The notes under the pieces were generated by a model. That model was given only the letters and a program-made list of their open reading frames with translations, was not told where the DNA came from and did not search any database. DNA of 64,000 bases from Sphyrna mokarran (Eukaryota), in NCBI GenBank assembly GCA_024679065.1, contig JAGIQG010000005.1, forward strand, positions 92,008,001 to 92,072,000, given 5' to 3'. This document shows positions 1-64,000 of this stretch, in pieces (the stretch's first letter is position 1; the number at the start of each line of letters is the position of its first letter). The translations under genes were made by a program, and so were the position numbers.

Positions 1-350
1 CGGGGGAACACAGCAGTCATGGAATGCAGTAGTTGATAATTAGCAGGAGGTTTTCTTACCCATGTTAGATCTAATGCCATGAAACTTCATTGCAGACTCT
101 TAAGGCAACTTACTCCTTACTATATACAACTCTACTGCCACTATCTCTGGTGGATCTATACCGACAGTGGGATACTACAAATGGCAATGGTGGTGTCTGG
201 AGCATTTTAAGATATAATTCAATGAGCATGACTATGTCAGGCTGTTGCTTGACTAATCTGTGGCATAGTTCTCCCAATTTTGGCATAATTAAGCCCCCAG
301 ATGATAGCAAGGGGGACTTTGCAAGGTCACTAAGACTGGGGGTTACCATT
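1..350 (-). mobile_element. CR1/L2-group LINE fragment (APE endonuclease start)
   Basis: ORF 110-361 has PKLGELCHRLVKQQPDIVMLIELYL, an APE N-terminal PD(I/V)xxxE-like motif; the same sequence recurs on + at ~16530-16580. Confidence 0.75.
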
Positions 351-615
351 AATAAAAACAAAATACTGCGAATTCTTCAATAATCCCTATTGTTCCTGTA
401 GCTAACCTTTCCACGTAACTTCTTTGGAGCTACCTCCCCGGTAGTCTCAGACTTTACATTGATAGTTCAAAATTGCCCTGCTATTTTTCGTTGCTAATGC
501 ATTTTGTGTGTTGGCTGCTATTCTATCGATCTGATGCTGGAAAAGCTCAGCATGTCTCTCCACGGATATTGCCAGATATGTTGGGTTTTCCAGCATTTTC
601 TGCTTCAATTTCTGG
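351..615. repeat. Short inverted-repeat element (probably Penelope-derived) interrupted by a 164-bp duplication
   Basis: aaaaacaaaatactgcg ... atgctggaaaagctcagcatgtct (534-557) is imperfectly complementary to agatatgttgggttttccagcat (573-595). Relatives at ~33340-33435, 39592-39740 and 56126-56200. Confidence 0.6.
373..536 (+). repeat. 164-bp direct duplicate of 1944-2107
   Basis: Ungapped alignment from ttcttcaataatccc to tctgatg with about a dozen substitutions. Confidence 0.95.
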
Positions 616-1835
616 GTTTACTGTTGTCACTACCATTGTCGATGCCAATTAGTCTAACAGATTAATTCCTTCTAGACTTTGCAGCAGTTTGTTGGGAAAT
701 TCAGTGGGCATAGAGACAACCATATTCCCTAAGCCTTTGTGTCCTCCCTAAGGTTTGGCACCTCTAGTTACATCCACAAAGGTTTGTCACCCTGACATTA
801 CATGGATTAAATGCATAGATGAAACATGGAATGGTTGTACGCTAAGCAGTCAATAATGAATCACAACTTAGACACAGGTACAACATTCTGTGTACCTCAC
901 TGTTGCTTGTGAGATCTTGTTCTAAGCAAACTGATTATTTCTCTACATTACAAAGCTGACTGTATTTCACAGGTTGTATGTACTTTAGCATATTTCAGAG
1001 CCATAATAAGATGAAATTGCAGGACACAGAACTTATCTTTCCTCTTTTTCTCTCTGGAATTGTCTGGGAAAATAAAATTGGAATGAAACATTCTCCACCC
1101 TTACTGCCAGGATACATCATCAAGAGCTGTCTATAAATGTGGCAAATGTGAGTCAGTAATTGTGGAGTGAAGACCTTGTCCAGATTCTTGGTTCCCAGGA
1201 GCAGCTGCTATCAATTCTGAGCTGATGTATCCATGGTGGGATGATGAGAATGTGTGCCTTTCCACTCCATGTAATTCAATTTAAAGCCACAAGAGATATG
1301 TAGGCTGTGCAGTTTTCACAGATACAATTCCCTACAGACTGCAATTGTTTCCTGTGGACAATATTTAATAAAAAAACAAGATTAAAATTTTCCATTTTTG
1401 GAAAGAGGCAAACATGAGCTGGTGAGGTCATTTTCTCAGTCATTAGAGAAAAAAAGATTAAATGGTCTGAAATATTTATAGCAGATTTCATACAAAACTC
1501 CTTTTTATTTGAGAATTAAATATCCTGAGTTCGGAAGATATTAAGTGAAAAAACATATGCAGCTGTTGATGGTGCTGAAGCATCTTAAAAAAGAACTAGC
1601 TGACGTCACCCTCAAAGAATTGAAGAATTGCTTTCATACCAATTGGACTTATAGATAATAATCATCTGACTTTAAGTAAAAACAGATTTAAGAAAGTCCC
1701 TAGATCTAAATAATTCCCCCTACAATATCGCAATAACACTTCACTAGTTGCTAAAGACTTGTGTTTCACATGAGTGATCGATGCTTTTGGTTTCATAATT
1801 CTTGTGTCAAGTCCATAGAGTTTGCTTCTTCTGAT

Positions 1836-2029
1836 TGTAATATATGTGGGACATAGTCCCTTTAAGAGAATCCTGAGCATAGGGTGACCTACCTGAGAAA
1901 CTGCCGCTGCAGCTACTTGAGAGCTGGAGTGTGAGGAGAACAGTTCTTCAATAATCCCTATTGTTCCTGTGGCTTGCCTTTCCATGTAACTTCTTTGGAG
2001 CTACCTCCTCAGTAGTCTCAGACTTTACA
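1836..2029 (+). mobile_element. Solo LTR (194 bp), Gypsy-like
   Basis: TGTAA...TTACA termini with a 5-bp TSD CTGAT (1831-1835 and 2030-2034). Shares tagtccctttaa with the putative Gypsy LTR at 10837-10848. Confidence 0.8.
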
Positions 2030-4229
2030 CTGATAGTTCAAAATTGCCCTGCTATTTTTCATTGCTAATGCATTTTGTGTGTTGATTGCTATTCTATTAA
2101 TCTGATGGGATATAATTGGTCAGAACCCCTATAAGAAGCCCCAATTCATCTGGACTCTTCAGCTGTCCAAATGCACCTTGCTTGGAGTTACAGTGAAATG
2201 TGTGCTGTGGGTTTTAGCAGTTAAAGGACAACTTTCATATTGTCTGCCATTTCTGGACCAGTAACAACAGCCTGGGTAGACGTATTGCCTCATTAATGCC
2301 AATGAAGAGGCAGGTGCCATCCTGAACATGGCTTATCTCTGGGAACCTCTCTGTCTCTGGTGATATGTGCAAATTAGGACTCTGGAACCACAATTGCCAT
2401 CTTAGGTGGAATTGATCCAAGCTGCAACATGTATACTCTGAGTAATTCCTCACTGGAGTTAGAGGGCTGGCCATAACAAGTCCTTAGTTTTTAAGCTCAT
2501 CAATTTGAGATTTTACTTTGAGCAGAACTTGTTGTCAATTATGTAATCAATTAAGATTGAATACAACCAATATGTGAGTAAATTGCATTTGATTATGGCG
2601 TAAAGTAGCATGATAAGTAGCAAGAACTGGCCCAGATCTGACAGAACAGCTGGCATACACAAATGGGTTTTTCTTTCTTTTTTTTCTCTCTTCTCCTCTT
2701 TGTGCCTCATGTCTTCATGACTTCTCAAATTATCCAACAGTGTGACAGTATGGATCCATCATCAAGAGTTTCTCTCGACCAAGGCCTCCCAAAGTCTCCT
2801 CAGTTATACCTTTTTTTCTTACGTGGAACTAGGTGGATAGGATCTTATTGCTCCATAAAGATTTCCTTTATTCTAAAATGCCTCATAGCATATCGAGCTA
2901 TTTGTTTAAGCCATTGGGGTAGAGCTCTGCCATAATGTTATTCACTTGCCATGAGTTTCTATAGCCAATTGATTATAGAAACAAAAGGGGTAAGACATCA
3001 CTGCCCCATAATTAATAATGACATGGTATCAATATTGCCCAACAAAAATAAACGAGTTGTTTACGAGTTTGTACTTCAGGTCGTCATCAAGTACCAGTAC
3101 TGGTGAAACTGCCAAGGATTTAAGCTTTCAGTGCAAATAACCAACCTCTTCTATTAGGTTGAATAGAATCTAATATTCTTCTCTATTCTCATAGCAACAG
3201 GGCTCAATGTACAGCACAAGCTTCAGAAATTGTACAAATCTAAATGCAACTCACCTTAAGAAAAAAACTACTGCAGATTTTATTTAATTCTTTTAAACAT
3301 GGGAGTTTTGTGCATTCTATCATAGGTTTTACCACTAGTTCACCTGTGCAAAACATAGGACACATTTATATTGCATCCAAGGGTTGACTACAGTTAGGGT
3401 GTCAACTGAGAATTCTGTCTGTGGCAAGGAAAAAGTGTCCACACTTCTGGAATATGATTTACCTGAAAGGACTTTGATTGCAGTATCTTGTCTCATGAGT
3501 GTCTGGATTTTATCACCTGGCACTACTATTCGCTTTGAATATTGTCTTTTAGGATTGCACACATCACACATTCCACTCTAAATTATGTTGTTGTTATCCT
3601 ATTTTAACAGTTTGTTTCATAATCTTTTGTCTGCAGATCTCTGGTCAAAAACCTCACCTTATTCAATGCGTAACATTTTCTTTCAATTTCTTGCCTAAAA
3701 TCTATTAAATAGTTGCAGTTAATTTGAGAATATTTACTGTTATGTTCTGAGTATTGCAATGTTTTATGCATAATTTATGTGGTCCACAGATCAGTTACCT
3801 GGAAATTCACATTTGCAGCACAGAAAGTAGGTTTCCTGCTAAGCAATATCTAATATCTACAATGCTTTGTAATAATGTTGTTGGAAAAGTTTAAACAGTG
3901 TGATCTTTCTACTGAAACGTCCCCATGAAAGTCAAACTTTGCAAGGTCTTCAAAAGTAGCACTTTTGAAAGCATTGGGCCAGATTTCATTCAGGGCAGCT
4001 GTTCATGAGACTTTTTATCCAAGTTCTTCTATGGGATTTTCCACTGGAACGTTTGGAAATTAGAAACAAACATTATGCTCTTCATCTTTTAATCTAATTC
4101 TATCCTTAATTTTCTTGCTGAATTTGTTTTTTAATGGACATATTTTGCTGAACATTCTGAATTTCTGTAAATGTTTCCTACTGTTTACTTACCGCCATAT
4201 ATTATAGTCTATTTACCCAATCAACCTTA

Positions 4230-6460
4230 GTTTGTTCTTCCTTGATACCTATATAATTGGCTATGTTTAAGTTTAAGATTCTTGTTTGTGATTGGAGTAT
4301 GACACTCTCAGACTTTAATATGGAATTCACTGATATTATGATCACTATTTCCCAATGGATTTTTACCATGACACTATTAATTTATCCTGCCTCACTTCAT
4401 AGCATTTTATCAAAGATAGATTTAGCTCTAATTGATTCCACAATGTATTGTTCTAGAAAACTATCACAAGAACGCTCTATAAACTCATCTTCTGGACTAT
4501 TGTTGCTAATTTGGTTCTTCTAGGTTATATAAAGATTAAAATCACATATGATTATTACATTGCCTTTGTTAAAAGCTTGATTAATTTCTTCTTTAAAGTT
4601 TTGTACAATGGCATAACTACTATACTGTGGTGGCACGGTGGTATAATGGTTAGTGCTGCTGCCTCATAACGCCAGGGACCTGGGTTCAATTCTGGACTCA
4701 GGCCTCTGTCTGCACTATCCGTTGCACACGTTCTCCCTGTATCTGCTCCAGTTTCCTCGCACAATCCAAAGATGAGTAGGTTAGGCTGATTAGCCATGCT
4801 AAATTTCCTTTCAGTGTAAGGGGGTTTAGTAAGGTAAATGTAAGGGTTACGGGGATAGGGCCTGGATGGGATTGTTATTGGTGCAGGCTTGATGGGCCAA
4901 ATAGCCTTCTTCTGCACTGTTTAGGATTCTATGTTCTACTCTATGTACTATTAGGGGGCTTATAAACTACTCTCACTGGCATTTTTTGTCTCTTACTCCT
5001 AATTTCTACTCATATTGAGTCTACTTCATGATTTTCTGTGGCTAAATCCTCTCTCACTAATGTCCTTACATCATCCTTACAATCAGGAGTGCCCTTCCAC
5101 TTTGCCATTCTGTCTGTCTTTCAAAAAAATTGTATAGCTTGGAATATTTATTGCCCAATATTGATCTCTTTGCAACCATGTCTCTGAAATGGGAATAAAT
5201 CTAAACCATATATCGTTATTTAAAGCTCATCTATCTTATTGCTGATGCCTCATGGATTCAGATAAAACGTCTTCAGATTTGTGTTTTTATTAGTATTCCT
5301 TGCATTGTTTTATGCACAATTAAATGTTAAAATCTCAGTCCCTTCCTGTATGATTCTACTTTCCCCACATAACTACCCTGTTACCCCTATCTTTTGGTTA
5401 AGATTTCTAAATCTCCCTGCACCTGAACTCTTCCCCATTATGTTACTTTAGAGCCCCATTCACAGCCCTAGTTATACAGATTCACCAGGACACTTGTTCC
5501 CACCTGGTGTAATTGGATCCCATTGCAAGAGAATAGCTCCCGCTTCCCAAGTATCAATGCCCCATGATACAAAACCCATTCTTCCTACACTACCCTTTGA
5601 GCCACACATTTAACTTTCTAACTATTTTACCCTATGCCATATGGCATATGATTCAGATAACAATTCAGAGATAGTGGGTGGGAAATTATGGCCTTGATCA
5701 AGCAAGACCAGAAATTCCTGCCCAACGTCAATGGATATTTCCATTGCTTGTTCCGATTCTGTGGCAGGCGAGGCAATATAATTCCATCATCTGGCATAGG
5801 AGCATGGGAAAATTCTTTCACCTTGAGTGGATTTTATGGTTTTGGGACAAGAGAAGCTATAAAATCCTACCCAATTACTTTCAATATTCTTCATTTTAAT
5901 TTAGACCTTATCTCCTCAAATTCTCTTAGCAGAACATTATTCCTAGTTTTACCTATGCCCATTGATATCCGCGTGGACCACTGCAATTAGTTCCTCCAAT
6001 TTTTTCTCTAGCTTCAAGCAGGTAGCCTTAATCCTGGCATGAAGGAGGCAACATATTCTTTAGAACTCCTGGTTGTGGCTGCACAGAATAGTATCTGTCC
6101 CCTAACATACTGTCTATCACAACCACATTACTTCTCACTACTATAATTGAATGACATCCAGCATCATGGTGCGACGGCCAGTTCATTCATCCATCCTGCG
6201 GTCCTTCTCTCCATCCACAAGGTAGCAAGCTACCTTTTATCAGTTAGATAAAGTTAGAGGTTGAGCTTCATCCATCACGACATGCTAGTTCCCCATATCT
6301 GCCTGACTCTCAGTCACACTTCCTGTCCCTGACCACTGACCAACTCTAAAATTCCGCCTGATGTGACTGCCTCTTGGAACTAATTATCTAGGTCACTTTT
6401 CTTTCCCCTGTTTCCCCACAACGTCTATGGCTCAGACTCCAGCTCATCAAATCTGAATCT
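4230..6460 (-). mobile_element. Decayed CR1 LINE 5'/middle fragments interrupted by a SINE and other insertions
   Basis: Reverse-strand similarity to the CR1 ORF1/ORF2 sequence at 26490-27500 (e.g. aaccatgtctctg vs acagagacatggct). No intact ORF. Confidence 0.55.
4629..4945 (+). mobile_element. HE1-type tRNA-derived V-SINE
   Basis: A-box-like tggttagtgctgctgcctca, B-box gggttcaattc, core ttgcacacgttctccc, CR1-like tail tgcaggcttgatgggccaaatagccttcttctgcactgt. Confidence 0.9.
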
Positions 6461-7099
6461 TTCAAGAGATTCATTACTGAAACTCATAGAATGGTGTACT
6501 TATATGATATGTGCACATTAAATATACCAATAAAAATTAGGGCTTGTCCATTCCATGTAAGTAAATATCTAATGATATGATAACTTAATTATTGCCAAAC
6601 TGCCTCTTTGGCACAAAAGTAATATTTAGAAATTCAAATTTCAATTGTTTTTGGTGGTTTTAATTTTTTTTAATATATTTTTCTGTTTTTCATCTTTCCC
6701 TTATTCCCGTTTTTTAAAAATCTTTTTAATTCACTTTCAGTATTTGATTTGAATAGTCTAACTTACACTTCCTGGTTCACATACTGCATTATTCATTAAC
6801 GATTTTGATGAGATTTATAGTTGCATGGCCTGTTCACACCAGTCTCAGATCCCCAGCACCAGGATGCCGAGCTAAAATGGCTTTGCAGATGCGGAAAGAT
6901 TTATTGCAAAAACCCACAGAAATTCTCTAGACAAATATAATGAAAGGTTGGTGCCACTTTTTCACCAATGATTGTAAATTTGGAGCCCCAATGTTTTTAA
7001 ACAAATTTGTATTCAAAGTGACTAGGTTGAATGATTGTTAGCAACAAATAATTTAAAGGCATCTTTGTTATAATAGTTTCTACTATTATAGTCAATGAG

Positions 7100-8020
7100 C
7101 CTTTGATTCAATTAATCTTCCTACCCATGTAAGCTTTGAATACTCATCTTTCTACAGTCCCTTCCCCACCTCTCCATGTAACGTCTTCAAGCCCATCTAA
7201 TTCATGGGATCCTGACCCTGTTATATTGATTTCTCCAAATATTTATTCTGGTCTCTTTATTGTCTAGATGCTGTCCCTCAACAGTGCCATCTGTGGCCAC
7301 AGTTTTGGCTTTTACATTTATGCTGCGATACCCAGTATTACCTTTCTCTCACCTCCCTTCATCACTCAATGCCTGTATATTTTCCAATCATCAGATTTTA
7401 ATTCTCCCTCCAGTACAACATCAGGAAGACTGTCTCAAAATTTTTAACACATCTAAAATTCTGCATTCTTGACTCAGGACTCCAACATTTTCCTGACCAC
7501 TTTCTTAGGAAAATCCTACCTATTAGAAGTTTGGTTCCTATAATCCTTTAATCACCAATATTCTATCCATCAGTGGGTCCACTTACTCTTACTGCCACAA
7601 GATTTCTCTGCCCTGCTCTTAGTGAAAATCTGAAACTTGCCTTTGTCACCATGCACTGGTTCCCATTCACTGAACATATTGTAAAATCTTTATCCTCATC
7701 TTTAAATCTCTGCATCAGTTCTTTCTATTCTGTTTCTAGCTCCTCCACCTCTATAACCCCTCCTGAAAACTATCCCTCCCATTTTGGCCTTCTATTGTTT
7801 CCGCCTCCCTTTGCCCAACTGTTGGTGACAGAACTTTCAACTGCCTTCATCCTATTCTCTGGGCATCTTTCCCGAAACTGGTTCAACTTAATAACCCCCA
7901 CAAAACCATTTCTGATTAAGGTCACTCCTCTGAATCTCTCCCTTCCTGACTTGACATTAATTTTCTTTCACTCATTGATAAAGAAGCTGGGGAGATTTTT
8001 ATCACATTAATGGTAGCCTG
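7100..8020 (+). mobile_element. Highly decayed L2-like LINE fragments
   Basis: Pyrimidine-rich degenerate sequence resembling an L2 3' region; no ORF. Confidence 0.35.
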
Positions 8021-8202
8021 TAATTGCAAGTTGATGGTTTTGAGTATATTGGTACATATATAGTGAAAGCCATTGAAAAGATTTCTTTTATGCTATCGTT
8101 TGTTGGTGCACATCCATCTGTTTGTTTTTTGTTTCTGAGGTCTCAGAGCACAGAAATTACCTGAAACTATTTTTCTGCATCGCTATCATTGCCATTATAA
8201 TA

Positions 8203-8330
8203 AAGAACAAAGAAAATTACAGCACAGGAACAGGCTCTTTGGCCCTACAAACCTAAACTGACCATGCTGCTCATCTGAACTAAAACCCCTTAAAAGAGCA
8301 AAGAAAATTACAGTGCAGAAACGGGCCTTC
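8203..8330 (-). repeat. Two tandem CR1 3'-tail stubs
   Basis: aagaacaaagaaaattacagcacaggaacagg and aagagcaaagaaaattacagtgcagaaacggg about 90 bp apart. Confidence 0.55.
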
Positions 8331-9230
8331 TTCTCAGATTATACAGCACTTTGCATTTGCAGCTAGGTGCTATTTCTTTCAGGTTTCATTTTAAATAAGT
8401 GGTGTTGCAGATCATGATTCTGTGTCCCAGATCTATCCATGTTGCAATGATTCAAGACAAGACCTTGAATAAAGCCTCCTTTGTTGCTTTATCGCTGTGG
8501 ACACATTTCCAAATGCATAGTTACGCTTGATTTAGTGATGTACTGTTTTTGAAAAACTAGGGTTCAAGTTTGGACAATAGTTGCATTATTTTGCTGGCGG
8601 GTTGCTGACTGAGTTAAATCAGGATCTTGATCAGATGGTTTGGGTCTGACTGGATTTTTAAAGCCTCTGTGTCTAACCAAAGTCATGTGTGATTTAATTA
8701 TAGAAAATCTCGAGACAGAATACTTTCCTGGCGGCTCTTTGTTCTATCAAAAATGGGAAGCACTCAGGAGGAGCTGGAAATCCATGAACATCAACAACAG
8801 TTCGAACACAGGCACTGGAGTCTGCAGGATGAAGTGAAAGATCAGCCCATTTGGGTGGGGCTGGTAAGTCCCTTTATGTCTGCTGGGCATCCAATCCATG
8901 CTGCCAGACTCTGCCTCCTATGGCCCAGTGTAAGGAAACTGGTATGGAAATTGAAAGTTACTTTTGCTGGTTGGAATACCTTTTCCGACTCTGTCTATTA
9001 GCCTCCAGTAATACTGTGGGTTCTTTGTGAGCAAGCAAAGCAAGAACTCTTAGCATATGGGAACCAAGCTACTCACCAGCTCCCCTTGCCAATGACTGCT
9101 CTTTTAAATAATGGGATAGGAGCTTGAGCTTTACAGGACCAAGCAAGATTTTCAAATAAAGGAAGACATAATTAAGTATGTCCGATTCCCGTGCTTTTAT
9201 GAAATTCTGTGGCAGAAGAGCCCCACATTT

Positions 9231-9543
9231 GGGTGGTACAGTGGCTCAGTATTAGTACTGCTGCCTCACAGCACCAGGGACCCAGGTTCAATTCTGGCCT
9301 TAGGTCACTGTCTGTGTGGAGTTTGCACGTTCTCCCCAAGTCTGCCTGGATTTTCTCTGGGTCCTCTGGTTTCCTCCCAACTCTAAAGATGTGCAGGTTA
9401 GATTGATTGGCCATGTAAAATGTCAGAGGGATTAGCAGAGTAAATGTGTGGGGTTATGAGAATAAGGCCTGGGTGACATTTGTGATTTCTACAGACTTGA
9501 TGGGCCAAATGGCCTCTTCCTGCACTGTCAGGATTCTGTGATT
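9231..9543 (+). mobile_element. HE1-type SINE
   Basis: Same head, core and tail as the other copies. Confidence 0.9.
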
Positions 9544-10827
9544 CATTTCACTCAGCAGCTTGCAATCCCTCCTCAGCAGTACCCCACCTCCATTTCTTTC
9601 ATCTAGCACTTCTTCCTCCAGACACCCTCCTTCAATCCCTTTGCCCCACAACTGTACCACGAACCTGATCTCTCCTCCTGAAGTACTAAATACAGTAGCT
9701 GGATAACTTTGAGGTGGGAAGATTCTCTTGGGTAGGAGGAAAATGTTTAAATCACATTTGATTTTCTTGTTTCTTCAGGATTGCCCTAAAATACCACCGA
9801 TCCTCTAGCCTACCATTCATATTTTCGGGATCCTCCCTATTTGTACAACTGACGGAACAGGCATAGTAAGATGGCTGAATGAGCAGATATGTACTCTTCC
9901 ACCTCCCTCGCTTTGTTACAATGACCTTGGGAACTTAGCCCAATTCTAGGGTATTGGAGGGGAGGTAGACTCCCAATGCAACCCATCTCGCTCTTCAATT
10001 CTTTTTTTACTGTGAACTGAATTTGCTTTTTAACCAACAATGAAGTTCTGAAGTCTTGTGGCTGATTAAAATTAATTGCAAATAATGGCGCTGGAATTAG
10101 AAGTAACCCTCAAAGTATTTTTAAATATATGTCGACAAAAATAAAGAATATTCACATATATAAATGATAGCTTCCTAAAGCTCCAAGCACATTTCAAACT
10201 ATTGTAAAACGATCACACACACATCTTCTTTTATCTTACTTCCATGGTGTCTACATCAGCTTAAAAGCTATTTAAAATGTAAAATTAAAATGCAGCCACT
10301 CAAGAGTTCCGCAAAGCTATTATTCAAAATGTACAATTCCCAGTAAAATTACAGATGGCAGGTATTCAAGTCAGTAATCAGACAAGCTTTAAATGAATTT
10401 GGGACAATAAAAAGATTGCAACATGTCTCATTAAACAGTCAAAAGATGTAAGAACCAGTGCACTAATTACCAGTATGGGTAAAGAAGGACTGAAAATATG
10501 TCACAGTCTTCAGTTTGAGACAGCCAAAGACAAGACTTATATAAAAAGTTATTTTTAGTGAGATGGAACAAACTTGCGTCGGAAAAACTAATAAAAAAGT
10601 ATGAGCATTATACGTTTCAATAATTGGAACCAGCATCCTGATAAAACTACAGTGCGTAGGAAATCTCTGCACCTTAGCAGGAACACGTAATTATGACATT
10701 TGGATGAAAGCCCAATGAGAGACAAAATAGTCGTTAGGATTCAGAACAAGAATACCAGAAGAGTGTTTTTAAAAAACTACGATCAAGACTGTCCCTGCAA
10801 AATCTGATCTGACATATATAAAGCCAG

Positions 10828-13350
10828 TGTAGTAACTAGTCCCTTTAAAGGGATGTACATCAAGAGGGTCATACAACCCAATCGTCCAATGGTAGACCAG
10901 CACAGGGATCTCGGTGCAGAACCTGAGCTTTTGCATCCAGAATAGATCCCAGAGCTGAAAGTGTTAAATTGTGAAAGTACTCTGTATATTTTATTCACTT
11001 GTACATAAATTATTATAGTTTGTTACACCAACTGTCACAATCCTTGCAATTATGACATTGGCAACTAAATCAATTAGAAGTTTGCAGTGAGGGGTTCAAA
11101 GAGAAGGTAGATTTTGATGTGGTAAGTGTGTAGATTCAGAGGACCAGATTTTCAAAAGATGTAATTAAGCATCACCAGATCCAGCACTTTTATGAAATTC
11201 TGCACACCCATCTTTCACAGACTAGAGGATTGGTGGTATCTCAGAACAATCCTGAAGAATCAGATAAACCAGTCACTGAACAGAGTGCTTTAGGTATAAA
11301 ATGTCATTTAAGGCACAAATGTAAAAGCAAGCAGGGCCAGTCCATAATACAGAGAATAAATAATTCAGCCCGGTGCATAGTATGGAGGATTGTCCAGTGG
11401 GGGGATAAAATGTTATGTTGTGAAATAATATGAAAGTTGGCAAGTTATCCCCCATCACAGTGGTGTTGATAGTGAATGGCTAGTCAGTGAAGATGGAGGG
11501 ACATCAGCTATTGTTGTGAACAAAGGAATCTACTGGTATTTAAAGAGTTCAACCTCTGAAATTGTTGGACATCACAACAAGACTAGTTTAGTATTCCAGA
11601 GAAGCTATAAACACAGCTACAACTACAACCCCTATGAGTTACAGACAGCTACCACTGGTGGTGGTATCAGACCAAGAACTGAGTTTAGTGGGCATGGTTG
11701 ACTCCAGGAGATTAAGTTGAACTGCCTGAAGATCTTTAAGATAAAAGAAGAGGGCCTGCACGAGATCATTAGGAAGTACCAAGTAATATTTCAAGAGAAA
11801 CTTGGAAGGTTAAAGGATTGCAAGCTGGGATTCATGTAGCTAGGGAAGATACATCAAGATTTTTTAGAACAAGATCTGTGTCTTATGCATTAATAGAAAA
11901 CGTTGAGACAGGACTGGAATGAAGAGAAAACTTGGGCATAATCAAGCCCGTTCAATTTGCAGTGAGTTGCACCCATTGTGCATGTAGTTAAACCAGATAA
12001 GACTATTTGTATCTACATGCACTATAGACTGATGGTGAACCAGGTTGCAAAACTGGATAAGTATCTCATCTCCAAAATAGAAAATCTGTGTGGATTTGAC
12101 TGGGGGTTTGACAAAGGAAGGATACCAAAGGAAGGATATGAAGGATACTAAATTGGATATGAGACATGCTTACCCTACAGGTAGAAGTGGACAATACATC
12201 AAGAGCTCATGTCACCATAAATCCACATAAAGAGTTGCATTAATATACATGTCTACCTTTTAGGGTTTTGTCAACTCGTGCCATCTTTCAGTGAACTATG
12301 GAGAGTTTGATGTAGGGATTGTGTTGTTCTTTATTTGGATACTATCTAATAAGAGGGTTCAGTGAAAAGGAACATTTGTCAAATATTGTCTAAGTTTTCA
12401 GTAGATTCCAAAAGACAGGAGTGTGATTAAATAGAGAAAAGTGCACTTTCCAGCAGATGAGGAGGCTTACCTTGGTTATCGAGGGGCTATACCCAACGGA
12501 GGACACAGTGTAAGCAAATAAAGAGGTACCGGTTCCTAAGAACACCTTAGAATTCAGATTCTTCCTTCAGATGGTCAATTATTATGGGCAGTTCCTTCCA
12601 AACCTATCAACATTACTCGCACCATTAAAATACCAAAGCTGGTGTTGGAAAACACCACAAAAAAAGAATTTAAACAAAGTTAAGTTAGCACTTCAGTCAA
12701 CATATGTATTAGCGCATCTTGACCCTTCTAAGAAAATAATACTTACATACAATGCATCGCCATATGGATTGGGGCTATGTTATCCCACACCATGGATGAC
12801 AGGTCTGAGAGACCCATCGCATAAGCTTCAGAAACCTGTTCGGGTGTGGAAAGACGATATAACCAGATAGAAAAAGAAGGCTTAGCTGTTGTCATTAGCA
12901 TCAAGAAGTTTCATCAATACATTTATGGAAAAAAATCATCACAGACCATCAGCCAGTTTTAGTACTTTTCAAGGTGGACAAGGCGATTTAACCAATTGCT
13001 TCTGTTAGAATCCAGTGATGGGAACTGTTCTTGTCAGATTATGAATATACCTTCTAACGTCAGCCAGAGACTCACATAGCCAATGTAAAATCCTTAAATC
13101 ATCCCCTGTTACCAGAAAGAACACCACCTTCTCAGGTCCTCTAGAGATTGCAATGGCTTTAAACTTTCTGGACTTTTTACCGTAACTGCACAGTAAATTG
13201 CATACTGGACTAATAGAAATTCACTGTTACCAAAGATTAAAAATATATCACTGCATAAATGGTATGTTCCTTCTGGCCTAGAGACAATGTGCTAAGAGGA
13301 TCCAGGGTCTCAACTGGTTCAGGTGAATGGCAAAAACACATTAGGTATCA
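10828..13350 (+). mobile_element. Decayed Ty3/Gypsy LTR retrotransposon (putative 5' LTR, PBS-like tggcaac ~11060, RT and RNase H remnants)
   Basis: MVNYYGQFLPNLSTLLAPL...VLAHLDPSKKIILTYNASPYGLG, followed by YNQIEKEGLAVV/KKFHQYIYG/TDHQP-like RNase H motifs. Many stops and frameshifts. Confidence 0.85.
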
Positions 13351-26489: not shown

Positions 26490-28625
26490 GGCAGTATAGT
26501 CAGAAGGATTGACACTATTGTCTGTAGCGAAAGTTGGAAACACAAACTGGAGAGGAACTTGCAGTAGGAGGAGAGAGGGCCAAGTCGTTGTGCTTAATGT
26601 AGGTACTAATGACATAGACAGCATAAGGAAAGAGGTTCTTCATATGCAGTATGAGAATCTTAGCATCAAATTAAGAAGCAAAATCTCAAAGGTCACAATT
26701 TCTGATTAGAATAGGACAAATCAAATTAGGGAGATAAATGCATGCTCAAAGACTAGTGTGTGTGAAGTCTGGTTCATGGAACATTAGCATCATTACTGGA
26801 AAAAATGGTTCCTGTACCACCTGCACCAGAATCATGCTGGGACCAGTGTTCTTGCGAGCCGCATAACTAAGGAACTGGGAAGTTTAACACTAAATAGTGG
26901 GGGCTCAGGATCAAATCTGGGATGATATAGTAAATCAAAGAGTAGAGACAAGGCAAAGAGAAAGGAGTTATTATGGGAAACGAAATACTGACCATGATAG
27001 GAAGAAGATAAATGTAACAGTAAATCAACAGATGAGAGATTGTAATAAGAATAAGATGATAAAACTAAAGGCTCTATATCAAAGTGCATAAAGCATTCAA
27101 AACAAAATAGTTCAACTGAGAGTGCACCACTTGTTAGCTATTACAGAGACATGGCTTCAGTAGGACATGGATTGGGACCTGACTATTGAAGGGTACATGC
27201 CAGTTAGGAAGGAGACAAAGTGAGAAAATGATGGAGGTATGGCTCCGTTAGTTAATGTTGGCATTAGCACAAGAGAGGGCTAACCCAAGTTCAGGAAATC
27301 AGGATGTGGAAACAGTTTGGGTGAGTTGAGAAATGATAAAGGGTAAGAAGTCACTTATGAACAGGCCTCCTAATAGTAACCACATGATAATCATTAATTA
27401 ATGATCTTATATTAAAGTTGCCGCTAGGTTGCAGCGATCATAATTTGATTGAATTTTTCATTCAGTTTGAGGGAGTGATGAGTGGATCCAAAACTATGTA
27501 CTTAAACTTAAATGAGGACAATTGAGGACAAGAAAGTAGAGCTGGGTAAACAAATTAGCAAATTAAGTTAAGGGATAAGTCAGAGATGCAGTTGTAAACA
27601 TTTAAGGGGAAATTTCGTATTACACAGAATAAACGCATTCAACGAGTAAGAAAAAAGTCCAAGGGACAGACAAACCATCTGTAGTTAACTAGAAATGTTA
27701 AAGATAGTATCAAACTTAAAGAAAAAGCATATAATTGTGAAAAGATCAGTAAAAGTTCAGAAGGTTGGACAGAACATGAAGGACAGCAAAGAAAGGAGGA
27801 AAAAATTAAAGTACAAGAGAAAAATGGCCAGAAATACTAAAATTGACAGTAAGAGTTTCTATAAATATTTTAAAGAGAAACAAGTTAACAAAGTGAGCCT
27901 GATCCTATAGAAACTGTAACTGGAGAATTGATAATTGAAAACAAGGAAATGGCAGATGAATTAAACAGGTATGGATACAAGTAACATTCCAGAAACAGCT
28001 ATAAATCAGGAAATGGAAAAGAAGGAAGATCTCAGGAAAATTACAGTCACATAGAAGCCAAGTAAATTGTTGGAGCTGCAATCTGAAAAGTGCTCGAGTT
28101 CTAATGGACTCCATCTGATGGACGAGGGAGGCAGTAGTATTGTTGCCGAACTAGTAATCCAGAGACCCAGAATAATGCTCTGGGGTCCTGGATTTGATTC
28201 CCACTGTGGCAGATGGTGGAATTTGAATTCAATAAAAAAATCTGCAACTAACAATCTAATAATGACAATGAAATTATTGTCTGATTGTCATAAAAAGCCA
28301 TCTGCTTCATTAATATTCTTTAGTGAAGGAATCTGCCATCCTTACGTGATCTGGCTTACATGTGACTTCACACCCATAGCAACGTGGTTAATTCGTAACT
28401 GCTCTCTGAAATAGACAATTAGAGATGAGCAAGTGGTCACATCCCATGAAAAATGGAAAAAAAAAATCCTCAGGTCTTTAAAGAAGTGACCAGTGAGATA
28501 GTTGATGCATCAGTTTGAATTTTCTGAAACTCAGATTCAGGGAATATTCCATTAGATTGAAAAAAAAATGTAACTCAACTATTCAAAGAGAGATCGATAG
28601 CTAAGAACTTTCAGGTTGGCAAGGT
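26490..28625 (+). mobile_element. Decayed CR1 LINE (ORF1 SGNH-esterase region and ORF2 APE region) interrupted by a SINE
   Basis: VVVLNVGTNDI esterase motif; AITETWL APE motif at ~27135-27155; KIDSKSFYKY; resumes after 28465. Confidence 0.8.
28125..28466 (+). mobile_element. Second tRNA-like SINE family with an A-rich tail, nested in CR1
   Basis: ctagtaatccagagaccc...ggatttgattcccac head and cacatcccatgaaaaatggaaaaaaaaaa tail. Related sequence at ~57720-57850 and ~33010-33120. Confidence 0.7.
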
Positions 28626-28724
28626 ATAATGAGTTGTGTACCACAGCGATCAGTATTGTGACCTCAACTATGAAGTTGCTTTCTGGGAAAGAGGGGAGGC
28701 TCAAGCATGGGGTTTGGGAGGGTT

Positions 28725-28764
28725 GGGGGGGGGGGGGGGGGGGGAGGGGAGGGGGGGGGGGGGG
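28725..28764 (+). repeat. Poly-G tract
   Basis: About 40 nt of nearly pure G. Confidence 0.9.
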
Positions 28765-28949
28765 AACACTAGAGAGTCCTGGGCTGGCCTGCAATCTGCT
28801 GGCCAGCAAAAAGAGAGGCTGACAGTGTGGGGCCACTGTGCGTGCAGGTTTCACTCCCTTAGGTGGGAATAGGTCCTGAAATTTGATGATATTCATGTTG
28901 GTGACCTCAGCATTACACAGAGTGTGGGAGACTCTAGTCTGAATCCCCT

Positions 28950-29515
28950 CAGAAAAGAAAAACCTGAATTACTCCAGTTTTCTCACGAATTCAACACTTA
29001 GTTGTTTTGGGAGAGTTCAACTCTCAATGATGGTAACGCCATTGAATGTCAAGGGGGCAACAGTTAAATTCTATTTTGGTGGAGATGGTCATTGCCTAGT
29101 ATTTGTGTGATATTATAGAATCCCTACAATGCAGAAGGAAGCCATTCAGTCCGTATTTACACTGCTAATCCCTCTGACACTAAGGGCCAATTTAGCATGG
29201 CCCTTAGCACATCTACCAGCACATCTTGGGACTGTGGGCAGGAACCCAAGCAGGCACAGGGAGAATATGCAAACTCCACACAAACAATCATCCAAGGCTG
29301 AAATTGAATCCGGGTCCCTGGTGCTGAGAGACAGCAGTGCTAACCACTGCACGACCCTACGGTGCTCCTTACTGTGTCAGGCTAAGTAGTATCTGAGTCA
29401 TTGCAAATAGTGTTGAACATTGTGCAATCATAAGCAGATATTTTCACGACTGACCATATGATGGAGGCAGTGTCATTGATGAAGCAGCTAAAGATGGTTT
29501 AGCCTAGGGTGCTTA
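28950..29515 (-). mobile_element. CR1/L2-group RT fragment (same family as 16320-17625) interrupted by a SINE
   Basis: ccattgaatgtcaaggggg is the reverse complement of ccccttaacattcaatgg at ~16985. Confidence 0.7.
29113..29357 (-). mobile_element. HE1-type SINE
   Basis: Reverse SINE consensus. Confidence 0.88.
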
Positions 29516-30199
29516 CAAATGAACATGCCTAAAAAGAATTCTGGTTATTAAATGCCCAAAATCATCTTTCTAAGTCTTGCTGTGCCTGGGAAATTGCTGG
29601 TGACTACAGGCAATCCAGAAGGTTGGCAACTCAGCTTGACAAGTTAGCAGCAGCTTCCTACAAGGACATGTATGAGATCTGTTGCTCAATACAAATTAAA
29701 TCAGATAATAATAATGCTTTGCCACAGAAATAATGTGAAGGCCAGAACTTGTTTAACAGCAGAACTCACACTTTTCGCTCACATCCTCACTGGCATTTCC
29801 CATCTGAATCCAACTCACTCTCTTATCATTCTCCTGAGAATTCATGAATTTTCATCCTGAAGCAAGAAAGCTCTTGGGTAGCATCTGAACTTCAGCCACC
29901 ATGAAAATCCCATCAAAATACCAACCATTATTTGCAGCTCTACTGCAGGGTAAGGCCTAGCAATGCAGGCAGAGCTGGAGCACCTAGTGGAGGAAGCTTC
30001 AGGGGCAATACTGGAGCAACAAGGACCTTCTACTTTCTTATTTCCCCTTTCAGTAATACTGTCTCATATCTCAACACACAGACAGTTCACAATGTCCAAC
30101 GCTCCAATGAGACAGATGAGCATGACAGACTGCAACTCCCAAAGTGCAAGGGAATGCAATTGGCTACCGGTTGAAAAGCTCACACTGGTCTGTGAAATG

Positions 30200-30545
30200 T
30201 AGTTTGTCCACCTATTTTTAGATAGGTGCACAGAGATGCAGAAGTTTAAGGAGGGAGTTCCAGAACTTCAGCCCCAGGCAGCTGCCAATAATTACGAAAA
30301 TCAGGGACCACAAGAGATCAGCATTGGAGGTGTGCATCTCGCAAGGTTGTCACATTGGAGGAGGCTACAGTGATAAAATTAGGCAGCAAGGTCAGGAAAA
30401 GGTTTGAACATAAGGGTGAGTATTTCAGATCTGAGGTGTTGCAGGACTGGGCGCCAATGAAAGTCAGCCAGCAGAGTTTTTGGATGAGCTCATGTTCATG
30501 GAAGGTGGAAAAGCAGCCAAGAGCACATTGAATAGTTATGTATGA
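30200..30545 (-). mobile_element. Decayed L2-like fragment
   Basis: gagggagttccagaac...ggaggaggctacag pattern typical of L2 3' regions. Confidence 0.45.
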
Positions 30546-32314
30546 AGATCATTTAAAAATATACAAGTGAACTGAAATTATAGTGTAGGACACTTAATAT
30601 ATAATACTTAATCCATCTGTCTGTAAACTTCCTTTTTATTTAAGAAAGTTAGAAGGTCGATACCTCTCCTAAAATGCAAGAAACCAATTTCAAAGGAAAT
30701 GCATATTTTAACTATCCTGTTTTCAAGATTAGGTTCCCAATTTTCTCAATCAATCTCCTCCTATGAATCAACAAACAAAAATTACCCTTCCATCTCATCA
30801 CAATAGTTTTGTTGCAAGCCTCCAAGTGCAGAATAACAGATGTATGTTCATCAATTAACTTTTTATGTTTACAGTGGCATTGCACACAGGGAATTGTGAA
30901 CAAGTCCAGCATTCAAGTTAAGCAGCATCAAAGAATAGGCAGATCATTGGTTCCAAGTGGAGGAAATGCATTGAGCCTGTGAACAAGGAGGGGACAGGCA
31001 ACAGAGAGAGAAAGATGATGTGAGCAGCAAAAGGAAAGGAGGAGGGAAAAGGCAATGGTCAGGAAAGAAGCAGAAAAGAGGGGCACAGGAATGGGGATGA
31101 GGGAGCCAACATTATTTAACTTCAGCAGAAAAATTGAGTAAAGTGGTTCATTTGCCTTGATTAGACATGCAGTTTTATTTCAACAAGGAGGGGAATTTTT
31201 CCTTCTTTTTCAAGAAATTTTATTCAAAGGAAGGATTATTTCCAAGTACTCACTTTCAGAGATGGCCCAAAATTAATGTGGATCAATGATTACTTGGTGC
31301 AGCTAGACAGTGATGATGAGTTCAGGACAGCGAGACTGTAATGTAACATTGGTTGGGATTTGCTGCACTTAATGGACCCCAGTACATGACCCAAACAGCA
31401 CCAGTGATAGGCACAATATCATAATGTGCTTAAATAGAAATATAGCAATGAATATGGGGCAAAGTCAAACATACGGACTAAGATCACAGATCAAACATTA
31501 TTTCATTAAATAGGGAAGCATGCTCGATGGATTAAACAGCCTACTCTTGTTCCCGTGTTGTCTCCGAGTAGATGCAGAGCTGCAGTGTTACACTGGGATT
31601 GGCTACATCATACGCATGAAGAATGGAAGGAAGTGTATACTGCCTGCAAAGTGATAGATATACTTAGTAACTTGAAATCTGGCCAAGTGGAACAGGAGTA
31701 TCATTTAAAGTTTTTGATATGATTATTCCCGAGTTATGTACTGCTAAACAGCATTCAGAACTTTACTGTAGTTTTTCCAAAATTTAAGCACTGTCATAAA
31801 AAGGATTCAGAATTGATTCAGGTGAAGCTTATCCAGCTTTACAATGGAGTCAACATACCTGTAACGGAAATTTGGTTACACATTGTGCTACAAAAATTTA
31901 AATCTTCCAGAGGAAGTGGTAAATTGCTTACTCAAAATATTCTCTCCTCCCTCAGATCTCAAAAGTTGCAAATGAGAAATTTCAAACCCATAGCTCTAAT
32001 TTTAAAAGGAGTGGGAGAGAATTTTTCTTCCCCCACTTCCTGAATCAGGAAATGCTATATTCTGTGGAGGCTCAATAGTTTGATTGCTAATAATGGTTTT
32101 ATCGTAAGAAAATCATACGCCTACCCGTTGAACACAATACTAATTAAATGACTACATTTCTCGTGTAAAAATGAGATATATTTGTATTAACCATACAAAT
32201 GGAAAGATAATGCCTCTCCGTATGCATCAGTTTTAGCAACGGAGTCTGATATTTTTGTATAAATCAGTATTGCTGAACTAATCTTTGAGAACTAATTGCC
32301 AATAGCAATTTTGT

Positions 32315-32595
32315 TTTATTTATTTGTGCCACAAGTAGGCTTACATTTACACTGCAATGAAGTTAATGTGAAAAATCCCATAGTCACCACACTCCGGCAC
32401 CTGTTTGGGTACACTGTAGGAGAATTTAGTCTGGTCAATTCACCTAACCTGCCCATTTTTCGACTGTGGGAGAAAACTGGAGTACTTGGAAAAAACCCGT
32501 GTACAGACTTCGCACAGTGACCCAAGCCAGGAATCGAACCAGGGTCCATGGCACTGTGAGGCAGTAATGCTAACCATTGTGCCACCATGCTGCCC
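32315..32595 (-). mobile_element. HE1-head SINE with an alternative 3' tail
   Basis: Same head as other copies, but tail ...ggatttttcacattaacttcattgcagtgtaaatgtaagcctacttgtggcacaaataaataaaa. Confidence 0.88.
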
Positions 32596-33519
32596 ATCAA
32601 AAGTCTCAGATGCTTTACAGTCAATAAAGAGATTCTGAAGAGCAGTCACTGCTGTAACAATTTGAAAAAAAGTGTTTGGAAAAATATTACCAGGCAGAAC
32701 AAGATCAGAGAGAACGTATCAAACTATTTAAGAGGCAGCAAGAAGGTGCTTAAAAATAGCAGAGTTATCTGGGCTTATAAATGGAGGCATAAAGAAGAGA
32801 TCATGTAGGAATGTTGTAAATCACACATTAGATCCTAGTTCAGCAAGGCCTTGATATTAAAATTCGAATCAGTTTTCAGATCTCTCCACGTCCTCATTCC
32901 TCCCCACTTTTGTAACCTACCTCAGCCCTACAAATAGATTAAAGAACTTGTTGTCCTTAAAGATAGTAATAATTTGTTAATAACAATCTCTCATCACTTT
33001 TACTGATGCCAGCTTTTTATTTCCAGATTTTTTTAAAAAATGGATTTCAATTCTCAAACTGCCAAGGTTGGATTTGTACACATTATCTGGATTTTTAGTC
33101 CTGTAACAGCTACCACACTAGCATACAGGAAACATTACTTTTCCTTTAGAAAGAAAGTGTTCAATTGACCAAGTAGATTTCAGTTTGAGATTCCCAATTC
33201 AAAGCACTGCACATTGTTTCCATTTGGACATTCAGGTTCTTTGTAAGAAATACATGGCATTATAAACAGAATATGTTTGTATCAATTGCAGTTAATTAGT
33301 ACCTTAGCAAAGAACCATCATACCATGAGTCAGAAATCTTATGAAAGATTATTGACCCTTGGTATAACTTCTGTTACTCTGTACAGATGCTGCTGGACCT
33401 ACTGAGCATTTCCTGCTATTTTTGTTCTTATTTCATATAGCTTAATACTGTAGATGCTAGAAATGTGTATCTTTTATCAATGGTCTTTATTTAAGAAGTG
33501 GACAGAATATGTTCATTGT

Positions 33520-34305
33520 TGTGATGTTAGTGTATCATTAAGTTTTTTTTTAATATTATGTTCTCTGCAGCTCTGTGTTTCCAAATTGTCTATAGCCCTT
33601 TTATTGCTCCTTCAATGGTTTAAATGGGATTTATTTTTACTCTGGGATGTCTCATGACATTGTTAGGAGGAAGTTTTTTTTTTCTCCCTAGTGAATTTAA
33701 GGTTTCAATTTCTGTTTGAATGTAGAGTTAGTTTTAGAAGGGACATCAGACTGGAAGCATTCCCTCTCTCTCTCTCCCTGTCCCTCCCCCTGCTATTTTT
33801 GGAAATTCTATTGGTAAGCTGAAAGCCAGGCTTCTTAACCTTCCTGGAGTGGAGAATCTGCTGTTAGTGGCTTGATCAGTCTCTCGCTGGTGTTCTGGGA
33901 AGCTGTTCTAGCTTCAAACTGTTCTGAGGGTATCCAAAGTGTTACTAGAAGTTACAGTTTCAATTCTCTAACCAAGAGATTCAGTTCCAATATCATACGA
34001 GCGTTAGTCTTTGCTGTGATAAACATGTGTTAAAGATTTTTTTGTCTAAAGGAAGTTTTATTCGATCGCAACATCTTAGAAAGATTTAAGGGTTGTATAT
34101 TATGGCTTGTTTGTTTGTAATTGATAAGTTATTGCTAATTTTCTTTTCATACATGTTAACTATATAAAAGCTCCCTAGAGAATCATTTGAATCATACCTG
34201 AAGTAAAATGTATCATGCTTACTCTAGCCAAAACCAAGGTGCAAACCTTATGATCCAGACAGGGTTTGACGAAACACTTCAGAGTTTCTGACCTGAATAA
34301 TAACT
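33520..34305 (+). mobile_element. Possible LTR-like remnant
   Basis: Composition and CT-rich internal tract resemble an LTR; termini and TSD not established. Confidence 0.3.
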
Positions 34306-35148
34306 GCGTGGCATTTCAAAATGTTTACATGAAGAATGGTGCATGATTAAGATCAACAGACATTAATCTTCAAGAAATCCATGAACAGAGGAACACATGA
34401 CCCTGTGCATGCTGTTCCTGTCAGGGCCTCTGCTTTCAAAATACTATGCTGGATCTACTAATGACAATGTCAGCGCAACCCAGAAGGTTTGGCAGTTCCC
34501 AACTATGTACAAGAAATGTGCACAAAAGGTTTGTGATCTTACCAACAAGAAATATCATCAGTGGTCAGATATTTGAATGACTGAGGGGGTTGGTCAGCAG
34601 CCATCCAATTGCAATTCATGCATGTACTTTTTGTGGAGAACAACCATCAGCCTCAAATAATGCCACCCTCCTTCACTACATCTCCTACAATGGGACCTTC
34701 AACTCTGCAATAAAAAGGATCAGGATTGCACATGTCTGCTAGGAACAATTCAGCTACTTTCCCGTCACCATCAATTCCCATTTTTAGCCTACTTTCCAGA
34801 TCTGACGTAACACCCATCTTACCCGCTCCTTAGTCAAGCTCTCTACACAAGTTTCGGCCATGTCAATTGTCATTCAACAATTAAGAAAATTCTGAAGTTT
34901 GAGCCTCTGTACAGCTTCATTCCTGTGTGGCCAACTTTTTTCATTTCAAAAATTAGACTTTATAAATCAGAACTTTAATTAGGCATTTTAGAAACAACAC
35001 CCATACAGCAAAATCCTAAAATAACTTATCAGGATTCAGAATCACAGGTATATCCTGTAGAGACACTGTTGACAAAAGATTGCTATGTTATCTTAGGGCA
35101 AATAAGGCAGCAGTATAGCCACTGTACCACCATGCCATCATAAAAAAA

Positions 35149-35352
35149 GTACAGTAAGTTTATTCACAACACCAGGTTAAATTTCAACAGGTTTATTTGG
35201 TATCACGAGCTTTCGGAGCATGTCATCAGTTGACTCACCTGATGGAGCAGCGCTCCAAAAGTTTGTGATACCAAATAAACCTGTTGAAATTTAACCTGGT
35301 GTTGAGATTTTTTACTGTGCCCTTGCTAGTCTAACACTAGCATCTCCACATC
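35149..35352. mobile_element. Palindromic Penelope-type element with two inverted, degenerate hammerhead cores
   Basis: Perfect 40-bp inverted arms at 35167-35206 and 35265-35304; flanking direct repeat aaaaaaagta at 35142-35151 and 35353-35362. Confidence 0.8.
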
Positions 35353-37479
35353 AAAAAAAGTATACAGCAAACTGAAAGATAAATCAAAAAGCAATCTCTT
35401 TAAGAGATATTACATCAAAAAGTGATTATTATTGATACGTATCTTTATTTCAACAGTTCCTTTAATTCTGATCGTGCAGATTGTCACTTGCCTGAGGTAC
35501 AGATAAACCACGAGACAAAACCAAGGCAATTGCATCAGAGTTCAGATATTAATCAAGAATGTAATTCTCGTTAACATGTTGATGGACAAACAAGTAAACT
35601 TTTAGTTTTACAATTTCCTCAATTGGCTTCAGAGGTGAGCAAGCCAGACAGCTGCAAAATCAAGATGAATCAGGAGTTCCAGGCTGACTTCCCCAAACTA
35701 AACTAGAACTGAATTAAATGGTGGTAGGCAGGGGTGAAGTTTAGCCACTGTTCCATCTCCTTGGATGAAAAATTGAGAATTGCAGGATACAAACATATTC
35801 ATGATTCCACATTCAGCAATGAAAATTTCCATTGTAATCTTGGCAATTTTATTAAGGTTTTGCACGAGACAGTTTGCTCAGTATTTTGATACGCTATTTT
35901 ACAGTGCAGTGGATGTTGCTTCACTTTACTTTTCATTACCACTAAGCGTGTAAATATCACACTTTGACAGCTTCGTTGCGACCCTTGCATTTTTAAGGTA
36001 TCATTTTAGATATCTGCAAAAGTGAAACCATGGAAGGTGAAAATTGTTGCATTTGATTATATAAACAAGAAATACAAAAAAATAGAAATGCAAGAAAACA
36101 TTGTAAACAGCTAGAGCTTAAACAGTACTCCAGCTATAGAGTACTGGCAGCATTTATTTATTTACAATGGCCGCAATGTGTTAGAGCAAATATATTTTGC
36201 AGTGATATTGGTGTGTTACAGGAATTTCAAGGGTACTGAAAATGTGCCTCCACTCTTGAAGGAAACTGTGCTGCAAGAGCACTGGCATGATTTCTGGCAT
36301 TTTATTTTGTTAAATGCAACTTAAGTGCATGTGAGAGGTTTTTGTTGCTATTTATTCAGAGTAGAAATTCGAATATTTAAAATTAAAACAAATCCCACCT
36401 TATCCACACTGAACCCAATATTTTGTAATCCAATTAGTTTAATCTGATCATAAACAAAAACAGCAGAAGCATACTAGATAAAACTCCATTCCTGGCAATT
36501 AGTGTAGCCAAAGCAAGCCACGTAAATACCACATCTTCCTATAGTAAACACAAATGATGCTTGTTTACTTGCTTCTCAATGGAATATAATAAGCACATTG
36601 TAAGTCATGGGCTGGAGATCTACACTCATTGCTAATGGCAAGCTAAGGAAGGTTAAACATTTGTAAATTCTCAAATGGCCTTGCCCCTCCCTTTCTCTGT
36701 AATCCTCAACTGAGACATTTACACTTAAATTCTGACCTGGAGCATACTCCCAGATTTTAATTACACCATCAGGGGACTGTGCTTTCAGCTACAACTGCCC
36801 CCAGGTTCTGGAATACCCTCCCATCTCACGTTACTCTTTTATGACACCCTCTATAACCTACTTCCTTGACTATACATTTGGAGAGCTGATCTAATACCTT
36901 CTGGCTATGTCACATTTTATTTTAGTACTTCTGTGAAATGACTTGCAATATCATATTGTCCTCAAAAGGATTCTACATACACAAGGGTTTGTTGGAAAAA
37001 AAATCTCAATCTTTATATTTAACCATATAGCAATTTGACTAGTTGTAGTAAAATCCAATATCTGAATAACTAACACAGCTTGTTTAGACATGTTGACAGT
37101 GATACCCATCAGTTTTGGCATGTTAGTAGTACACTATTACATTCCAGACTCAATATCTCATTTTGATACATATACCAGAAAGATTAATTGCCCTATTGGA
37201 TCCAACGACCTTTGGGGATTTTTGCATTGAAGTAGACCAGAGTATCATTCCAGAACTTAACATGCTGAAGCATACCGTTACAAAAATATTACAGTGCCCA
37301 ATAATAAATGGATTCCTTCCACTTAAACCCACAAGGCATTGGGTTGATCAGGGAACATTGATGCTGGGTTATTAAATTATTTCATTTTGTTAATTTGTTA
37401 TTCTTAGTCCCACAAAATGCCCATCACTGAACAATCCGGAGTCCAGATTAGGAGGCACAACCTTGGAATAGAGCGAGGC

Positions 37480-37710
37480 TGTTCTGAAATGGTATCAGAG
37501 GACACTCGTTCACGTAAGGGTGATGGAAATCTAGAACCCTGCCCCATCTCAAAACTTCATAGGCTAGGTCATTTAAAAATTTATAAAAACAAGAGATTAA
37601 AAACATTTTTGCTCAGCAGTTGCATTAAGGGTTATGGAACCAAAGTAGGTAAACTGAGTTAAAATACAAATAAGGTGCGATTTAATTGAATGGTGAAACA
37701 GATTTAAGAG
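37480..37710 (+). mobile_element. CR1 3' fragment
   Basis: agggtgatggaaatct...attaagggttatggaacc. Confidence 0.55.
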
Positions 37711-38509
37711 CTATCCAAAACGATAGAAAGACTGAAAAGGAGCTTTGTTGAGGATGCTAAAAGCCATGAGATAGATCTCAATTGACAGCAATGAGGGAAG
37801 AACTCAAAATTGATGGAATTTTCCAGTGATGCAAGAGAGTAGATTACCTATTAATTTCTGTTATACAATCAGTATGGCAAAACATCAATATGACAGATAT
37901 GACTTATTAAATTTGAGGCACTAAAAAATCTTTGACCTGATGGCCTATAACCTACGATACTAAATTACATGATTAAATACAGGGAACATTCATTGTGGAA
38001 GATCAACAGGATACTTTAAAAGGTTCCACATCAAAAAAAAATACATTTACTCAGGTAATTCATAGATTCATTAGCCTGACATTAATAGTAGGTAAAATAG
38101 TGCAACCTAATGTTGCAAGTGTAGATATTGGCAACAGCTTTAGCAAAAGTATAAATTTAAAAAGGGAAAGATACTATAACACAAGCCCATGATCTGTAAT
38201 TCCCATATAATAAAGAGTAGTGTTATTTGAGAATACTTTACAAATGTCATTGACAAAAGCAAAGGCATCAAAAAAAATAAGGCCCAAATAGAACCAAATT
38301 AGTACAGGATGGTAGAAAACGAAACTGAGAAGAATGGAGACTAACAATACACAAAAGAGTGAAGGCACTAAAATTAACTCATATTATCATTCAGAATACT
38401 TTCCATCTTAAGCACTGGCACTACATTACAAAACAAAAAGAGCATATTTGTGTCTGAGAAGGAAATACGTAACAAATGTGGTCTCACAAGTACATGTGAT
38501 AAAGCACAA

Positions 38510-39350
38510 GGAGGAGACACAAATATAGATCAGATAAACGAGTGGGCAAGATGATAGCAGATGGAGTAAAAACGGGAACATGCAATTATGCACTTAGCAG
38601 GAAGAATGATAAAGCTGAAGAGGCAAGAGGTGTAAACTCTAGCCTTCAGATGAAGTTAGGTTCCCCTGTGCTCCAGTCAGATTAACAGGTGGACACAGTA
38701 AGGAATTAGCAAGGCAAATAAATGGTGTGTTTGCCTTTATTGCAATTTGATTGGTGTCAATGAATAAAGGTTTGCTACAAGGTGATTGGGGTACAGGAAC
38801 ATGGATTTACTACAATTCTGTAGGGATTTGATGTGACCACACCTGGACAATGTAGAATTCTGTTCCCAATATGAAAGGAAGGATATTCTGGTCTTAAAAA
38901 GATTGCAACAGAAGTTTAGTAGCTGGATTCCCAGGATCAAAAAGGACCGTCCTTTGGAGGAGAGATGGATGAGAATATATTTCTGAAGCTTAAAAGAATG
39001 CGAGAGGACTTCATTATTTCAAAGTGAGATTTTGAGGAATTGGTGGGGCACACACTAAGACTATTTGCCCTAGCTGAGAAGTCTAAGACTAAAGATTATA
39101 GTAAACAGTTCAGGATTGAGATAAGAAATTTCTTCACTCAAAGTTGCGAATCATTGAAATTTTCCAGCAGAGGGGCTGTGGTTAGTCACAGAGTACTTTC
39201 AAGACTGACATAGAAGATCTTCAAACACTAAGGAAAATCAAAGGGTGTTGAGGAAGAGACAGGAAATTAGAGTTCACCTATAATTTTATTGAAAAATGAG
39301 CAGGCTTTTGGTGGGGCTGGTGGGCTGGGGTCATAAGATCTACTCCTGTT
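38510..39350 (+). mobile_element. Decayed CR1 RT/3' end
   Basis: gagtgggcaagatgatagcagatggag (WA.xWQME-like) and gtgaccacacctggac. Confidence 0.7.
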
Positions 39351-39591
39351 TCAGTGTTGAAAAAAAGTACATTTCATCACCCAGAATGAAGACAAAAGGG
39401 CAAAACATAAAATGATAGCATGAGTAAACTAAATACATAAAAGTTTAGGCTGAATGAAAGTTGGATCAGAATATCCACACGGCAATGAGAAAAGATTAAA
39501 GTTAGAATGGCAACAGGAAGAATTGGTAAGTGATACTCATGGAACAACTGACCAAAGCAGTGATCAAGCAAAAGCAAATAATGTGCCTTTC

Positions 39592-39740
39592 AAAATACTC
39601 AGTTGATCAGGCAGCATCCATGGGAGAGAAACAAAAATGAACCTTTCAGATTGATATTTCACCAGATCAACCTGAAACCTTAATGTTCTCCAGATGCCAT
39701 CTGATCTGCTCAGTATATACAACAATGTTATTTTGCATTA
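39592..39740. repeat. Degenerate palindromic short element (same family as 351-615)
   Basis: tttcagattgat / atcaacctgaaa and cagcatc / gatgcca inverted arms. Confidence 0.55.
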
Positions 39741-42164
39741 GAATTTTATATTAAATTTTGATAGTGAAAGTGACATTGGGCAAAGTGCACCTCAACTACT
39801 AAACCAGGTCATCACAAAATAACTGATGCCTCAGATTACAATTCTGATGGGAAATTTTTGAGATTGCCAGAAACTAAAGCCAATGTATCATCACTAGATG
39901 TTATTTTCAGAGCCCTCTCCTCCAGCAAGATGTATGGAACACTTGTACAAGTGAGGCACTGCAACATTCAGCCAAAAACTATTTGGATATTGTACCTATG
40001 GCAAATTAGGTTTTTGCTTGAGTTGTCCCCAGCGTAACTTAGAAAGAAAAACACAATTTCTATGATACTAGATTCAGCACGTATGGGATTAACACCCAAG
40101 TGTATACACATTTCAGGTTGATGAACCAGCCACTGGGTAAGAATTGGTCTAGCTATGACAGCATTCTACTTGGAGGGGCAACAATTTCAAACATAACAGA
40201 GCCCTTGTATCAACTGAGGACCCATTTAGTTAATATGTTTTACACACATTGCATAATTTTTGGTAGAGGCCAGGAAGTCTACTACATTTGAGGTTACTCA
40301 GTTCTCACTCCTGGGAGACAACTGGCTGATCCTCTACATCACGTTTAGGGCAGTGAGGCAGTCTATGGACTAAAATATGTAAACTGCGCACAGTTCAATC
40401 GTGTTACACTAACATTATTCAGAAGCTGCACATCTGTAAAACCCAATTTCTACCTTCCACTGAAGCAAAGTTCTTTTGGCATCATATTTCAGAAGTTGCA
40501 ATAGATATTCAAATTTGATTTCAAGGTCATGCCACTGTTTAAATATTGTTGAAATACATACATTCCAGATCATGGAACACAAGCTTCCCCAATGGACAAA
40601 AAAAAACACTACGATCCCAGCATGTGATCAGTGCTAAAGAAGCTTCAGAAGTTCACATACCACAAGTGTATTTTAATTTTTTTTTTAAATCGCAAGACTT
40701 ACCAAGTTCAACCACCAATCAGGGATAACTCGATTGTTATTTCAGCCAAACTCTCAAAAAGGATTTCTTAAAAGATCATGAAATACTGCAATTATGGACA
40801 GATGAGGAGTTGTAATTCTTTATTTAAGTAAACTGCATTATTGCGCTTTCAAAATGCTTTCCAACTTTCAAGACCTCAGGAAAGAATTTTCCTAAATGAA
40901 CTAGGCAAGGGCATCCAAACCTTTTCAGGATCTTTACACAAATGAAGTTTCCAGCTGGTGACTGAGGTGGAAACTTAAAAACAGTGCAGGGAAGCAGCAA
41001 CACTAACTTCTTCAGCTAGCAGCAGGAGCTTGGGGACACCCCCCTCCCCACCCCACGAGTGATGCAAAGTTCCACCTGCCCTTCTGAAAGCCCAGCTTTC
41101 AAAGCGGAGATAAGGCTTCGTAGAATGGCATCAGCTAGAATTCCCATTGCTCCCACTTCTTATACGCCAAAGCCACCAAGCATCAAGAAGATTTTGAGTG
41201 TCCAATTCATTGGAATGGCAGGTATGGAGCTGGCAGAAGTTTTGCTGGAATGTTTCAGAAGATGGCAAGCTGCCAAAATTACTTTTAGTCATTTGGCCTA
41301 CAAGCCTGCATCTCTCAGCCTTCCCAAATGCTTGAGATGAGCCAATACTGTTATAGGCACTCAATATCTATGTAAATAACCTGACTCTAGAAGTATCAGA
41401 CTCTGGTACCCAGTTAATCGAAAATTATGAGAGTAGAGTAGTATTACAGATACTCAAAACACGGTGAGTTAACAAGAAACTCAGCTCCAGGCAGCAAACA
41501 GCTTCTGACACTGGTTTTATCAGGAGTTTACATTTTAGACCAACAAGGAAATTTGTAATGCAATGAGTGTATTTGGGTAATATAAATCACCCACTCATCT
41601 GCACTTAAAGCGCCTTCAGTGAAACCAACAGATACAAACTGATCACACCGGAGGTCAGCTGATTTGCAGCGGTTGAGAAAAGCAACAGAAATAACAAGAA
41701 CATTGGACAAAGGTGACGTGATTTAAAAAACCCCACACAACAAAATATTTTAAAATTTATTAAGCTCTTTTCATAGTGACTGACGAGTACTTTTCAAATG
41801 TAGTCACTGTTACAAAAGAAATGAGGCAATCAATTTGCATACAGCAAGCTCACACAAACTGCAATGTGTGAATGAATGGTAAAAATCAGCAGATTAAAAA
41901 TTTAAAAACATGACTTATTCAGTAGTTCTTGAACATCACAAATTGAAAAGACATTGAATATGTGCTGTGCATCTTCCCAAGTGTGTTGTTTAGCCACACA
42001 GGAACAGTGTGTATGCTTACCATGCAGTAACCATTCATATCCCCTTGTATCTCTCCAACCATCCCGAGAGTAGAGCTGAATCCATACTCATTGACTGAAC
42101 AATTTACACCTCTTGGTCACAAAAATAAAATCTACTAATTTAGAAGAAATTGGAGCACTCAGTT

Positions 42165-44800
42165 AGTTGTGCAATTCACAATTTATTTACTGAAGGAGAA
42201 GATTAGGACAAAACATCAAACCAAATACAATAAACACCAGAGGCAGTAAAACCCACCATGCAGTCTCCTCTGTTCCCCTTCCACTTTAGATTGAAACAAA
42301 GACAAGTAGTCCTTCTCAACATAGCACCATCCACCAGAGTGAAAAAAATTCACTCCCTTTTTTGTGATTAATTTGAAAAATGTTAAATTAACACTTGGCA
42401 GGTCAGCTGCAGCTTTCCCCCCCCCACCCCCCATCCCCAATGAGAACTTTAATTAGCGATTCTCTTCTGTGTTTTTAATTGGCATATACAAGCTCTCCTG
42501 AAATGCAGGCAATAGCATCCATAAGCCAAGTAGGTCAAGTAGCTGTACGTACATGCAACATACTATAAAAGCACAAATTCAAGTTAACAGATACGTACTA
42601 CAGAGTCCACGTATACCTACCCAAGAACATGACCATTTCACAGAACTGGTACAGGCAGTAATCAAACAACCAAGGTACTGGAGACAACACAGGAAAAAAG
42701 TATGCAAGGTAAGAAAGTTCTAATATATAGCAAATTGGAAGCAGAAAAGTAATTTGACAAGCTAAAATTAAAAAAAAAATCTACAATCTATCCAGGGTTT
42801 GAAATACACACTGCAGATGTGACTGTGCTCAAAATTTACAAACATATGTCCATAAAATGTGCTTGCATTGGATATAATTCTTTGTTAAAAAAGGTCATAT
42901 TTATACTTTACTTTCACAATACTTTAATCATAAGCAATAAAGCAGAGTAAATTACTTAACTGTCAAACGTTATTCCAATTCTTTTTCTGAATTGCCCAAC
43001 TTAATTTAAAATCAGGCACATTTATGTACGTACACTTGAAAAGAAGTTGTGTAAATGAACTTATGTTTGTGCATGCAACTGCTTCACACTGAGCTCAATG
43101 CAAAGACAAGTGGATTCCTCACAATCAAGATATTCATGATTAGTCAGTTCCAGGCACCATGTATATTTTTCAGACACAAGGAGGGGTCTGAACCCCTTCA
43201 AGTATCAGGAACAATTTTATTAACAATGGCAATCTATTCTTGTTCATTTCAAGCCATTTAATTTTATTTCAATTTTTTTTCGAAACAACTCTGAATTGTC
43301 AGAATTGATTAAACATTAACTTCAGGATTCAATTTCAGAATTCATTAAATGATGTAGAATCAAACTAGGGAACAGAATATTAGACCACTAACCAGTTAGT
43401 CATTCACTCATGTAATAGCTTAAACTCATTTGTCTTGTGGTATTACTCAATTATAGGTACTCAATACTTGTGCAAGATTTTTTGTTTGACCAAAGTCTTT
43501 GTTGCGTAGTGGAGGTCCTGTGCTTGCAGCAAGGCAAGACAAAAACTTTGATTAAATAAACAGACACTAGTAAGTTTACTTGTTCACCAACTCATGTGTT
43601 CAAAAAGTCTACTTTTAGCTGCCAAAATCAAAGAGCTATGCTGCAGACATGATTGCACAATCTATATCATTGTGACAGCACATATACTTGTTACTGTTTT
43701 AGTAAGTACGCACTCACTTTTTCCAAAGAAAACACCATAAAATTTGATTAGTCTCAGGAGGGCTAGATAAAGATTGTCTCGGACATGATAGCTTAGCTTC
43801 ATTATCATACCTTTACACAGCCAGAAGCAGTTGTGGCCTAGCTGTGGTGGAAGAAAGGACAGAATAAGCAGTGTGAAAAAGTGGGGAAATTTAAAGTATG
43901 TTTTTAACACTGTTGTGGGATATTGAAGTTTAAGATAAACACTACAAAAATTGTATTATTGGATAGGACACTTTTTTCCACTAATGCAATGGTTCCAGTA
44001 GATGTATTTCAAACCCTGAATGTTTACCAATAAGGGCTTCCTTACCAGTGAAGTTACAGCTGACATTTTCATTTCAACAGATCCTACCCAACTGCATTGA
44101 AGTACTGTACACTCAAAAAAAAAGTTTTCCCTCTCGGGGAACTGAGCATCAACATGTTCATTTTCTGACAATATTTAGTTTGCTCAGAAAAAAAATACAC
44201 AAGATAATGAAAATAGCTACATATATAAACACAAGCAGAACTTTTATTTTAGCACCCGCATTTTATGGTCGGTTTTGTGTGCACCTAAATTTTTTTTAAT
44301 GAATCACATTGAATAAAATGTTAAAAACATCAGAAACAAATTTAGGAGACTCTTTACAGAAGGATTGTACATTCCCTGAATAATGAGAGAAGGAAAATAA
44401 TCTAACAGTGCGATGCCAATGTGTTACATTGTGTCGAGGCTAATTAAGTTTCTATTTGTGATTTGCAACCATTATAAAATGAGTGATGAACTGCACAATT
44501 ATGCATGTGTGCAGAATTCAGCGCTCTCCGTGGCTCCATGAGATGAGAAGCTGCAACATTTTACACTGCCTTTTCCTCCCAATCAATCTAACTTAATAGC
44601 AGAACCGCCTGATTAGTTGTGCTACATGTTAACCCTTTAGAAGTCCCACTCTGCTAGTCATTTAAGTCACTATACATCTTCGCCACTTTTGCTACCAAGC
44701 TAGGTCGATTCAAGATACCATTCATCAGTTCAGGAAGGATGCCATGTGGTGGATACCAGCTCTTAATATTTTCTCGACCACATCCAACCCTTGGGTAAAC
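42165..44800 (-). other. Probable TRIB2 3' UTR (~2.6 kb)
   Basis: Transposon-free AU-rich stretch after the stop codon. AATAAA (tttatt on +) at 42182-42187 is followed on the mRNA strand by U/GU-rich sequence; miR-29 8mer at 42322-42329. Alternative AATAAA at 44243, 43263, 43216 and 41756. Confidence 0.55.
42182..42187 (-). terminator. Candidate TRIB2 polyadenylation signal AATAAA
   Basis: mRNA sense reads AAATAAATTGTGAATTGCACAAC, with TTTTATTTTTGTG downstream. Confidence 0.45.
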
Positions 44801-45275
44801 TCAGTTGAAAAATGGATCCAATTCAACATCCATATTCACATCAGGTACCAGCTGATCGATTGCTTCTTTTTCATTAGCACCATATCCGGAACTAGAAGCT
44901 GCAAAATCAGAGGCAAACCAGGGATGGTCCAAGATTTCCCGGGACGTCAGCCTTTCCAAAGGCTCTCGACGCAAAATGCTACGGATAAGGCATTTCGCCC
45001 GTGGGGAAAGAGTTTCTGGAATGTTAAACTGGCCACGCCGAATCTTACTAAAGAGTGAACTTGGTTCCACATCATGGAAGGGGTACCGTCCAACAAGCAT
45101 TGTGTACAGCATTACACCTAGACTCCAAACATCAGCTGCCTTACCAGAGTAGCTGCCATTGGTGTTAAGGATCTCAGGGCTCACGTAAGCTGGGCACCCG
45201 TGCTTGTCAGAGAGAGCATCAACTTCACCATTCAATATGCAAGCATCCTCCAAGCTTTCCAGCTTTACTCGAGTC
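44801..45275 (-). CDS. TRIB2: TRIB2 coding exon 3 (475 nt including TGA)
   Basis: Acceptor tctctcattgcag|GACTCGA restores the frame ([14 protein letters not shown] replacing DFG). Contains [19 protein letters not shown] (MEK-binding) and DQLVPD (COP1-binding); ends LDPFFN-TGA. Exons sum to 273+293+475=1041 nt, i.e. 346 aa. Intron 2 is 7682 bp. Confidence 0.98.
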
Positions 45276-45545
45276 CTGCAATGAGAGAATCAAAAGTAAA
45301 ATCACATAACTTACCAAGCAAATATACTTTAGTGTTTCAAAGAAACAACCCAATATACAAAATACTGCATAAATTAGAAACTGACTTTAATGATCCAGGT
45401 TGGATCATTTTGCTTACTCCATGAATGAGAATAAATCTAGATCCTATATATGATAAATTTGAAATTTCTGCATTTCACATTCACAGAATATATCTACTAG
45501 CTGTCCATTTTTCTAATCTCTTGCTCCGTTATATGTTTTAAAGGT

Positions 45546-45803
45546 TATTTTAGTGTCACAGGTAGGCTTACATTAACACTGCAATGAAGTTACTGTGAAA
45601 ATCCCCTAATCACCACACTCCAGCACCTGTTTGGGCACACTGAGGGAGAATTTAGTATAGCTAATACATCTAACCAGATGTTCCAGAGGAAACTGGAACA
45701 CCTGGAGAAAACCCATGCAGATTCGGCATAACAGTGACCAAGTCCAGAAATCAAATCCATGTCCCTGGCACAGTGAGGCAGCAGTGCTAACCATTGTGCC
45801 ACC
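45546..45803 (-). mobile_element. SINE (alternative-tail subtype) in TRIB2 intron 2
   Basis: Reverse consensus with the taagcctac tail. Confidence 0.88.
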
Positions 45804-45965
45804 TAATAAGGAAGGAAGTGAAATAACTACAGTTACCTTCAATTGTCTAATTGCTGGTTACTAAAAACTGTGTGTAAATATATTTAAGTGAAGAAGCCAT
45901 CTAAAAGTAATATTCCTCTCTGCTAGAAGGAACTTCTATTGTTTGTAAATATTAACTAGAACTAG

Positions 45966-46310
45966 AGTGGCATGGTGGTTCAGTGGTTAGACTGCTGCCT
46001 CACTGTAGCAGGGACCAGAGTTCAATTCTAACCATGGGTGACTGTACGTCTATGTGGAGTTTGCACATTCTCCCTGTGTCTATTTGGGTTTCTTCCGGGT
46101 GCTCAGGTTTCCTCCCACAGTCTAAAAATGTGCAAATTAGGTCGATTAGCCACAGCAAATTGTTCTTTAGTGTTCTAAGATGTATAGGTTCAAGGAACTA
46201 GTGGGTAAACACGTATAATTACAGAGATAGGGCCTGGATATGATGCTCTGTTGGAGAGTTGGTGCAGACTTGATGAGCTGAATGGCCTCTTTCTGCAATG
46301 TAGGAATTCT
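45966..46310 (+). mobile_element. HE1-type SINE in TRIB2 intron 2
   Basis: Forward consensus with CR1-like tail. Confidence 0.9.
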
Positions 46311-46979
46311 AACTGAAACCTTAATTAATTCTTAATGTTTGTAAAGCTATGGGCTTCATTAATGGGACTTCTAGGCATAAAAGGAATGTAACGGAAGTCA
46401 AATAACATTGACGTTCCTATCAGATCCTCACACATTAGACCCCAACATCAAGGCAAATAATTTACTCTTCTTCCCAAAAACAAGCACTTCCTCAGAAACC
46501 GGGCAGAAAGAAGTAGATCAAAACATCTTTCACTACTTGCATGCCACAACCCACAACACAGTTATACTGGCAGGTATAGGAGCAAATCAGCTCTCTCATT
46601 TCTTGCTTATGAATGTCAGAGACAGTGAATATAGCTAGCTGCACAACCAGCTCCAGAGATCAAAAGCAAATTATTAAGATTTTGAGTTAACATTTTAAAA
46701 ACGGTAAGTCATTGGAGATAGACACTGAAATGATAGCATAGTTACACACAAAATTCTGTATTAAATTGATTACCTGCTGCATTCAATCACCTCTGAAGAC
46801 AACACTATCTTTATAGCAAGGACTGTGGAAACTTCAACTCAATACAAACCTAGCTTATAAAATTAACATGCATCAGAATTGATAAAATCATTACTCAAGG
46901 AATAGTGAAATTTCAGTTTCCAATTCAACATTTCCTTCAAAACCCATTTTTAAATGTGCAAGACTTGATGTATAACTTC

Positions 46980-47452
46980 AATAATTTATAGAACTAGACA
47001 ATGCATTCCACATCCTAACCACTTGCTGCATGAAAATTGAGATTTTCCTCATGATTACTGTAAATCTGCTCTCCGATTCCACTAACGGAATCAATTTCTC
47101 CTCATCTTTCCAGGCCCTTCTAGCTAGGAATAGATCTACCAAATTTCCTCGCAACCTTGTTTTCCATGGCAGTCTCCTCCAATCTACGTAACTGAATTTC
47201 CTCATCTCTGAAAACATTCTTGTGAACCTTTCCTGCACCATCTCAAAGGCCTTCACATTTTTCCTGAAGCGTAGTGCCCAGAACTGGATATAATGTACCA
47301 GCCGAGGCCAAACTAGTGTTTTATACAGATTTAATGCAAGTTCCTTGTTTATGCTCCTATTGATAAAGCCCAGAATGCTGTACACTAACTGTGCTCCCAA
47401 TCTGTCCTGCCACCTTTAGTGATTTGTGCACATATAAACTAAGGTCCCCTAC
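46980..47452 (-). mobile_element. CR1 fragment in TRIB2 intron 2
   Basis: ILGFINRSI...LYKTLVWPRLVHYIQFWA...VQERFTRM. Confidence 0.85.
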
Positions 47453-49489
47453 TGCCTGGCAGTGGGGGGAGGGAGGTCCCCAATGCTGGGCAGTCTACAT
47501 GGAAGTTCTCTCTTTACTTCCTCTATTCATGTTTTTGTTTGACCAGAATAATATAAACCAAGATCTCACTATCCTTTTCGTGTTCTTCCTACCACAACAA
47601 ATCACTTCACAAAGCAAATACAAACCATCCAATACACTAAAAAAAATCACTGAAGAACAGTATTCAAATATTCAAAGTAATCTTTCATGCATTTAGGATT
47701 TTCATCTTGATTTGTTTTCATTGCGATACTGTGCATGAGATTATACATGAAATTCAAATCACCAGCTGTCTCAGAATGAGTTCTTTGTTATATCAATTCC
47801 TAGGATATTGCAGTATAGACAGATTTTCTTGTTAACTTCAGGAGCCCAAAGATGGAAATTAAAAACATATATGAACCGAAAGCAAAGCAATTGCCTATCA
47901 TACAAAAAGAGTTAAACACAATACAATATTGTGTTCATACTATGGGCCACAACTTCTCAAACAATGGAATTGCTACAGCATAGGAACAAAATGGGAGCAG
48001 ATTACAGCAGCAATCCACACTGAATGGTCAGACTTCCACATCAATAATAGGCAGCTCTCTGCAAATTCAAAGAATGCCACAAATAAACAAAGCATTATTC
48101 AATTAAATAATTCAAAACACCATGCAACTAAATATAAAAACTGCGACTGCACAACTTGAACAGGAATGTGACAATTTGGCAATTTATTTTGATATTTGAA
48201 CAATTTCCTCCTTGTTGCAACGCTTCATTTGGAAATCATTAAAGCTCAGCTTGTTCAGCTCCTTGGGTAAATGCACATTCAGCATTGGCACATCAATGGA
48301 CTGACTAGTGGGAGTCAGGCCCTTAATGAATTCTGCCTCAGGTTAGAAGTTTTCAGCCATTACATTTTGTTTTCTTACAAAATTACATATTTTATTCATC
48401 GCAACTCCAGTCTCTCAAAGTTCATGTCATAGACATGGAGTACTGCTGCAGGTCCATACAAGAAAATTTTCGCATACAGTCACAAGTCCAACCTCAGGTC
48501 TCAGCTAAATTAACTCAGGAATCCACATCACCTCAATGCCTCGGGGCTAGATTTTAAAAAAAACAAGGGAAAAAGAAATGGTCCCTGATCATTAATTGGG
48601 GAGGCACAGTGTTGGAAAATACGCATCTGTGGGGTCAGTTGTGATATTTCTCATGGTTTTGTCCATCAATCCACACTATTGAGTCTGATACATAAAGAAC
48701 ACCTTATTCAAGTAGTTGAGTCACAAAGTACCAGAAACTGATCAAAATGAGCTATTATATTTGAAGCTAGATGTAAGTTAGCAAACTTAGAGTGGCAATG
48801 AAACTCCAGCAATTAAGAAATGGAACATTCATTTCTGGAGACACAAAACTGTGCAAAACGCAGCCTCAGCTCTCAAGCATTTCAAACAGAAAATTTAATC
48901 TCCGATGTTGCTGCTTAAAAAGGGGATTGACTGAGAATCAGTACAGATATCTATCACACCTCCAGCATATCTAAAACAAATCCCTGAAGGAAGATATGGA
49001 AAATTTGGCAACCTAAATCACTCCAGCTAATGGGAGTAATTTGTTAGCAATAAAAATTCAAAGGAAACTGAGTTGTGCAATTAGCATAGTCCAAAATACG
49101 CACGTACACTTTGAAGTTTAGAGGCACCAAGAAAAACCATCACTGCTTTCAAACAGACTTGCCACCGGAGTCAGAAGGATTAGTTATAGAAATTTGTCAA
49201 ATGGCTTAAAAACCTGTAAATTCCAACCTGTGTTGTTAACTCAAGAGTAATATGGAACTTCATCACTATGGAATACAAACACTTATGGATGGATAATGAT
49301 GCCAGAATTCTGCTGCTGACACATCACATCTATCCCAAACAAGGCAGAAGACATTGGAAGACACTCCATTATCACAGGCTGGCACTACACCACATGAGCA
49401 AACACCTACCAAAAATTCAGCAGCATCTGCATTTGTTGCTTCCAATTAACCAATGCAAATTTAAAAATTTAAATTAAATTAAACTTTTT

Positions 49490-49772
49490 TAATCACAAGT
49501 AGGCTTACATTAACACTGCAATGAAGTTACTGTGAAAATCTCCTAGTCGCCAACTCTGGCATCTGTTCAAGTAAACTGAGTGAGAATTTAGCATGGCCAG
49601 TGCACCTAACCAGCACATCTTTTGGACTGTGGGAGGAAACCAGAACACCTGGAGAAAACCCTTGCTGACACAGGGAGAACGTGCAAACTCCTCAGTGAAA
49701 CAAACCAAGAACTGAACCCAGGTTCCTGGCACTAAGGCAGCAGTGCTAACCCACAGTGCCACCGTGCTACCC
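49490..49772 (-). mobile_element. SINE (alternative-tail subtype) in TRIB2 intron 2
   Basis: Reverse consensus. Confidence 0.88.
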
Positions 49773-51299
49773 AATTGAGGATATTTCAAATAATCAAAAG
49801 TAGCAAGAAAAGAAAATTGCTTACTCAATCTGAACAATGGTATTAAGTTTAGTAAATAATCTAAACTCCGGAAAAAGATGTTGAAAAATTTTCCTGATTT
49901 CATTCAACACTCTAGAGATTCCCATTTTAACCATTTAGGTTCAGTGGCTGGTCTTCCGAAAAACAGAAAGCTTTTGAATAGGCAGCTTATATATTCAAAT
50001 ATATAATTGGGCAGACATTCAAATTAATAACATCTCCCACCAAGATATCACTACTAAAGCTTGCAGATTTGGCAAAGTAAATATGGACTGTACTTTAACT
50101 AGAATGAGAAACATATATGGGAGAGAGCTTTTAAAACTACCGTGAAAGCCAAAGAACTGAGATACATAATTTCACTTCCAGGTATTCCATTTTGCTTATA
50201 TCTGTTTTTTTTTTAAAAATGTAAGCAAATGTAACAGAAAATGAGCTTCTGGTGCCTAAAGCATCATGCAGTTTGAATACTTTTCCTGAAATTTGAGTCT
50301 GATAATACCACTTTTTACATCCAAATGTATTATCTGTACGAGTAGGAAAATCGTTCACCTGTGAATATTCCATTTCTACCACTAGATGCCACAAGCTATT
50401 TATGTAAAGTCTCAGGTGACTTAACAAAACATAGTAGTTGAAATAAAGACTAATTTGTTATGCAAGCAAATGATTAGTTAATTCTCTTGTCTGCAACATA
50501 AGCATTGTCAGCTCACAACAGTAACAAATTTGCAGTTCAAGGTGAAACTGGCATACATACATCCCTTTAAACAAAGAACCAGCACATAAGCAGCTCTGGC
50601 CACCAATTTCCTCTCCCCATGCTTTGCAGGATCAGTGAATATTTAAACACTTGGAGAGATATTAACATATACAGCTGGCCACTTAGGTAATTGTAGTTGC
50701 AGTAAGTTTTTTTTAAATCTACATATTTCATTGCATACTAAGCATTTAGGTAACAAGTTTTCTTTAATTAACCACTGAAAAATTAATGCTAAACAGAAAA
50801 GACACCAACAAAAAGAAAAGCATGTGCACAAATAGAGCAGCTGCAAAATTACACCAGCAAGACTGGATTTTAAAAGCTCATTTTTGTACCTTTTCTGGTT
50901 TAACATGATTATCTTGAATGCTGTCAGATTTGATTTCAATTGAAGCTTTAAATCCTTATTAACTGTAGCAGTCATAATAACTAGAGTGACCTCCTCCCCC
51001 CACCTTCCACATATATAGGCTGAGTCATTCTGACTATCTTGGTTCTTGTCCATACTCAGCTGGCCATGGGGAAGCAGCAAGTGGTAGCTGTCAATATACT
51101 GGAGGTCTGTAATGAGCAGTAGGCACTGGTGCATATAGGTAATACTAAAGATCCCTTGAATTTATGATTTAGTTTTTGTTATTTGCTGTAGCCTCTTTTG
51201 CAAGTGCACCTTTGTCTTAACGACATTGGAGCAACTTTTACTCTTTAAGTTAAGAAAAAAAAAAGCATATGATACGATGAGTGCTCCTGTGGCTTCTAC

Positions 51300-52950
51300 C
51301 AAGGCAGGCTTTAATTGGGCATAGGGAGAAGGCAATAACACCCGCTTATTGCGAAAAACAGCTGTCTAGGTAGGCAGAAGGGAAACTACGTGTTGCCAAC
51401 GCCTTCCCATTTGTTTGTGAATGAGACCGCAGAGCAGCCCGCCGGAAATATGCTCGTGTCGCCATAGAGACTTGGGGAACCTGCTACCAGGGTAAGCCTC
51501 ATCTCAGCAAGACCACAGCTCAAGAGCTGAATGCAAGAAGCAGCTCACACACGCCCAGCAGCAGCTGCACGCTGCGGCTGGAGCAAGAGCAAGGTACCAG
51601 TAACCACGGAAGAGTGTTTTTAAAAACCCAAGACAAAGCCAGGGCCACATTCTGCCCCCATGGCCAGTTGAGAAAGTCCACTTTTTTAAAAAAAAAAGCT
51701 GCCGATCGCAAAATTAAAACAGTCCTTCCAAACTATGCTTCAGTTGCTGAGGGAACTCGTAATTCAAATCGACATTCAAGCTCTTGCGGTTCTACAGCCC
51801 AGTCATTCACTGCACCGCAGACACAGATACCGGGCTACACGTGCCCAAAACACATTGTGGCCAAACACTGCACCCGACTCCTAATTCAGGACATTTATTA
51901 AACGGTGCATTGTTCTTCCCAATATATACACCTGCATTACAACTAGTAGCATACTGCTGTTCGCTTTCAGCCTTATTTTTAGCAACCAAGGACCACTTCC
52001 TAAAGAATAAACTAAGCATCGTTCCTTTGTGCATGGAGAGACTGGGTCCACATTTCTATTGTGCATACTGGGGAGACATCAGAAGTGATTCACTGTGCTG
52101 TTTGACTGTGTAATACTTGACGACTGCTGCTGCAGATTGTTTCAGGTCGCCCCACTTGCATTAACTTCTTTGCACACGGAACGTGCATTCAGTGGAGCAA
52201 AGGGAGCAGGTATCTAGTGACGGCTAGGGGATTATCAATGTGCATGTTTAAATTCGGAATCACACTGCAGTAAGCAACGTGGCTGACGCAGTTAATTCTT
52301 TGAAGTTTTGCACCAAGTGTGTTAGCTACAAGGCAGACTCCCTCCGCTACTGTAATCTGCAAGTTTTTGAGGTTGCACTGCGTGGGAAGAACATTTAGTA
52401 TCTATCTTGTAACAAACAGCCCATCCACGTCAATAAAATCAGTGGTTATGACATCCCCAACGTGATCATTCTGCCTAAACTCCAGTGAGCATTAACAGCT
52501 GAAACTATAACATTATTTCAGATTTTTGTGCAAGAGCGCTGATCAAACAAGCTCAATGTCACTGTGTCTTTACCATTTAAACCCCCACAAGCGTAATCGC
52601 ATCGCAGCCACTAGTACTGTAGGAGGCTTAAAAAGCAGGAGAAACCCACACGTGGGACAAAATTCCCCACGGAAGGGTTAGTAGGAGTTGCTGAAGTTGT
52701 TATTAGACTTCAGCCTCTGAAAATCTTGGTCTAAACAGAAACCAGCAACGTAATAATGAATTACTTTAAATATTTACCAACTGATACAAACGTCATTTGG
52801 AAAGAGAGATCATTGGAGTGTAACAGTTTAAACAGAGTGCAGAAGGTGCCTTGATACTGCTGCATGGGGCGGCCTCGCAGCAATTGTAGGCCACGGCTTA
52901 CACAGAGCTCTGCCTTATACTCGCTGGATTAAAACGGCCACAGACTGCCA
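51300..52950. promoter_or_regulatory. CpG-retaining, repeat-free 5' part of TRIB2 intron 2; candidate enhancer
   Basis: Raised CpG density. Motifs: RFX X-box 51458-51471, ETS ccggaaat ~51442, C/EBP-like attgcgaaa 51348, TCF ctttgaa 52298, CSL cgtgggaa 52381, E-box cacgtg ~52649. Confidence 0.5.
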
Positions 52951-52957
52951 GCCTTAC

Positions 52958-53250
52958 CGTTCCTCGTCTTTAAATACAAATTTCCTCAGTTTGAGATCTC
53001 GCAGTACCACGCCATTGTCATGGCAGTGTGCTACAGCAGACGTTATCTGATAGAATAATCGCGCTGCTTCATCCTCTTTGAGCCTCTTGCAAGTGCGAAC
53101 AAATGAATGCATATCCCCATGGCTCTTCTCAAAAAAAACATACGATCGCTGCTCCCCTAGAAGAATTTCAGTTATCTGATTGATGCTTTCATGCGCAGAG
53201 AGATAAAAATAGGCTGCTAATGTTTCTTGATATCGACCAACATCGAATAC
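52958..53250 (-). CDS. TRIB2: TRIB2 coding exon 2 (293 nt)
   Basis: Acceptor cttcccgcag|GTATTC at 53251/53250. Encodes VFDVGRYQE...[24 protein letters not shown]...[23 protein letters not shown](R), containing the Tribbles LRDLKLRKF catalytic loop. Phase-2 donor CG|GTAAGG. Intron 1 is 409 bp. Confidence 0.98.
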
Positions 53251-53659
53251 CTGCGGGAAGCAAAACAACAAAAAAAGTGAATTTTGGCACCCTCTCTTTC
53301 CTATACTAAAATGTATTGGGAAGCAATCGGGTAAAGCGTCCAGCATATTCATCAGTTAGACACAATGGTCCACATCTTGCAGATCTTTATGGTACAACTT
53401 TAAAAAAGTTTCAATAAATATCCCTTTCTTAAATTGCATTACCCAAAGAAAAAGACCAAGCTCGCGATTAAAATTACAAAAATGCACTAAATTTCACGGA
53501 TCCAACTGCTCAAAGTTTCCCCCCACCCCAACCCACGATTAACAAAAGAGGTTGCACTTTCATTCGTTTGCCTCTGGTGTATTGTGCACACACGCCACTG
53601 ATTCGGAATCACATGGCGCTTTACTGGTTAAGCTACTGGAAAAGCTTATTTTCTGTTAC

Positions 53660-53932
53660 CTTGCAAACAAGCTCCTCGCCGGTATGCAGATGCACAGCCC
53701 CGAAAACGTGGTCCCCCTCCAAAGGCTCCAACAATAGATACTGTCCGATTTGAGAAATGCAATGACACGAGTTGGGGGTTTCAGGTGGGCTGGGGGAGCC
53801 GAGGTTCGGGCTGAAACTCTGGCTGCAGTCACTAGTCCTCACACAAGATAATTCTTCATATTCGTGGTGAGCCTTGTGCCTCGATCGTCCATACCTCACA
53901 ATGCTGATTGGACTGGATCTCTGTATGCTCAT
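53660..53932 (-). CDS. TRIB2: Tribbles homolog 2 pseudokinase, coding exon 1 (91 codons)
   Basis: Translates [18 protein letters not shown]...[17 protein letters not shown]...[27 protein letters not shown], matching the TRIB2 N-terminus as recalled. ATG at 53932-53930; phase-0 donor AAG|GTAACAG at 53660/53659. Confidence 0.97.
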
Positions 53933-55200
53933 GGGGCTGTAAATAATAGTCCTCTTTATAAAATAAGAAAAAAAGGCTTCACTTCCAAAGCGTTCACGTT
54001 TGTATTAAACAATTCAGTGAGTTCTGTTTACTCCAGAGAACTGTTGGGAGCCTTTCCCCCTCCCTTTTCTCTTGCACTTTGGTCTACACTTGTAGGGTCC
54101 AGTTATATTAATTGTTTCCCCAGCAAGAGTAATTCAAAATAAGCACCATTTGGAGTGATAATGCAGAACGTTGTTTATTGCTACAGTTTTTTTTGCATAG
54201 ATTATTGGATGGTGGTGGTTATATATATGTGTGTGTGTATATATAAATAAATGCAGCTTTCAGAGTACAGAAGAGTCCAAGGCAACCACTGATGTTGTCG
54301 AAGAGGAACTCCAGATCACAATGCTTTTTTGTTCTTGCGGGTTACGTGCGGATACCGAGAGCAGAGTGAGTGGCCGAGGCGCTTTGCACACAAGCCAGCC
54401 AGCCAGGTGGCGAGGGACAGGGAAACTCGCTCCGCTTCCTCACCCTCTTGACTCTAGGTGGCGTCCGCTCCCCTCTGTCGCCGCTGTCTCTCCCCCTCTC
54501 TCCTGTGCAGTCGAAACAAAATAGCCTCAAACTATCATCAAACAAGAAGTCTGGCATTCACCCTTTCGTCATCTGTTCTGCAACGTCCAAGTGCAACTTC
54601 AACAAGGAGATTTATTTTGCACTCATTGAGAAAGTCTTTGGCTGGCGAGTGCTTTCCGATTTTTTTTGGCGAGCATATATGCATATGGATATATATATAT
54701 ATATAAAAATTTCTTCTTTACAAAAAAAAAGTAACAGTCAAGGACAAAAGAGATCAACCGTATCGTGTTCCCACCGTGCAAAGTCTTAATTCCTCCAAGC
54801 TTAGGTTCCAAACATACAGCGATGACTTTCAAACTCCCAGAGATGCCTTTTGCAAATTGCACAGTTGTTGAGATGACGACCTTGGGATGCACAATTTTTT
54901 TTTGTTTGGAGCTTTGCAAACACGAAAAAGCCGGCGGGGAGACAGAGAACAAAAACAAAAAAATGAAAAACAAAAGAAAATAAAAAATATCTGCAGCAGC
55001 CTCTCTTTCTCTTTTTGCTCCTAGGTGAAGGGATGGCCGTTAGAACGGGGCCGATCCCCTTTCAGCAACAGCCGACATGAGCCATCATCATCTTTCCGCT
55101 GCCTGGTGTGTGTATGTGTGGAGTTACGTGGCTGCAATGTGAATAATATCAGCAGCACCAGCGCACACTAACTCCCATTCACCACAGCCGCTGACTGCGG
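53933..55200 (-). other. Probable long 5' UTR of TRIB2 with upstream AUGs
   Basis: Repeat-free, CpG-retaining sequence between the promoter cluster and the ATG. The TSS position is inferred only. Confidence 0.6.
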
Positions 55201-55450
55201 CTCCCCTGCGCCGCACACTAACCTGATAAGTCAATGGCCCGCCCCCTCGGCGCCAGCAGCCTGTCAATCACCGGAGGAAGAGGCCGCCACCCATTGGGCA
55301 GTGCTACCGTCAATCACCCAGGCGGCCGCCGTCCATTGGGCAACGTGATCGTCAATCATCCAAGTGACCGCTGTCCATTGGACAAAACTGCTGTCAATCA
55401 GGAGCGTGCGTCACCGCCGCCCATCAAATTAGGCTGCGCTTGCCCGCTCA
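55200..55450 (-). promoter_or_regulatory. TRIB2 proximal promoter (GC box, three CCAAT boxes, four TGATTGAC elements)
   Basis: CpG-rich island in a CpG-poor genome. GC box cccgcccc at 55238-55245; ATTGG (minus-strand CCAAT) at 55293, 55335, 55377; (c/t)(t/c)gtcaatca at 55261, 55307, 55349, 55391. Confidence 0.85.
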
Positions 55451-56125
55451 CTGGGTTAAGTAGGTGATATCCCTCCGCACCTTCTGTGTGTAGCTCTCTC
55501 CTGAGTATTGGAGTGCATTCAGTTGCACCCAGTTACCATAAGATTCCCCCCTCTTTTCAGAGTCATGCTGCAAAAAATAAAAAACTTCCCACCTTTTCCC
55601 GATGCTCTTGGATTTTTTTTGTTGCAAGGGCAAGAATTGATGGAAGCCCCCCTTCCCTCGCTCTATTTTCTTGCTACTTTGGTATTCAATGAAGCGGCGG
55701 AAGGAGTGGGACTGGGTGAGCCGGCCCGGCAACCTGATCCTGAGCAGCTGCGTCTCTTTATTCATAGTTATTCATAGAGGAGGTGAATGTTGAGGACAGC
55801 GTTGCGCAACACACTCAGGAATGTAGGCAGCAGGAAGAGAGCCACAGGCAACTGCATTCTTTCTGCTCTCTCTCTCTCTCCCTCCCTCCCAAAGTAATAC
55901 AGATGTAGCATAATTCCTGGTATATTTAGGAGTTACAGGTGCATGTAATAAATCTCTTATCCCCACACCCCAGGCACAAATTATTAAAGATAATATTTGC
56001 ATCTTAAGTTTGCAACCATCAGAGATGTAACACTTTACGTTAAGCTTCCCAGGTTTTCTGGCATAAATATTCATATGAGTTATTTCAAATATTGTGTATT
56101 CCCTAAGAAAAAGAGTAACTACGGT

Positions 56126-56200
56126 CTCTGACGAAGGTGCTCAAAATGTTGGTTCTATTTTCTCTCCACAGATACTATCAGATCTGCTGAAACTTTATGT
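56126..56200 (+). repeat. Penelope-type stub with degenerate hammerhead core
   Basis: ctgacgaag...caaaatgtt followed by tctctccacagatac, as in the 351-615 family. Confidence 0.45.
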
Positions 56201-56462
56201 TTTTGTACCATGATCTCTCCCTTGGTAATGATTGTCTGGCTTCCTCCAATTGCTGTGCACTAGATGCCTCATCTTCAATTTTAATTCACTTTAACTTGGA
56301 GGGTTTGCCATGTCTGAATTACACTCTTTTTCACACCAAAGGTGTATCCAGTCAGAATGCAACGTACCTTGCTAGAGGGTTCCATTACTCATAAAATTAC
56401 ACCAGCCTGTCTTATGTCCTCCTGACATCTCACAGTTTACAATCCTCCCAAGTTTCCTGTCA

Positions 56463-56878
56463 TTCAGTGGTACGGTGGTTAGCATTGCTGCCTCACAGCA
56501 CCAGGGACCCAGGTTCAACTCCGGCCTTGGGTAACTGTGGAGTTTTGCATGTTCTCTGTGTGGGTTTTGTCATTCACCTGACGAAGACCAGAGGCTCGAA
56601 AGCTTGTATTTACTATCAAATAAATCGGTTGGATTTAAACTTGATGTTGTCAGACTTCTTACTGGGTTTCTCCCCACAGGCCAAAGTGTGCAGGTTAGGT
56701 GGATTGGCCAAGCTAAATTGTCTGTTAGCATCCCAGGATGTATGGGTTAGGGGCATTAGTGGGTTAAATACATGGGACTACAGGAATAGGACCTGGGTAA
56801 AATGCTCTGTCCAAGAGTCAGTGTAGACACAATGAGCCGAATGTCCTCCTTCTGCACTGAAGGGATTCTATGATTCTA
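56463..56878 (+). mobile_element. HE1-type SINE with a nested Penelope-type insertion (56568-56662)
   Basis: SINE consensus broken at tgggttt, which is duplicated at 56561-56567 and 56663-56669. Confidence 0.85.
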
Positions 56879-56984
56879 CAAGTGTTGGAAATTGTGCCCG
56901 GGACACCCAGGATAGGTTATTAATATAGATCAAGTCAAGCAGTGGTCCTAATGCCTGGGAACTTCATCTCCAGCCCATTCATAT

Positions 56985-57650
56985 ATAGAAAATAGAAGTA
57001 GAAGTAGGCCAGTCAGCCCTTCAAATCTGCTCCACCATTCATTATGATCATGGCTGATCGTCAAATTCAACATCCCTTCATCATTTTAGCCCCAAAAGCT
57101 ATATCTAATTTCTCTCATGCTTCTAAACTCCAATGAATATAAGCCTAACCGACTTTGTCCCTCCTCATATGACAATCGTGCCATCCCAGGAATTAGCCTG
57201 GTAAACCTTCACTGTATTCTCTCTATAGCAAGAATATCCTTCTCAGATAAGGACACCAAGACTGCGCACAGTACTCCATGTGTGGTCTGACCAATGCCCT
57301 GTACAATTGCAATAAAACAGCCCTATTCCTGTATTCAAACTTTTTTGCTATGAAGGTCAACATACCATTTTCATTCTTTATGGCCTGTTGTTCCTGCACA
57401 CTTACTTTCAACAGCTGATGCATGAGGACACCAAGGTCTCGCTTGTATATCCACCTTTCTCAATTTACACCCATTCAAATAATAACTTGCCTTTCTATTT
57501 TTGCTACAAAGTGGATAATCTCACATTTATCAACACTATTCTGCATCTAGCATGCATATCTCCACTCCCTCAGACTGTCAAGCTGAAGCATCTCTGCATC
57601 CTCACCCTCTCACCCAACTTTGTATTGTAGGCAAATTTGGAGATAATTTG
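56985..57650 (-). mobile_element. CR1 LINE 3' fragment
   Basis: MLTFIAKKFEYRNRAVLLQLYRALVRPHMEYCAQSWCPYLR. Confidence 0.9.
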
Positions 57651-57719
57651 TTCACCGCTGTTCTTTTTTATTGTCAGTCAGCCAACTTCCTATCCATTCA
57701 TATTCCTCAATGTTCTAAA

Positions 57720-58265
57720 TTAATTCATGAATAAATTTGGAATAAAAAGATGTAAAATCCCATCTAGTTTCTTAATGCTCTTCAGGGAAGGAGTTCTGCT
57801 GTCCTTACCTGGTCTGGCCTACATATGACTACAGATCCACACTTAACTGCACCTTCAAAAGTTCCAAAAAGCCGCTCAGTTTTATCAAGACTCTACAGAA
57901 AAATCAAATAAAAACCAGTCGACATTGACTAAGGCACTGCAGCAACTACACAAGGTTCCTTCAACAGCAGCTCCTAAACCTCTGATCTCTAACACCAAGA
58001 AGGACAAGGGAAGTACTGACATGGGAACTCCACTTCTAACAAATTCCCCTCCAAGCTACAAAGCATTCTAATTTGGAAACATATTACTGTCCCTTCATTG
58101 TCTCCAGAGTAAAACAGAACTCCCTCCCAAACAGTAATGCTGGTGTCCCAAAGGACTGCAGCAGTTCTAGAAGGTGGTTCACTACCATCTTCTCAAAGAC
58201 AATTAAGGGTGGCAAATAAGTGCTGGCAGCACCAAAGATGTCCACATCGCATGAACAATTAACAA
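57720..58265 (+). mobile_element. SINE body joined to a CR1/L2-group 3' tail
   Basis: Similar to 28250-28410 and to 17350-17610. Confidence 0.6.
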
Positions 58266-59539
58266 AAACACACAAAGAGGGTAAATTATTACTTTGGATC
58301 ATTTTTCTGTTCTTTATGTCTTCTATATTAATTTTGAAGTAAAAGTCAATGCAAATAAAATCAAGTTGACTAGGTTAAAGTTACCCCCAATATCTTTGTG
58401 ATTTAAATCGTGATTTCAATCTTGCTATCCAACTTTCAATTCTTGCTTTTGTTCATCAATTCATATTCCTTATCCATCTGTGATCTCAGCTCCCTTGAGG
58501 TCAAAGCAGTTTGCAAAGTTTTCACATCACTTTCATTTCTATAGTTCCCTGTTTAGTGCCAAACAGAATGTCCCCTCATTAATTCTTAACTCTAACACCA
58601 GTCTGATAATATTGCTCCTCTGTAGAAGGACTTCACTGAAATTTCTCTTCCACCCTGGAGTGGCATGAGAAAAATCACCTTTTGCCTTTCTTCCTTTGCT
58701 GGAACATTTGTCATCTTGCTTTTTAATATTGATCTGGTCAGTACTCATTAAATGTTCTCCTTTTATTCCTTTACCCTTAAATATGGTATCTTATATGTTC
58801 TTCTTGCATCAACATAATCAACTTTAGCTTAAATTTTCCAAAATCTTCAGATCTATGGAACTCCAAACATCACTTTGTACTTCCAAACCCTTACAATTTC
58901 CAGCCCTTTGAAACCCAAGTTTGGTGTTGCTGTTAATTATTTTCTGACTTACCTTGTCTTTCTTATTGCTATAATCAATCCTTCAACCTGGAACTACTCA
59001 GCCTTGGCTCTTTGCCTTGGTTTAATACAGCATTTTTTTATATTTTCTGAAAATGTTACCGATTAATTGCCAGATGATTTTTATTTCTGTATTTTTCTGT
59101 CATTGACACTTGTTATAGTACTCATGATACCGTGGAGGGCTTTTTTTTTCTCATTACAGTTTCATTCAGTTTTCTCTGAAAAATTCATCTGTCTTGCATT
59201 CCAGATTTCCCCAGCTCTTTTCACAAGTAGAGGATAGATTGAAGAACTGAACAACAGATGCCCAAATTGGATTTTCCAATTTCTTTGAGCTTGTGTGCAA
59301 ATAAATTTGTGGAAAATGACATTGGGTGTGTGTGAACTGTGGCTTTGCACTAGCTTGCAACAAACAGTGGGGAGCATGTGAACAATGCTCTTCTTCCTAA
59401 TGTTCTCCTTTATGACAGTTCCCACTCAAAGATCAAAATATCTGCTCGAGCTTAGTTGCACAAGATCACTATCTGTAGTTTGCAGCATCCTGTTACATAG
59501 TGCTGAAATGCGGCTCCTGAGAAAAGCAGATAAAGATGA

Positions 59540-59675
59540 GTGGGTTAGGTTGATTGGTTGTGGTAAATGTGCAGGGTTATGGGGAGAGGGCAAGGGGTTG
59601 GGCCTGGGAAAGATGCTCTTTTAGAGAGTTGGTGCAGACTTGATGGGCCTCCTCCTGCACTGTAAAGACTTTATG
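59540..59675 (+). mobile_element. 5'-truncated HE1-type SINE
   Basis: gttaggttgattgg...ggtgcagacttgatgggcc. Confidence 0.8.
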
Positions 59676-60002
59676 GACATCCAAAGGCTAAAAAATTGTG
59701 AGACCTGGTTCTGGAGAAAGATATAGCAAGTCAACTGAGAGAGCACAAGAGCAATGAAGAAGTTCTCAGGATGATGGATGAAGAAAAATAATTAAGAGGC
59801 TATCACATTGAAAAGGCAACAAGGTTGGAGTGGCCATAATCTAAGACATGAGAACCTGCTGAAGGAGGTGATTGGAGGAAGGTTAGTGGGATGCATATCA
59901 AGGAGGGAGAAAGATAATGATGACATTAGACAATTTGAAATTGAAAATGGGAGACTCCTATAAGCAATTGAAGAGGAAAACACAAGACTGTGAGGTGTGG
60001 AG

Positions 60003-60322
60003 AAATAGAATTTCCAAAGTGCAGAAGCAGGCCATTCAGCCCATCGACTCTGCACCAACCCCAATCCCACCAAGGCCCTATTCCTGTGATCCCAAATATT
60101 TATCTTGCTAATCCCTCCGACACTAGGGTCAATTTAGCATGGCTAATGAACCTAACCCACACATTTTTGGACTGTGGGAGGAAACTGCAGCATCCGGAGA
60201 AAACTCAAGCAGACAGGGGAGAGCATGCAAACTCTGCACAGATAGTGACTTGAGGCTGGAATTGAACCCAGGTCCCCGGGACTATGAGGCAGCATTGCTA
60301 ACCATTGTGCCACTGTGCCATC
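60003..60322 (-). mobile_element. HE1-type SINE
   Basis: Reverse consensus. Confidence 0.9.
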
Positions 60323-62606
60323 CGTGACCATTGGTCTTTACATTACGATGTGCAAATTGAACAAAGAGGGGAAAGCATTATTTTGTTCACCTGGGTTGAA
60401 TTGAAATCCACATCATGGAGTCAAAAAAAAATCATCTCTTCCATCCAAACTCCTTTGCTTTAGCATCTCAACAGATTGTGAGCCAATGAGGTACTTTTCT
60501 TCATATTGAATGGTGATGTAGACTCAAATAATCAAATGGCCTACTCCTATTTTCTACTCTTCTATGTTTTCAAATTCTTTTTTATTCTTTCCTCCCTCTA
60601 ATGACAAATAGAATCAATTTTTAATTTCTTAGTAGGTATTACCTTATTGTAGCTGATTTGCACTGAGCAATGCTGAATTTGCACCAATGTTGACCTAAGT
60701 TATCTATAGGTTTTGACAGAATCCTTTCCCTGGAAATCAAGACATCTGAATAATTGAAAGTCAAATACTTTGAACAGAATGAAAATAAAATAATTTGATA
60801 AACATACGCTGGAATTCCAATAACTCATCCGATTCAGAATCGAGGTGGGCGAGAAGCAGGCAACGGAAATGTCTGTTGATCTCGGGTGCTAATTTCTGAC
60901 CTTGCTTGAGCAAGGTCATAAAATCCTGCCCTATATAGCATTGTAAAATATATCAGTTCTCCACTATATTCAACTTCTCCTTTAAAACCACCATTCTACA
61001 TAAAAAGTTTTGCGTATAGCAGCAGCTTAAGTTGTTTCAATACGATAAGATGGCAGATAAATGCAAGGGCTTTTTTAGAACATGACTAGTGCTGTAAGTC
61101 TGAAGCAAATTAAGTCTGGTAAATAAGGAGTTATATATTAAATGATGCTGTATGAAAGATTTGTTAACCTTTCCAGATAAAATGACAAAAAAAAGCATAG
61201 TTTGTGGTCAACTAACACGACAATTATGATCAGTTTCAATTTTGGTCAAAATAGGAAATAAGATATGACAGCGTAGGGAATGAACAATTTCTTAGATAAT
61301 CTACTTTTGTGCAGTAAGATTTGTATTGAATATGTGTTTACGTTCTGCAAGAGTTAGTATGGCAGCATGCATTCCATCAGGAAACAGGTAAAAGCACCTT
61401 TTTTCCTAGTTTTCCACCTCACATCATTCAGAGGCCATAGACTTTGTTATGAACATAGACAGACCTTTTGCAAATATTTTGGAGTCATCTCCACTGGCCG
61501 TTCACCAACAGCTAAAAATAACACCATATATTTTGAACTGCCCATATTACAGTTTTATATACTGTGCATACATTTTCATTTATCTATAGGCTCATAAAAA
61601 AAATGATTCTATTTCACATCACATATTTATGTTTTAAATATATTATACATGTATTTGTTTATAATAATGATTTTTAGGGCAGCATTCACTCCATATAATT
61701 TGTATTAAATAAAAACTTTTTTTGTTGTTTGTGGTTTTGTTGTTTCCCCTTTTGCAAACATTTAGTTGTTCCAAGAATCACTATTGAATTACTTATTGAT
61801 TATACTTTACATTCTCTTCTTTTAGAATTGAACGTTTCCACAGATTGCTGTTGTAAACACTGCACACTTTACTGTGTTCTTTCTCACGACTTCATTGTGA
61901 GGTCATGGGAATGTTGCCATTATCTATTTGGTAATCTCTGGATGCTCTATCTGTTTGCCAAGAGCAAATGAAGGGCACTTCCAACCACAAGATAAAGTAT
62001 TTTAACACTCCTCCAACCTCTACATGACAATATAGAAAGTATCTCAAAACAGTATTGACTAAATAATCTTAATTGTGCAATAAAGATTATTTACTTGATG
62101 CTTTTTTTCAGGCACTCCTATTGTGTCAAAAGGTAGTCAAACTGTAATTGCAATTCCAGATCAATATGTGGGAGAGAATTTAACTCACTTAAAACACATT
62201 CACTTGTGCACACTTGAAACTGGTTCCTATATGTATCATATTTTTTGGCATACTTCTGTTCTTTCAGGTTTGAATGCAATTTTTCTCCCAGCATTAAGAA
62301 CTCAACTTTAACTCCCATGTTGGAACACGGCAAAGCAAGAAGCAAACTCAACCTGGAGCGATAGTAGTCAGGCTCAGCAGATTTTAATGACACAGCTCCA
62401 TAAATATACTACTTTCCAATATCCTGACAATGGCAGAGAATTCATTGGGAAGAAACTACGCAACTATTGAAATTGGGCATCAAGTGACACTGCTAGGGAC
62501 CATGGGCACAGTCCCTGGCTCAAGATAAATGTTCCTGGAGGGACATTCTGATTGGGGAGGAGATGAAATATGGGGCAGGAGATTCTTGTGCAACCCAGAC
62601 AGATAC

Positions 62607-63705
62607 GGGGGGCAATTCTCCCAAAAAAAGTTCAAAGTGCTAAATTTGTGGAAATCATGATTGTTTTTTCAATGGGAGTTCAGACTTGAATCTCCCACAC
62701 TCTGTGCGATGTAGAGGTCACAATCATGAATATCATTAAAAGTTGTGGGGAGGGGTGAGGCCTATTCACACCAGAATCTGACAGTTCCAGAACTCTGTGC
62801 ATGCACAGTGACCCCACGCTGTCAGATTGCACTTTGCTGGCTAACTCAATTGCTGGCCAGCCTGGAACTCCAGCACTGCTATCCTTCCACCCCTTGCCAC
62901 AACCCGATCATGACCCACAACCATATCCGGGCCAGCCCCAACAAACCTCCCACCCACCCCCGCCCTCCCCCCCAAACACTGTAATCTTCAGCACCACCCA
63001 GCAGTGACGATCTTCCCTCCTGTCTTCATAGATTCCCCCCCACGCGAGGCAGAGGCTAGCCCCCCCCACCACGACAGACCTCCCTCCACGGGAAGCAGAC
63101 TCCCCCACAAGTCCACATCAATCACTGGCCTCCATCGAGCCTCAAATGATCCTGTTTGCAGAGAGGCAACCGGACTCCCCCCAACCCCACTGACCACTTC
63201 CTCGACCATGCCCCCTTGGCCCCACCACCATTGGCCCTGCCCCTTGGCACTGCCACCCATACCTCACCACCTGACCCCACCCCTTGTCTCTGCCCCAGGC
63301 CCAGTTGATAATGTCAAGGTGTTAATGGGCATGAACACTTTGCCTCTTGGGGATTGCTGGGGATACAGACTGGCACCACTTACTCATCCATGCCCGGGAG
63401 GTACCATCCCCCACTACCTAACCCCCTAGGGGCCCAATTTCTCCCAATGGGGATCTAAACCCTGCCAGAGTGAAATTGTACTGGCAGGATGGGAGATTGG
63501 ACCTGGAGAATTTAGTCCCAGGCCCGATAATTACATTTAAATTACATTAACAATAGATTAAAATAACTTAACCAGTTTCCTGCATGATCTGAACCATACT
63601 GGGTTTCCATTGCCAGAAGATGGGCATGTACCAGGAACGTACTCGCGAATCCTGTGAATCGGCACATGTGAAAAATTAGCAAGTCAGAATGGGAGAATCA
63701 CTTCC
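62607..63705. mobile_element. ~1.1 kb non-autonomous element with degenerate TIRs and a C-rich interior
   Basis: ggggggcaattctccca at the left, tgggagaatcacttcc at the right; strongly C-skewed core with no credible ORF. Confidence 0.5.
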
Positions 63706-64000
63706 ACTGTTCCTCCTCTCAGCCCTCAAGGTAACCTGTAATCTTCTCTTGCTAATAGCTCTTGGAAGCTTTGAATGCTGTTCCTTGTAGGTTTCGCCTG
63801 CTGAGGAAGCCATTGCTTCTTTCTCCATTTTGTCTCCAATTCAAATGGCAAATCTTACCCCAATGATGTGACTGAAGCCCAATCTTTTTCTCTGTAATTT
63901 AAATATTGCAGTTGGTCAAATTGAAGTGGCAGGTCCATGTCCCATTTTAACTTCTCCATCTGCTCAATTGCCCTGCTTGGAATTCATCAGGCAGTGAGAG

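Follow-up and report, generated by a model that had tools for sequence, protein, structure and literature searches.

The window, by which we mean the whole 64,000-nucleotide stretch analysed here, carries on its minus strand a gene that the first-pass annotation had named TRIB2, and this identity is upheld by the peptide matches of two exons. The exon 2 peptide matched TRIB2 in the PDB at E 2.8e-48 (TRIB1, 1.5e-34), and for the exon 1 peptide the identity is 93% to shark TRIB2, 92% to ray TRIB2 and 74-81% to that of most bony vertebrates. On the same strand, 1.33-1.47 kb 5' of the TRIB2 ATG, three copies of a TGATTGAC-N11-CCAAT unit follow one another head-to-tail at a step of 42 bp. The features of the locus are as follows:

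44801..45275, minus strand: third coding exon of TRIB2, to the stop codon
52958..53250, minus strand: second coding exon of TRIB2, which gave the PDB TRIB2 match
53660..53932, minus strand: part of the first coding exon of TRIB2, ATG at 53932
54250..55750, no strand assigned: CpG-rich region (CpG o/e 0.64-0.77 vs 0.25 for the whole window), taking in the array as well as what is presumed to be a long 5' leader
55239..55245, minus strand: GC box (GGGGCGG), 3' of the unpaired decamer
55261..55270, minus strand: perfect decamer TGATTGACAG with no CCAAT partner, at 46 bp from unit 3
55275..55400, minus strand: the three 42-bp repeat units, with a GC-rich 18-bp linker behind each CCAAT
55293..55316, minus strand: DECA-CCAAT unit 3, TGATTGACGG
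55335..55358, minus strand: DECA-CCAAT unit 2, TGATTGACGA; last base G in all four other organisms compared, one core change in organism X8
55377..55400, minus strand: DECA-CCAAT unit 1, TGATTGACAG, 11 bp from GAC to CCAAT; TGATTGACGG in all four other organisms

The units point toward the gene, decamer first and CCAAT second, and judged from the sequence the array site is likely the TRIB2 promoter. The presumed TRIB2 leader of ~1.3 kb (53933-55230) contains 14 ATGs, with a divergence in X8 of only 2.6% over its 5' part.

Three units 42 bp apart, each with 9 bp between decamer and CCAAT box, had been described by the first-pass annotation, and all of these coordinates were borne out: the decamers start at 55307, 55349 and 55391 and the ATTGG boxes at 55293, 55335 and 55377, with a gap of 9 bp between ATTGG and decamer in every unit. 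The minus-strand letters of the decamers are TGATTGACAG (55391), TGATTGACGA (55349) and TGATTGACGG (55307); all three have the GAnnGAC core, as TGATTGAC, and, as a correction to the earlier description, the middle one is non-canonical. A fourth decamer had also been assigned to the array. It is indeed a perfect decamer (forward letters CTGTCAATCA, at 55261), but its membership is not sustained, as it stands 46 bp from unit 3 (47 bp in three of the four other organisms), shows no CCAAT box 11 bp away and is followed by the GC box. Just 3' of this GC box on the minus strand, a GATA site and a TGAC half site occupy 55222-55236, with no change among the differences listed for the four other organisms.

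The composite ATTGG-N10-YGTCAATCA has three exact matches in the 64-kb window, all of them in the TRIB2 array; shuffled windows held a mean of 0.06 composite matches, and none of 100 reached four. A one-mismatch copy at 18340-18363, where there is no CpG-rich region, is probably due to chance. Tandem Repeats Finder reported 55278-55385 with period 42, 2.6 copies and 77% matches, and the score of 118 was the highest of its 54 rows. Together with the pairwise identities of the units (32/42, 26/42 and 26/42) and the likeness of their linkers (11-12/20 identical), this agrees with the earlier proposal of an origin by tandem duplication. There is no fourth 42-bp unit on either side, the flanking 42-mers being 10-17/42 identical. 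The 331-bp array region is single-copy in its own genome, on which ground a transposon origin is rejected, and no look-alike stretch was found among the other genomes compared; a coding function is rejected as well, since the region holds just short chance ORFs.

By geometry, the TRIB2 units are the element published as DECA-CCAAT, in which GAnnGAC and CCAAT lie 11 bp apart and are bound by PBX/PREP and NF-Y with the N-terminus of Sp2 as the bridge (bioRxiv 10.64898/2026.02.16.706105); an equal geometry is described in zebrafish (PMC6023610; PMC11802806). In each of the three units GAC and the same-strand CCAAT are separated by 11 bp, and the 9-bp gap noted earlier is thus the published 11-bp rule in other terms. 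The proposal of a TALE decamer joined to an NF-Y CCAAT box stands, but Meis as the reader of the decamer is not supported, as the geometry is that of the PBX/PREP-NF-Y-Sp2 element and Sp2/PREP fits better. According to the preprint, PREP occupies chiefly promoters, MEIS enhancers, and the 11-bp geometry is tied to PREP/PBX and Sp2 (bioRxiv 10.64898/2026.02.16.706105).

The element is abundant in the same genome, with 860 DECA-CCAAT matches vs 21 for the reversed pattern, and 237 vs 9 for the CpG-containing form. The reversed-pattern control is unfair on base composition, and we therefore used the opposite order, CCAAT-N18-decamer, as a second yardstick (217 matches vs 50 reversed). More than half of the sampled anchors (107/197) lie inside CpG-rich 500-bp stretches, and additional TGAnnGAC sites near anchors have a CCAAT at exactly 11 bp in 36 of 149 cases. 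The NF-Y consensus is RRCCAAT. The TRIB2 boxes are preceded by GC, GC and GT, and two purines are present in 92 of 145 sampled modules; because the purine just 5' of CCAAT is missing, the TRIB2 boxes may lean on cooperation with PBX/PREP-Sp2.

Contigs from four other organisms (X8, X9, X12 and X15) cover the array at 90-95% identity, and 40 of 69 differences overall were listed (39 of 40 in X8, 32 of 40 in X9, 28 of 42 in X12 and 26 of 39 in X15). Between 55261 and 55400, these 40 listed differences of 69 change 1 of 47 core positions vs 25 of 93 non-core positions (Fisher p 1.5e-4), and X8 has the lone listed core change, in its unit-2 decamer. In all four organisms, owing to changes at 55349 and 55392, the three decamers all read TGATTGACGG. 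Divergence from X8 is 18.6% in the array, and 2.6% and 3.3% in the flanks, and as far as can be judged from these alignments the linkers of the array drift fast and the motif cores hold. Since most differences are common to the four organisms, they amount to approximately one lineage contrast rather than four independent tests. A comparison of whether the units are more alike in the other organisms gave similar figures: among their variant letters 14/26 match another unit, and among the window letters 16/26. No units were gained or lost in any of the four, and the lone listed indel, a single base at 55275 in three of them, lies in the stretch that separates unit 3 from the fourth decamer. All four organisms keep the 42-bp steps, with indels too rare among them to prove constraint; hence, the earlier claim of selection is supported for the motif cores, and its extension to geometry is more than such rare indels can show. 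In X8, the single change at 55352 puts an opposite-strand CCAAT box in place of the unit-2 decamer core; one substitution separates the two motifs, which suggests a possible route of motif turnover.

The question of spacing can be addressed more broadly with the other modules of the genome. The first 100 matches listed for the 860, and likewise for the 237 of the CpG-containing form, supplied a sample of 183 loci; these hold 197 anchors and fall into 145 homology clusters, with two or more modules present in 38 of the clusters. Early contigs and decamers with a CpG are over-represented in this sample. Loci L032-L065, found through a fixed 18-bp link, and the TRIB2 locus do not enter the phasing statistics, having been selected for 42 bp. 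Across the 145 sampled non-homologous loci no neighbouring modules were less than 40 bp apart, and neighbour distances cluster near 41, 52, 62, 71, 83, 92 and 102 bp, with a period of 10.2-10.5. The counts were 11 at 40-44, 4 at 50-53, 3 at 61-63, 4 at 68-72, 8 at 81-86, 4 at 91-93, 4 at 102-107, 2 at 112-117 and 5 at 122-127 bp.

For the 63 pairs up to 200 bp the Rayleigh R is 0.47 at a best period of 10.45 (reached by 0/2000 jitter nulls), and for one minimum per homology cluster (34) it is 0.57 (1/2000). Phasing is weaker without the 40-44 class (52 pairs, 7/2000; 24 cluster minima, 98/2000), and the 12 pairs beyond 200 bp show none. Windows at 5, 6, 7, 9, 10 and 11 turns hold 17 distances vs 6 in the half-turn windows (p 0.0026). 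Phasing is also present in the 39 pairs with unlike linkers (R 0.41, 9/5000 nulls), and recent duplication is therefore not its whole cause. Around the anchors, phasing extends to same-strand CCAAT boxes whether or not they have a decamer (194 boxes, R 0.35) and to decamer-to-decamer distances (55 sites, R 0.45-0.48), the two measures not being independent of each other. No phasing was seen for four control pentamers or for GC boxes. With one anchor per cluster, CCAAT boxes 30-36 bp from the anchor CCAAT number 0 upstream and 21 downstream, which argues that the three-turn slot is excluded on the decamer side; at 40-44 bp the numbers are 13 upstream and 19 downstream.

A pair at 40-44 bp occurs in 10 of the 145 clusters and three in a row in one. 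These distances make 42 bp the modal and tightest in-phase step of the genome and no peculiarity of TRIB2, the spacing of which likely reflects a general packing rule. The whole-turn spacing emphasized in the first-pass annotation is thus over-represented genome-wide, but it is not special to TRIB2, given the 10 of 145 loci and longer arrays elsewhere. We consider the rule, with no neighbour under 40 bp and whole-turn steps above that, to be a more useful result than the TRIB2 locus, and found no report of inter-module phasing in a literature library without most subscription papers.

The largest array lies before MLH1 (L062, G000:C789, ~45990-46600, minus strand) and has 14 CCAAT boxes at steps of 41-43 bp, mostly 42-43, with one step of 78 bp; most boxes have a decamer at 11 bp, and the array, on a 53.5-kb contig, ends ~120 bp before the MLH1 ATG. 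Mlh1 is a Sp2 peak in mouse fibroblasts (PMC4368557). Seven units at 41-42 bp, with an internal spacer of 10 bp, precede a hnRNP-H/F-like gene (L065, G000:C738, ~55212500-55212790, minus strand), three modules at 40 bp precede a cyclin Y-like exon (L066:4991-5094; weak match, E 0.0025), and five modules at 52- and 51-bp steps precede DNM1L (L067:4415-4840). All four arrays are oriented alike, toward the coding exons. A dispersed homologous family (L002, L007, L022, L074, L078, L089, L100, L104, L107 and L113) carries modules in pairs, at distances of 117-126, 199 or 216 bp, and may be a module-spreading mobile element or a gene family.

We think it probable that the TRIB2 array consists of three DECA-CCAAT modules spaced at 42 bp, likely duplicated, predicted to be occupied by PBX/PREP and NF-Y, likely bridged by Sp2, and placed on one face of the DNA. 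By analogy with the published element, each unit is predicted to bind PBX/PREP on the decamer and NF-Y on the CCAAT box, likely joined by Sp2. With the decamer sitting 5' of each CCAAT box, a module would need ~40 bp; this would remove the three-turn slot (31-33 bp) and leave four turns as the tightest in-phase packing. In the preprint, NF-Y is reported to bend DNA by ~80 degrees over a ~30-bp contact and to keep the upstream promoter border nucleosome-free (bioRxiv 10.64898/2026.02.16.706105). Steps of four turns would bring the three complexes and the NF-Y bends onto one face, and in-phase bends combined with several copies of NF-Y would likely leave the upstream promoter edge free of nucleosomes, the outcome being a TALE-dependent baseline for TRIB2. 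The array is a candidate for a direct TALE/NF-Y input to TRIB2, a gene with a reported dependence on Pbx3/Meis1 in mouse leukaemia cells. The phased enhanceosome proposed in the first-pass annotation would require the units to cooperate, and one of the beta-interferon type would need every site and the phase between sites for activity; the phasing observed here is statistical, across loci.

More tentatively, one might envisage a second-level grammar, in which neighbours keep to whole turns, the TALE footprint imposes a minimum of four, and duplicated units of 40-43 or 51-53 bp give rise to cooperative PBX/PREP-NF-Y-Sp2 polymers; such a grammar would also explain the human double-CCAAT peak at ~43 bp. 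If so, vertebrate promoters would grow by duplication of units, and the conserved TRIB2 triplet and the 14-box MLH1 array would stand for a small and a large case.

The units could instead work independently, duplication having merely supplied redundant sites and 42 bp being an inherited repeat length with no cooperation between units. The linkers are alike enough (11-12/20) for the spacing to have come with the duplication, the core change is tolerated in X8, and the copy-number effect of a 43-bp NF-Y minisatellite at human ABO is disputed (PMC7187371); yet whole turns also recur in pairs with unlike linkers, at 5, 6, 7, 9 and 10 turns, which disfavours a free choice of repeat length and leaves this explanation unlikely in our view. 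Nor do we see much probability in phasing as a property of NF-Y, with CCAAT boxes phased to the start site, the first nucleosome or other NF-Y and decamers stabilising weak CCAAT boxes. It would account for the phasing of same-strand boxes irrespective of a decamer and for the imperfect bases in front of the TRIB2 boxes, and it is in line with human double-CCAAT classes 10 bp apart at Sp2/PBX3 peaks (PMC4889920); decamer distances, though non-independent, are nevertheless phased at least as strongly, and such phasing would be compatible with the three-module reading that we prefer.

A reading of the decamers mainly by PBX/MEIS, with HOX, would turn the array into the inducible element through which Meis1/Pbx3 control TRIB2, and dependence of Trib2 expression on Pbx3/Meis1 dimerisation in Hoxa9-transformed mouse cells is indeed noted in a review (PMC11702054). 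The allocation of PREP to promoters and MEIS to enhancers, and of the 11-bp geometry to PREP/PBX with Sp2, speaks against it, making it very improbable. A decayed, functionless repeat might be suggested by the high divergence of the array relative to the flanks in X8, but as the listed changes avoid the cores and the exact published geometry occurs three times over, we give this hardly any credence.

A point against the preferred reading is that in the available part of a mouse fibroblast Sp1/Sp3/Sp2/Nf-y peak table (PMC4368557, supplement 10), where Mlh1 has its Sp2 peak, Trib2 is not among the entries listed. Sp1/Sp3 peaks at Trib2 are likewise absent among them, for which reason the promoter may be closed in fibroblasts or assigned to another transcript. 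No mention of NF-Y at TRIB2 was found in the literature library, which lacks most subscription papers.

The TRIB2 units resemble the published DECA-CCAAT element in the GAnnGAC-11bp-CCAAT arrangement, in orientation and in their promoter-like, CpG-rich site. In the available part of the preprint, the mouse Sp2 promoter has two 11-bp pairs and one 10-bp pair, the spacing treated is that inside a module and not between modules, and the terms 'tandem' and 'helical turn' have 0 occurrences; TRIB2 differs in that its three units follow in tandem at exactly 42 bp, and in being a case from a cartilaginous fish. Closely spaced CCAAT boxes are also familiar, as ~40% of Sp2-specific promoters have two of them 30-50 nt apart (mean ~35; PMC4368557), and human double-CCAAT classes at 26, 36 and 43 bp coincide with Sp2/PBX3 sites (PMC4889920), the human 36 or 43 class being a possible match for our 40-44 class as distance conventions may differ by the 5-bp box. 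In the accessible text of these two papers, the longer class is not tied to an intervening decamer, and the 43-bp class is given without a partner factor.

Another relative is the human ABO minisatellite, with four tandem 43-bp units that are each bound by NF-Y and reporter-active in one cell line; unlike the TRIB2 array, it lies 3.7-3.9 kb upstream, is polymorphic in copy number and has a disputed effect (PMC7187371). The near-constant unit length (period 42, 77% matches) is a minisatellite trait that TRIB2 shares with ABO, but a varying copy number is not, as the number of units is constant in all four other organisms. As the DECA-CCAAT element was known, the TRIB2 locus alone adds little, and the part worth following is the spacing rule between modules, which could provide a simple test of cooperation between Sp2-bridged complexes, for which the three-unit TRIB2 array is of convenient size. 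Set beside DECA-CCAAT, the tandem CCAAT boxes at Sp2 sites and the 43-bp minisatellite at ABO, all of them known, the TRIB2 array is a real and conserved example.
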